Source: Promethearchaeia archaeon (GTDB taxonomy: Archaea; Asgardarchaeota; Lokiarchaeia; Sigyniarchaeales; SOKP01). Taken from it: a stretch of DNA of 38,134 nt. Below the pieces are notes generated by a model. It worked only from the letters and a program-made list of their open reading frames with translations. It was not told the DNA's origin and searched no databases. How positions within the stretch are numbered: position 1 is the first letter of the stretch; each line of letters starts with the position of its first letter. Made by a program: the position numbers and the translations under genes. The DNA is taken from positions 1-38,134 of the forward strand of contig JAHQWH010000085.1 in the NCBI GenBank assembly GCA_029856105.1. The letters are read 5' to 3'. Below, one piece after another: positions 1-38,134 of the stretch.

Positions 1-110
1 GATAGATTAATCTTTAAAATTTCGTAAATTCCTTGAATACATTCTTTAATATTTTCAAAATTTGTTAGTGATTGTTTCGTTAACTCGAATAAGTCATCCA
101 TATTTTCCAT
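1..110 (-). CDS. Hypothetical protein, 5' part only (runs off the window)
   Basis: ATG at 110-108 preceded by an SD-like GAGGT; frame stays open to the edge: MENMDDLFELTKQSLTNFENIKECIQGIYEILKINL. Confidence 0.6.
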   Translation of the reverse strand, partial: MENMDDLFELTKQSLTNFENIKECIQGIYEILKINL

Positions 111-328
111 ATTTTATCCTTACCTCTAATAAAGGAAAAAAAATTTACATTTAAAAATTTCTGGATATTTGGAGAATTGTGTGATCAAGCAACAAACCAA
201 CTATAATTATTAATTTTTTATTAAAATGGTTAATTTTATTTTTCCTACTTTTTAAAAACCCTATTAAATTCTTACTCTCTACTTATTTATATTGTTTATT
301 ATTATCTCTTCTATTATATTTATTAACC

Positions 329-590
329 TCGATGATGCATAAAGAATGTGGTGCAACTCCACGCTCATTTCCGCTCAATGTTATCCCTCAAGAGCTCCGG
401 ATTATCATAATTAGGGGAGCAAATAGAGATTCTTGTGCCGAGAGAAGCAGTTAAGTAGAGTAAGTATAACCGTGAGAGTATAAAGAAAGCATTTCCGAAT
501 GCTCTTGAAGTTGACGGGATAGAAGCCATAGGGTTATGGCTATTATCCAGAGTTAAGTATGGATGGCAACAGAAATACGATCGGATATAA
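329..590 (+). ncRNA. Candidate structured non-coding RNA of unknown class
   Basis: GC-elevated intergenic island with many stems: GTGG-TGCAACT-CCAC (348-362), TATCCC/GGGATA (382-387/516-521), GCTCC/GGAGC (394-398/416-420), AGCATT/AATGCT (488-503), AGCCATA/TATGGCT (524-541), ATCCA/TGGAT (545-564), closing TCGAT/ATCGG (329-333/580-584). Confidence 0.55.
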
Positions 591-753
591 ATTTTAATCA
601 CTTCTAAGAAGGTAAATTAAAAATAACCTTAAAACTCAAATATAAATATATTTAATTTTTTTATTTATTTAATTCAAAGAATCGCAAAGAATTGACTTTT
701 TGAATATGAATCAACTTTTATCTTAATAAATCAACTCTAAACACTAATAACTT

Positions 754-1824
754 ATGAATGTGGAAAAGGGATTAATAAACGCAATTGTTTACACAGAGAT
801 ACACGACGCAATAGGACCAAATCCTATTTATTGGGCACCTTCTGATTTACCGGAAAACATTAGAATGCTAGTTGGAATTAAAACAGTTACAATCCTTACA
901 GGAGATCAAGGAATCACCCCAGAATCTCTCCTTATTATCCCCTTCCCTTCTTTAAGGCTAAAAGGGTTAATAAGATATATTGAAAGGGAAGATGAAACCC
1001 GAAGAGGGGGGTACGCTAGGTCAGCTATTACTTTCTTGTTTAAGGAAGAGGAGGATATTATTTTCTACAAATATATGGTTTACCTGAAAGCCCCTTTCAA
1101 CGAAACGGCGAGAAAAATTAAAGAATTAGAAAACCAACAGGCTGATAGTGAAAGTATTTTTGAGGAGATAAAATTATTAGGAGATAGCGTTAGTAAGTTA
1201 CTCGAAGATTATAGAAGTAAAGAGATTGCCCCACATTCTAGTGAAGAATTTCCCGAACATAGAGATAAAAAAATAGACATTATTAAGTTTAAATTTAAAT
1301 TAGTAGTTGTAGGAGACCCTGGCGTAGGAAAAACATCAACTATTCTCCGATTTTCCGATAATGCATTTCTTAGAACTTACATTCCAACCATGGGGGTCAA
1401 TATCACGGAGAAAAGCTTCCGCGTTAAAGAGGACGTCCTTGAAGTGATATTATGGGATTTAGCTGGGCAATCAAAATTCCAAACGATGAGAAGACACTTT
1501 TATCAAGGCTCAGAAGCTATTATACTCATTTTCGATTTGACGAATCCAATATCCTTTAAAAGTATAAAGAAGTGGTACGACGATGTAATAAAGAATATGG
1601 ATAAGCAGCCTAAAATGATAGGTTATATTTTTGGAAACAAAAGCGATTTGATGGACCAAAGAAAGGTTCAAGAAAGTGAAGGGTTAGCGTTAGCTAAGGA
1701 GTTAAATCTTGAATACATAGAAACTAGCGCTCTGACAGGAAGCAACATCGAATACGCTTTTTATAAAATAGCAGAAGCAGTAATTGAAACACATTTGGAG
1801 AAATATAAAGGTAATAAAAATTAA
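754..1824 (+). CDS. Longin/uDENN-like domain fused to a Rab-like small GTPase
   Basis: C-terminal half has G1 GDPGVGKT, G2 PTMG, G3 WDLAGQ, G4 NKSD, G5 ETSAL. N-terminus AIVYTEIHDAIGPNPIYWAP resembles the start of NPRL2/uDENN longin domains. Confidence 0.88.
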   Translation: MNVEKGLINAIVYTEIHDAIGPNPIYWAPSDLPENIRMLVGIKTVTILTGDQGITPESLLIIPFPSLRLKGLIRYIEREDETRRGGYARSAITFLFKEEEDIIFYKYMVYLKAPFNETARKIKELENQQADSESIFEEIKLLGDSVSKLLEDYRSKEIAPHSSEEFPEHRDKKIDIIKFKFKLVVVGDPGVGKTSTILRFSDNAFLRTYIPTMGVNITEKSFRVKEDVLEVILWDLAGQSKFQTMRRHFYQGSEAIILIFDLTNPISFKSIKKWYDDVIKNMDKQPKMIGYIFGNKSDLMDQRKVQESEGLALAKELNLEYIETSALTGSNIEYAFYKIAEAVIETHLEKYKGNKN

Positions 1825-1832
1825 TAATAAAT

Positions 1833-2408
1833 ATGAATATTGAAGAAGCAATATATAAAAGAAGAACTATAAGAAGATATAGGCAAGACCCAATTCCAAG
1901 CGATATTCTGAAAAAATTAATTGATTACGCTCGAGTTGCTCCAATGGCTCGAAATGTTCAAGGTCTTGAGTTTGTCATCGTTGAAAATAGTGAAATAAAA
2001 GAAAAATTATTTCAATTAATTAAATTTGCCGGTTCTTTACCGGAAGACCAGCGAACTCCAGAACCAGGAAGAGAACCTACAGCGTACATAATAGTTCTTG
2101 TTAATACTGAAATTAAACCCTCATTTTTTGATTTTGATGTTGGAGCAGCGGTAGAAAATATATTATTAGGTGCAGTTAAATACGGGTTAGGGAGTTGTTG
2201 GATGGCTAACATTAAAGTCAGAAAAATTAAATCGCTATTAGAAGTTCCAGAGCAATATCAAGTTAAACACGTAATCAGCTTAGGATACCCTGATGAAGAA
2301 TCATTTATGGAACCTTATGAAGATTCATATAAATATTGGAGAAATCCCGATGGTACTATGCATGTACCAAAAAGAGATTTAGAAGATGTTATTTTCAAAA
2401 TTTTTTAA
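1833..2408 (+). CDS. Nitroreductase family protein
   Basis: RRTIRRY, APMARNVQ, AVENILLGAVKYGLGSCW and SLGYP motifs. Confidence 0.92.
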   Translation: MNIEEAIYKRRTIRRYRQDPIPSDILKKLIDYARVAPMARNVQGLEFVIVENSEIKEKLFQLIKFAGSLPEDQRTPEPGREPTAYIIVLVNTEIKPSFFDFDVGAAVENILLGAVKYGLGSCWMANIKVRKIKSLLEVPEQYQVKHVISLGYPDEESFMEPYEDSYKYWRNPDGTMHVPKRDLEDVIFKIF

Positions 2409-2411
2409 AAT

Positions 2412-3302
2412 TTAAATAAGAGCCGCCATATCCTTACAATTATATGCAATTCTCATTAAATCTCTAATTTTTTCCTTTTCTTTAAATCCTAAATCATCTA
2501 TTAGCAAATTTCCTTTTTCTATCAACTTATCTCTTTTTTTCCATACTTTATGTGCTAATTCTAAAGCTTTTTTCTGATAAGCAATCATTACATCATTAAA
2601 ATATTGCTTGATCTCTGTAAAATATTCTTTAATTTCTTCATTTAAATGCAAATCTCTTAGAATTGATCCAATATCTTCAATCTTTTCACAAAACATGCGA
2701 TAATCCATGGCTTCTAAAGGTGTAAAATCTTTATCTTCCGTAACATACACGCCTGTTCTAAGATAAGTCCTTATATGGATTACTAAAATGAAGTAAAATT
2801 TCCGTAATTGGTTAAAATTATAATTTAAATCTTCATATTTATTAGTTTCAAGGTTATCAAACATATCCAAAATAAGATATAGTAAACGTTGAATTAACTT
2901 ACGAGTAGGGATTTGTTTATAGCCAAAATTTTGGACAACTATCCTCTGAGGTTGTTCTTCAGTTATTTCCGTGTTAGGAAGACCATTAACAAACCACCTT
3001 ATTTCATCTCTTATACTCTCTTCAAATGGTTTATCTGAAAGTATTACTATATTCGATTGACCAGAAAGGCATTCTTTTACAATTTCTCGAGCAATATAGG
3101 GGTTTGAGTGAAGAATTATCTCATCAGTAGATTGATCTACTTCCTGTCTATGTTTTGGTGAAATTAATAAAGTTCCATCACTGCGAACAATGATCAATAT
3201 GGAAGATTTCTTACTTAAATTAAAATTTTCGACCCACTTTTTGGGTAGGCTAACAAAAAAAGAACCGCTAATCTTCTGCAAATTTCTATAGGTTCTTTCC
3301 AT
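2412..3302 (-). CDS. AbrB-domain / PhoU-family regulator (archaeal phosphate-uptake-regulator type)
   Basis: N-terminal RNLQKISGSFFVSLPKKWV AbrB/SpoVT motif followed by PhoU-like helical repeats. Confidence 0.8.
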   Translation of the reverse strand: MERTYRNLQKISGSFFVSLPKKWVENFNLSKKSSILIIVRSDGTLLISPKHRQEVDQSTDEIILHSNPYIAREIVKECLSGQSNIVILSDKPFEESIRDEIRWFVNGLPNTEITEEQPQRIVVQNFGYKQIPTRKLIQRLLYLILDMFDNLETNKYEDLNYNFNQLRKFYFILVIHIRTYLRTGVYVTEDKDFTPLEAMDYRMFCEKIEDIGSILRDLHLNEEIKEYFTEIKQYFNDVMIAYQKKALELAHKVWKKRDKLIEKGNLLIDDLGFKEKEKIRDLMRIAYNCKDMAALI

Positions 3303-3321
3303 ATTAATCTTATATTTTTAA

Positions 3322-3379
3322 TAATATTTAAACTTGTTTAAACAATTTATACATAATATTTAAACATACTTTAAACAAT
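3322..3379. promoter_or_regulatory. Putative operator in the divergent promoter of the AbrB/PhoU regulator
   Basis: Four TTTAAAC units in two imperfect direct repeats (TAATATTTAAAC...TTTAAACAAT), including the palindrome TTGTTTAAACAA; AT-rich, so weak. Confidence 0.4.
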
Positions 3380-3418
3380 CATTGTATTAATAAAACAAAG
3401 TTAGAGAGGTAAATATAA

Positions 3419-3658
3419 ATGACAACAAGTAGAGAAGAAGTAACTCCAATATTAAGAGAATTTCCTAAATATAAAATTATCGAAGAATTAAAAGAAGATG
3501 CTGTAAAAGAAATAAAAAAACAACTCGAGAAGAAAAAAGACATTGATCTTATCCAAAAGAAAAGAGATGAAAGAAACTGGAAAAAATCTCTGGGATATTA
3601 TGCACTTAATCCTAATAAATTTGATTTTAAGATAAGTAATTTAAAAACCAAAAAATAA
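3419..3658 (+). CDS. Small basic hypothetical protein
   Basis: 79-aa ORF with SD-like GAGGT upstream and a T-tract downstream. Confidence 0.6.
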   Translation: MTTSREEVTPILREFPKYKIIEELKEDAVKEIKKQLEKKKDIDLIQKKRDERNWKKSLGYYALNPNKFDFKISNLKTKK

Positions 3659-3909
3659 TCTTTTTTTTTAATCTTTTTAAGACCTTTTTGTAAAAACTTT
3701 ATATAAAATATGATGAATATATTATAGTTAATTGATGGGGGTTCAATCTTTAGGATTGCCCAAAGACCTACAAAAAGAAAGGAAATGCGAATTTAAATTG
3801 AAACTGCAAATATAAAATAAGTTAAACTTTTATACTATCCCGAAGTATCAAATTATACATTAAAGTAAATATTTATGTATATTTAATATTTTCTTGGAGG
3901 ATTTTTAGA

Positions 3910-4953
3910 ATGCTTATGTTATCTATATTAGGTGGACTTATTGGTTCTTCTACATTGGGCGTGCTAATAGCATTTTGTAGTTTTGGTATATATTTTTACT
4001 ATATTTCGAGAAAAACAAAGGTTAGACTTCTCTCTATTATGGGGATAAGTCTATTTTTTATTGGATTCTCTTATTTGGGAATTTGTGTCGACTTTTTATC
4101 AATTCTTATAACAGGAAACAACATAAATGTATTTTTACTTGCTTTTTTAATTTGGCCATTTGTGCCTGTTGTTTACGTCTTTGGATCTTATGTAACTGCT
4201 GAATTATTGATACCTAAGATAAAAAAACTCTACATGATCATAATTATTGCTTTAGCTTTAATTTTTGAGCTTAGTATTTTTTTAGATACATTAGGAAACA
4301 TTACGTTTATTGAACCTACCCCTCCTGGTGCTGAATTGATCGATGATAGTCTTATTACAGGGTCAATTGCTGGTCTTATCGGAACTATTTTTACGTTCTT
4401 AGGAATTTTTATATCTGGGATCGGCATGCTTATTAAAGGGTATCGGTTATCAGGGGTAGTTAGAAAGAAATATCATCAGTTAGCAATAGGATATTTAATT
4501 CTTAATGTATCGGCTTTGTTAGATTTTTTGGGTATCGCCGAGATCGTTGCAATAATTCGGATTGCCTCATTAAGTGCCGTTTGGTTTTTCTATTTAGGTT
4601 TAAGGGAAGAACCTGAAAAGCGTGAGAAGAAAGAAAAGAAAAAAGAGATGAAAATTGAGGAATCCTTGTTTAGATTAACTAAAAGACCTGCGCAAATAAC
4701 TGAAGAAGAAGTTACTTATTATCGAGAACAAAAAATATGTATGATATGTAAAGGTAAAGTTAGCGGATTTAATATTTTTTTATGTCCTAATTGTGAAACT
4801 ATTTATCATGAAGAATGTGCTCGTGCTTTAAGTAATGCTGAAAATGCGTGTTGGGTTTGCAATGGGCCTATAGATAATTCAAAACCTTCAAAACCATTTA
4901 AAATTGAATCACCCGATAAGGAACAAATAGGAATAGTAAAACCTATAAAATGA
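3910..4953 (+). CDS. Multi-pass (~7 TM) membrane protein with C-terminal C4HC3 RING-like zinc finger, putative E3 ligase
   Basis: About seven hydrophobic segments, a charged linker, then CMIC-x11-CPNC-x4-H-x2-C-x10-CWVC; GGAGG SD; adjacent to Ubl/E2/E1/JAMM genes. Confidence 0.8.
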   Translation: MLMLSILGGLIGSSTLGVLIAFCSFGIYFYYISRKTKVRLLSIMGISLFFIGFSYLGICVDFLSILITGNNINVFLLAFLIWPFVPVVYVFGSYVTAELLIPKIKKLYMIIIIALALIFELSIFLDTLGNITFIEPTPPGAELIDDSLITGSIAGLIGTIFTFLGIFISGIGMLIKGYRLSGVVRKKYHQLAIGYLILNVSALLDFLGIAEIVAIIRIASLSAVWFFYLGLREEPEKREKKEKKKEMKIEESLFRLTKRPAQITEEEVTYYREQKICMICKGKVSGFNIFLCPNCETIYHEECARALSNAENACWVCNGPIDNSKPSKPFKIESPDKEQIGIVKPIK

Positions 4954-5004
4954 TTAAAAAAAAAAAAGAGTATGGATTATAAGGATCTCAGTCGAAAACA
5001 CTAA

Positions 5005-5112
5005 GACTGGTGGGTATGTAACGAGCCAATAGGTAAATTGAAACAAAGTACATCATTTGATATAATAAAATCATACAAAGAAGAGGATTTGTTGAAAAAA
5101 TCAAAAGAATAA
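5005..5112 (+). pseudogene. Decayed 3' remnant of a RING-protein paralog
   Basis: Translates DWWVCNEPIGKLKQSTSF..., similar to the upstream gene tail ACWVCNGPIDNSKPSKPF; no start codon, preceded by a stop. Confidence 0.5.
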
Positions 5113-5164
5113 TATATGTATTTGAATATAATTTTAAATAGAATATTAATATGAGTTATGTCTT

Positions 5165-5422
5165 ATGAAAATATCGGTTGAAGATACAAGAACTGGGAAG
5201 GTTATCAAGCTTGATGTTAAAGAACATCATATAATTGAACGGATAATTGATATTGTAATAAAACACATGGGAATAATTAGCTCTGAGCAAAGGTCATATA
5301 CATTAGTTCTTGAAGATAAGGAACTACCAAGCACAATTACCATTGCTGATGCAAAACATAAATTTGGGCTAAAAGATAATGCCAATTTAGCATTATGGGC
5401 GAGGGTAGTGGGCGGATATTAG
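5165..5422 (+). CDS. Ubiquitin-like protein ending GG-Y
   Basis: MKISVEDTRTGKVIKLDV aligns with ubiquitin MQIFVKTLTGKTITLEV; beta-grasp length; C-terminus LWARVVGGY. Confidence 0.88.
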   Translation: MKISVEDTRTGKVIKLDVKEHHIIERIIDIVIKHMGIISSEQRSYTLVLEDKELPSTITIADAKHKFGLKDNANLALWARVVGGY

Positions 5423-5496
5423 CCTTTTCGCTTACAATATTTTTAATCTTTCATTTTTTTACAAACAATATTAAATAACAAGACACATATTTGATT

Positions 5497-6063
5497 TTAA
5501 TCATCCACTACCAGAATATCATCTATTTCTTCTTCCTCTTCTTTATCGCTACTTTTAAATTCATTCATAAGCAATTCAATAGAATGCGATTTAAAATATT
5601 CAGCTGACTTCAAACAAAGATCATAATTAAGAGGATCATCAGGATTTGGATTCTCGACTAATTTTTTTAGTGCTTTGATTGAAGTTTCCAAATCTGATAG
5701 TCTTGACCATTTTTTTAGAATATTAAGGCAGATATAACCTGTACCAGATTCATTTAAAGTTCGAATATCAACTGGATGGATATTTGGATGGAAAATATTC
5801 GAATACCAAGAGAAATCTATTCCTCCTGGATATGGAAATGATCTATTTAATTTTAGAAAAATGCGATGAGATTTCTTTGGACTTAAATTTATTCCTTCCT
5901 TGCTATGATCTTGCACAAATCCTAAAGCTTCAATGTTTATCCAAAATTCAACATTACTTTCATGCCATTTAATTGATTCATCTTCTATTAAATTTGATTT
6001 ATTTAAAATATTCATTTCGTTATTTATTCGATCTTTCCATATCTCATAAGGTAGTTCTGGCAT
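5497..6063 (-). CDS. Ubiquitin-conjugating enzyme E2 (UBC fold)
   Basis: FPY, IFHPNI, catalytic ICLNIL..W, NPNPDDPLN, acidic C-terminal tail. Confidence 0.92.
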   Translation of the reverse strand: MPELPYEIWKDRINNEMNILNKSNLIEDESIKWHESNVEFWINIEALGFVQDHSKEGINLSPKKSHRIFLKLNRSFPYPGGIDFSWYSNIFHPNIHPVDIRTLNESGTGYICLNILKKWSRLSDLETSIKALKKLVENPNPDDPLNYDLCLKSAEYFKSHSIELLMNEFKSSDKEEEEEIDDILVVDD

Positions 6064-6128
6064 CGTTTTGTATGTAATTTTTTTTTATATTTAATATCTT
6101 GCTTATATTAATTTTATATTTTATATTT

Positions 6129-7019
6129 TTAATCTTTTTTATTGGACTTTATGAAGGAACAGATCCAACAATTAGGATCCTTTGCCTTCTCAATTATTTT
6201 AAAGCTGTTGGTAAGTCCATTATAATTCAATTGTTTTCCAATAAGTGGTTTTCCTATTTGGGAATCCCATATTCCATACTCTTTAAAATAATCAATACCT
6301 AATACGAATTTTAATACTTGTTGCGATTGAATACCTCCTATTATTGAAGTTGTAGTTATAAACGATGCGATTTTACCCACAGTTTCTCCATCTTCAGTAT
6401 TTAGTTCTTTACCTGTACATGAAAACTTTTTCCACATCAAATCTAAATCTTTATTAGAGATTCCGCATTGTAAGCATGCAGAGTTTTTATCTTTAGAATA
6501 AACCGCTTGTACAGTCCCAAAATAACCATCAATTCCAGAATCAATAAATGGAATGCCAAAATAATAGGAATAATTATTTGCTTCTAAACGTGCCTCAATG
6601 TTATCCAAACAGGAGCAAATAACATCGTTTTGTTCATAAATATTTTTTTCTACTTTATTTAAATCTTCTTTAATGGTAATAAATTTTACTTCTGGATTTA
6701 TATCTCTGCATGCTTCTTTAATTACATCTGCCTTATATTCATTCTTCTCAGCTGATTTCGAATTAAATAGCACACATCTGTTTAAATTGGATAAATCAAT
6801 AAAATCATAATCGATTAAAGTAATAGTTCCTATACCTGACAAAACTAAATTTTTTATGACTTCATTACCCGTTGCTCCAGCACCAATTACCATTACTTTT
6901 GAATTACGGATTTTATTTTGATCCCATCCTTTTATTCGTTTTTGACGATCATACTTATCTGATTCTATGGAATCAATATTCTTTACTTCAATATCTATTG
7001 AATCGTTTTTTTCATTCAT
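6129..7019 (-). CDS. Ubiquitin-activating enzyme E1 (ThiF/UBA family)
   Basis: YDRQ, GAGATG, DYDFIDLSNLNR, CLDNIEAR, zinc pairs CLQC and CWIC, candidate catalytic Cys in FSCT. Confidence 0.92.
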   Translation of the reverse strand: MNEKNDSIDIEVKNIDSIESDKYDRQKRIKGWDQNKIRNSKVMVIGAGATGNEVIKNLVLSGIGTITLIDYDFIDLSNLNRCVLFNSKSAEKNEYKADVIKEACRDINPEVKFITIKEDLNKVEKNIYEQNDVICSCLDNIEARLEANNYSYYFGIPFIDSGIDGYFGTVQAVYSKDKNSACLQCGISNKDLDLMWKKFSCTGKELNTEDGETVGKIASFITTTSIIGGIQSQQVLKFVLGIDYFKEYGIWDSQIGKPLIGKQLNYNGLTNSFKIIEKAKDPNCWICSFIKSNKKD

Positions 7020-7049
7020 TTATTTAAGTATTATTTTTTTTTAAAAGCT

Positions 7050-7547
7050 TTATTTTGAGGATATTATCGCATTACTTATAGCTTTATATCCTAATCCTGA
7101 TTTTTTATCGAGCGTGAAAAATTTAAATTCATCATTGATTGGATCTACAACTAATGCTACTTGATATGATTCCGGAAAAAAAAACTCTTGGGTGTGTAGA
7201 TCTGTACTTGATAAAAAACAACCAAAATTGGGATGTGAATGCCACCATCCAACTATCCTCAAACTATCATTTTTTTTAAGATTTTTTAACTTTTGAAACT
7301 CTTTTTCATATTCCCCTGCAGTTCCTTCAATTTGAGAAGTTGAAAATTGATGACTATTAACCGCATTATCAATAAACAATTGTTCTTCAATAATTATATA
7401 TAAATCATTCTTCCACTTTAAGATATTTCCAATTAAATAGCCAAAAATTTCCTTGCTTGAATCTCTACTTAAATTTATAATTTGTTCTAAGGTATTGTCG
7501 TAAATGTAGACCGGAAATATAAAATCGTTAGTTTTTGACATAAACAT
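7050..7547 (-). CDS. JAMM/MPN+ metalloprotease (Rpn11/CSN5-like deubiquitinase)
   Basis: KEIFGYLIG and [18 protein letters not shown] motifs. Start placed at ATG 7547 (or 7541) rather than 7658, which overlaps the upstream gene. Confidence 0.92.
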
Positions 7548-7572
7548 GTCCTTATCTTTTATAGTATTAGAA

Positions 7573-10221
7573 TTAACGCGTACTTTGAATAAAATGACGC
7601 TTTTTATTTTTTTCAATTTCCCACTTTTTACGCTCAGAACGAAGTTTAAATAGGTCAAGATCTTTATAAATTAAACTTTCTTCTCTGGGAGGTACAATTC
7701 TTTCGATTCTATCTTTTTCTGGAGTATATATAAGAGATTCTCCATATTCTGCTATATTTACAAAAAAGCAATAAGCATAAATAGATCTACGAGCATCAAA
7801 ATGAGCAGCCTTAAAATCAGCAGTTACTGGCGTATAAGCTGGATTTAAAATTAAGTCAATCGGGGGTTCGAAATTTTTTAATTCTACTCTTAAATCCATA
7901 TCAAGAAAATCCCGGCATATTATAATTGCTATTCTTCCATATTCAGTATTGCAAACAATAGTTTTACGTGGTAACGTACCAACATTTATCCCTTCTTCAA
8001 ATTTTTTACTTTGAAAATGTATTATTGCTGGAATATGTTTCTCTTGCTCCCAAAGAATTCCTTCTGGTCCAATTACTTTGCAAACATTACGATTATTTTC
8101 TATGTTATGGAACGAACCGGGAATAATGTACATTTCATATGATTTTGCTAAATCTGAAAGTTCTTCTAAAATTTTACCATAATTTAGATCAATAGCCATT
8201 TCTGGGAAGACTAAAATGTTGATTCCTTTGTTATAAGCTTGCTCTATCATCATTCTAACCTTTTTCTGGACTAAATCAATTTTATCTACTTTTATTCCGA
8301 TCAAACCCGATCCTTTTTCTTCGTAAAATTCACTCAATAAATCACCAGAAGATGATACTCCTATTTGAGCTATACCTATCCTACATTCCCTTTTTTGGAT
8401 CTTAGAATATTTTTGCATTAAATCTTTATAAAGCAATTTATATTTCTTTTTGGTACTTGAAATATCCTTTATCTTTCTACTCGTCTTCTCAGATAAAGTG
8501 GGTGGTAATATCTTTAATGTGCTTTTAGATAGTGAGGGTTCACTAATAGTATCTAGGGCAGAAATAATAATTTTTTCTTCCTTTTTCACCAACTCTAAGC
8601 GTTCCATTACTTCTTTTTCTTTATCTTTATACCCTGCTTTTTCAAATAATTGGGCTGCTGATTTAAGCATGCCCGACCCTATATCTAATAGTCTTTTCTT
8701 TTCATCAAGTTTAAATTCTTCATCTGCACTAATAATGTACCATGTTGCATCGAAAAATGTTGATGTTGCGAGAGCCCAATCTGCTTCATTTTCAAAACCA
8801 CCTTTATGATATGAATTTGCGGCATTTCTCAACATCATTTTAATTTCAGGATAATATCCCGCTTTTTTAGTTTTATCAGTTGATTTATCAAATTTGGATC
8901 CTAATTCTAAGGCTTGGCAGAATGCAGCATTTCCTAAAGCTAATGATTTATATTTCAAATCAGTGAAATAATCGCTTGCTTTATTAAATAAGTCAGCGGC
9001 TTCAGCATACTGATTAGGGTCTTTACATTCTTCAGCTAATTCCATACATTCCCAAGCCTTGCAGAGATGGAAAATTGCATTCAATTCATCGTTATCTTGT
9101 ATATTTTCTATATGGGAAAAAAGTTCTTTAAATTGATCTGCTGCACAAGAAAATCTCTCTGCTGCGGAGACATAATCTCCTTGCTTTTCTAAAATTTTAG
9201 CTGCTTCAATTTGATCCCAGATTACAGAATAATCTATATTGATCTCCTCTATATTGGGAGTTTCTTCTGATTTAATTTGTTCAACTGAATTGACCTTAGT
9301 TTCATCCTGTTTTATATTTACATAATTTTTTTCTTGCTTATCTAAAACAAAATTCTTTAGAATTTCCCTTAAAATTGAAATTAATTTATTTTTAGAATCG
9401 TCTTTAATTGCTGAAAATCCAAATGTCTTAATATTAAATGTTTCTTCAATTTTCTGAGGTTTAAACGCAGTATCTTCAAGATCTTGAAAATTTGCAATTA
9501 AATAAAGATCAGCTTTCCGAAACTTGGCCTTTAATTTGGAAATTAACTCTTGAGTTCTACCCAAGTTACTTGCTGCAGAATTAGATACAATAAGCACTAT
9601 ATCGCTCGATGTTAATAAATCTTTATAAAGGTTAGAACTATTTGCTAACTTACTTAAATCGACTTCTCTGATTGAACATTCTTTAATCCCATTCAAATTG
9701 TTGATTTTAATTGATTTATTAACGATTTCATTTAATTCGTCATCTAATTCTATTATAGTTTCTCCAGGTAAAATTTCAATAATTGTTGTTTTACCTACAC
9801 CAAATTCTCCAGTCATTAAGATTTTGGGAGGTATGAAAATGTTTTCTTCAACATATTTATCAAATTCTTTAAACACACTAATATCTCCAGACCAATTTTC
9901 GAGATATCGTTTATATTTGTTTATGAATTCATTCTTCATTAAATCCACTTTACTTTTAGCTTCATCTTCCAAATCATCTTTATCTATTACAATAATAAAA
10001 ATTAAATTATAATCAACAGAATATGAATAAATAAAATTAAATTCCCTAAAGAGAAGAGCTTTAACTTCACCACCCTTTATTTCTTTAGCAAAATCACTAA
10101 ATGCTTTGAGGAAACCACTAAGTATACCCTCATCGAAAGCAATTTTTCTAAAAAAACTTTTAGAATAACAAAGGATTCCTCCGAAACCAATTATGAATAA
10201 CTTTAATATCACTAAATCCAT
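7573..10221 (-). CDS. Fusion protein: longin-like domain, degenerate small GTPase, TPR/SNAP-like helical repeats, nitrilase (carbon-nitrogen hydrolase) domain
   Basis: Longin-like N-terminus; P-loop [10 protein letters not shown]4-like ANFQD, G5 SAI; Ala-rich helical repeats; nitrilase triad VFPE / QEKH / IICRDF. Confidence 0.85.
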
Positions 10222-10329
10222 CCTATTTTACGTTTTTGTGATTAATTTAATAAAAGATAAAGTTATTAATTAAAGTGATTGTAAAATTTTTCTTAATAAA
10301 TACGAGAATAACGAACGTAGGTGCTTAAT

Positions 10330-10470
10330 ATGAATGAAAAAGATGCTAATCAAGAAGCGGATAATTCATATCCCCAAATAATCCTCTCTGAAAGTAAAAA
10401 AATACAAGAAAAAAAACCTCCGAATGAAAAAATCCTCTATTTCAATATTGAAGAAGATATTGGAGAGTAA
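10330..10470 (+). CDS. Possible 46-aa acidic small protein
   Basis: MNEKDANQEADNSYPQIILSESKKIQEKKPPNEKILYFNIEEDIGE with SD-like AGGTG upstream; not in the ORF track. Confidence 0.4.
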   Translation: MNEKDANQEADNSYPQIILSESKKIQEKKPPNEKILYFNIEEDIGE

Positions 10471-10509
10471 TATTCGAATACAGTTCCAAAACTTTTTTAA
10501 ATTGATTAG

Positions 10510-11088
10510 TTATACTTCTCTACTCATTTTTTGAAGTTCTAGTGATAATTTTTTGTGCTTATAATATAATTCATCTATTATTGCTTGAAATGCTTCAGTT
10601 ACACCCTCACCTGTTAAAGCTGAAGTTATGAAATAACCTAAAAATTCTCTTTTTCTAATTAATTTTAACACTTTTGACTCGTTAAGAATATTCTTATCAA
10701 TCAAATCTGCTTTGTTACCCAGAAGGATAATAGGGATCTTTCCACAGAATTTTTTAATATCATTATGCCAACTGGAAATATGTTTAAAACTGTCTTTTCC
10801 AAGTTGATTATCCTCAAGAGAATATACGATGATGGCAGCTCTACTTTCTTGATAAAATGAAGGGCGTAGAAAAAAGAATTCATCTTGTCCTGCTATATCC
10901 CAGAAATAAAGTGTACAAGTATCACCCTCAATATTTTGAGTATACTTAGAAAACTGGGCACCGATGGTTCGGATATAATTCGTTTGAAAACTTCCTTGAG
11001 TAAATTTCTTAATCAATGATGTTTTACCTACCATTCCATCGCCAATTACCGTTATTTTAAAAACAAATTCGCCTTTTGTGCTTGACAT
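10510..11088 (-). CDS. Rab-like small GTPase
   Basis: GDGMVGKT, RTIG, WDIAGQ, NKAD, TSAL; no C-terminal prenylation Cys. Confidence 0.93.
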   Translation of the reverse strand: MSSTKGEFVFKITVIGDGMVGKTSLIKKFTQGSFQTNYIRTIGAQFSKYTQNIEGDTCTLYFWDIAGQDEFFFLRPSFYQESRAAIIVYSLEDNQLGKDSFKHISSWHNDIKKFCGKIPIILLGNKADLIDKNILNESKVLKLIRKREFLGYFITSALTGEGVTEAFQAIIDELYYKHKKLSLELQKMSREV

Positions 11089-11239
11089 TGCTTTAATGAA
11101 TGACTCGTGAATTTAATCTTGAATCTATATATTTCTAATCAAGATCTTTTCTCATATAAAATTTTGTAACTTTAGTTCCTTTCAAAAATGTTTAAAATTA
11201 TTAAAAAATAATAAACTTAGTACTTTAAGGTGATTTGAA

Positions 11240-12031
11240 ATGGAACATAAGATAGAGCGTAAAATGGAAAGTATGTTTGGATTATTAGGAATTATCATCG
11301 CATTAAGTTTTATATTAACTGCGGCTATTTTAACTCCCGGTTATAACCCATTACTAAATACGGTAAGTTCTTTAGGAGAAGGAGTAGCAAAAACCTTATT
11401 TAGTATAGGATTTGTTATTGCCGGATCTTTAGGTATACCATTTTTTATTCAACTCGAAAGAGAACTAATAAATATCAAGGAAAGCATTAGAAAATTAGCT
11501 ACTGGAGTATCAATTTTCAGCTGTGTTTGTATAGGTTTAGTAGGAATAATCCCTGATAAGTCATATCTTGATTTATTTTTTGCTTTCCACTATTTTGTAG
11601 CAATTGTAAGTTTTGCAGGAACATCAGCTTATATTGGATTATATAGTTATTTAATGTACATAGGAAGCTCATTAATAAGCTACACTGGTCCTAAGTTTAA
11701 GAGATATTTATCTTATCTGGGAATGGTAATTGTTATCGTTTTTTTTTTATTAATCTTTTCTTTACAGCCTATTGTTGAATGGATATTAACGATCCTTATC
11801 ATTATTTGGATCTTAATTACATCAATTCAAATGCTCTCCTTCAAGTTTTTCAATATTCCAGGAGTATATTATAAAAAAGCAGATTATCCAAAAGCTTTAA
11901 ATAAATTTGAGCAAGCATTTGAAATTCTTAATCATCTTGAATTAACAGACGAGCCAATAATGAAGACACTTGAAGAAAATATCAGCTTTTTAAAAGGTAA
12001 ATTACAAGACAGTGAAAAAGAAAAACAATAG
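11240..12031 (+). CDS. DUF998 / Frag1-DRAM-Sfk1-like membrane protein with TPR-like C-terminal tail
   Basis: PGYNPLLNTVSSLG, GLVGIIP, H in FHYFVA, PIVEW; tail GVYYKKADYPKALNKFEQA is TPR-like; GGTGA SD. Confidence 0.75.
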   Translation: MEHKIERKMESMFGLLGIIIALSFILTAAILTPGYNPLLNTVSSLGEGVAKTLFSIGFVIAGSLGIPFFIQLERELINIKESIRKLATGVSIFSCVCIGLVGIIPDKSYLDLFFAFHYFVAIVSFAGTSAYIGLYSYLMYIGSSLISYTGPKFKRYLSYLGMVIVIVFFLLIFSLQPIVEWILTILIIIWILITSIQMLSFKFFNIPGVYYKKADYPKALNKFEQAFEILNHLELTDEPIMKTLEENISFLKGKLQDSEKEKQ

Positions 12032-12088
12032 GAGAAAAATCCTTATCTAAATTGTTAAGTTATAAAAATTTAAACAAATATACGCACT

Positions 12089-12297
12089 TGTTGAATGGTA
12101 AATATAAATATCAGAAATTTTAAGGCCTAATTTAAGTTTCTAGATAATTATCAAGTTAGATATGTAATCAGCCTTGGATATCCCGATGAAAAATCTATAA
12201 TAAGTCATATAAAGATTCATTTATTTATTGGAGAGAAAATAATGGCAGTATTTTTATACCTAAACGAGATTTGAATGATATCATTTATAAAAATATT
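12089..12297 (+). pseudogene. Decayed 3' half of a nitroreductase paralog
   Basis: C*MVNINIRNFKA*...YQVRYVISLGYPDEKS then, after a frameshift, YKDSFIYWRENNGSIFIPKRDLNDIIYK; matches the C-terminus of 1833-2408. Confidence 0.85.
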
Positions 12298-12321
12298 AAA
12301 AAAAAAAAGTTTTAAAGCAAG

Positions 12322-12380
12322 TTTACTTCTTAACATCTCTTTTTCCGTCTCTAACGCCCCCAATCACGTTAAGAAGTAAA
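12322..12380. repeat. Perfect 13-bp inverted repeat (stem-loop)
   Basis: TTTACTTCTTAAC (12322-12334) and GTTAAGAAGTAAA (12368-12380). Confidence 0.7.
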
Positions 12381-12414
12381 ATGCTATTCAATAGTTCTAG
12401 GTGTATTACTTAAT

Positions 12415-12448
12415 GACCCCTAGCCCCACCCTAGATTTTGTTTTTGGT
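12415..12448. repeat. GC-rich repeat, left copy (inverted partner of 14345-14379)
   Basis: GACCCCTAGCCCCACCCTAGATTTTGTTTTTGGT versus reverse complement GACTCCTGCCCCACCCTGGATTTTTGTCTTTTGGT. Confidence 0.75.
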
Positions 12449-12541
12449 TGTTTATAGAAAAAAGATCAAAAATCTTTTTTTAAACAATCTTCCCTTTGGT
12501 ACTTTATAACCTAACTCAAATTTAAGCTTTATTCCCCAGAA

Positions 12542-12580
12542 TTGAGGACAAATTCTGAAAATTGCATATTATGTCCTCAA
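12542..12580. promoter_or_regulatory. Inverted repeat, possible operator or RNA stem
   Basis: TTGAGGACA-N21-TGTCCTCAA, upstream of the putative regulator gene. Confidence 0.4.
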
Positions 12581-12822
12581 CATTGGAGAAAAATTATTGG
12601 TAACATTAAAAATGAGGTTCAGTTTTTCGTTTTGATAAATAATTTTTCTTTTATATATAAAATATGTTTTTTTAATTACCAAAAATTTATATAAGTTTAC
12701 AATCTTCTATTTTTTACTGATTTAACAATAAGAATAAAAAAAAATATTTGATATTCATAAAATAGCGAGTGGCGTATGGCTCGATATATAATTTAACAAC
12801 TAAAGCTTGGTATAATATTAAT

Positions 12823-13386
12823 ATGAATCTACAGAAAAGTTCTGCCAAAAATCCTAGCTCAAGTAAAAATAGTTTTAACTTAAATAATTTATCCATGCGA
12901 GAGTTTGAAACCTTCCTGATTTTTTTAAGGCACGAAGGAGAAGAATTAAGTGTTTTGAAAAAATTTATCGATTTGAGTTTTGATCATACAAGCAGAACAA
13001 AAGGTTATGATTACATCAATATTTTATGTAGAAAAGGCTTTGCATATAAGAGAACGATTCCTGAAAAGGGAAAAAATGTTACGAAAATTTTCATCAGAAA
13101 AAAAATTAGAAAAGAATACGAAAAATTCATATTACCCACGATTGGAAGCATAAAAGAATCGCTGGAAGATGTCTTCGAAGAATACATAGACGATCTTAAA
13201 GATGTGGAAAAAATACGCGAGAAATTTAGAGCATATACTGAAAATGTTATAGTATCAATTAGTAATTTACTAGTAAATGAGCCTGTAAAAACTTTAAATA
13301 GTAAACGATTCCATAAAAAACTAAATGACACGATTTGGAAATATTTTAGGGCTGAAATGCTAAAATACGAAATGTTTTCAAAATAA
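12823..13386 (+). CDS. Putative winged-helix DNA-binding protein
   Basis: LSMREFETFLIFL...SRTKGYDYINILCRKGFAYK resembles a wHTH; ATG 12823 preferred over GTG 12769. Confidence 0.6.
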   Translation: MNLQKSSAKNPSSSKNSFNLNNLSMREFETFLIFLRHEGEELSVLKKFIDLSFDHTSRTKGYDYINILCRKGFAYKRTIPEKGKNVTKIFIRKKIRKEYEKFILPTIGSIKESLEDVFEEYIDDLKDVEKIREKFRAYTENVIVSISNLLVNEPVKTLNSKRFHKKLNDTIWKYFRAEMLKYEMFSK

Positions 13387-13462
13387 AAGAGAATAATTTA
13401 TAAAATCTAACAAATAGTTCTAATTGTAAATATTTAATATCTAATTAAAAAACAGAGAAAAA

Positions 13463-14185
13463 TTGCTACTTCAGAGCGCGTTAACAGAAAGAATTATTAT
13501 AGTTAGTATATTCCAAATATGGCCAATTATTTATGAATCTTTTTTTGCGTATAAATTATTAAAACGCGCAACAAATCGTTCAACAGCCACTCTAAGTTGC
13601 CTTTTTAGTTTTAATGCACTAGCTTATTTCCTAACCTCTGCTTCAATCTTTCTTACAAATACCCCCTTTGCATATCTCTGCTATATAATTGGTTTTTTTG
13701 CGTTTATATTCGCTCATAGTTTTATAATAATTTTTAGTTGGCTTATCGCAAATCTTGACAAGAAATTATCTTCCAAGTATTATTTAGGGATTTTAATTTA
13801 TGGAATCTTATCAACTTATGTCTTCTGGATAGGAATATTTTTCGAAGGGATTCGATACGATTCTGGCACAATTTGGATACCAATTTTTAGCTGGTTATTT
13901 CTTTTTATCAGTTATAGCTATACAATAGTTTTTTTAATCGTTCCCGAAATAATATTAGCCGTAAAGCTAATAAATATATTTGAAGGTGTACCGTTAAAAC
14001 GAAGAATTAAATTGTTTATTATTAGCGTATTTTTAGAACTTACTATTGTACTTCTCTTAGTTTTGTATAATACTTGGATAAATGTTACTCCTTTTTTCAA
14101 GGTATTTTATCTATTTATAATGCCACCCTTAGGCATTTTAGCAGCTTTTTTTATTTACAAGAGCTTTGGAAAAGCATTAGAATAA
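13463..14185 (+). CDS. Stand-alone ~7 TM membrane protein
   Basis: About seven hydrophobic helices; similar layout to 21646-22380 and to the N-terminal part of 3910-4953. Confidence 0.7.
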   Translation: MLLQSALTERIIIVSIFQIWPIIYESFFAYKLLKRATNRSTATLSCLFSFNALAYFLTSASIFLTNTPFAYLCYIIGFFAFIFAHSFIIIFSWLIANLDKKLSSKYYLGILIYGILSTYVFWIGIFFEGIRYDSGTIWIPIFSWLFLFISYSYTIVFLIVPEIILAVKLINIFEGVPLKRRIKLFIISVFLELTIVLLLVLYNTWINVTPFFKVFYLFIMPPLGILAAFFIYKSFGKALE

Positions 14186-14260
14186 TTTAATTTGTACGCA
14201 TCTAAATTCTATTTTATACTCTTATACTTGATTAGATTAACACTAAATAGTTTAAAAGGT

Positions 14261-14379
14261 GACTCCTAGCCCCGGGACCTAATAATAAGGTCTGAAACTA
14301 AATAGGGAGAGAAGGGTGAAACGAAGTGTGCGTTCAAACACACTACCAAAAGACAAAAATCCAGGGTGGGGCAGGAGTC
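14261..14379 (+). repeat. 119-nt GC-rich fold-back element (MITE-like or small structured RNA)
   Basis: Ends GACTCCTAGCCCC / GGGGCAGGAGTC are complementary; internal hairpins GACCT/AGGTC and GTGTG-CGTTCAAA-CACAC. Confidence 0.6.
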
Positions 14380-14511
14380 TTTGTTAGGTGTTAGTTTTAT
14401 ATTTTTAAATCTAAGTTTCTATTTCTGTCGATTTTTAACTAATTCTCCCTTTAGTTAATAATTATTATTATAACAATGTATAATAAACTTTTGTGTTGTT
14501 TAAATTGAAGA

Positions 14512-15918
14512 TTAAGTTGAAGTTTTTTTTTTTGATATGATATTTTTTCGTTTTCTAATAATAATGAATGCCAGACTAGCAATGAGTATGACTGAGCTAG
14601 CACCTAAGAGAATATAAATTAATTGCACCAACGGATCGTAATTTATGCTTAAAGAAAGTACAATTGTTGTACTCCATTCTCCAGAAGTGAGATTTTTTGA
14701 TTTATAAAAAATATCAAAATCATAATCAGTTTTATTATAATCTGTTAGATCGGACCATACAAAATGAAGGATGTCATTGGTTCCAATCGAAATAGAAGGA
14801 TAAGTTGAATGTGATGTGCTCTCTTTTGATGCAATCTCTATATTACTCCAAGTTTCGGAAGAAATGTTTTTGTAGCGGTAACATATATCTACATCATCAC
14901 TAGAACCATCTTCCCAAGCGATGTGTATATTTCCGTATTGATCTAAAACCATGGTAGGACTATCCACCAGGTAACCCTCATAAACTATTTTATGAAATAT
15001 TTGACTGGTGTTTCTTATATATTTTGCATAGTGAACTTCGCGATGATAAGCCCACTCCATCCAGGTGAAATGTATATTATTTGCAGCATCGCATGCAATT
15101 TTAGGCTCTTCACAATCATTCCCTGAGAATGTTGAAATGATACTTGAATTCGTCCATGAACCATTGTTATTATATCTCAATTTATAAAGAACTTCACTTT
15201 CATCAATCCATGCAACTGCGATGTTATAGTCACTATCAAAAGTGATAGTTGGATTACATCTCATAGATGAGTTAGTTTCTAAAGTCAATATTTCTATAGA
15301 TTGCCAAGTTCCATGAGTAGCATTCTTGCATCTATATAGAAGATTAGGCTCAAATCCATCTCCTGAATAGTTACTCGAATCACACCAAACTATGTGAGCA
15401 TTGAAATTGTTATCTACTAAGATCCTTGGCTTAGAAGAGCCAGCCTTATTAAAGTCTGAAATAGTTTCGATAGGATTCCATTTGTTTTTACTGGTATTCC
15501 AATACCTATAATAAACACTGCTATAATCAAGATCTTCTTTCCATACAAGGTGGAGATTTTCTTTTTTATCAATTACAAATTCTGCATCCTCGAAAATGTT
15601 CTCAATAGGGGCATAAAGTGTTTTAATATCAGACCAATGTGTTGAATTCACGGGTTTTTTAGAATAATCTAAAATAAATTTCTGCATTCCATCAGATTCT
15701 TCTGATAAAGTCCAAGTTGTATGAATATTGTTTTCAAAATCAATATATATTTGGGGATAATAACATTCACATGTTCCAAATATTCCCGAACTTTTAAGAG
15801 AAGGTGATGAAACCTCGTAAATTTTGCCAATCTTAAAATTAGCTATTGATGGTGTAAAAAGAGTAAGGGATACTAAAAAAATCAATAAAATAAAATGAAA
15901 AGATCTTCTCGACTTCAT
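14512..15918 (-). CDS. Secreted, C-terminally anchored beta-propeller-like surface protein
   Basis: Signal peptide, seven repeats of h-x-h-D-x3-N-h-H-h-h-W, many N-x-S/T sequons, C-terminal TM helix with basic tail. Confidence 0.8.
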   Translation of the reverse strand: MKSRRSFHFILLIFLVSLTLFTPSIANFKIGKIYEVSSPSLKSSGIFGTCECYYPQIYIDFENNIHTTWTLSEESDGMQKFILDYSKKPVNSTHWSDIKTLYAPIENIFEDAEFVIDKKENLHLVWKEDLDYSSVYYRYWNTSKNKWNPIETISDFNKAGSSKPRILVDNNFNAHIVWCDSSNYSGDGFEPNLLYRCKNATHGTWQSIEILTLETNSSMRCNPTITFDSDYNIAVAWIDESEVLYKLRYNNNGSWTNSSIISTFSGNDCEEPKIACDAANNIHFTWMEWAYHREVHYAKYIRNTSQIFHKIVYEGYLVDSPTMVLDQYGNIHIAWEDGSSDDVDICYRYKNISSETWSNIEIASKESTSHSTYPSISIGTNDILHFVWSDLTDYNKTDYDFDIFYKSKNLTSGEWSTTIVLSLSINYDPLVQLIYILLGASSVILIASLAFIIIRKRKNIISKKKTST

Positions 15919-16054
15919 CTTCTTAATTTCATTTTGATTTATGTTAATTTATTTAGTCAACTTAAATATTTAATGGTATATATCTACTTATAATATTACT
16001 TGGTCTTGGATTATTAACTAATGTGAAGATCGGCGATTTGTAGAATTTTTAATA

Positions 16055-16785
16055 TCAAGATTTTTGAAGAACATTTAAAGCAATTTCTGTTGAAATTTTA
16101 GCTTCCTCGACAGTAACCATCCCAATTGTCGAGCAACATATATTATGTTTGGAGATATATTCATAAGCTTTGAGTGGCTCTAATTTACCTGCTGCTAAAG
16201 TTTTCATTCCTATAAAATAATGGTCTTTATGATTATTTACAATATTTTCTAACTTTTTTTGTTCTCCCATGTACATTCCTCGAGCGTTAAAGGGGATTAG
16301 AAAAGCTTTAACGTAAGGAATGTGTTCGAAAGCGTATTCTAAAGTAGAAACGGGGTTATGAGCGGCAATTCCGGGAATTATCCCTCTTGACTTAATATCG
16401 TCTAATAACTTTATTAATTTATCATCCTTCTTATCCGAAATCATTCCGTGCGCGAAAATTATCTTAGCATCAAGCTTTGCAAGTTCTTCAATTAAAGGAT
16501 CGGGTCCAGGAAAGGTAGAACCTGTTATTATAAAATCGTCGTGAGTTTCTGCCATTATTCTGGCAGCTTCACTAACTTTACCCGCGGGTATTAATTCTAT
16601 ACCACGCCCTCCAGCTTCATAGCACGCTTCTAATATCTCTAAGACCGCTTCCGTTTTATGTAAAAATTTTTTGCGGTAAATTCGGGCGTTTTTTCCGAAC
16701 TGCGTAGCCCCTAAAAAAGTTGAAGTCCCTGTCGAAACTAAGGGGATTTTTTGGCCTTCTATTTCGTAAAAAATAATATATCCAC
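16055..16785 (-). CDS. Aldo/keto reductase-like TIM-barrel protein; 5' end frameshifted or using a non-canonical start
   Basis: Frame is open ~75 codons upstream of 16555 (IPLVSTGTSTFLGATQFG...EAGGRGIE); GMKTLAAGKL motif; GTG at 16785 is one base out of frame across a T6 run. Confidence 0.65.
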
Positions 16786-16912
16786 TTTATTTTGTTAGTT
16801 TAAAGAAAAATTTATCAAAAAATTTTAATGAATTATAAAAAGATTAAAAACTATAAAAAGATACACATCCAAATTACATTAAACTAAATTAACTAAAGAA
16901 AAGTGTATAAAA

Positions 16913-18736
16913 ATGACAGATCCAAAAGCTATAAAAAATAATCCCTTCAAAGATTTAGGTGAAATTCCCGAAAAGAAATACCACGATGGATACACCCTCG
17001 ATTCAACGTACATTACAGTGAGAGAGGGGGTTAAAATTGCTGCGACAATTTGCCTTCCTAAGGGACTTTCTCCGGACGATAAAATCCCTACGGTATTAAC
17101 TCAAACGAGATATTGGAGAGCGATGGAATTGAGAATTCCATTTAGATGGCTTTTTGATAGTATGATAACAAACGCTCCAAACCCCGAGATTGTTACTAGT
17201 CGAGGCTATGCTCTCATTTATACCGATGTTAGAGGGACTGGAGCATCATTTGGTACAAGAATAATACCGTTTTCCGAAGAGGAAGTAAAAGATGGTTCCG
17301 ATATAGTTAATTGGATTATAAATCAGCCTTGGTCAGATGGAAATGTAGTTTCTAAGGGAATTTCATACACAGGGACTACGGCAGAATTATTTTCTGGAAA
17401 TAATCATCTAGCAATAAAAGCAGTTATGCCAGGACACGGATATTGGGACCCGTATACTGATGTAGCATTCCCAGGAGGATGTTATGATCATGCTTTTATG
17501 CAGATGTGGTCATTTCTAGGGAAAAACTTAGATTTAAATAGCCCTAAAGTCTTTTCGCAAATAATGCCAGAAGTCTGGTTATTTGTTAAAGGCGTAAAAC
17601 CGGTAAGCTCTGATACGGATCTAAAATTATTAAAAGATGCTATAAGTCAACATGAATCAAATCAATATGTATATGAGCATACGGTAATTAGAGATTTCCG
17701 CAACGATAAGCTTCCTGACGGCACTCTTTTTGACGATATTAGTATATTTGCTCAAAAAGAAAAAATTGAAAGTTCAAAAGTTCCAATTTTGGCTTGGTGC
17801 TCATGGTATGATTCAGGGTATGGAGACGCAATTATTAATCGATTCATGAACTTAAGCAATCCCACGATCGCTATTTTAGGTGATTGGACTCATGGAGCTG
17901 GATTACCAGCAAACCAATTTTTTCCTGAAAGAACCATAGTAACTCCAAAACCACGAGATAGAATTAATGCTTGGATCAATTTCTTCGATAAATGCGTATA
18001 TGGCGATGGAATACAAGGAAAAACGCTATATTACTATACATTGGTTGAAGAAGAGTGGAAAAAAACTAATGTATGGCCACCTTTAGGACATAATTATCAA
18101 AAATGGTATTTTTCAGAAAATTATTCTCTAACGAGAGAAGAACCAGCGATAGATGTTGGAGCTGATAACTATAAAATTAATTTCCGGGTCACAACTGGAC
18201 GAAATAATAGGTGGTGGGCATTATTAGGTTTGCCTATAACATACTACAATAGAAATAAAATTGATGAAAAACTCCTATGTTATACAAGCCAACCATTCGA
18301 ATCTGATACAGAAATCACGGGACAAATAATTCTATGCCTATATATGGCATCGACACACGAGGATGGCACAGTCTTTGCTTATTTTGAAGATGTAGATGAA
18401 AGTGGGAATATCACTTACATAACTGATGGAGAATTTAGATTGATTCATAGAAAAGTTTTATCTACAAAACCACCATATAAAATTTTAATTCCTTACCATA
18501 GTTATAACGAAGAAGATGCAGCTCCACTTGTTCCTGGAAAAATCATGGAAATAAAATTCGGACTACACGCAACTTCAGTTCTTATTAAAAAAGGACATAG
18601 AATTAAAATTGCCATTGCTGGAGCAGATAAAGATACATTTATACGTTATCCTAAAGAAGGAAGACCAACAATTACTATATCTCGATGTAAAGAATTTCCA
18701 TCTTATATTAAAATTCCAATTATAAAGAAGGAGTAA
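16913..18736 (+). CDS. CocE/NonD family hydrolase (peptidase S15-like)
   Basis: TRY, DVRGTGASFG, QPWSDGNV, nucleophile GISY, GDWTH, C-terminal PepX-like domain. Confidence 0.93.
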   Translation: MTDPKAIKNNPFKDLGEIPEKKYHDGYTLDSTYITVREGVKIAATICLPKGLSPDDKIPTVLTQTRYWRAMELRIPFRWLFDSMITNAPNPEIVTSRGYALIYTDVRGTGASFGTRIIPFSEEEVKDGSDIVNWIINQPWSDGNVVSKGISYTGTTAELFSGNNHLAIKAVMPGHGYWDPYTDVAFPGGCYDHAFMQMWSFLGKNLDLNSPKVFSQIMPEVWLFVKGVKPVSSDTDLKLLKDAISQHESNQYVYEHTVIRDFRNDKLPDGTLFDDISIFAQKEKIESSKVPILAWCSWYDSGYGDAIINRFMNLSNPTIAILGDWTHGAGLPANQFFPERTIVTPKPRDRINAWINFFDKCVYGDGIQGKTLYYYTLVEEEWKKTNVWPPLGHNYQKWYFSENYSLTREEPAIDVGADNYKINFRVTTGRNNRWWALLGLPITYYNRNKIDEKLLCYTSQPFESDTEITGQIILCLYMASTHEDGTVFAYFEDVDESGNITYITDGEFRLIHRKVLSTKPPYKILIPYHSYNEEDAAPLVPGKIMEIKFGLHATSVLIKKGHRIKIAIAGADKDTFIRYPKEGRPTITISRCKEFPSYIKIPIIKKE

Positions 18737-18753
18737 ATTAACTCATTAAATAG

Positions 18754-19125
18754 GTGATAGAAAAAATGGAAGAAATTATACCAAGTTTAAAAGGTATGTT
18801 AAAAGATGCGACTGTTATAAAGTCAGATGCAACCAGATTTGAAATAACTATAACAATACTTAATGAAATTAAGGGTAATGTGGCAGATCCTGGCGAAATT
18901 TTAGTTATGCTAAAAATGTTTGGTGGGTTAAAGGAGGATGTCCCCATGGAAATAGACATCAATAACGAAACGCAGATTATCGAACTAAAATTTCAAACTG
19001 AAGAAGACTTTAAAAAAATCCAAAAAATTATGGAGACTATCTGGGATGATGCGGTAGATATGCTCGAACAAGCCTCACAAGGCGATTTTAGTCGTATAAA
19101 AAAAGTTCCTAATATTGACGATTAG
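18754..19125 (+). CDS. Hypothetical protein
   Basis: 123-aa ORF directly after the hydrolase; true start may be the ATG four codons in, behind a GGTGA SD. Confidence 0.7.
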   Translation: MIEKMEEIIPSLKGMLKDATVIKSDATRFEITITILNEIKGNVADPGEILVMLKMFGGLKEDVPMEIDINNETQIIELKFQTEEDFKKIQKIMETIWDDAVDMLEQASQGDFSRIKKVPNIDD

Positions 19126-19146
19126 TTTTAACTTCTTTTTTTATTT

Positions 19147-20136
19147 TTAATTCACTTTTGTTTTTGTATGTTTTTGTTTTAATAAAGAGAAGAAGTCAGT
19201 TAAATCGATATTTCCTCCGCTAATTATAAGCCCAATTTTTTTACCTTTAATTAACGACGGTTCTATTTCGCCGTACAATAATCCTGCTAAAGGAACTGCT
19301 CCCGAAGGTTCTACAACTAATTTCATGCGCTCCCAATAGAATTTCATTGCCTCAATAATTTGTTCTTCAGTAACCGTAATAATATCGTTGACAAACTCTT
19401 GGATTATTGGAAAAGTTTTTTCCCCCACTGAAGTTCTCAACCCATCAGCAATAGTATTTGGATTTTCGACGGGTACCCTCTTTCCTAATTGAAACGACCT
19501 AAATGTATCGTCAGCGTTTTTTGGTTCCACACCAACGACTTTAATTCTCGGATCCAACCCTTTAGCTGCTATAGAGCATCCACTAATTAATCCACCTCCG
19601 CCAACAGGGACAAGTAATAAGTCTAGAGCTTTATAATTGCTAATGAATTCATAACCAGTAGTTCCCGCGCCATAAATTACGTCATAGTCGTCGAATGGGT
19701 GGATTAGTCTATATTTGTTCTGCTTTATTAATTCAGCGGTTAAATTATCTCGATCACCAGGCTGGTTTCCACATAAAACGACTTCAGCCCCATAACCTCG
19801 TGTAGCAGCTATTTTAGACGGTGTCGCATTATTGGGCATAACTATCGTAGCTTTAATGTGTAAAATTTTAGCTACTAAAGCAACCGCTTGAGCAAAGTTC
19901 CCTGACGAGTGAGCAATAATTCCCCTCTCCCTTTCTTCCGAAGATATGTGGCTTATACAATTCCAAGCCCCCCTAAACTTAAACGAACCAGTTCGTTGAA
20001 AATTTTCACATTTTACTATTACTCGTTTCGCACCTATCATCGAATCTAAAGTTCTACTAGTCATTAATGGCGTTCGGTTTACAACATGGGACACTACTTT
20101 TTCGGCATGCTTTATGTTTTTAAATATTTTAATCAA
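19147..20136 (-). CDS. PLP-dependent serine/threonine dehydratase (serine racemase-like)
   Basis: KCENFQRTGSFKFRGA, SSGN, VGGGGL, VEPSGA, SGGN. Confidence 0.93.
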   Translation of the reverse strand: MIKIFKNIKHAEKVVSHVVNRTPLMTSRTLDSMIGAKRVIVKCENFQRTGSFKFRGAWNCISHISSEERERGIIAHSSGNFAQAVALVAKILHIKATIVMPNNATPSKIAATRGYGAEVVLCGNQPGDRDNLTAELIKQNKYRLIHPFDDYDVIYGAGTTGYEFISNYKALDLLLVPVGGGGLISGCSIAAKGLDPRIKVVGVEPKNADDTFRSFQLGKRVPVENPNTIADGLRTSVGEKTFPIIQEFVNDIITVTEEQIIEAMKFYWERMKLVVEPSGAVPLAGLLYGEIEPSLIKGKKIGLIISGGNIDLTDFFSLLKQKHTKTKVN

Positions 20137-20321
20137 CCTCTTAATCGTCGTTTATAAAATTATTGTTCAATTTAGAGCGTTTACTTGTTTTTATTCGTTA
20201 GTAATAATATATAATAAATGTGTGTAATCTTAAAAAAAATGCTTAAAATTTGAATGTTTGAAGTTAAGAATAATATTTAAAAGATTTATAAGAAATCTTT
20301 TTTATCAAATTATTACTTTTT

Positions 20322-21485
20322 TTAGAGAACTATCGTGTCACCAGTAGCAAATTTATTCAAGGCATCTTCATCTAATTTTACGCCCCACCCTGGTCCATCT
20401 GGAACGACGGCGTAGCCATTACTGTAATCAATTGGTTTCAAGATGAGATCGTCAACGAGCATCTCTTGACCAAATAATTCTGTCGCGTAATCAATAAAGG
20501 GATATTTTGCGGTTGCAAAGTGAATATGCATCGCTGAGGCAATTCCTAACGGTTGATTATGTAAAACAACGCCTAAACCACGCATTTTTGCATAATCCAA
20601 GGCTTTCAGGGCTTTTGTTACTCCTCCTGGACGATCTGAGTTTAACCCTAAAACTCTTACTGCTTTTAATTCGACTAGTGTAATAAAATCTTTTAACGAA
20701 AAAAATCCCTCGTGAGACATTAAAGGGATGTTAACTCTACTTTGAACGTAAGCCATTCCTAAATAGTCCGATGCATTCACTGGTTCTTCGGCAAAGTCTA
20801 TTCCATAAGGTTCAATGGCTTTAATAGCTCGAACGGCCATTGAAGGATTATAAGCTTGGTTGTAATCTACGCGTAAATTAATTTTGTTTCCAAAAATCTT
20901 TCTTATCGCTTGTAAGATATTTACGTCGTCTTCAACGCTTTTTCCGAGCTTTAGTCGAAAATTTCTGAACCCTTTTTTGTAATAGGTTCTTACTAGCCCT
21001 TTCATTAACATTGGATCGCCTAAAGGTATAAGCGCCGCTAAAGGAATCTTGTCTACGAATTTACCCCCCATATAATAACACGCAGGTAAATCAGTTATCT
21101 GACCCATTAAATCGTAGCAAGCCATATCGATCATTCCTTTTGCAGCTTCGTTACGCGCCAAGTTTACATCCATTCGATAATTTATCTTTTCGATATTGAA
21201 CGGGTTTTCACCTAAAATATACTTCGTTAAACAATTTTTTATGGCATCAATAATCTGGTTGGGCGATACGCCAGTCTCAGGTAACCAAAGAAAAGCTTCT
21301 CCTAATCCTATATTTCCACGTTTACTAATGAGTTTACAAACTACGAAATCTCCCCCAAGCCATGCCTCTTCTGCAGCAATTGCCGTACCTAAATTACCTT
21401 CCCCTTCGCCCATTGCCTTTATAACATAATCTTTAAATGGTACATGTAAAGGCGTTAATTCGATTCTTTCGATTTGATATTTCAT
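20322..21485 (-). CDS. Enolase superfamily, mandelate racemase/muconate lactonizing enzyme-like
   Basis: GLGEA, IDMACYDLMG, LRVDYNQ, EEP, VPDGPGWGV. Confidence 0.9.
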   Translation of the reverse strand: MKYQIERIELTPLHVPFKDYVIKAMGEGEGNLGTAIAAEEAWLGGDFVVCKLISKRGNIGLGEAFLWLPETGVSPNQIIDAIKNCLTKYILGENPFNIEKINYRMDVNLARNEAAKGMIDMACYDLMGQITDLPACYYMGGKFVDKIPLAALIPLGDPMLMKGLVRTYYKKGFRNFRLKLGKSVEDDVNILQAIRKIFGNKINLRVDYNQAYNPSMAVRAIKAIEPYGIDFAEEPVNASDYLGMAYVQSRVNIPLMSHEGFFSLKDFITLVELKAVRVLGLNSDRPGGVTKALKALDYAKMRGLGVVLHNQPLGIASAMHIHFATAKYPFIDYATELFGQEMLVDDLILKPIDYSNGYAVVPDGPGWGVKLDEDALNKFATGDTIVL

Positions 21486-21560
21486 TGTAACTCCTACATT
21501 ATCTTATTTTTGATTAGTAATATATCAGTGTTTATCAGTTTCATAAAAAATAAAAAAAAA

Positions 21561-21635
21561 TTAAATAAGAGCCGCCAAATCCTTACAATTATATGCAATT
21601 CTCATTAAATCTCTAATCTTTTCCTCTTCTTTAAA
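21561..21635 (-). pseudogene. 75-bp copy of the 3' end of the AbrB/PhoU regulator gene (2412-2486)
   Basis: 72 of 75 nt identical by manual alignment; encodes FKEEEKIRDLMRIAYNCKDLAALI* versus FKEKEKIRDLMRIAYNCKDMAALI*. Confidence 0.9.
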
Positions 21636-21645
21636 AATACTTTAC

Positions 21646-22380
21646 TCAATCATTTCTAATTAACCATTTAGCTATTCGATCTGGTAATAAAAAACCTAAA
21701 TAGTACTCAATCGCACTTGATATTAATAACAATCTTATAATTATGACACCCGTAATTCCTAATTCAAAACCAGAATCTAATATTGCTGATATCGCAAATG
21801 AAATGAAAGCAATTAATAGAAATCTCCCTTTCCATTGAACCTTTGGATCCTTTGATTTTAAGGATTTTAGAGCAAAGAGAACCCCTGTAATTAAGGCTGA
21901 AATTATAGCAAATGCTTGAAAAATCCTTGTAAAAGATAGATATCTTGCGTCGAAAGTCCCGTCAAATTCTCCAATAACATTTACATCAATTACCATAAAG
22001 ATAAGAAAGAATATTATGAAAATAATACTTATTAATGAATAAACTATTAGTAAAATCTTTTTCGCCTTAACATACGCCATTTTTGCGAATGAGTATATCC
22101 AACATATTATTGCCACAGGAATAAATATATTTCCAATAAGGAAAAAAACATGAATTTCCCATAATACACCAAAGAAAATATATGAAAGAAATGAAAATGG
22201 TGCGGACCACCATGGTGAAGAAAGACAAATCCAAGCAAGTCCTACCAAGATTAATTCTTTTGCATTAACAGAAAAATACTTCAATAAAATCTTAATACCA
22301 ACAATTAAGGAAATTATCACAAAAAGCAATGTAAAAGATGCGATTATTATATTTTCTTGAGATAAAATTTGTAAAATCAT
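21646..22380 (-). CDS. Stand-alone ~7 TM membrane protein
   Basis: About seven hydrophobic helices; MILQ start and layout similar to 13463-14185. Confidence 0.75.
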   Translation of the reverse strand: MILQILSQENIIIASFTLLFVIISLIVGIKILLKYFSVNAKELILVGLAWICLSSPWWSAPFSFLSYIFFGVLWEIHVFFLIGNIFIPVAIICWIYSFAKMAYVKAKKILLIVYSLISIIFIIFFLIFMVIDVNVIGEFDGTFDARYLSFTRIFQAFAIISALITGVLFALKSLKSKDPKVQWKGRFLLIAFISFAISAILDSGFELGITGVIIIRLLLISSAIEYYLGFLLPDRIAKWLIRND

Positions 22381-22499
22381 ACTTAAAATTTGTATTTAAT
22401 AAATTTATAATTTACGAGATCTTTATGTTATATCTTCAAATAGTTTTATTTTGGTAATACTAAAAATAAAAAAAAAATTAAATTAATAATTTATTGGTT

Positions 22500-24560
22500 T
22501 TAGAACGGACCATCTAAGCTCATAAAAACGCAAGGGTGATCAGCAGCGGTCCCTCCAGTATATGTGATTGAGGAGACTGATGTATTAAGCCCCCCAGATA
22601 CGAAGATATGATCAATTCTTCCATCTGGAAGTATAGTCTCCCAACCTTCCGGTACATTGCCAATTGTCTTTCCTAGGGCAACTTCCCAACAATCGTATAA
22701 TTGTGCTACTGTTATATTGTATTGTTCGGTACCAAGTTCAAAGTTAAAATCTCCCATTAATATTACGTTGCTCAAACCGTTAGTTACCGACAAAATATTT
22801 TCTTGTTGGACAATTTGCGAAAGATCTTCTGCAGGGTCTTCGTAATTTCCTAGGTGTGTAACGAAAATATTGAATGTTGTACTTCCAACCATAATTTGAG
22901 CCCATATAGTCGCTGTTTGTTCCCCGTTACTTTCCATATAAAAAGTTTTAGGGTTTAAGATCGGATATTTTGAAAGTAATGCAATTCCAAAAGTTCCAGT
23001 TAATGTTTTTGGTCCAAAGTATGAATACAACTTCAATCGATTACTAACGAATCTAACAATATCTGAATTTCCACCTGAAATTCTGCAAGTATCTGATTCT
23101 TGTAATCCTATGATATCAGCATCCAGATATCTAATAACTTGAAATTGAGCGTCAAAATTTTTGTTACCTGATTCGTCTGATCCTTGTTGTATGTTATATG
23201 ATAAGACTTTTAAAGAATCTCCAGATACATCGTGATCTATAGGGAATTCTAACACTACAGCTCCAATAATTGTCGTTAAACTAATCATGACAATTATTAC
23301 CATGGCTTTTTTTTTGTTTTTGACGGATGAATTAATTGATTCAAATGTACCTCTTGAGGCTTTATTTATTAAAAAGAGCGGTAAGAACACGACCACTCCT
23401 AATATTAAGTATATAGCCCAGATTGCGTCTCTAAATAAATCTCCGATTAAAGGAATGTAGTCCCATACAATCGTAAAAACAGCAGATAAAATCATAATTA
23501 AGAAAAAGCCAGACGAGACGAAAAAACTACCGCCTAATTTTCTCATACCTGGTCTACTTCTAAATAACTCGCTCGATAGTAATATAAAATCAAGTAAGAT
23601 TATTGGGCTTAGAACTAGCATAATCATTAGCATTGCTTCGTTAAACATATTTGCGTCAGGAGGATAGAACGGATAAAACGGAACAAAGGCAAAGATTACA
23701 GTATTTCCTAATATGGTTAAAGTTAGCGTCGCAATAAAAGTAACATTCCAAATAGTAACTATATATGATTTCAATTTCCCGATTATACCAGGGTTAGAGA
23801 TTACAAGAATTATAAAAGCAGAATTTACTAAAACGAGAAGGGTTAGAATTAAAATGTAATTTGATTCCGTCCACCTTGTTATAACTGTAGGGCTGCTAAA
23901 TACGAAATATATCAGAGTTATTACGCTTATCATTCCTAGAGTTAATCCGATAATTTTCCATTTGCTTGCTGGTTTAAAGCCACTTTTAGTTATGTCGCTT
24001 GAAGAGGTTGAGCTTTGCTCTGAGTTTGCTAAATGGAATATCATCAATCCCGCAAATATTGCTAATATCCACCCAATCCACATGAACCAACTGTATGCAG
24101 ATAGATCAATAGAAGATCCTAGCGTTCGCAATAAGATCGATAATAATAATCCTAAACCTAACCCAGCTCCTAATAAAATTCCGTTGCTTTCGTGGTTTCC
24201 TTTTGTTTTTTTATGAAGGTAAACTGGAAAAAAAATCATAAAACAAGCCAATCCGAATCCTGTGACAAGCATTTTTAGTTGAACATCTAAAAAAGGTTGT
24301 AAGACTCTACAAATAACAATAAACTCACCGATTGCGATAAAAGCTTTGTTAGGAAAACCTCTTTTGAAGAATAAAAGCAGAAATGGAGTCAAAAGAAATA
24401 ACAAAGCTAAGATATTCTCGTTCAATTCAACTTCAATGAGATTTAACGCGTATATCGATTCTAAGAACTCTGTCATGAGTTGGAAGAAGAATAGAAACAT
24501 TATACTGAGAAAGACTAATTCTGAATAGAATTTATTAATAAATTTGTTATAGATTTCCAT
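22500..24560 (-). CDS. Multi-pass membrane protein with C-terminal EEP (endonuclease/exonuclease/phosphatase) domain, CWH43/PGAP2IP-like
   Basis: ~440-aa hydrophobic region then SYNIQQG, GLQESD, LLSKYPI, THLG, MGDFN, RIDHIF, DH. Confidence 0.85.
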   Translation of the reverse strand: MEIYNKFINKFYSELVFLSIMFLFFFQLMTEFLESIYALNLIEVELNENILALLFLLTPFLLLFFKRGFPNKAFIAIGEFIVICRVLQPFLDVQLKMLVTGFGLACFMIFFPVYLHKKTKGNHESNGILLGAGLGLGLLLSILLRTLGSSIDLSAYSWFMWIGWILAIFAGLMIFHLANSEQSSTSSSDITKSGFKPASKWKIIGLTLGMISVITLIYFVFSSPTVITRWTESNYILILTLLVLVNSAFIILVISNPGIIGKLKSYIVTIWNVTFIATLTLTILGNTVIFAFVPFYPFYPPDANMFNEAMLMIMLVLSPIILLDFILLSSELFRSRPGMRKLGGSFFVSSGFFLIMILSAVFTIVWDYIPLIGDLFRDAIWAIYLILGVVVFLPLFLINKASRGTFESINSSVKNKKKAMVIIVMISLTTIIGAVVLEFPIDHDVSGDSLKVLSYNIQQGSDESGNKNFDAQFQVIRYLDADIIGLQESDTCRISGGNSDIVRFVSNRLKLYSYFGPKTLTGTFGIALLSKYPILNPKTFYMESNGEQTATIWAQIMVGSTTFNIFVTHLGNYEDPAEDLSQIVQQENILSVTNGLSNVILMGDFNFELGTEQYNITVAQLYDCWEVALGKTIGNVPEGWETILPDGRIDHIFVSGGLNTSVSSITYTGGTAADHPCVFMSLDGPF

Positions 24561-24623
24561 ATTAAAACTTAATATTTTTGAAATATATAAGCTTTTAAAA
24601 TAATCTAAAAATTTAAGTGAAAT

Positions 24624-25331
24624 TTAGATAAAAATAACGTTCTCGAAAAGAAAGTAGAAAAATGACACGCTACCAAGATACATTAGCATTACGACAAAAG
24701 CAACAACAATTAACATTAAGTAGTGCTGATTTTTTGTCTTTTCAAAATAATAAAAAGTGGTAAGGCCTAAAATAACTTCAGGTATAATTATATAGACGGC
24801 TAAATGATCGAAAATCAGAGTGACATTTTGTGGGTGCCAAGATTGAAGCATCCACATAGATTGTTCGGAAAACCCAAAAATCGTCAATGAGATTAATCCT
24901 ACGATAATAAAGGTCTTAGAGTAAGAATATTTTTCCTTTAACTTGAGTCCAATAAAACAAATTAAAAATAAAGGGATAGCCCATAATCCCGCCATGTATC
25001 CAGAAACAGTTCCAATTTTAAACAATCCATCCTCCGGAAAGACTAAGATGTCTAATTGAGCCGATAGGAACCAATCTGGCCATATTTGAAACAAACTTAT
25101 TAAAAAAACAAAAACCCATAGCTTTACCCATTCACTATATTTTCTTAACAAGCCTACTAATAAAATTAGTAGATTATAACTAATTACAAGTATAAACAAT
25201 TTTATCCCCATCTCAATTGGGAATGGTATAATTAAAACAGCGAAGCATAAAACTGTGAAAATTAAATGAACTATAATAAAATCCCTAGTCGTTTTTGCTG
25301 TATTTACATTTTTCTCCATAATAGTTACCAC
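24624..25331 (-). CDS. Uncharacterised multi-pass membrane protein
   Basis: Hydrophobic 235-aa ORF with PDWFLS and MAGLWAIP segments. Confidence 0.75.
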   Translation of the reverse strand: MVTIMEKNVNTAKTTRDFIIVHLIFTVLCFAVLIIPFPIEMGIKLFILVISYNLLILLVGLLRKYSEWVKLWVFVFLISLFQIWPDWFLSAQLDILVFPEDGLFKIGTVSGYMAGLWAIPLFLICFIGLKLKEKYSYSKTFIIVGLISLTIFGFSEQSMWMLQSWHPQNVTLIFDHLAVYIIIPEVILGLTTFYYFEKTKNQHYLMLIVVAFVVMLMYLGSVSFFYFLFENVIFI

Positions 25332-25419
25332 AATTAAAGAAATATATATACTTATAACATATTTTAAATAAACAAAAAATCGATTAAAAAAATAAAGTTA
25401 TTTGTTAATGTGATTTGAT

Positions 25420-26265
25420 ATGGGAGATGAAATTAAAAAAGTTGGAATTGTTGGAGCGGGTTTTACCGGTAAACAGATAGCTGCTCATACAGCTCTAAAC
25501 AACTTCATAGTAAAAGTTTATGATATTAACTCAAAAATTTTAGAAGACGCTAAAAAATATATCACAGGAGTTTTAAAACGAAAAAAACAATTAGATGCAA
25601 TTCAAAACGTTTCATACTATTCAGATTTAGATAAAGCGTTGGTGGATGTTGATCTTATAATTGAAGCAGTTCCAGAAAATCTCGAATTAAAAAGAAAAGT
25701 GTTTTCTCAAATTGATAGTTTAGCCCCTGCAAAGACTATTATTGCTACTAATAGTTCTTCTTATCCTGTTTCGCGAATTGAATCTACGATCAATAGAAAA
25801 GATAAAGTTCTAAATATTCATTTTTATCCTCCAATTCCTACTCGACCAATGGCAGATATTATGCGTGGAACTGAGACTAGCGATGAAACATTTGAACTTG
25901 GAAAAAATTGGATAATAAATATTGGATGCGAACCTCTTATAGTTAAAAAAGAATGTTTTGGTTTTGTTTTTAATAGAATATGGCACGCCGTAAAAAAAGA
26001 ATGTCTTAAAATGTGGGATGGAGGTTACGCAGATATAGAAGTTATCGATACGGCTTGGAAAATATTTACTAAAATGAAATTGGGACCATTTACTATGATG
26101 GATGGTATCGGCTTAGACGTTGCGTATGCTGTAGAAATGTCTTATTATGAAGAGAGTGGAGACCCAAAAGACGAACCGCCGCAAGCTTTTAAGGAGATGG
26201 TTGAGCGGGGAGATTTAGGCTTAAAAACTGGAAAGGGTTTTTATACTTGGAAGAAAAAAAAATAA
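25420..26265 (+). CDS. 3-hydroxyacyl-CoA dehydrogenase family
   Basis: VGAGFTG, IEAVPENLELK, ATNSSS, HF, GFVFNR, GP...DGIGLDV, GLKTGKGFY. Confidence 0.93.
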   Translation: MGDEIKKVGIVGAGFTGKQIAAHTALNNFIVKVYDINSKILEDAKKYITGVLKRKKQLDAIQNVSYYSDLDKALVDVDLIIEAVPENLELKRKVFSQIDSLAPAKTIIATNSSSYPVSRIESTINRKDKVLNIHFYPPIPTRPMADIMRGTETSDETFELGKNWIINIGCEPLIVKKECFGFVFNRIWHAVKKECLKMWDGGYADIEVIDTAWKIFTKMKLGPFTMMDGIGLDVAYAVEMSYYEESGDPKDEPPQAFKEMVERGDLGLKTGKGFYTWKKKK

Positions 26266-26345
26266 TTTTTTTCTTTAAAACTTAATAAAATAAAAGAATT
26301 GAAAATATAAGGTTTGAGATTTCATTTTGACTGAAACTATTAATT

Positions 26346-26615
26346 TTAACCCCAATCACTTTTATATCCCGTACCTCCCAAAGGCCAAGTGAAAATAACT
26401 GCGTCCTCAGAACAGACATACCAACAGGATGCACACTCCATACATTTTTCCAAACTCTTAACCCTTGCTTTTTTTTCTACAATTTCAAAGCAACCCGCTA
26501 GACATACATTTACACAATTCCTACATCCTATACATTTTGCTTCATCAATTTTTATGAAGTCACCTGTTCCCTCAACCCACTCCACACCAAGAAATTCTTT
26601 AAAAGTTCTTACCAT
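26346..26615 (-). CDS. 2x[4Fe-4S] ferredoxin (FixX-like)
   Basis: CIGCRNCVNVC and CMECASCWYVC, W-P-GG-G tail, directly downstream of the FixC-like gene. Confidence 0.9.
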   Translation of the reverse strand: MVRTFKEFLGVEWVEGTGDFIKIDEAKCIGCRNCVNVCLAGCFEIVEKKARVKSLEKCMECASCWYVCSEDAVIFTWPLGGTGYKSDWG

Positions 26616-26636
26616 TGTTAATTCACTCCTTTTTAA

Positions 26637-28298
26637 TTATATATAAAAAATAGTTGGATTGGCATATTCAACAAATTTCAATATTTTTACATTTAGACGA
26701 TTTGAAATAGGGTTTAATAACCTTAAAATAAAAGAAAATATAGGTTCAAAAATTGGTAGGGTTTTTTTCATTAAATTGTTTAAAGAATTTGATAAAGGAA
26801 CAACTATAACAGATAAAAATTTTTGTTTTTTTCTTAGAGACTTTAAAAGAGAATCTATTAATCTCAAATATCGCGTGAATTTCATTTCCATTTTTTTAAG
26901 CTTTTTAGAAGTCGTTTCTCTAAATTTTCGTTTCCTAGAGTAATCATAACTCTCATAAAACCAATTTTGATAATACCTGAAAAACATCTTTATCCACTTA
27001 GTTATAATTGTCGGATCATTATTGACATAGGAAAGAAGGGATTTAAAAAAGGGAGTCATAAAATGGGTTAACGAACCTAAACCCCACCCATTATGAATAT
27101 ATTTTCTTAGTTTTTTTAAATCGTGCTCTTTTTGGGCAATTCGTAAATTATATCGATTTCTTCCAGAAATTGACCATTGAATTATTGGATGTTCTTTTAT
27201 TTTTCTATCATATTTTTCCAAAAATGATTTTGAAGTATCTTTGGCTTCAATTGCTTCAATTGCTACTTTAGCAGCTATTTCTGCAGAAAACCAAGCCGCA
27301 GGAACCCCGTCACATAATTCTGTACTTTCAAGTCCCGCAGCATCTCCTATTAATATCATTCCATCTGTATGATTAGGCATATTACGTAGTTTCTTATTCA
27401 GACCAACATATATTTCAAATCCATCCCACATTCTTGCTCTTAATTTAACACGAGGTTCTACTAGATTTTTCCACCAAGACAATTTTTGAGTAATGTTGCT
27501 ATGGTATTCTTTAAATAGTTCAACTAAATTTGGTACATGATTTTTATTTATTCTTAAACATTGATCCTGCATAAAATGAAGACTATTTCGATAAGGCCAA
27601 ACCATCAACCCGTTTCCATACCCAAGTGGTGGTGCTATCCTTTGCTCATCCCATCCCCAACACATCTTCACAGAATAACCAAAAACTTTATCAATATCTT
27701 CTTTTAACATGGCATAATCATAGATGTCAGCCAAAGATATTGTCTCAGGGCGGTATTTTTCTCTTATACCTGCCTTTATCGCTAGTAATCCTTTTGAACC
27801 TTCCGCGTCAATAACGATTTTACTTCGTATTCTATCTCCTTTATCTGTCGTGACACCCTTAATACAGTTATCCTCTTTTATAATATCTATTACAGTAGTG
27901 GATTTCTTCAATATAGCCCCCGTATCAACCGCTTTTCTAACTTCCCATTCGCAAAAAGGTTTACAATATGCATTATACCCAAAAGCAAATATAGGAGAGA
28001 AAGGTTTTGGAACTCGTAAAGAATCATCAATTTCAATATCTCCTTTTTCTATATCCTTTATGATATAATTGATGATCCCATCAGAAGGACGTTCAATTGG
28101 AGGATTACCATCTCTAATAAATTCTGGTCCTAACAAAAAACCATAAAATGGAATCGTTAGTCCAGAAATAACTTTATCTCCTACATTCCCAGACCTTTCG
28201 ATTATTAGCGTCTTCAATCCCGCTTCTGCACATATCCTCGCCGCAACTGGACCCCCAAATCCTGCACCAACGACGATAACATCAAAATCTTCGTCCAT
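26637..28298 (-). CDS. FAD-dependent oxidoreductase, FixC / geranylgeranyl reductase family
   Basis: DVIVVGAGFGG, IDAEG, LIGDAAG; paired with a ferredoxin. Confidence 0.88.
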   Translation of the reverse strand: MDEDFDVIVVGAGFGGPVAARICAEAGLKTLIIERSGNVGDKVISGLTIPFYGFLLGPEFIRDGNPPIERPSDGIINYIIKDIEKGDIEIDDSLRVPKPFSPIFAFGYNAYCKPFCEWEVRKAVDTGAILKKSTTVIDIIKEDNCIKGVTTDKGDRIRSKIVIDAEGSKGLLAIKAGIREKYRPETISLADIYDYAMLKEDIDKVFGYSVKMCWGWDEQRIAPPLGYGNGLMVWPYRNSLHFMQDQCLRINKNHVPNLVELFKEYHSNITQKLSWWKNLVEPRVKLRARMWDGFEIYVGLNKKLRNMPNHTDGMILIGDAAGLESTELCDGVPAAWFSAEIAAKVAIEAIEAKDTSKSFLEKYDRKIKEHPIIQWSISGRNRYNLRIAQKEHDLKKLRKYIHNGWGLGSLTHFMTPFFKSLLSYVNNDPTIITKWIKMFFRYYQNWFYESYDYSRKRKFRETTSKKLKKMEMKFTRYLRLIDSLLKSLRKKQKFLSVIVVPLSNSLNNLMKKTLPIFEPIFSFILRLLNPISNRLNVKILKFVEYANPTIFYI

Positions 28299-28461
28299 TT
28301 TATACCTCAGGTAAAATTACCAATCTTTAGTATATTAAAGGTTTAAAATTGTATATTTCAAATATTTAATAATAATAATCATTTTATATTTTAATTTTAC
28401 TCTAAATATCAGCGAGATAATTCTCGAGACTCATCTCTATTTAGATTAACTTTAATAGCAA

Positions 28462-28640
28462 TTATTGTAAAGAAATCATGTTTTTAATAGCTCTATTAAC
28501 CAAATAGAGCTGAACATTCCGAGCACCTCCTATTATTTCCTGAACTTTAGCAACTTCTAATGCTTTATCAATTCGCAAGTTATCTGTAAAAGCATTTCAG
28601 AAGAAATTTTATGAGCTAAGTGTGAAGCAAGGTATATTGC
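28462..28640 (-). pseudogene. Decayed 3' remnant of an acyl-CoA dehydrogenase-like gene
   Basis: AIYLASHLAHKISSEMLLQI then, in a shifted frame, ALEVAKVQEIIGGARNVQLYLVNRAI*, resembling the ACAD C-terminal AK...I.EG...IQ motif. Confidence 0.55.
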
Positions 28641-28678
28641 TTTTTTTTCTCAAGAAGAGATTTTGTTTCAGAGTTTTT

Positions 28679-29614
28679 TTATCCATTTAAAATTAAAATT
28701 AAAACCCAGATAAGACCAAAACTAATTATAATTGATAGGTTTACAATCATCGTCACAAATTTTTTATCGTAATCGTATTCTACAGAGAAAGGTATAACTG
28801 CAAGACCCACAGGCAAAAGCAAAGAAAGGCAAATAATAATCCTAAAAAGTGGGTCAAATAAGCTTGTTGGTAGAAAAAAGAATAACATTAACCCTACAAA
28901 TAATCCTAAAGCATATCTTAGCGTAAGAATTTTAACAATTGATATCCATTCGGCCTTTCCGAATTTAAAATTAAGAAATATTCCCAATAATAACAACGCT
29001 AAAGCTGAATTTGCTCTCGCAAAAACATCTATTAACTCAGAGAAAATAATTGGGATTGTAAATCCCGAAAAATTTATCGTAAGAGCGATGACATAGCTCA
29101 TTAAAGGAGCGGACTTGATTAAACGCTTTAATATGAATTTAAAATCGATTTTAACGCCTTCTTCGTGATTTTTTGGAGAATAGATCGATGCTAAAATATA
29201 ACACAGTACGAAAATCGTAAAAGCATTACCCGCGTCTATAAGTGCAATGTATCGCATTCCATCAGCACCCCAAATGCCTTCTACTAGCGGGAAAAAGAAA
29301 TGCGCGATGTTAAAGCCTACCATAGTCATAATCATCGCTCCTTTTAAACGATTCGGACGCTTTTTAAAGCTTAATATTCCAATTGCGGCCATTCCAAGGC
29401 CAAAAGCTAAATTAACTAAAGGGAGTAATATTAATGACAATTCAAATTGGATTGTACTGGTAAATTTAAGAATTACTGCTGGTAAAGTAATGTTAAAGAT
29501 GATTTTCGCAATAACATCCCCATTTTCTTCTTTTATTATTCCTAATCTTTTAATCAAATAACCAATAGCAACGATAAATATTGATATCAAAAAAACGACA
29601 TTTATGTCAGTCAT
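28679..29614 (-). CDS. AEC (auxin efflux carrier) family transporter
   Basis: IFNITLPAVI, GFN....FPLVEGIWG, two-repeat ~10 TM layout. Confidence 0.88.
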   Translation of the reverse strand: MTDINVVFLISIFIVAIGYLIKRLGIIKEENGDVIAKIIFNITLPAVILKFTSTIQFELSLILLPLVNLAFGLGMAAIGILSFKKRPNRLKGAMIMTMVGFNIAHFFFPLVEGIWGADGMRYIALIDAGNAFTIFVLCYILASIYSPKNHEEGVKIDFKFILKRLIKSAPLMSYVIALTINFSGFTIPIIFSELIDVFARANSALALLLLGIFLNFKFGKAEWISIVKILTLRYALGLFVGLMLFFFLPTSLFDPLFRIIICLSLLLPVGLAVIPFSVEYDYDKKFVTMIVNLSIIISFGLIWVLILILNG

Positions 29615-29726
29615 ATCAGCAGTAATTAATGTTTTTTTAGTAGATTATTAAAATATTTAAAATAATTAAATAATTATTTAATCCTAGAAAATGAAATAAT
29701 AAAGAATTCATTAAAAGTGAAGAAAA

Positions 29727-30641
29727 TTGAAACCTAATCTACTTTCAGATAAAAAAGTAATAATTACGGCAGCAATTACCGGTGGAATTCATGGTAAATG
29801 GGCTAATCCAGCTCTGCCATTAACTGCCGAAGAACAAGCGCAAGCTGCGCTAGAATGTTACGAAGCGGGGGCTTCCATTGTTCATATTCATGTTCGCGGC
29901 GATGATGGTCAAAATACTCCTGATTTAAAATATTACGGTAAAACAGTAAAGCAAATTGGAGAAAAATGTCCCGTAATAAGACAAATTGGAAATGGGATAG
30001 GCGCTAAAGTTGTAGAACATGCATTTACCACCAAATCTGGTAAAAAAAGAGTTACGACGGAAATTGTCCAACCCTCTTTAGAAGAACGATTAAACCTAAT
30101 AAATATTGAACCCGAACCTGAAATGCATACTATTAATGCTGGTTCTTTCGAATTTAGAACTCCCTATGGGGGCTCACTATTCGTAAATCCACAAGATTTC
30201 AATCGCAAATATATTAAAAGGTGCAACAAAAAAGGTTTTGGTATAGAAATCGAAGTATACGATTCCAGTCACATTACTAATGTTTTAGAGTTTGTCGAAA
30301 CCGGTTTATTAACACCCCCTCTACACTTTAGCTTAGTATTGGGGATTAAAGGAGGCGCTGAGGCTAATCCTGCTAATCTTTTACGCATGGTTGATCAAAT
30401 CCCAGAAGGATCAACATGGCAAGTAGTTACAGTTGGCAAATTCAATTTGCGTACGACTGTAATGGCTATGTGTATGGGCGGGAACATAAGAACTGGTTTG
30501 GAAGATACTATTTATTATGAAAAAGGAGAACTTGCTCAAGGTAATGCTCAACTAGTAAAAAGAATGGTTAGAATAGCTAAAGAAATCGGAAGAGAAGTCG
30601 CAACAGTTGAAGAAGCTAAAGAAATATTAGGAATAAAATAA
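29727..30641 (+). CDS. Beta-keto acid cleavage enzyme (BKACE/DUF849, 3-keto-5-aminohexanoate cleavage family)
   Basis: IITAAITG, EAGASIVHIHVR, GGNIRTGLED, NAQLV, GREVATVEEAKEILG. Confidence 0.93.
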   Translation: MKPNLLSDKKVIITAAITGGIHGKWANPALPLTAEEQAQAALECYEAGASIVHIHVRGDDGQNTPDLKYYGKTVKQIGEKCPVIRQIGNGIGAKVVEHAFTTKSGKKRVTTEIVQPSLEERLNLINIEPEPEMHTINAGSFEFRTPYGGSLFVNPQDFNRKYIKRCNKKGFGIEIEVYDSSHITNVLEFVETGLLTPPLHFSLVLGIKGGAEANPANLLRMVDQIPEGSTWQVVTVGKFNLRTTVMAMCMGGNIRTGLEDTIYYEKGELAQGNAQLVKRMVRIAKEIGREVATVEEAKEILGIK

Positions 30642-30755
30642 AAATCGTTGGATTTATTCAACGTGACTTATTTTTTGGACATTACCATAATCTCATACTA
30701 ACATTTATTAATTGACTTTAGATCACAATATATAGCACTTTTGAGAGTGAATTTG

Positions 30756-31205
30756 ATGAGTAGAAAAAAAATCACTTGGTTTGGATTTAACTTAACACAG
30801 AAACAATCTGTACAAATATTTGTTTTATCAATTGCAGGACTCATAATTTCATTATTTTTGTTAATGACGATAGTGCCCCCTTTAATAATGAACTTCATAT
30901 ATTACGAATCTTATTATGATCCTTATTATGAACCAGATGACTCCTATATTATTATGATGATTTTTAGCATGCTTCCTTATATAGCTGTAATTTGTGGGAT
31001 ATTTTTATTGAGTCTTTATTCCTTGATTCGATGCAGAAAAATTGCCAAACACTACTCTCCCTTGATTGATCCTGTGTTAGAACCGAAAACAAACTCCCGC
31101 TATACTGAAGTTACACCGAACCCTATTGCCCAATTTTGTCCTAACTGTGGAAAAGTAAAGAAAGGCCATGAAAAATTTTGTACTAATTGTGGGCACAATT
31201 TATAA
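30756..31205 (+). CDS. Two-TM membrane protein with C-terminal zinc ribbon
   Basis: Two hydrophobic helices and FCPNCG...FCTNCG; ATG 30756 preferred over TTG 30741. Confidence 0.8.
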   Translation: MSRKKITWFGFNLTQKQSVQIFVLSIAGLIISLFLLMTIVPPLIMNFIYYESYYDPYYEPDDSYIIMMIFSMLPYIAVICGIFLLSLYSLIRCRKIAKHYSPLIDPVLEPKTNSRYTEVTPNPIAQFCPNCGKVKKGHEKFCTNCGHNL

Positions 31206-32357
31206 TTTCAACGGATAAACTCCGTATTTCTTTGTGGCTTCAATCATCCACTTAATATTTTGATAAGTCATATCAGGATGGGAATTAGAAGGAGATAACA
31301 TATAACCTCCTCCATGGCCAAGTTTTCCAATTGCGTATTTCACAGCATCTTCAACTTCTTTCTGGGTTCCTTTTACTAGAACATGAGTTGTGTCAATATT
31401 ACCAAGAAGGCATAATTTATCACCAACCTTCTTTTTTACTAATTCTAAATCTACATAGGGTGGTTCCAGACAATGCAAACCATCAAAACCGGCTTCAAGA
31501 ACGAAATCAAGCAGTGAAGTGATATCACCGTCCGAATGGAATATGAATTTCCCTCCCCACTCGTGTACTGCTTCTGTTACTCGTTTCATATGAGGTAAAA
31601 CGTATTTATCGATGTATTTTGGATTAATTAGTGGACCACTTTTGAATGCAATATCTCCTCCTTCGATGAATATCTTCGCCCCGCAGTCAGCATAAACTTT
31701 AAAAACTCCTAATACAAATTCTGTAGTTTGATCAAACCTCTCTTGAATTAACTTCGGATTTTTACTTAAAGCTCTTGCAAATGGGCCCATTCCCATTCCT
31801 TGCCATACGGGAGGAAACACACTAGCGAAATCATCTTGAGCCATCATGCAAAAATCAGGGTTCACGAACTTTCTTTTATGTCTTTGAATTGTTTTGAAAA
31901 ACTTTTTGGCTCGCCTAAAGTGCTCTTTTAAGTCTGGTTTAGGAAAATTTTCCCAATCTTCTTGATTTTTAATCTGACCTCCAATATAATCAGGAAAGAT
32001 ATTTCCGTCGATATTAATGATTTTATATTTTCGACCAAATATATCCGTCATTTCTTCTTTGTTTTTAAACTCAAATGGAATATATCCAGCTCCGCATGTA
32101 TCGTAACCAATAGCAGCCGCAGTTTCTATTGCTCGTGAAAACACATTTGTTTCGATTTCCGTCATAATGTTATTAACCCTGTCAACCCAGTCGTCAGGGT
32201 ATTGTTGTTCAAGTTCATCGAAAACATCAAATGCGCTTCTAGGTGGTTTTCCCAGTTCTTCATCACATATATTTGCGTCAACAGCTAAAGCATGGATAGG
32301 GACGCGATCTACGGGTTCGTGATTTAACGCTGCCCATACTCTTTCTTTACTATTCAT
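31200..32357 (-). CDS. Uroporphyrinogen decarboxylase family (MtaA/CmuA-like) protein
   Basis: MNSKERVWAALNHEPVDRVP, HSDG, LLGNID, GGYMLSPSN. Confidence 0.9.
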   Translation of the reverse strand: MNSKERVWAALNHEPVDRVPIHALAVDANICDEELGKPPRSAFDVFDELEQQYPDDWVDRVNNIMTEIETNVFSRAIETAAAIGYDTCGAGYIPFEFKNKEEMTDIFGRKYKIINIDGNIFPDYIGGQIKNQEDWENFPKPDLKEHFRRAKKFFKTIQRHKRKFVNPDFCMMAQDDFASVFPPVWQGMGMGPFARALSKNPKLIQERFDQTTEFVLGVFKVYADCGAKIFIEGGDIAFKSGPLINPKYIDKYVLPHMKRVTEAVHEWGGKFIFHSDGDITSLLDFVLEAGFDGLHCLEPPYVDLELVKKKVGDKLCLLGNIDTTHVLVKGTQKEVEDAVKYAIGKLGHGGGYMLSPSNSHPDMTYQNIKWMIEATKKYGVYPLKL

Positions 32358-32437
32358 TATATAGATTGTTTGAAGTTAATTTTAAAATTAAATTAAATAT
32401 GAAAAAATAAAAAAAATATAAATATTTTACTTTAAGC

Positions 32438-33847
32438 TCAGATTTTTTTCAATTCTTCTCTTATGTGTTCAAGTTTTTCTCCATGTAAACTATAAGATTT
32501 CATGGATAGAAGTCCAATTATAAGTGCAATACTCGGAAATATAACCATTATGGCTTTTAGACCTAATATTACTAAAGCTGGGTCAGAAGGTAATGGATCA
32601 AATTGTTTGTCCCAACCTATATTACCAAACATAAGTCCAATAGTTAAAATGACTAAGATTATTGAGACCCGATGAATAAATGCGTTAATTCCATAAAAAC
32701 TTGCAGATCGCTTAACTCCAAATTTAACTGCGTCTTCGTCTATAACATCAGCGTGTAATATGTCTACGTAAAACAATGCCCCTGACAATGGAAATCCTTG
32801 AAGTGCTATAAGAAGAATAAAAGCGATTTGAAACGCTTCTCCAGTTATAAATAAGAATGGAAACAGCGTACAAATCCAAATTCCTAATGTTATCATGAAA
32901 GCTTTTCGCATTCCGTATTTAAAGCCAAGCTTTTTGTGAATTGGCAATACAAGTGCAGCAATGACAAAGGCCAACATTAGAGCTATCCCAACTATAAGCG
33001 AGCCGCCTCCCGCAAAAAGATCCCCTCCTATAACGAATTCAGCGTAAATGGGGATAATCATAGGTAAAATGCTAAAACAATACCAAACTGCGGTATTTGC
33101 TATAACAAATTTTACAAATGTTTTATTTGTCAATGTAATTTTCAACGATTGAAAAAATGATGGTCTTTTTTCGAAATCTTCCGCCCTTTCTACCTTCTCT
33201 TCAATCGCCTTCAAAAGAAACGGAATTGAGATTAATAACGTAAAAACTGCTATGACGATCGCCATCGTAAAGTATTCGCTTTTAATGAGGGGAATTTGTG
33301 TGTCGTTTTCTGGAACATAATCGGAAATAAATATCATTGGAATAAGTGAGCTTAAAATTAAGGCAACTACGGTTAGACCCTTTATAAATAGATTAGCAGA
33401 AGCTCTCTGCTTCTCATTTGGGAACATCTCTGGGAAAAGTGCGTTCACATTTACATCAAACATAGTGTAGAAGAACTCAAAGATAACAATCGTTGTTAAA
33501 AAGTAAATAAACTCTAGCATTTTATCGCTTGTATAGAAAGGCATGTAGAACATTAAAACAACCATAACACATAACGGAATTATCGAAATCAGTAGAAAAA
33601 ACTTTCTTTTTCCCCACTTTCCTCTGTGTTTAGTTCGTTCCGAGAGTGCTCCGAGCATAGGATCGTTAACTGCGTTCCAAATCCCCCAAATAACGTAGGT
33701 AATTATCATTAAATCCAAAGGTATTAAGACGACTGTAAAATAGAAGGTAAAAATCAAGAATTGAAAGATTTGGTAAGTAAGCTGGTCCGGAAATGCACTA
33801 AGCCCAAATAGGAATTTCTTTTTAAATGTTAATTTCTCTTCACTCAT
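32438..33847 (-). CDS. MFS transporter, glycoside-pentoside-hexuronide (MelB-like) family
   Basis: WNAVNDPMLGALSERT..RGKWGKR, ADVIDED, ~12 TM. Confidence 0.92.
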   Translation of the reverse strand: MSEEKLTFKKKFLFGLSAFPDQLTYQIFQFLIFTFYFTVVLIPLDLMIITYVIWGIWNAVNDPMLGALSERTKHRGKWGKRKFFLLISIIPLCVMVVLMFYMPFYTSDKMLEFIYFLTTIVIFEFFYTMFDVNVNALFPEMFPNEKQRASANLFIKGLTVVALILSSLIPMIFISDYVPENDTQIPLIKSEYFTMAIVIAVFTLLISIPFLLKAIEEKVERAEDFEKRPSFFQSLKITLTNKTFVKFVIANTAVWYCFSILPMIIPIYAEFVIGGDLFAGGGSLIVGIALMLAFVIAALVLPIHKKLGFKYGMRKAFMITLGIWICTLFPFLFITGEAFQIAFILLIALQGFPLSGALFYVDILHADVIDEDAVKFGVKRSASFYGINAFIHRVSIILVILTIGLMFGNIGWDKQFDPLPSDPALVILGLKAIMVIFPSIALIIGLLSMKSYSLHGEKLEHIREELKKI

Positions 33848-33860
33848 TTTTTTTATACCC

Positions 33861-33896
33861 TAAATTGTAATTAAATTGTAATTAAATTTGATTACA
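33861..33896. promoter_or_regulatory. Putative operator upstream of the MFS gene
   Basis: Tandem TAAATTGTAAT x2 overlapping the near-palindrome TGTAATTAAATTTGATTACA (33877-33896). Confidence 0.4.
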
Positions 33897-34092
33897 TTAT
33901 ATCTTATTTAAAATTATTCAATTATATCATATCTTACATCTAATTTTATTCGGAATTAATTTGGTTAAAATCTACAAACAATCGATACTAAATGCTCTTT
34001 TTATAAAAAATGAGACAAATATTTTAAAACATGGAATTCCCTTTATATTACATATATTAAAAAACTAATTTACGAAAAAGAGAAGAAAAGCT

Positions 34093-34890
34093 ATGAAAAT
34101 TATTGATATTGAAGGCGTTGGAGAAAAATACGCAAAAACACTAGGAAAAGCTACTATTGCAAACGTTGAAGACCTAATACCGTTAAAATGGGGCGAAATT
34201 AAAGAACTTGCTAATACTACTAGTATTTCCTTAAAATTACTCGAAAAATGGCAAGACCAAGCTGAATTGATGGTAATTAAAGGCGTTGGTCCAGAATATT
34301 CAGAATTATTAAATAAAATTGGTATTGATTCTTCGCGAGAACTTGCCTATCGAAATCCTCAGAATACATTAGATAAAATTATTGAGCTTGATAAGGAGCA
34401 ACCTGATGTCATTAGAAAAATACCTAAAGTTGAAGATGTTGAAGGTTGGATTAATGAGGCAAAAGATATGTATAATGTAAAGAAAACTAAGACAAGCCCT
34501 AAGGAAACTCCGATTATTGAGATCGAAGGAATCGGTAAAAAATATGGAACAAAAATGGAAACAGCAGGAGTTCTTGACGTTGAGAGCTTATTAGGATTAG
34601 ACAAAGATGGAATTAAAAAATTAGCCGAAAAGACAAAGATTTCAGAAAAATTAATAGATAAGTGGGCAGAACACGCTGATTTAATGAGAATTGGAGGCGT
34701 AGGCCCTGAATATGCAGAAGTGATTAATGAAATTGGAATTGATTCAGTTAAAGAATTTGCTCAACGTAACCCAAATAACACTCTAGAGCGTATAACCAAA
34801 CTAGATAAGGAAAAACCCGATATGTTTAGAAAACCTCCAACGTTAAAAATGGTTGAAGATTGGATAGAGGAAGCTAAAAAAATTAAATAA
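34093..34890 (+). CDS. Tandem DUF4332 (helix-hairpin-helix) protein
   Basis: Two internal repeats: IEG(V/I)G.KY...W...A(E/D)LM.I.GVGPEY...IGIDS...WI.EAK. Confidence 0.88.
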   Translation: MKIIDIEGVGEKYAKTLGKATIANVEDLIPLKWGEIKELANTTSISLKLLEKWQDQAELMVIKGVGPEYSELLNKIGIDSSRELAYRNPQNTLDKIIELDKEQPDVIRKIPKVEDVEGWINEAKDMYNVKKTKTSPKETPIIEIEGIGKKYGTKMETAGVLDVESLLGLDKDGIKKLAEKTKISEKLIDKWAEHADLMRIGGVGPEYAEVINEIGIDSVKEFAQRNPNNTLERITKLDKEKPDMFRKPPTLKMVEDWIEEAKKIK

Positions 34891-35073
34891 CTATTTCTAT
34901 AATTTATTTTTCTTTTTTGATAAATTAATAAAAATTCTCTTATTATCAACTAAGATTTTGGATTTCGCATATTTCAAATAAGACCAAAAGTATAAAAACT
35001 TAAAATTGATATTCTAATAATAAAAACTACAAACGATTTACTTGTAAAAGAATTAATCTTTAAAGTGAAATAA

Positions 35074-35904
35074 ATGGGAATTGATATAGTAAAATTAAGA
35101 GAAGATTTCAAGGGTCCTCATTATTTAGTTTCTACCTCTGATGGAAAAAAACTATTTTTAAGAGTATGGGAACCTGAAAACCCTTCTAAAATCGCTATTC
35201 TTATCTTACATGGGATAACAGCTTATAGTGGACCATATGAAACGCTTGGAGTACCGCTATCTAAGATTGGATATACAGTTTATGGATTAGACCTGCGAGG
35301 ACATGGATTATCGGATGGAATTAGAGGGGATTATCCCAGCAACGATAGACTCGTTAAAGATCTAGGGGAATCTATATTGTTTTTAAAAGAAAAGCATCCT
35401 ACATTAATACTATTAGGACACAGTTTAGGTGCATTAACAGCACTGATAGCATCTAATTTTTACTTGAGAGAAATCAGTGGCTTGATTCTATTAAGTGCGG
35501 CTAGAGAAGTTAGACCAGGCGTTTATAACAAGATGTCTATTTCTACTAAGTTAAAAATTCTTTTGAGTTCCATTATAAAACCCAGTAAACCAGTAATCTC
35601 TTATTATCGCAATGGGATGACAGGATTAAACGATCCCTTATATAATTTTAAATATACCCTTCGTTTTATGAAAATTTTAAATGCTAAAAAACTGAATATT
35701 CCAGATAAATTTGAAATTCCTATAGCTCTAGGAATAGGTGAACACGATGAAATCTTTACTATCGAATCTGGTCGTTCTTTCTTTGATGAAATCCCTAGTG
35801 AAAATAAAAGGTTTATTGTATTACCTGGTGCTAAACACGCAGAATTTCCTGAAGGTTCTTGGAAAGAGCTAATTAATTGGCTATCTTCAACATTTAAATT
35901 ATAA
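35074..35904 (+). CDS. Alpha/beta hydrolase (lysophospholipase / monoacylglycerol lipase-like)
   Basis: LHG, DLRGHGLS, GHSLG nucleophile, GEHD, AKH. Confidence 0.92.
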   Translation: MGIDIVKLREDFKGPHYLVSTSDGKKLFLRVWEPENPSKIAILILHGITAYSGPYETLGVPLSKIGYTVYGLDLRGHGLSDGIRGDYPSNDRLVKDLGESILFLKEKHPTLILLGHSLGALTALIASNFYLREISGLILLSAAREVRPGVYNKMSISTKLKILLSSIIKPSKPVISYYRNGMTGLNDPLYNFKYTLRFMKILNAKKLNIPDKFEIPIALGIGEHDEIFTIESGRSFFDEIPSENKRFIVLPGAKHAEFPEGSWKELINWLSSTFKL

Positions 35905-35951
35905 ATGATATAAAAAACCTTTAAAAAAAATATGAAAAAAAAAAGGTAATT

Positions 35952-36710
35952 TTAAGGAAATTTATTAACCAATTCCTCTATTTCGTTCAAATTAAAATGA
36001 TCCATTTTTTCTATTTCAATTATAATAGAATCCAGATATGATTTTGTCTTGTCTAACCTTTCCATTCGATTTTGCAGTCTATTGTACAATTTTTTAAATT
36101 TCGATCGATATCCTCTAAAAAGGTCTATGGCATCTTCTGTGTTTTCAATATTCTCTAAATTTTTTAATAAACGATTTTTAAAGCGTTCACTTTCAAATGG
36201 ATTACCATATTTTTCTGGAGGTGCGATATCAGTCATTCTTAAGAATTTATACGCCCATATCTCTTTAAGTTTCTCTAAGTTTTCTTTCCCTTTATCTGTA
36301 ATGGAATAAATTTTCTGAGAGCGCCCTTTAACAACGTCTTGAACTGTGGATAACGATTTATTCTCTTCTAATTCATTTAAACTTCTCATCATGCTTCCAC
36401 GAGGTAAATTATATTGCTCCTGTAATTGGTATCCAGTGATACCTTCAGTAATTTCAGATAATAACGTTAAGATCATTAAATGTTTGATCTCCTTAAATTC
36501 ATCTCTTGACATTGGCAAAGGTGGACCAAATGGATGAAAGTGAGGAGGTTTGGGATGTCTGTGTTTATTCCGTGGTGATCTGGGAATTGGAGGACCTCGA
36601 TACGAATTAACAAAATTAGGTGAGAATCTACGCATATCTCTGTTATGGAATGAGGCAAAATTGGGATAATCTTCACATCTTTCTGGATCTTTATCTCTAA
36701 ATTCTTTCAT
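35952..36710 (-). CDS. PadR-family transcriptional regulator with Pro/His/Arg-rich N-terminus
   Basis: ILTLL...TGYQL...LNELE...GRSQKIYSITDKG winged helix plus C-terminal coiled coil. Confidence 0.82.
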   Translation of the reverse strand: MKEFRDKDPERCEDYPNFASFHNRDMRRFSPNFVNSYRGPPIPRSPRNKHRHPKPPHFHPFGPPLPMSRDEFKEIKHLMILTLLSEITEGITGYQLQEQYNLPRGSMMRSLNELEENKSLSTVQDVVKGRSQKIYSITDKGKENLEKLKEIWAYKFLRMTDIAPPEKYGNPFESERFKNRLLKNLENIENTEDAIDLFRGYRSKFKKLYNRLQNRMERLDKTKSYLDSIIIEIEKMDHFNLNEIEELVNKFP

Positions 36711-36724
36711 AATTTTTCTCCATA

Positions 36725-36785
36725 TGATTATTGATCATATGATCATATATCAATCACCCTATTTAAATGTGATCATTGATCATAT
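36725..36785. promoter_or_regulatory. Putative autoregulatory operator of the PadR gene
   Basis: Perfect palindrome TGATCATATGATCA (36732-36745) and direct repeat TGAT(T/C)ATTGATCATAT at 36725 and 36770. Confidence 0.55.
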
Positions 36786-36884
36786 CATAAAGTAGTTCAT
36801 AAAAAATTAATAAAAAAAAAAATAACGGTTATTCTGGTCGGGAGGGTATAAACCGAACAATTTTCCCATCTTCTTTTAAAGATA

Positions 36885-37220
36885 TTGCTTGTTCAGGACA
36901 AAAATATGCGCAATATAGCGTGCGGTGATTGCAGAGAACAAACTGATTACACGGCGAATCCGCAAAAGTGGGGTGTATGTGTGGCAAGAGAGCATACATC
37001 CGGTTTTGAAGCCTTTTTTGGTAGGGGAAAAATGCAAATAATTCGCTCTCTTTGGCAGGGAAAATTAGAATTGAGCAAAGAAATGGCAGACGTGATATTC
37101 CAGTGTCTTACATGTAATGCCTGCTCAGAAGCGTGTGCATACGATATGGATAATGTTGCTCTTTATGAAGCTCTAAGAGCGGAATTAGTAGATAATAATT
37201 TATTTTTCGGATTTATATAG
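36885..37220 (+). pseudogene. Truncated Fe-S oxidoreductase (HdrD/GlpC-like N-terminal fragment)
   Basis: First cluster motif incomplete (NIACGDC), GRGK, intact CLTCNACSEAC; stops before any CCG domain. Confidence 0.65.
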
Positions 37221-37232
37221 TATCTTATCAGT

Positions 37233-37631
37233 TTATAGTATTTCTTCTTGTTTTAGGTAAGATAGTAAGAAAAGAACAACTAAACTAACACCAACAATAT
37301 AAAATGTAATAGAACCTAAACCAAAAACGGGGATATTTAGTGACACAGCAACGAGCATTAAGATTAACCAAACAATTTCAGCTATCACAATAATTTTTAC
37401 TTCCTTCCATTCTTTTGCCATAAATCCAAATAATGAACTTATAGTAAATCCTGCCCCCGCAGCACCCACTACCATACTAAATGCTCCACCCTCAACAGAG
37501 TATGAAATCCCAAATAGAGGAGCACTAATTTCTGGAATCCAATAAAAAATCGTGAAAATCAGACCAAGTATAAAATGGATAAGGAAGGTGTATTTTGTGA
37601 ATTTTAAAATTTCATCAACCAATAATTTCAC
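37233..37631 (-). CDS. Four-TM hypothetical membrane protein
   Basis: Hydrophobic 132-aa ORF; exact start uncertain. Confidence 0.7.
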   Translation of the reverse strand: MKLLVDEILKFTKYTFLIHFILGLIFTIFYWIPEISAPLFGISYSVEGGAFSMVVGAAGAGFTISSLFGFMAKEWKEVKIIVIAEIVWLILMLVAVSLNIPVFGLGSITFYIVGVSLVVLFLLSYLKQEEIL

Positions 37632-37747
37632 CTTTTTTTGATATTTTTGTAAAATTCCAAATAAGGTTTAAGTTCATTATTTATTAAATTTTATTATTTA
37701 TTAGATTAATTAGATATTATAAATTAAAAAAAAGGAGTTTATGATAT

Positions 37748-38134
37748 ATGGCAGATTTAAATTTAGAAGTTATGTATTTTGAGAAGGGGGGCCTGCAGAA
37801 TACTGATAAAGCTTTAGAAATTGCGAAAAAATACGCTGATCAATTTGGTATAAAGGATGTCGTTATCGCCAGTACCACAGGAACTACCGCTGAAAAAGCT
37901 GCCGAAATCTTTAACCCAAAGGAATATAACGTAATGGTTGTGACCCACGCTTATTATTTTGTGAACAGTACAACAAGACAAGAATTTTTAGAGGAAAAAT
38001 TGAATAGTCTTAAGGAACTTGGCTTAAAATTTCATATTGGGACGCATTCAATGAGTGGCATTGAAAGAGGATTAAGATTGAAAAAAGAGGCTTGGCAATT
38101 TGTGGATTTATTTGCAAAGATGTTAGGATACCAC
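37748..38134 (+). CDS. Pyruvate kinase C-terminal-like archaeal protein (COG1751-like), partial
   Basis: MADLNLEVMYFEKGGLQNTDKAL...VVIASTTGTTA...VVTH, open to the window end; AGGAG SD. Confidence 0.85.
   Translation, partial: MADLNLEVMYFEKGGLQNTDKALEIAKKYADQFGIKDVVIASTTGTTAEKAAEIFNPKEYNVMVVTHAYYFVNSTTRQEFLEEKLNSLKELGLKFHIGTHSMSGIERGLRLKKEAWQFVDLFAKMLGYH

Follow-up and report, generated by a model that had tools for sequence, protein, structure and literature searches.

A protein-less mini-transposon of Lokiarchaeia whose structured RNA ends in a TnpB omegaRNA scaffold

Introduction

TnpB guide RNAs (reRNAs, or omegaRNAs) have a pseudoknot between a loop and the 3' end, and their scaffold ends at the transposon boundary (PMC10711439). 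Elements lacking genes frequently encode omegaRNAs (Meers et al. 2023, PMC10055086), and standalone mobilized omegaRNAs function in trans, according to the summary of Altae-Tran et al. 2021 given in PMC10691335. TnpB-aided retention has been shown for IS605-type elements and proposed for gene-less elements that bear an omegaRNA (PMC10055086, PMC10691335). TnpBs are also found in transposons with inverted terminal repeats, in DDE-associated branches and as Asgard Cas1-associated TnpBs (PMC10691335), and eukaryotic and viral Fanzor elements have terminal inverted repeats (TIRs) as well as duplications of the target site (TSDs) (PMC10711439).

Here we describe a 401-bp element from a Lokiarchaeial genome, located near the start of a contig of which 38,134 nucleotides were analyzed (this whole stretch is referred to as the window). 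Labels beginning with G, L, and C denote genomes, loci, and contigs within the analysis, G000 being the genome that holds the window. Like standalone omegaRNAs, the element is mobile and provides a guide scaffold with no effector or transposase gene, the guide being predicted to come from the flank. Genomes with standalone omegaRNAs also hold effector-bearing loci, which is true here of G005 and G009. Unlike them, it resides in a member of the Lokiarchaeia, its cognate TnpB was not assembled in G000, and it adds a 5' domain of ~150 nt that is supported by covariation and was not detected in tnpB-linked omegaRNAs.

PATEs are likewise minimal nonautonomous elements that combine transposon ends with an omegaRNA and need both TnpB and transposase in trans. 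However, PATEs (IS200/IS605) use Y1 peel-and-paste transposition, and their asymmetric ends carry subterminal hairpins and are not flanked by a target duplication, whereas inverted terminal repeats, 8-bp duplications, and excision footprints characterize the window element. The window element resembles TIR-borne TnpBs and Fanzors, which are cut-and-paste-type elements with symmetrical ends and both TnpB and guide RNA aboard, and the tnpB 3' end within 250 bp of the transposon end adds to the likeness. It departs from TIR-borne TnpBs in that none of the Lokiarchaeal copies examined, whether tnpB-only elements or others, was seen to have a transposase gene next to it. MITEs are similar in size (~400 bp), TIRs, TSD, lack of an ORF, presence in several copies, and origin by internal loss from a longer element, but the interior here consists of a putative promoter and a structured RNA under purifying selection instead of filler. 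Guide-RNA-only elements are therefore known as a kind, and the conserved 5' domain alone is left unexplained.

Results and Discussion

Filled, empty, and footprint sites delimit a mobile element

The original prediction for this DNA was a structured RNA of about 260 nt, at positions 329 to 590, upstream of a longin-Rab gene. Comparison with relatives placed this interval inside a mobile element occupying 228 to 628 (Table 1). BLAST of 41 relatives returned only four copies, at 93 to 94% identity, one of them a second copy in G000 itself (contig C54). At C54 the element is a ~400-bp insertion relative to three genomes that have an empty site in otherwise collinear DNA, and TGGAACG flanks both sides of the filled site while occurring once in the empty one. 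The syntenic C54 locus was compared across 30 genomes, in which the element was absent from that position. Genome and metagenome scans showed copies at no fewer than five distinct sites, and the 8-bp duplication differed from site to site (TCAATTGG and TGAAATGC are two of them); the metagenome scan contributed seven more copies and one chance match (L063).

Table 1. Features of the element and its immediate flanks, in window positions
Feature	Position	Strand	Evidence or remark
Left target-site duplication copy, TTAAAAT (TTAAAACT minus one base)	221-227	.	G017 comparison, junctions
Whole gene-less transposon, MITE-like, 401 bp	228-628	+	filled vs empty sites, different insertion sites
Left terminal inverted repeat, GGTTAATTTTATTTTTCC	228-245	+	related ends in full-length tnpB elements
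TATA-box-like TTTATAT, putative archaeal promoter	286-292	+	start would fall near 312-316
5' domain, nine nested helices P0-P8	315-468	+	covariation
P0	315-323/460-468	+	
P1	328-331/439-442	+	
P2	337-340/435-438	+	
P3	342-347/429-434	+	
P4	348-351/359-362	+	
P5	363-366/417-420	+	
P6	370-372/414-416	+	
P7	376-380/406-410	+	
P8	383-386/399-402	+	
Variable linker between domains	469-492	+	low conservation
omegaRNA stem A, enclosing small hairpin 501-503/509-511	493-497/515-519	+	covariation
omegaRNA hairpin B, loop GGGU	524-530/535-541	+	compensatory changes
Pseudoknot 5' strand GGUU, partner 625-628	532-535	+	loop-end covariation between groups
Stem C region, 544-548/583-587 closing a variable insert	544-587	+	weaker than other helices
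Right-end hairpin D, 592-598/616-622, inner 601-604/608-611	592-622	+	read from sequence
Right terminal inverted repeat, reverse complement GGTTATTTTTAATTTACC	611-628	-	end comparison
Pseudoknot 3' strand AACC, scaffold end	625-628	+	loop-end covariation
Right 8-bp target-site duplication copy, TTAAAACT	629-636	.	G017 comparison, junctions
Predicted guide, flank-derived, length taken from other TnpB systems	629-648	+	copies diverge after 628
T7 run, candidate archaeal terminator should transcription read through	656-662	+	read from sequence

The window locus itself exists in several states among relatives. In G017 (L113, C60), TTAAAACT-TTAAAACT stands in tandem with the element gone, an excision footprint; in G005 (L116, C13), an 18-bp fusion of both termini was left as a remnant; and in G009 (L115, C387), the site is empty-like. 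G050 (L114, C291) has a full-length copy that is decayed, scoring 149 bits against 192 bits for the window copy and having accumulated helix-breaking changes, which is what one would predict where copies are not preserved at their sites. The two ends of the element are 18-bp inverted repeats in which 228 to 245 and the reverse complement of 611 to 628 match at 15 of 18 positions. The element, which derives from TnpB transposons of Lokiarchaeia (Promethearchaeota), is a cut-and-paste mini-transposon that encodes no protein, and the combination of filled, empty, footprint, and remnant alleles makes it a well-delimited archaeal guide-RNA-only transposon.

The second copy in G000 (G000:C54:5698-6099; L004/L016) is about 92% identical to the window copy and has a 292-aa gene on one side and, on the other, a divergently oriented gene of 278 aa that may be kinase-like. 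The G000 assembly has 6% contamination, and a strain mixture is possible for this second copy.

Eight-base-pair duplications were observed at 10 sites when mini-elements and full-length relatives were taken together. A TA dinucleotide, mostly as TTA, lies immediately 5' of the duplication in 9 of these 10, and T starts every duplication. A T-rich TAM (TTA, then T) next to the duplication is plausible on this pattern, with 10 sites in AT-rich DNA as its basis.

A search for an autonomous, transposase-encoding partner with the same ends was negative in G000. The end motif was present in 22 of the 135 genomes of the family, and none of 30 end-motif loci in the 135 genomes had a transposase within 1.5 kb inward of each end; the loci were tnpB elements, mini-elements, and remnants only. 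One of the loci, L137 (G097:C127), is a 172-bp mini-element with both ends and a duplication (TTCTTTTG) that is missing the omegaRNA core, indicating that even smaller derivatives get mobilized.

The 3' part is a TnpB omegaRNA scaffold

Positions 493 to 628 are homologous to the 3' end of tnpB together with the right end of full-length TnpB elements. A search with nhmmer found a short diverged relative at G000:C53 (E value, 2.7e-5), and a pattern taken from 511 to 538 occurred at 12 Promethearchaeota loci, in most of which the same 3' 150 nt trails a long ORF. This ORF encodes a 401-aa TnpB (Pfam OrfB_IS605, 4.5e-17; Cas12f1-like_TNB, 2.4e-8), and by tblastn, positions 484 to 543 of the window read as the last codons of TnpB (IKKAFPNALEVDGIEAIGLW; 14 of 20 residues identical). 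The same relationship is seen in a second subgroup, with ends in ...ATGGTCT, where solo RNAs share a 3' domain that is 86 to 89% identical to that of seven to eight tnpB-linked elements and a left end that is 72% identical.

Across solo and tnpB-linked copies, covariation is seen at 7 of the 15 pairs that make up stem A, the hairpin inside it, and hairpin B. Five of the seven pairs of hairpin B have compensatory changes, and the hairpin inside stem A (501-503/509-511) also covaries. The closing pair of stem A is A-U in eight sequences, G-C in six, and U-A in the TnpB type resident in G000. Long stems of different sequence occupy the position of stem C in tnpB-linked relatives, and an equivalent of hairpin D is present in tnpB-linked elements.

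In all copies, sequences split apart right after ...ATAACC, at position 628, marking this boundary as the end of the scaffold. The loop of hairpin B is complementary to these terminal bases, and the complementarity recurs in three groups of differing sequence: GGUU(AU) with (AU)AACC for the window group, GGACUG with UGGUCU for the second subgroup, and, for the six TnpB genes of G000, UUGAAC with GUUCAA. Within group A, to which the window element belongs, just 4 bp of the pseudoknot are constant once more divergent tnpB-linked copies are included. The covariation of stem A and hairpin B, divergence exactly at the element end, and the loop-to-end pseudoknot identify the 3' third, 493 to 628, as a TnpB omegaRNA (reRNA) scaffold by sequence comparison.

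Solo members of the second subgroup differ at their left junctions, where L080, L081, L085, and L086 have a conserved TATAT and weakly inverted ends. Target duplications were not seen for solo RNAs of this subgroup, which may move by a mechanism other than that of the window subgroup.

The plus-strand RNA gene includes a nine-helix 5' domain

The element stands out from its surroundings by composition, as was originally noted, with 36 to 47% GC in 100-nt windows from 301 to 600 compared to 15 to 25% in the intergenic flanks. Thermodynamic stability was ordinary: the minimum free energy (MFE) of 329 to 590 on the plus strand had a z-score of -0.78, and 44 of 200 shuffles were equally stable, so many stems read by eye are not evidence in themselves. 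The minus strand had a z-score of -2.2. A minus-strand RNA was set aside, and the plus strand favored, by the orientation relative to tnpB homologs, invariant G-U pairs (e.g., in P6), and a promoter-like A/T box upstream. This box lies ~27 nt upstream of the first helix, is conserved, and falls in the same alignment columns as TTTATAA and CTTTAAT in divergent members. The RNA gene would then extend on the plus strand over about 313 to 628, longer than the ~260 nt first proposed, followed by a flank-derived guide.

Upstream of the omegaRNA part, helices P0 to P8 were derived by comparison of copies. When 11 sequences were aligned with MAFFT, pairing held in 95% of cells and compensatory changes were seen at six pairs, compared to zero to two when partners were slid. 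In a model alignment of 21 sequences, 89.6% of cells are paired compared to 38 to 47% with slid partners, 21 of 42 pairs (74 cells) are compensated compared to 5 to 10 pairs, and the observed covariation score was reached by none of 500 shuffles. The 21-sequence alignment was fitted by the model and so favors the structure, but the MAFFT result and the slid controls agree with it.

A covariance model built on the 5' domain alone gave 18 matches in 11 of the 151 genomes of the order and 4 of its 24 genera, with at most four per genome. The omegaRNA domain was present in all 18. The 5' domain occurs only in tnpB-less copies, in all of which it stands in place of the tnpB coding sequence; the covariance model found none in tnpB-linked loci with filters off or at default, blastn detected no similarity between the domain and tnpB coding sequence, and RNAalifold gave no comparable conserved fold for the coding part of tnpB at the equivalent position. 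Subgroups whose sequences are 25 to 30% different elsewhere share a stretch of about 55 nt in the domain with hardly any change. The domain is more conserved than the omegaRNA part, and its single-stranded joints are also conserved.

This collection of homologs and compensated pairs bears out the general claim of a conserved, multistem plus-strand RNA, with P0 to P8, stem A, and hairpin B backed by covariation, and it replaces most of the specific pairings first drawn from the single sequence. A T-loop-like hairpin had been proposed at 348 to 362; the hairpin is P4, and its loop is not conserved (GAAACA- and GAGAU-type loops occur elsewhere). Pairing of the two ends, 329 to 333 with 580 to 584, is kept in close copies and lost in divergent members; comparison instead pairs 328 to 331 with 439 to 442 as P1, a competing helix that does covary. 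The second pair of a supposed pseudoknot between 367 to 371 and 572 to 576 is standard in only 1 of 13 sequences, and 370 to 372 is used by P6. For a switch helix between 388 to 395 and 501 to 508, the 5' strand falls in an apical loop of variable sequence that other members have deleted; 72.9% of cells pair overall, several pairs are broken, and one of the pairs is kept in only 2 of 12 sequences. Both the pseudoknot and the switch helix are disrupted in the majority of copies. Taken as a set, the terminal helix, pseudoknot, and switch helix had no measure that stood out from shuffles. Of the two similar purine-rich "loops," CCGAGAG is formed by the 3' strands of P2 and P1, and CCGTGAG lies within the variable linker.

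TnpB partners and a model for use in trans

Full-length tnpB elements related to the mini-element are ~1.37 kb long, have related inverted ends of 17 to 18 bp, and are flanked by 8-bp duplications (TTAACAGC, TTAATCTA, and TTAATCAA) inserted between TTA and T. Full-length tnpB-only elements are found at L048, L050, L051, L053, and L055, with others among L124 to L153. In Lokiarchaeia, TnpB guide RNAs are thus carried in elements with inverted repeats and 8-bp duplications, an arrangement described for eukaryotic Fanzors.

No tnpB was found in cis in about 25 solo loci. Group-A tnpB elements whose product is 85 to 91% identical to the reference TnpB are present within the genus, in G005, G009, and G056, and in the genus mates G005 and G009 (TnpB, 90 to 91%), the mini-element and a full-length group-A tnpB are both present. 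A group-A tnpB was not found in G000, an assembly that is 92% complete in 238 contigs, where the best tblastn matches to group-A TnpB, at 46% identity, belong to another group whose pseudoknot differs. The only group-A tnpB traces in G000 are a ~270-bp mini-element (G000:C53:~3925-4170) composed of the left end, the last 27 codons, and the right end of a group-A tnpB, and a separate C-terminal tnpB remnant (G000:C48:9586-9751). With no group-A tnpB assembled in G000, the window copy may lack a partner at present. The other-group TnpB genes of G000 number six (on C197, C124, C48, C158, C96, and C137), their right ends finish in GTTCAA, and the one on C124 has an internal stop.

Our preferred reading, which we regard as probable, is that the protein-less transposon at 228 to 628 carries as its cargo one plus-strand RNA gene, the 3' part of which is a TnpB omegaRNA that is used in trans by the TnpB of relatives. 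Transcription would start from a promoter within the element's left part and run past the right end into the flank, so that the guide would be copied from the element's own insertion site, beginning with the target duplication at 629. TnpB from a full-length relative would take up this RNA in trans and cut element-free copies of the site, for which the consensus is TTA and then T. Repair templated by the occupied copy would then put the element back, giving it a borrowed retention (homing) function, and the transposase recognizing the shared inverted-repeat ends would be borrowed as well. The comparisons show mobility, homology to tnpB right ends, a covarying RNA structure, and a scaffold that stops at the transposon boundary, and from there we infer transcription, loading onto TnpB, cleavage, and the TAM. 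The 8-bp duplications and inverted repeats are unlike those of classical IS200/IS605 elements, so the homing logic needs a TAM adjoining the duplication; the observed target preference plausibly fits guide-directed retention with such a T-rich TAM.

Present activity of the window copy

The element could also be an inert relic, a dead deletion derivative of a TnpB transposon whose structure reflects selection during spread only and whose copy here is inactive. This alternative bears on present activity and not on identity. Consistent with it are the failure to find the cognate tnpB in G000, the helix-breaking changes in the same-site copy of G050, the loss, remnant, and footprint at this site in relatives, and the patchy distribution among 11 of 151 genomes. 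The window copy, however, scores 192 bits against 200 bits for the best copies, its differences from the other copies read are mostly wobble compatible, the ~55 nt of the 5' domain hardly vary between subgroups 25 to 30% apart elsewhere, and the promoter-like box is retained. We consider an inert relic unlikely.

Possible roles of the 5' domain

The 5' domain could be a new functional RNA module that gene-less elements have added to the TnpB guide RNA, which would make the element an RNA-level hyperparasite of TnpB transposons. This we offer tentatively, as an idea we would sooner doubt than assume. Such a module might allow the RNA to compete for TnpB or to capture it, stand in for processing signals that disappeared along with the tnpB mRNA, or bring in the transposase. 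If the domain affects TnpB loading or RNA processing, it could inform the making of OMEGA guide RNAs and the way nonautonomous elements exploit them, and a true hyperparasite of TnpB transposons would be one in the archaeal lineage closest to eukaryotes.

Alternatively, 315 to 468 could be a cargo RNA with a function of its own (a regulator, decoy, ribozyme, or protein scaffold), with the omegaRNA part being only the right end of the vehicle. The confinement of the domain to tnpB-less copies, its greater conservation than that of the omegaRNA part, and its conserved single-stranded joints would suit such a cargo. Against this, the omegaRNA domain accompanies every one of the 18 matches, the 5' domain has no Rfam match, and solo copies keep the omegaRNA covariation and pseudoknot, which argues for RNA-level constraint there too. 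An independent cargo is a rather improbable account of the domain.

Regulatory, coding, and other identities

A cis-regulatory role was part of the original prediction, which allowed for a novel Asgard noncoding RNA or a divergent riboswitch and saw a loose likeness to the cobalamin riboswitch. The RNA does lie 125 to 165 nt upstream of the ORF at 754, the longin-Rab gene, on the same strand. This placement is an accident of insertion, because other copies have other, unrelated neighbors, and because in relatives the site is empty or has a footprint or remnant; genus mates have the longin-Rab gene without the element. A search of the whole window against Rfam had no match at gathering scores, positions 150 to 800 had no relevant one at E values of ≤10, and the proposed switch helix and pseudoknot failed comparative tests. 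A riboswitch or other element controlling the longin-Rab gene is therefore highly improbable. The conserved, structured noncoding RNA survives from that proposal, with neither a riboswitch nor a new RNA class attached to it, and a false lead toward a new riboswitch or Asgard-specific regulatory RNA before the longin-Rab gene is removed.

Least credible of all is a small protein gene, either a 78-aa minus-strand ORF (365 to 601) or a 40-aa plus-strand ORF (332 to 454): all four close copies keep the 78-aa frame open, but most base changes between copies are nonsynonymous, L067, L083, L084, and other subgroups have breaks or shifts in the frame with no conserved peptide, and the G-U pairs and covariation fit a plus-strand RNA.

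Several standard RNAs were also considered and rejected as identities for the element. Covariance models gave no match to the cobalamin riboswitch (RF00174) or any other Rfam family, and no tRNA or tmRNA was found. ACAGAA-type motifs had looked suggestive of archaeal RNase P RNA (RF00373), but there was no match at the element, and a standard RNase P RNA is present in 18 of 24 genus mates, one of which, G005 (115 bits), has the element as well. In G000, a 92%-complete assembly, there is no RF00373 match, whereas the 18 genus mates score 115 to 142 bits; the RNase P RNA of G000 is probably unassembled.

Beside one of the solo RNAs, at L059:3-2252 on the minus strand, lies an ORF that by its sequence is a candidate NAD-dependent epimerase/dehydratase with an intein-like insert. 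Signal recognition particle (SRP) RNA is located elsewhere than the element, at G000:C8:45383-45695, where the match to archaeal SRP RNA reaches 55.5 bits against an Rfam gathering score of 96.5, suggesting that the SRP RNA of this lineage is divergent.

Follow-up and report, generated by a model that had tools for sequence, protein, structure and literature searches.

The 38,134-nt stretch of DNA analyzed here (the window; Promethearchaeia archaeon, GCA_029856105.1 JAHQWH010000085.1:1-38134) comes from a Loki-type Asgard archaeon, and its positions 2409-10545 probably constitute an accessory block that encodes a complete, self-contained ubiquitin-like (Ubl) conjugation system, which derives from the compact archaeal ubiquitin operon of the Caldiarchaeum type and has gained two lineage-specific additions (rough probability 0.6). 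The seven neighboring genes that an earlier note had described in this region were recovered where it had placed them, and their catalytic motifs are conserved. Its wider interpretation was retained in part: the existence of a separate Ubl pathway and its linkage with the RING and longin-GTPase genes are supported, whereas the linkage of the nitrilase and Rab-like genes, the control by a GTP switch, and the role of a prototype are weakened or unsupported. No tRNA genes or Rfam families were detected in the window. In the literature searched, the combination of a second Ubl kit with a seven-helix membrane RING protein and a longin/GTPase-like protein was not found. Archaeal ubiquitin operons are used in arguing how eukaryotic ubiquitin signaling began, and the locus suggests an independent remodeling, within Asgard archaea, of the minimal Ub/E1/E2/RING/JAMM kit into a membrane-anchored form that is tied to trafficking-type longin/GTPase-like proteins.

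Conjugation enzymes and the ubiquitin-like protein

The enzyme operon is transcribed from the minus strand in the order fusion gene, JAMM, E1, and E2, with successive gaps of 25, 30, and 65 nt, in agreement with the co-orientation and short gaps noted before. The E2 (5497..6063, minus strand; 188 aa) matches the Pfam family UQ_con (E 5e-10; 39.5 bits at a cut-off of 27), has eukaryotic E2s as its closest PDB matches (E about 1e-6), and carries a conserved acidic/hydrophobic C-terminal tail. Neither Cys112 nor the segment FHPNIHP with its HPN motif varies among 38 orthologs. The JAMM/MPN+ metalloprotease (7050..7547, minus strand; 165 aa), a candidate Ubl-maturing and deconjugating enzyme, starts with the ATG at 7547 (or 7541) and not with the TTG at 7658, which lies inside the overlap with the fusion gene. 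It belongs to the Pfam family JAB (E 1.6e-12), its top PDB matches are Rpn11 (8.6e-11) and Caldiarchaeum CsRpn11 (6fjv, 2e-9), and its motif residues (E33, HSHP, S, and D) do not vary across 48 sequences. The E1-like adenylating enzyme (6129..7019, minus strand; 296 aa) is a member of the Pfam family ThiF (E 1e-51), in which the zinc tetrad C182/C185/C284/C287 (CxxC...CxxC) and C201 are invariant across 50 sequences. The protein terminates just past the second CxxC and lacks a C-terminal ubiquitin-fold domain; its paralog encoded on contig C18 of the same genome is about 110 residues longer. The catalytic motifs of all three enzymes are thus intact, as claimed previously, with key residues invariant among orthologs.

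The assignment of this E1 to the ThiF/MoeB family, its MoeB-like length, and its zinc tetrad would also be expected of a system that activates a sulfur carrier of the MoaD/ThiS type instead of conjugating proteins. We consider such a function highly improbable, since the top PDB hit of the E1, the adenylation domain of yeast Uba1 (the active one), scores far better (E 4e-29) than MoeB (1e-18), the locus also has a conserved JAMM protease, RING finger, and E2 with the HPN-Cys motif, and neither a rhodanese domain nor cofactor-synthesis genes are encoded nearby.

The pro-Ubl gene (5165..5422, plus strand; 85 aa) is convergent with the E2 gene, their stop codons being 74 nt apart, and a TATA-like sequence TTTAAATA is located about 28 nt 5' of its ATG. 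The protein ends in VVGG-Y, as had been proposed, with a single residue (Tyr) after the invariant Gly-Gly; in 25 orthologs, which have a mean column identity of 78%, GG is followed by 0-9 variable residues. The Ubl is matched by no Pfam model, the ubiquitin model included. Among the listed PDB matches to its profile almost all are ubiquitin or ubiquitin variants, with residues 7-84 aligned to ubiquitin residues 6-76 and GG placed on GG, and E-values for single ubiquitins of 0.07-0.5 indicate a weak sequence link. Profile comparison by hhalign aligned the Ubl over its full length with another GG-ended Ubl, encoded in a Ubl-E2-JAB operon of the out-group (E 2.7e-5) and detected no similarity to the canonical ubiquitin from contig C18 (1.3% probability).

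The latter contig carries a canonical Ub(PF00240)-E1(410 aa)-E2-JAB operon, the enzymes of which are barely alignable with those of the locus (BLAST E = 2 for the E2s, 29% identity for the E1s). Thus, the locus system represents a separate pathway, which agrees with the earlier view. The family models used to scan the window ORFs revealed no ESCRT or proteasome gene, again as reported before, and with ESCRT genes adjoining the ubiquitin genes absent from all ORFs scanned the locus does not classify as an ESCRT-linked cluster. The ESCRT-III (Snf7) genes of this genome are located on other contigs (C8 and C225).

The membrane RING protein and the longin/Arf-like fusion

The 7TM-RING protein (3910..4953, plus strand; 347 aa), a candidate membrane-anchored E3, has a membrane domain (residues 1-235) that is connected via a linker to a cross-brace zinc finger (residues 277-317). 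Its AF2 model (pLDDT 80.6) contains seven transmembrane helices and a C-terminal beta-beta-alpha zinc finger with the spacing C-x2-C-x11-C-x2-C-x4-H-x2-C-x10-C-x2-C. Eight RING-like zinc ligands (C277, C280, C292, C295, H/C300, C303, C314, and C317) are conserved and W315 is invariant in 20 orthologs. The fifth ligand is Cys in most of them, which refines the earlier C4HC3 assignment to C4(C/H)C3 for the family; the model agrees with the approximately seven transmembrane helices proposed before. The Pfam RING, PHD, and C1 matches are all under their cut-offs (E about 1e-4), and the finger profile picks up many RING E3s, among them RNF4 (E 5e-5), Mdm2, TRIM37, and synoviolin, as well as the fingers of PKC C1, KMT2D PHD, and TFIIH p44; for these reasons E3 activity is only predicted from sequence. 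The finger also aligns by hhalign with the 105-aa small RING protein of a Desulfurococcales E1-E2-JAMM operon (91.6% probability), and a profile search of the genome identified exactly one RING of its subfamily.

The best 50 VIA matches to the 7TM-RING model are all 7TM receptors or rhodopsins, with Z-scores of 11-13.6 that are weak for helical bundles, and Foldseek found nothing in the PDB at E <= 0.001 (E >= 4e-3). We therefore treat the receptor similarity of the modeled domain as an arrangement-level match only. Elsewhere, this 7TM module occurs in fusion with TIR_2 (TM-score 0.94) or by itself in a 587-member cluster, and it resembles HisKA_7TM, the 7TM heads of histidine kinases. Two transmembrane proteins encoded in the window at 13463-14185 and 21646-22380 were rejected as relatives of the 7TM domain, as all its paralogs identified by tblastn (E <= 1e-4) map to contigs C211 and C219.

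The enzyme operon is headed by a gene for an 882-aa fusion protein (7573-10221, minus strand, as are all its domains). Residues 1-131 (9829..10221) are predicted to form a longin domain: VIA superimposed the AF2 model of this region (pLDDT 80.1) on VAMP7 (Z 14.4, rmsd 2.3, 119 residues aligned), the CPLANE longin (Z 14.4), and Sec22 (Z 13.8), and the profile weakly matches an SRX domain (E 0.018). Residues 127-300 (9322..9843) adopt a predicted Arf-like small-GTPase fold (Foldseek E 3.8e-9 to Arf1; VIA Z 16.5 to an Arf1 chimera) that keeps the conserved G1 motif GxxGVGKT and G5 motif SA together with an invariant G4 motif N244-F-Q-D247. Switch II is degenerate: G3 reads D-L-S-K in this protein and D-L-E-D in the family consensus, compared to DVGG in Arf1, and thus lacks the glycine of DxxG. 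The loss of this glycine makes control by a GTP switch doubtful, which weakens the previous suggestion that GTPase modules control conjugation; the longin/Arf-like protein most likely serves as a nucleotide-binding adaptor or scaffold rather than as a timer switch. Three runs of complex prediction for the longin-GTPase domain with JAMM (0.00, 0.46, and 0.00) speak neither way. The genome encodes a single longin-GTPase of the locus subfamily, and a generic 300-aa longin-GTPase family was found in every relative searched.

Residues 301-607 of the fusion (8401..9321) comprise a low-complexity linker and TPR-like helical repeats, where TPR and MIT (E 0.0035) models match at sub-threshold level only (E 0.0035-0.07); an MIT domain was not called on these matches. 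The Atlas neighbors of this middle region are Promethearchaeota families that combine TPR and CN_hydrolase (576 aa and 1277 aa). Residues 608-882 (7573..8400) constitute a nitrilase-superfamily (C-N hydrolase) domain (Pfam CN_hydrolase, 24.8 bits at a cut-off of 23.2; PDB match Nit2, E 5e-6) with an intact Glu-Lys-Cys triad, E674/K728/C769, invariant in 18 sequences. This domain also matches the PADLOC model for reverse-transcriptase-associated nitrilases with an E-value of 3.4e-13.

Conservation, limits and distribution of the block

The common core of 53 related loci is a longin plus Arf-like GTPase-like protein followed by JAMM, E1, and E2, with a GG-ended Ubl gene converging on the E2 gene and a 7TM-RING gene usually nearby. 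Synteny was observed for E1 in 49/49, JAMM in 48/48, and Ubl in 41/44 loci. The longin-GTPase gene is directly upstream of JAMM in 34/37 loci and a RING finger is encoded within a few kb in 28/31, so the predicted conservation of these two neighbors with the ubiquitin genes is evident. It does not extend to the nitrilase fusion, which adjoins JAMM in 10/37 loci, all of one clade, and hence is a sub-clade variant, nor to the loosely linked Rab-like gene. Gaps among the longin-GTPase, JAMM, and E1 genes range from -4 to about 100 nt and reach about 290 nt before E2; the gaps down to -4 nt suggest that longin-GTPase and JAMM are translationally coupled. RING and longin-GTPase paralogs occur in tandem at many of these loci.

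The Rab/Ras-like GTPase (10510..11088, minus strand; 192 aa; Ras, E 1e-41) has conserved G1-G5 motifs and five paralogs in the genome (52-62% identity). Its gene is 288 nt upstream of the fusion gene with oligo-T runs between them, and therefore it probably has its own transcript. A member of its subfamily is present at a distance of <=10 kb in 12/22 loci. In the congener G016, whose 100%-complete genome lacks the system, the Rab-like ortholog (82% identity) directly adjoins a nitroreductase gene, which delimits window positions 2409-10545 as a presence/absence block of 8.1 kb. Both the Rab-like and the Ras-like genes are outside this block and are kept in G016, where the ubiquitin module is missing; their proposed membership in the system is weakened accordingly. 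The block ends showed no integrase, transposase, or target-site duplication.

These data bear on a simpler explanation, in which the locus performs ordinary cytosolic Ubl/proteasome or quality-control tagging and has no functional tie to the adjacent genes for the 7TM-RING, longin-GTPase, nitrilase, and Rab proteins. It is consistent with the demonstrable separability of the Rab gene and with the out-group relatives of the locus E2, which are encoded in compact Ubl-E2-JAB-x-E1 operons without a GTPase or 7TM gene. Nevertheless, we regard it as unlikely given the recurrent position of the longin-GTPase gene before JAMM and the proximity of the RING finger described above, the latter being the sole such finger in the genome and homologous to the small RING E3 of TACK operons.

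Two further genes belong to the presence/absence block. A protein with an AbrB/MazE-type DNA-binding domain at its N-terminus (2412..3302, minus strand; 296 aa; Pfam MazE_antitoxin, E 9e-8), which may be a local regulator, is missing from the syntenic site in G016 and is present in only a few related loci (94% identity in L030, 65% in L034). The 3' 80 nt of its gene are repeated at 21556-21635 with 95% identity, the sole long repeat. A Lys/Glu-rich 79-aa protein (3419..3658, plus strand) has no Pfam match and recurs beside the 7TM-RING gene, its homologs (43-86% identity) adjoining the RING gene in 8 related loci; its dN/dS versus the closest relative is 0.86, calculated from few changes.

In comparison with the closest relative, the Ubl-E2-E1-JAMM-fusion genes have dS values of 0.75-1.46 versus 0.08-0.37 in the flanks, an about five-fold difference, and dN/dS for RING, Ubl, E2, E1, JAMM, and the fusion is 0.08-0.19, indicative of purifying selection. 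Divergence far above that of the flanks in genes that are all under purifying selection suggests that the Ubl-E2-E1-JAMM-fusion genes were exchanged between lineages as a cassette. This type of E2 was found in 33/68 genomes of one family and in 0/233 genomes sampled elsewhere in the phylum; in the genus the system is present in 11/27 genomes, with 100%-complete genomes among those that lack it. Confinement to one archaeal family implies that the system is not the ancestor of eukaryotic signaling, and the idea of a prototype for eukaryotic-type signaling does not fit this patchy occurrence. The membrane-anchored version of the ubiquitin kit thus appears to be an accessory cassette open to exchange rather than a core trait passed on vertically, and not every pairing of ubiquitin and GTPase genes in Asgard archaea should be taken as ancestral to eukaryotes.

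The same pattern would be expected if the block were an antiviral or conflict system, an archaeal counterpart of the bacterial Ubl-E1-E2-JAB defense operons (Bil; CBASS Cap2/Cap3), in which the 7TM-RING protein would sense envelope stress or infection, the Ubl would be placed on invader or host proteins, and the nitrilase would serve as an effector. The four-part enzyme set is the same as in Bil-type systems (PMC10557695, PMC11601596). The accessory distribution, the clean presence/absence block relative to the congener, the elevated dS, the best score of the nitrilase domain with the defense-associated model, the fusion of the same 7TM domain to TIR in sibling proteins, and the tandem RING and longin-GTPase paralogs point in this direction as well. 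On the other hand, PADLOC models gave nothing for RING, Ubl, E2, or Rab and only generic family-level matches for E1 and JAB, the recurrent flanking genes of related loci are metabolic or regulatory (wHTH-TPR, ABC solute-binding protein, dehydrogenases) with no restriction, CRISPR, or Abi genes seen among them, the low dN/dS throughout gives no sign of diversifying selection, and mobility genes were not found at the block ends. We thus consider a dedicated defense function possible but rather doubtful.

Proposed mechanism and comparison with known systems

By analogy with the reconstituted Caldiarchaeum system, we propose that the JAMM protease trims the Ubl tail and later reverses the conjugates, while the mature Ubl would be adenylated by E1 and handed, probably via the invariant Cys201, to Cys112 of E2. 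The RING finger at the cytoplasmic end of the 7TM protein would then bind E2~Ubl, so that tagging takes place at the membrane. The 7TM part also exists as a stand-alone protein and in fusion with TIR, and it is similar to the 7TM heads found in histidine kinases; judged from this architecture, it may be a sensor-type module through which a membrane-derived or external cue governs ligase activity or the choice of substrates. The operon-head protein with its nucleotide-binding motifs could act as an adaptor or scaffold, and the preparation or editing of substrates or conjugates could fall to the fused nitrilase-type amidase. For the physiological role, the candidates are turnover or sorting of membrane proteins on the one hand and conflict and defense on the other; patchiness with cassette exchange, the defense-like nitrilase, and the TIR-fused 7TM siblings fit a conflict system equally as well as housekeeping sorting.

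A more far-reaching version of the proposed mechanism, which we advance tentatively, is that the 7TM-RING protein is a true receptor-ligase, whose cytoplasmic RING would be turned on when the seven-helix domain binds a ligand or senses an altered membrane state, with the switch-dead longin/Arf-like adaptor picking targets and the nitrilase editing, and that this pathway arose independently of eukaryotes and has passed between lineages as a cassette. If so, Ubl tagging would be an output of transmembrane signal transduction in a prokaryote. With one E1, one E2, one RING, and small proteins, the locus provides a compact test system for a RING ligase coupled to a 7TM sensor.

Among known systems, the archaeal ubiquitin operon of the Caldiarchaeum type comes closest. 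[quoted passage not shown] The locus shares with it the same five predicted activities, a short tail after the GG of the pro-Ubl, a short ThiF-type E1, and a JAMM that matches CsRpn11 (E 2e-9), and sequence identities of 30-39% relate its E2, E1, JAMM, and RING finger to their counterparts in Caldarchaeales and Desulfurococcales operons. However, its RING is carried by a 7TM membrane domain (347 aa) instead of a soluble protein of ~105 aa, and hence is not a small RING protein; its enzyme operon is headed by a longin plus Arf-like protein, which here also carries TPR repeats and a nitrilase; the genes follow a different order; and its Ubl is missed by the Pfam ubiquitin model.

Among eukaryotic membrane RING ligases, MARCH, Hrd1/synoviolin, and Doa10 pair a polytopic membrane domain with a RING on the cytoplasmic side, through which E2~Ub is brought to substrates in the membrane. 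The 7TM-RING protein, as a predicted E3, is alike in principle, and the synoviolin RING is one of the weak profile matches of its finger. To our knowledge, the membrane parts have no sequence or topology homology, and we claim no descent; the locus protein differs in its 7TM receptor-like bundle, which is common to TIR-fused and stand-alone archaeal proteins.

The eukaryote-like, ESCRT-linked ubiquitin clusters of Asgard archaea (PMC9192718; bioRxiv 10.1101/2023.07.25.550441), including the C18 operon of the same genome, have in common with the locus an Asgard host and the E1/E2/JAB/Ubl logic, and Loki-type genomes also keep ubiquitin genes apart from ESCRT genes. The locus differs in having no ESCRT gene in the window, an E2 that is unalignable to that of C18 (E = 2), an E1 without the C-terminal ubiquitin-fold domain, a Ubl at 1.3% hhalign probability to the C18 ubiquitin, and a restriction to one family with patchy distribution therein. 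The N-terminal longin followed by an Arf/Rag-like G domain is reminiscent of Asgard longin/roadblock-GTPase fusions (Rag/Arf-like, Prometheoarchaeum MK-D1; PMC10933270; bioRxiv 10.1101/2020.10.19.343400); in MK-D1 the GTPase genes are generally outside the operons of their regulators (PMC10933270). In contrast to these fusions, the locus subfamily is single-copy in the genome, tied to the JAMM-E1-E2 operon, and devoid of the G3 glycine.

Finally, the locus resembles the bacterial antiviral Ubl systems (Bil; CBASS Cap2/Cap3; PMC10557695, PMC11601596) in its accessory Ubl, E1, E2, and JAB set, and the defense-RT-associated nitrilases of the PADLOC DRT model in its nitrilase domain (E 3.4e-13). 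It differs from all of these by the absence of a cyclase, a reverse transcriptase, and a defense-island context, and from Bil and CBASS by the presence of a candidate RING E3 and by E1 and E2 enzymes that are separate proteins with eukaryote-like motifs.

Organization and conservation of the ubiquitin-like locus

Seven neighboring genes make up the locus, each lying exactly where the earlier note placed it. The plus strand encodes the 7TM-RING protein (3910-4953, 347 aa) and the Ubl (5165-5422, 85 aa, C-terminus VVGG-Y), and the minus strand encodes the E2 (5497-6063; UQ_con above the cut-off), the E1 (6129-7019; ThiF, E 1e-51), the JAMM protease (7050-7547; JAB, E 1.6e-12), a multidomain fusion protein (7573-10221, 882 aa), and a Ras/Rab-family GTPase, termed Rab (10510-11088). 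The JAMM gene truly starts at the ATG at 7547 or 7541 and not at the TTG at 7658, which overlaps the fusion gene. The short gaps reported previously for fusion/JAMM/E1/E2 measure 25, 30, and 65 nt, respectively. Between the Rab gene and the fusion gene downstream of it lie 288 nt with oligo-T runs, an AT-rich TATA-like sequence precedes the fusion gene itself, and the Ubl gene has a TATA-like box too; these features point to three likely transcription units: Rab alone, fusion-JAMM-E1-E2, and RING, perhaps together with Ubl, the last of which converges on E2. The window DNA has ~30% G+C. As noted earlier, neither ESCRT nor proteasome families occur in any window ORF scanned.

Conservation of the module was followed through 53 loci of Promethearchaeota (Loki-type) assemblies that carry an E2 ortholog (54-78% identity); three distant loci from Desulfurococcales and Caldarchaeales were also taken in. 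Gene neighbors of the E2 ortholog were scored only at loci with sufficient flanking DNA. E1 and JAMM accompany the E2 at every scored locus (49/49 and 48/48), a longin-GTPase gene lies upstream of JAMM at 34 of 37 loci, a convergent Ubl is present at 41 of 44, and a RING finger of the module's type is found within a few kb at 28 of 31. The nitrilase is adjacent to JAMM at 10 of 37 loci and within 10 kb at 9 of 22, and a Rab of the window's subfamily is located within 10 kb at 12 of 22. This subfamily has five further paralogs in the same genome; its proximity to the module is above chance for six copies in 3.7 Mb and is not obligate. Spacing between the longin-GTPase, JAMM, and E1 genes of related loci ranges from -4 to ~100 nt, reaching ~290 nt before E2, and tandem RING paralogs are frequent. 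In the tree of the longin-GTPase domain, every fused form falls into one well-supported group (SH-aLRT 98), which also contains solo longin-GTPases, some of them from loci with a separate large TPR-nitrilase protein nearby. Thus, the nitrilase fusion is a sub-clade variant, for which a single origin is conceivable.

Several other genes deserve mention. A 600-680-aa winged-helix and TPR protein, absent from the window, recurs near the module in 17 related loci (e.g., L035:10257-12298). The DUF998 membrane protein (11240-12031) adjoins the Rab gene and stays with it in 13 loci, including a congener without the ubiquitin block. A 356-aa protein (754-1824) consists of a 180-aa N-terminal extension, with only a faint Folliculin-like match (E 0.09), followed by a Ras-family GTPase (E 2e-47); its orthologs are found beside the nitroreductase gene in ~10 related loci, often in tandem, and also in the congener without the block. 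Finally, the region 22500-24560 encodes a large TM protein with a C-terminal domain of the PGAP2IP/EEP type (E 8e-25).

Conserved enzymes and domain architectures

Catalytic and structural motifs are invariant across the orthologs of all three enzymes: the HPN motif and Cys112 in E2; the nucleotide-binding motif, the zinc tetrad C182/C185/C284/C287, and Cys201 in E1; and Glu33, HSHP, Ser, and Asp in JAMM. Among solved structures, E1 best matches Uba1 in its active adenylation domain (E 4e-29), with MoeB behind it, the closest structures to JAMM are Rpn11 and Caldiarchaeum CsRpn11, and E2 matches eukaryotic E2s (E ~1e-6). The Ubl orthologs show a mean column identity of 78%; their Gly-Gly is invariant, and 0-9 variable residues come after it. 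Among the PDB matches listed for the Ubl profile, almost all are ubiquitin or ubiquitin variants aligned end-to-end with GG on GG, with weak single-domain E-values; an hhalign comparison also relates the family to the GG-ended Ubl encoded by out-group operons (E 2.7e-5). The E2 C-terminus (5497-5540) forms a conserved acidic/hydrophobic tail with consensus DDIxIIDD, and two longin-GTPase paralogs elsewhere (L072:5284-6231 and L073:1613-2569) end similarly with EEDDDIIIYVD. The tail pattern is reminiscent of Ubl-binding motifs of the SIM/AIM type and may serve as a non-covalent Ubl docking site.

In the AF2 model of the 7TM-RING protein (pLDDT 80.6), seven transmembrane helices are accompanied by a beta-hairpin on the outside, and a disordered linker leads to a beta-beta-alpha finger. 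The top 50 VIA matches are all 7TM receptors or microbial rhodopsins with Z 11-13.6, values that for helical bundles would support only a shared arrangement of the 7TM domain; a Foldseek search with the model gave no match at E <= 0.001. In the ESM Atlas, a 78-member Promethearchaeota cluster joins the 7TM module (seen from window 3910-4629) to a TIR_2 domain (TM-score 0.94), and a 587-member cluster has the module alone; the module is also similar to the 7TM head found in histidine kinases (TM-score 0.73). It therefore appears to be of the sensor type, with outputs that can be interchanged. The 7TM-TIR architecture also hints at a membrane-sensor family with swappable effector tails. Eight zinc ligands and a Trp are preserved in the finger, the Trp being invariant and the fifth ligand His here and Cys in most orthologs. 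All of its RING, PHD, and C1 matches in Pfam are under their cut-offs; its profile matches RNF4 and many RING E3s, but C1, PHD, and TFIIH p44 fingers as well. The finger is homologous to a 105-aa small RING protein encoded in an E1-E2-JAMM operon of Desulfurococcales (hhalign 91.6%, E 8e-7), and the small RING protein of such operons is a proven E3 in C. subterraneum (PMC5654768).

The fusion protein begins with a longin domain (residues 1-131; VIA match to VAMP7 with Z 14.4 and rmsd 2.3 over 119 residues, and to Sec22 and CPLANE longins) and an Arf-like small GTPase fold (residues 127-300; Foldseek Arf1 E 3.8e-9). The latter keeps G1, G4 (NFQD), and G5, while its G3 motif DxxG is altered to D-L-S-K here and to D-L-E-D in the family; it probably binds nucleotide, yet would not act as a canonical switch. 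Residues 301-607 comprise a linker and TPR-like helices, with sub-threshold MIT and TPR matches only, and residues 608-882 form a nitrilase-superfamily domain, whose triad Glu674-Lys728-Cys769 is invariant in 18 sequences. The best-scoring model for this domain is the PADLOC reverse-transcriptase-associated nitrilase (E 3.4e-13). Such a defense-like nitrilase and the TIR-fused siblings of the 7TM domain make it a serious alternative that the module is a conflict or defense system.

Restricted distribution and probable cassette exchange

Among 301 genomes of the phylum, representing 70 genera and ~30 families, the E2 type is restricted to the family to which the window belongs (33 of 68 genomes; 11/27, 18/22, 3/5, and 1/2 by genus) and was found in none of the 233 genomes sampled outside it. 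Several 100%-complete congeners are without it. Against 1.84 billion representative proteins, the E2 profile retrieved only six clusters at E <= 1e-30 and 84 at E <= 1e-10, and the nearest out-groups inspected have compact Ubl-E2-JAB-x-E1 operons with no GTPase or 7TM gene. The congener G016 (100% complete, no E2 ortholog) encodes at the syntenic site Ras-like and nitroreductase genes followed directly by orthologs of Rab (82% identity) and DUF998 (88%); therefore, the stretch from 2409 to ~10545 is present here and absent in G016. This block includes genes for an AbrB-like protein, a 79-aa protein, 7TM-RING, Ubl, E2, E1, JAMM, and the fusion, with the Rab and Ras genes outside. One copy of an 80-nt direct repeat (95% identity) is the 3' terminus of the AbrB-like gene (2407-2486) and coincides exactly with the left boundary of the block; the other is 19 kb away at 21556-21635, between an enolase-family gene and a TM protein. 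The repeat suggests that sequence around the block has been duplicated or recombined in the past.

Nucleotide identity to the closest carrier of the system, L030, is mosaic. The segment 1990-4690 (nitroreductase 3' part, regulator, 79-aa protein, and RING) is 92-99% identical with dS 0.08-0.25, and the segment 10690-11890 (Rab and DUF998) is 89-94% identical with dS 0.16-0.37. The intervening segment ~4990-10690 (Ubl, E2, E1, JAMM, and fusion) shows 43-87% identity (RING-Ubl spacer 43%, genes 64-87%) and dS 0.75-1.46. Since dN/dS against L030 is 0.08-0.19 for all system genes, positive selection or decay was rejected as the cause of the cassette divergence, which instead points to a different history, presumably allelic replacement by recombination. 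The mosaic dS thereby marks the enzyme cassette as the putative unit of exchange. The Ras-like gene (790-1700) is only ~72% identical to its L030 counterpart (dS 2.4), while the neighboring nitroreductase gene is at least 90% identical, which marks another sharp recombination boundary here. An accessory and exchanged block would also suit a conflict or defense system; however, dN/dS is uniformly low and the flanks are ordinary, the recurrent flanking families of related loci being metabolic or regulatory and including no defense genes.

Proposed pathway and relation to known ubiquitin systems

At the sequence level, the pro-Ubl carries a tail of a single residue, the catalytic residues are conserved, and the genes are coupled in an operon. 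If the module works like the Caldiarchaeum cascade that has been reconstituted (PMC5654768, PMC6043591), JAMM would mature the Ubl and later deconjugate it, E1 would adenylate the Ubl and then form a thioester, E2 would carry it on Cys112, and the RING tail would recruit E2~Ubl. The protein architectures further suggest that Ubl tagging may occur at the membrane, perhaps when the 7TM domain senses a cue, that the longin/switch-dead Arf-like protein may act as an adaptor, and that the fused nitrilase could edit substrates or conjugates.

The same genome has a canonical ubiquitin operon, Ub (PF00240)-E1-E2-JAB, on contig C18 (50150-53200; L086:6152-9200), encoding proteins of 110, 410, 175, and 272 aa, respectively, and followed by a gene for a 371-aa protein with no Pfam match. 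Its E1 has ~110 additional C-terminal residues relative to the window E1, and its Ub ends with STAGYF, with no obvious GG. The enzymes of the two systems barely align (E2 BLAST E = 2; E1 29% identity), and the Ubl gave no match to the C18 Ub. Contig C48 carries a lone E2, the ESCRT-III genes are on other contigs, and the module subfamilies are represented in this genome by one RING and one longin-GTPase only.

Previously described systems include the Caldiarchaeum operon and the 'Cluster I-III' archaeal ubiquitin operons (PMC5654768), Asgard Ub-ESCRT clusters, whose Ub genes lie apart from the ESCRT genes in Lokiarchaeota (PMC9192718), a hodarchaeial UEV-Vps23/Ub/Yip1/Rab cluster (bioRxiv 10.1101/2023.07.25.550441), and longin-GTPase fusions in MK-D1 (PMC10933270). 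The literature searched on archaeal ubiquitin operons, Asgard Ub-ESCRT, and longin-GTPase fusions makes no mention of the window's operon, of a 7TM-RING protein, or of a longin-GTPase heading JAMM-E1-E2. The observation of the earlier note is confirmed, and its interpretation is supported in part: the separate pathway proposed there stands beside the canonical C18 operon. The module represents a novel form of the archaeal ubiquitin operon and an accessory system confined to its lineage, not a prototype of eukaryotic signaling.

What the first reader, a model, noticed from the sequence alone, without database searches (positions are those of the whole stretch)
7573..10221. Longin-pseudoGTPase-helical repeat-nitrilase fusion at the head of the JAMM-E1-E2 operon
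Seen: four modules, with an intact nitrilase Glu-Lys-Cys triad. The G-domain keeps its P-loop but has no DxxG and has NFQD instead of NKxD. Known: yeast Nta1, the N-terminal Asn/Gln amidase of the N-degron ubiquitin pathway, is a nitrilase-superfamily enzyme. Inference: the domain may be a protein-directed amidase that creates degrons or edits conjugates, with the helical repeats recruiting substrate and the G-domain acting as scaffold or altered-nucleotide switch. I do not recognise this architecture from any characterised protein.
Basis: partly seen in the sequence, partly recalled or inferred. Interest (0 to 1): 0.85.

Follow-up and report, generated by a model that had tools for sequence, protein, structure and literature searches.

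The report
Longin-GTPase adaptor fused to effector nitrilase
In this Asgard archaeon the first gene of an accessory ubiquitin-like operon, a longin plus switch-less GTPase-like adaptor, is fused to an intact amide-cleaving enzyme of the type bacteria use as an anti-phage effector, which ties an enzyme family of unknown substrate to ubiquitin-like tagging.

Summary
Window 7573-10221(-) is one 882-aa ORF with four modules: longin, an Arf-like G domain (P-loop and NFQD kept, no DxxG), TPR-like helices, and a nitrilase with invariant Glu674/Lys728/Cys769. It lies 25 nt upstream of JAMM-E1-E2.

- The longin-G part is normally a separate ~300-aa protein. It is the first gene of longinG-JAMM-E1(-E2) operons in this archaeal family.
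- The helices plus nitrilase are the conserved C-terminal 560 residues of an Asgard family of ~850-1285-aa TPR-nitrilases. These often sit in tandem arrays and have variable N-termini.
- In related genomes such nitrilase genes lie next to the same operon without being fused.
- The nitrilase is not Nta1-like. It matches the RT- and CARF-associated effector nitrilase models (DRT1/UG5 type). An ordinary nitrilase from the same genome matches none of them.
- Like DRT1 it has helical repeats before the nitrilase and a conserved C-terminal tail. The tail (FIQSTR) is invariant, even in bacterial relatives.

Best reading: a gated effector amidase whose variable sensor arm was replaced by the Ubl-operon adaptor. 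The substrate is unknown.

The fusion is not an assembly artefact. I found no published description. Earlier follow-ups of this scan reached the same reading on other genomes.

The parts
7573..10221 (-). Whole fusion gene, 882 aa (P0001). The probable true start is the GTG at 10212.
9838..10221 (-). Longin domain, residues 1-128 (FUZ/MON1-type).
9337..9837 (-). Arf-like G domain, residues 129-295. It has the P-loop (9787-9810), NFQD (9481-9492) and SA, but no DxxG.
9232..9336 (-). Variable acidic linker at the fusion joint, residues ~296-330. It carries insertions and deletions among homologues.
8542..9231 (-). TPR-like helical scaffold, residues ~331-560. It is shared at ~50-60% identity with the long ~1275-aa paralogues.
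7576..8445 (-). Nitrilase-superfamily domain, residues ~593-882. Catalytic codons: Glu674 at 8200-8202, Lys728 at 8038-8040, Glu743 at 7993-7995, Cys769 at 7915-7917.
7576..7593 (-). Invariant C-terminal tail FIQSTR, residues 877-882. It is the candidate trans-acting active-site lid.
   Evidence: DRT1 precedent
7050..7547 (-). JAMM/MPN+ protease, ~165 aa counted from the ATG at 7547. It starts 25 nt after the fusion gene's stop.
6129..7019 (-). Small E1 (ThiF), 296 aa.
5497..6063 (-). Divergent E2 (UQ_con, 39.5 bits), 188 aa.
5165..5422 (+). Ubl, 85 aa, ending in GG-Y. It is convergent with the E2 gene.
3910..4953 (+). 347-aa protein with a C-terminal RING-like zinc finger (residues 274-318). 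It is syntenic in the related loci.
10510..11088 (-). Ras/Rab-type small GTPase, 192 aa. It lies directly upstream in four of the five fused loci.

Best explanation
The gene is a lineage-specific fusion of two Asgard building blocks.

(1) The N-terminal 300 residues are a longin domain packed on an Arf-like G domain. The G domain keeps its nucleotide-binding motifs (G1, G4 as NFQD, G5) but has lost the DxxG switch II. In sister genomes this module is a separate ~300-aa protein and the first gene of an accessory longinG-JAMM-E1-E2 operon. That operon faces a convergent Ubl and RING-finger gene.

(2) The C-terminal 560 residues are the conserved half of a multi-copy Asgard TPR-nitrilase family: a proximal TPR-like scaffold, a nitrilase and an invariant FIQSTR tail. 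In that family the N-terminal arm is the variable part.

The fusion replaced the variable arm with the operon's adaptor.

Inferred mechanism. The nitrilase is an active Cys amidase of the effector clade found in DRT1/UG5 and CARF-nitrilase proteins. As in DRT1, it probably works as an oligomer whose C-terminal tail closes or completes a neighbour's active site. The N-terminal module decides when and where the enzyme is switched on. Here that places it under the control, or at the site, of the accessory Ubl-conjugation system.

The catalytic domain and tail are conserved from myxobacteria to Asgard. The substrate is therefore more likely a ubiquitous cellular amide than this operon's Ubl.

Shown: modules, catalytic residues, homology, gene linkage, origin of the fusion. 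Inferred: gating by oligomer and tail, coupling to the Ubl system, type of substrate.
For: Origin of the two halves:
- More than 200 clusters of stand-alone ~300-aa homologues, most of those listed at 47-57% identity to residues 1-300.
- All 7 stand-alone orthologues found in the sampled genomes of family f1 are followed at once by JAMM-E1. Public contigs L006 and L008 show the same.
- The C-terminal part is 58% identical to the last 620 residues of 1275-aa proteins.
- The nitrilase family is in 39 of 151 Asgard genomes, with up to 8 matches per genome and tandem arrays of 3-4 genes.
- Identity among long paralogues rises from 32% in the first 350 residues to 48%, 62% and then 69% in the nitrilase.

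Repeated linkage to the operon in family f1:
- The fused gene is followed by JAMM-E1-E2, directly in three genomes and after three inserted genes in G008.
- Long forms lie divergently next to the operon in two genomes (G065, G121).
- A nitrilase pseudogene remnant lies beside the operon in G099.

Tree: four fused forms make one clade (100/97). It is nested (97/90) among f1 long forms, including those adjacent to the operon.

Effector clade:
- P0001:590-882 hits PADLOC CARF_nitrilase (2.9e-16), RTasNitrilase (1.9e-13), RT_UG5-nitrilase (1.2e-9) and Drt1a (3e-3).
- The genome's ordinary CN hydrolase (Pfam 124 bits) hits none of these at E<=1.
- 14 of 14 nearest out-of-family relatives hit the same models.
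- The DRT1 structure 9yfd is joint best PDB sequence hit (6.7e-6). It gives the longest single alignment, from the Glu motif to within 4 residues of its C-terminus.

Catalytic tetrad and tail: the four catalytic residues are invariant in the 40-sequence Asgard alignment. F, Q, S and T of the tail are invariant in all 32 sequences of the alignment that includes bacterial fusions.

DRT1 precedent (PMC13275509): alpha-helical repeat plus nitrilase, a tetrameric nitrilase core, and a conserved C-terminal tail that acts as a lid.
Against: - No direct evidence of oligomerisation or of a lid role here. The monomer model is poor for the last 85 residues (pLDDT <50).
- The Ub linkage is seen only in one archaeal family, whose genomes are related and so not independent. 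In families f7, f12 and f22 the nitrilase genes have no Ub genes within ~8 kb.
- The nitrilase core is unusually conserved (60-70% identity across families). That fits a housekeeping enzyme better than a fast-evolving immune effector.
- I found no RT, CARF or NTPase partner, no mobile-element context and no conserved defence neighbours.
- One fused lineage (G008 type) groups elsewhere in the nitrilase tree (95/95). The history may therefore involve two fusions or a swap of the C-terminal half.
- The substrate of the whole clade, DRT1 included, is unknown.
Confidence: 0.55

Rival explanations
1. Protein-directed amidase inside the Ubl pathway. The nitrilase would deamidate N-terminal Asn/Gln (Nta1-like), edit Ubl conjugates or isopeptides, or transfer the Ubl through its Cys thioester. 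The TPR helices would bind the protein substrate.
For: - The enzyme is fused to, or adjacent to, the operon in several configurations.
- TPR scaffolds usually bind peptides.
- Nitrilase chemistry proceeds through an acyl-Cys intermediate, as in Nta1 and Lnt (established knowledge of the superfamily).
Against: - There is no special similarity to Nta1.
- The same catalytic domain and tail occur in Asgard families with no Ub genes nearby and in bacterial alpha/beta-hydrolase fusions.
- The operon already encodes a JAMM isopeptidase.
Confidence: 0.2
2. An ordinary metabolic amidase. The fusion and the adjacency would be neutral accidents of gene order in one lineage, with no functional coupling to the Ubl system.
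For: - The nitrilase core is highly conserved.
- The best fold matches are small-molecule enzymes such as Nit2, D-carbamoylase and beta-ureidopropionase.
- Linkage is absent outside family f1.
Against: - The linkage persists through at least three different gene arrangements.
- The fusion is kept intact with invariant catalytic residues in ~35 clusters at 62-91% identity.
- The domain matches effector-nitrilase models, and the genome's metabolic nitrilase does not.
- Tandem multi-copy arrays with variable N-termini are unusual for a metabolic enzyme.
Confidence: 0.12
3. The fusion is an assembly chimera or a decaying pseudogene.
For: The genome is a MAG of 238 contigs with 6% contamination.
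Against: - The ORF is intact.
- Contigs from four runs of four studies bridge the junctions. All four runs are flagged as possible sources of this DNA.
- The same architecture occurs in four other genomes and in many independent metagenome contigs.
Confidence: 0.01

Closest known systems
Nitrilase modules of class-3 UG/Abi reverse transcriptases: DRT1 (UG1, PDB 9yfd) and UG5/DRT11
   Same: - Specific HMM matches to the RT-associated nitrilase models, with a negative control.
- DRT1 is joint best PDB sequence hit and gives the longest alignment.
- The layout is the same: helical repeats, then nitrilase, then a conserved C-terminal tail.
- The catalytic Cys is needed for DRT1 and UG5 function.
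   Different: - There is no reverse transcriptase, no protein-primed DNA and no known phage link.
- The N-terminal partner is TPR helices or, here, a longin-G adaptor.
- The family is archaeal, multi-copy and strongly conserved.
- Similarity to DRT1 itself is weak (28.5 bits).
CARF-nitrilase and stand-alone RT-associated nitrilases (PADLOC models PDLC01989 and PDLC03804); nSTAND3-nitrilase fusions
   Same: These are the best HMM hits for the domain (2.9e-16 and 1.9e-13). They share the principle of a sensor module joined to a nitrilase effector.
   Different: The sensor here is neither CARF nor a STAND NTPase. No cyclic-oligoadenylate or CRISPR context was found.
Yeast Nta1, the N-terminal Asn/Gln amidase of the N-degron pathway (PDB 5b62)
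   Same: It belongs to the same superfamily and shares the Glu-Lys-Cys chemistry. It has a thematic link to ubiquitin.
   Different: It is not a close relative: Z 11.2 at rank 44 by fold, and absent from profile hits at E<=1. Nta1 is a single-domain enzyme without a TPR, longin or G module.
Longin-plus-GTPase pairs of eukaryotes: SRX-SRbeta of the SRP receptor, Fuzzy-Inturned or Mon1-Ccz1 with Rab, and Asgard Rag-like fusions
   Same: The longin fold matches the CPLANE complex (7q3d_C) and VAMP7. The G domain matches Arf, and SRbeta at Z 14.2. Longin-GTPase fusions are known Asgard signature proteins.
   Different: - Here the two are on one chain, with longin at the N-terminus.
- The G domain lacks DxxG and has NFQD.
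- The module heads a Ubl operon.
- I found no published mention of this.
Archaeal and bacterial E1-E2-JAB operons: the Caldiarchaeum/Asgard ubiquitin operons, and CBASS Cap2/Cap3 and Bil systems
   Same: The same enzyme set is present (JAMM, ThiF-type E1, UBC-type E2, a Ubl with a GG tail, a RING finger). In the bacterial systems such operons regulate or act as immune effectors (my own knowledge, not tested here).
   Different: - This operon is a second, divergent set. The same genome has a more canonical E1(410 aa)-E2-JAB(272 aa) operon on another contig.
- It is headed by a longin-G adaptor.
- A defence role is not shown.

Membership tests
Nitrilase (C-N hydrolase) superfamily | Sequence match to the family model above its curated cut-off | tested here: met
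   PF00795 scores 24.8 bits against a cut-off of 23.2, over residues 653-862. Homologues reach 38 bits.
Nitrilase (C-N hydrolase) superfamily | Catalytic Glu-Lys-Cys triad plus a second Glu | tested here: met
   Glu674, Lys728, Cys769 and Glu743 are invariant in alignments A1 and A3.
Nitrilase (C-N hydrolase) superfamily | Alpha-beta-beta-alpha sandwich fold | tested here: met
   Foldseek finds Nit2 (2w1v) at 4.2e-7. VIA-align gives Z 14.3, with 206 residues aligned at rmsd 4.1 A. The last 85 residues of the model are unreliable.
RT/CARF-associated effector nitrilase clade (DRT1, UG5, CARF-nitrilase) | Specific match to the clade's models that ordinary nitrilases do not give | tested here: met
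   The domain hits CARF_nitrilase at 2.9e-16, RTasNitrilase at 1.9e-13 and RT_UG5-nitrilase at 1.2e-9. The genome's ordinary CN hydrolase hits none at E<=1. 14 of 14 nearest outgroup proteins hit them.
RT/CARF-associated effector nitrilase clade (DRT1, UG5, CARF-nitrilase) | Fusion or adjacency to a reverse transcriptase, CARF or STAND sensor | tested here: not met
   There is no such domain in the protein or in the 40 loci examined. It is therefore not a DRT or CARF system, only a relative of their effector domain.
RT/CARF-associated effector nitrilase clade (DRT1, UG5, CARF-nitrilase) | Helical-repeat region before the nitrilase and a conserved C-terminal tail (lid), as in DRT1 | tested here: inconclusive
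   Both features are present. The alignment to DRT1 runs to its residue 1225 of 1229. Homology of the helices and the lid role were not shown.
RT/CARF-associated effector nitrilase clade (DRT1, UG5, CARF-nitrilase) | Anti-virus or abortive-infection function | not testable with these tools
   This needs genetics in a host. There is no tractable Asgard system for it.
Nta1-type N-terminal amidase | Closest similarity to Nta1 among the nitrilase branches | tested here: inconclusive
   5b62 gives Z 11.2 at rank 44, below about 20 other nitrilase-fold chains. No phylogeny including Nta1 sequences could be built.
Nta1-type N-terminal amidase | Amidase activity on N-terminal Asn/Gln of peptides | not testable with these tools
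   This is a biochemical assay.
Small GTPase (Arf-like) superfamily | G-domain fold with the G1 P-loop | tested here: met
   Arf1 scores Z 18.2. GxxxxGKT is at 138-145, and G138, G143 and K144 are invariant.
Small GTPase (Arf-like) superfamily | G3 DxxG (switch II) and G4 NKxD | tested here: not met
   The G3 region is REVDLSKL without Gly, and D188 is variable. G4 is NFQD, with N, Q and D invariant. It is thus a pseudoGTPase by motif. Nucleotide binding was not tested.
Longin domain | Five-stranded sheet in beta-beta-alpha-beta-beta-beta-alpha(-alpha) order that matches known longins | tested here: met
   Z is 14.7 to 7q3d_C and 14.3 to 4afi_B. Atlas FUZ/MON1/HPS1 longin clusters give TM 0.84-0.87.

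The most novel reading that the evidence does not exclude
The Asgard TPR-nitrilases would be oligomer-gated immune or stress effectors. In this lineage an accessory ubiquitin-like conjugation system would control one of them through a longin-pseudoGTPase adaptor. That would be an archaeal counterpart of E1-E2-JAB control of effectors in bacterial CBASS or Bil systems, built from the trafficking-type parts (longin, Arf-like G domain, RING, UBC-type E2) that eukaryotes later used for signalling.
Probability: 0.2. Interest if true: 0.85.

Novelty: new variant of a known kind. Interest (0 to 1): 0.62.

Why it matters
Three things follow if the reading is right.

- It defines a new, conserved first component of an accessory Asgard Ubl operon: a longin plus switch-less G domain. 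[quoted passage not shown]
- It extends the effector nitrilase clade of DRT1, UG5 and CARF proteins into archaea, in a form without a reverse transcriptase. The substrate of that clade is an open question in phage-defence research (PMC13275509). The soluble, strongly conserved Asgard enzymes could be an easier route to finding it.
- The fusion works as a Rosetta stone. It predicts a functional partnership between the stand-alone adaptor, the Ubl enzymes and the TPR-nitrilases, and pull-downs and enzyme assays can test that directly.

Tried and rejected
There is no result.
- No RNA holder was listed for the gene, so nothing can be said about expression.
- The C-terminal model (residues 320-882) has mean pLDDT 68.7, and its last 85 residues are below 50. 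I therefore did not analyse the pocket or the lid.
- Bro1 lead: ALIX and Brox Bro1 domains top the VIA list for the helical part (Z 14.4-14.6, rmsd 5.4-6.4 A). They are about tied with generic TPR proteins (Z 12.7-13.5). Pfam finds TPR_12 in 25 of 27 members and MIT in 21 of 27, and no BRO1 match among the families listed. I treat the region as TPR-like only.
- A search for conserved neighbours of the medium and long forms found only synteny among close relatives, plus HEAT, DUF362 and metabolic genes.
- Nta1 is not listed in the PDB profile searches at E<=1, nor in the Foldseek list shown.
- DRT1 was not in the top 50 of either fold search on the poor C-terminal model.
- Literature searches for Asgard with nitrilase, C-N hydrolase, longin or JAB found no description of this protein or operon head.
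- Single origin of the fusion: the longin-G tree needs two changes of the label, but starred branches force only one. The nitrilase tree separates the G008-type fusion from the others. This stays unresolved.
Full report
**What is there**

Window 7573-10221 on the minus strand is one open frame of 882 codons. Homologues begin at its fourth codon, a GTG. It is followed on the same strand by three genes:
- a JAMM protease, whose ATG at 7547 lies 25 nt after the stop;
- a 296-aa ThiF-type E1;
- a 188-aa UBC-type E2.

Convergent with the E2 gene are an 85-aa Ubl ending in GG-Y and, upstream of it, a 347-aa protein with a RING-like zinc finger. A Ras-family GTPase gene lies 288 nt upstream of the fusion gene. 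The names that sources give to the closest homologues are all Asgard, of Loki, Hod, Thor or Hermod type.

**The four modules**

I modelled residues 1-310 on 60 homologues (mean pLDDT 84.6, pTM 0.79).
- Residues 4-129 have the longin order of strands and helices. They match a chain of the human CPLANE complex (7q3d_C, Z 14.7, rmsd 2.5 A, 123 residues) and the VAMP7 longin domain (Z 14.3). They also match Atlas clusters named as the first longin domain of FUZ/MON1/HPS1 (TM 0.84-0.87).
- Residues 129-295 are a small-GTPase fold closest to Arf (Z 18.2; Foldseek ~1e-8; profile against PDB sequences 3e-4).
- Across 60 fused and stand-alone homologues the P-loop Gly/Lys and N, Q and D of NFQD are invariant, and an SA motif is kept. 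The G3 region has no DxxG, and its Asp varies.

By its motifs the domain should still bind a guanine nucleotide but lacks the usual switch II. That is an inference.

Residues ~331-556 form nine long helices. Pfam calls the region TPR-like in 25 of 27 family members.

Residues ~593-862 pass the Pfam CN_hydrolase cut-off. They match Nit2 by fold and carry invariant Glu674, Lys728, Glu743 and Cys769.

**Not an artefact**

The junction stretch is held in full by runs from five studies. I laid contigs from four of those runs. They bridge both module joints, and one 3-kb contig covers 7400-10190 without a difference. All four runs are flagged as possible sources of this DNA, so they are not fully independent. 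The same architecture is found in four other genomes and in about 35 protein clusters at 62-91% identity.

**Where the two halves come from**

The N-terminal 300 residues have more than 200 clusters of stand-alone ~300-aa homologues, most of those listed at 47-57% identity.
- On two public contigs such genes sit directly before JAMM and E1, and on one of them before E2 as well.
- I sampled 151 Asgard genomes. Orthologues at 40% identity or more occur only in the window's own family (coded f1). All seven stand-alone ones are followed at once by JAMM-E1.
- More distant paralogues (35% or less), found in 98 of 151 genomes, are not followed by JAMM.

The C-terminal 560 residues are 58% identical to the last 620 residues of 1275-aa proteins. 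This nitrilase family occurs in 39 of the 151 genomes, in four main families, with up to eight matches per genome and tandem arrays of three or four genes. It comes in three forms:
- long, about 1265-1286 aa;
- medium, all-helical, about 836-909 aa;
- fused to longin-G, 868-882 aa, in f1 only.

Among the long forms, identity rises from 32% in the first 350 residues to 69% in the nitrilase. The N-terminus is therefore the variable part, and it is the part the longin-G module replaces.

**Linkage to the operon is repeated, not a one-off**

Within f1 I found these arrangements:
- the fused gene followed by JAMM-E1-E2, directly in three genomes (G000, G071, G150) and after three inserted genes in G008;
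- the fused gene next to only the Ubl and the RING protein (G121, contig C95);
- three tandem long forms divergent from JAMM-E1-E2-Ubl (G121, contig C33);
- a longinG-JAMM-E1-E2 operon divergent from two long forms (G065);
- a nitrilase pseudogene remnant beside the operon (G099).

In the nitrilase tree, four fused forms make one clade (100/97). It is nested (97/90) among f1 long forms that include the operon-adjacent ones. This fits a fusion that arose from a neighbouring gene.

The G008-type fusion groups elsewhere in that tree (95/95). In the longin-G tree a single origin is neither forced nor excluded. One fusion plus a later exchange, or two fusions, both remain possible.

Outside f1 the nitrilase genes have no Ub genes within about 8 kb and no conserved neighbours.

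**Which nitrilase it is**

Sequence similarity to ordinary nitrilases is weak, and Nta1 shows no special affinity.
- Nta1 is absent at E<=1 from two profile searches of PDB sequences.
- By fold it ranks 44th (Z 11.2).

The domain instead matches PADLOC's models for defence-linked nitrilases: CARF-fused 2.9e-16, RT-associated 1.9e-13, UG5 1.2e-9 and Drt1a 3e-3.
- As a control, the same genome's ordinary CN hydrolase (124 bits to Pfam) matches none of them at E<=1.
- An exhaustive search of 1.8 billion representatives gave the nearest out-of-family relatives. All 14 that I tested hit the same models.
- Some of these relatives are fused to nSTAND3 NTPases or to HEAT repeats.
- With a broader nitrilase-only profile, the DRT1 structure 9yfd is joint best hit (6.7e-6). 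It gives the longest single alignment, running to four residues from its C-terminus.

Mestre et al. already noted that class-3 UG/Abi hydrolases form a clade apart from other nitrilases (PMC9226505).

**How it probably works**

DRT1 is built as reverse transcriptase, alpha-helical repeat and nitrilase. Its nitrilase domains form the tetrameric core. A conserved C-terminal tail swaps onto a neighbouring protomer's active site as a lid. The substrate is unknown (PMC13275509). In UG5 the nitrilase Cys is required for defence (PMC13436386).

The Asgard family has the same order of helices, nitrilase and tail. The tail FIQSTR is invariant in every form. Its F, Q, S and T are invariant even in bacterial alpha/beta-hydrolase-nitrilase fusions at ~40% identity, for example from Sandaracinus amylolyticus.

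From this I infer the following.
- The enzyme is an oligomer-gated Cys amidase.
- Its N-terminal arm sets the time and place of its activity.
- In this gene that arm is the adaptor of the accessory Ubl operon.
- The catalytic domain and tail are shared with bacteria and with Asgard lineages that lack the linkage. I therefore favour a ubiquitous substrate over the operon's Ubl.

None of these steps is shown.

**The operon is an accessory one**

The genome carries two further E2 genes with much stronger Pfam scores. One of them lies in an E1(410 aa)-E2-JAB(272 aa) operon on another contig. The E2 in the window is the most divergent of the three, and its Ubl has no second copy in the genome. The system in the window is thus a second, specialised Ubl set.

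**Novelty and earlier scan notes**

Full-text searches found no description of this protein, of the longin-G operon head, or of Asgard TPR-nitrilases.

After reaching the above I looked up the scan's own notes. Follow-up agents working on other genomes reported the same reading, namely a Ub-operon longin-GTPase adaptor fused to a DRT/CARF-type nitrilase (e1-5573024, e1-3048457; e1-5663622). These notes agree with my results but are not independent evidence.

- the negative control for the PADLOC assignment;
- the N-to-C conservation gradient;
- the invariance of the tail into bacteria;
- the nesting of the fused clade among operon-adjacent long forms;
- the contig-level check of the junctions;
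- the second, canonical operon in the same genome.

Noticed in passing
L082 (own genome, contig C18:49483-52896): A second and more canonical Ub-type operon: E1 (410 aa), E2 (175 aa, 93 bits to UQ_con) and JAB (272 aa). A lone third E2 lies on contig C48 (L083).
   Followed up: partly
L064:1501-2517 (G109, same genus): A 338-aa gene with only the G domain plus a ~160-aa TPR stub sits before JAMM-E1, with no longin or nitrilase. It may be a truncated derivative of the fusion. ORFs of 416-417 aa starting with the G domain occur in G121 and G141.
   Followed up: partly
L060:2626-2862 (G099:C189:4682-4918): A fragment of the nitrilase C-terminus (68% identity) with two in-frame TAA stops lies divergently beside a longinG-JAMM-E1 operon. 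It looks like a decayed neighbour copy.
   Followed up: no
L010 and L020/L011: There are tandem arrays of four (1278-1281 aa) and three (1275-1277 aa) long TPR-nitrilase paralogues. In the three-gene array (L020) the N-termini are only ~30% identical.
   Followed up: partly
P0286 (Sandaracinus amylolyticus), P0282, P0279: These are ~570-aa bacterial alpha/beta-hydrolase-nitrilase fusions. P0286 and P0282 are 43-44% identical to the Asgard domain and P0279 49%. P0286 and P0282 align through the last residue of the query domain and, in A5, keep F, Q, S and T of the C-terminal tail.
   Followed up: partly
P0324, P0328, P0318: Distant relatives of the nitrilase domain are fused to nSTAND3 NTPases, or to TrmB plus HEAT repeats plus a weak BRO1-like region. 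These are sensor-effector architectures typical of conflict systems.
   Followed up: no
window 8962-9060 (residues 388-420): There is a weak MIT-domain match in the helical scaffold (E 0.0027). 21 of 27 family members give MIT matches, the best at 6.5e-7. This may only be cross-talk within the TPR clan.
   Followed up: no
window 7825-8140: Run X4 carries a cluster of 17 single-base differences inside the nitrilase domain. Contigs of three runs break at ~7926-7955. This is likely strain-level variation or a second paralogue collapsing there.
   Followed up: no
window 2412-3302 (-) and 754-1824 (+): One is a 296-aa protein with an N-terminal MazE/AbrB-type domain. The other is a 356-aa protein with a Ras-family G domain at residues 182-343 after a ~180-aa N-terminal extension. 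Both lie next to the Ubl locus.
   Followed up: no
L019:12914-13789 (G008) and L008:8026-8943: Extra stand-alone longin-G paralogues sit directly before JAMM. One is in a genome that also has the fused gene, and one is in tandem with a second copy.
   Followed up: partly
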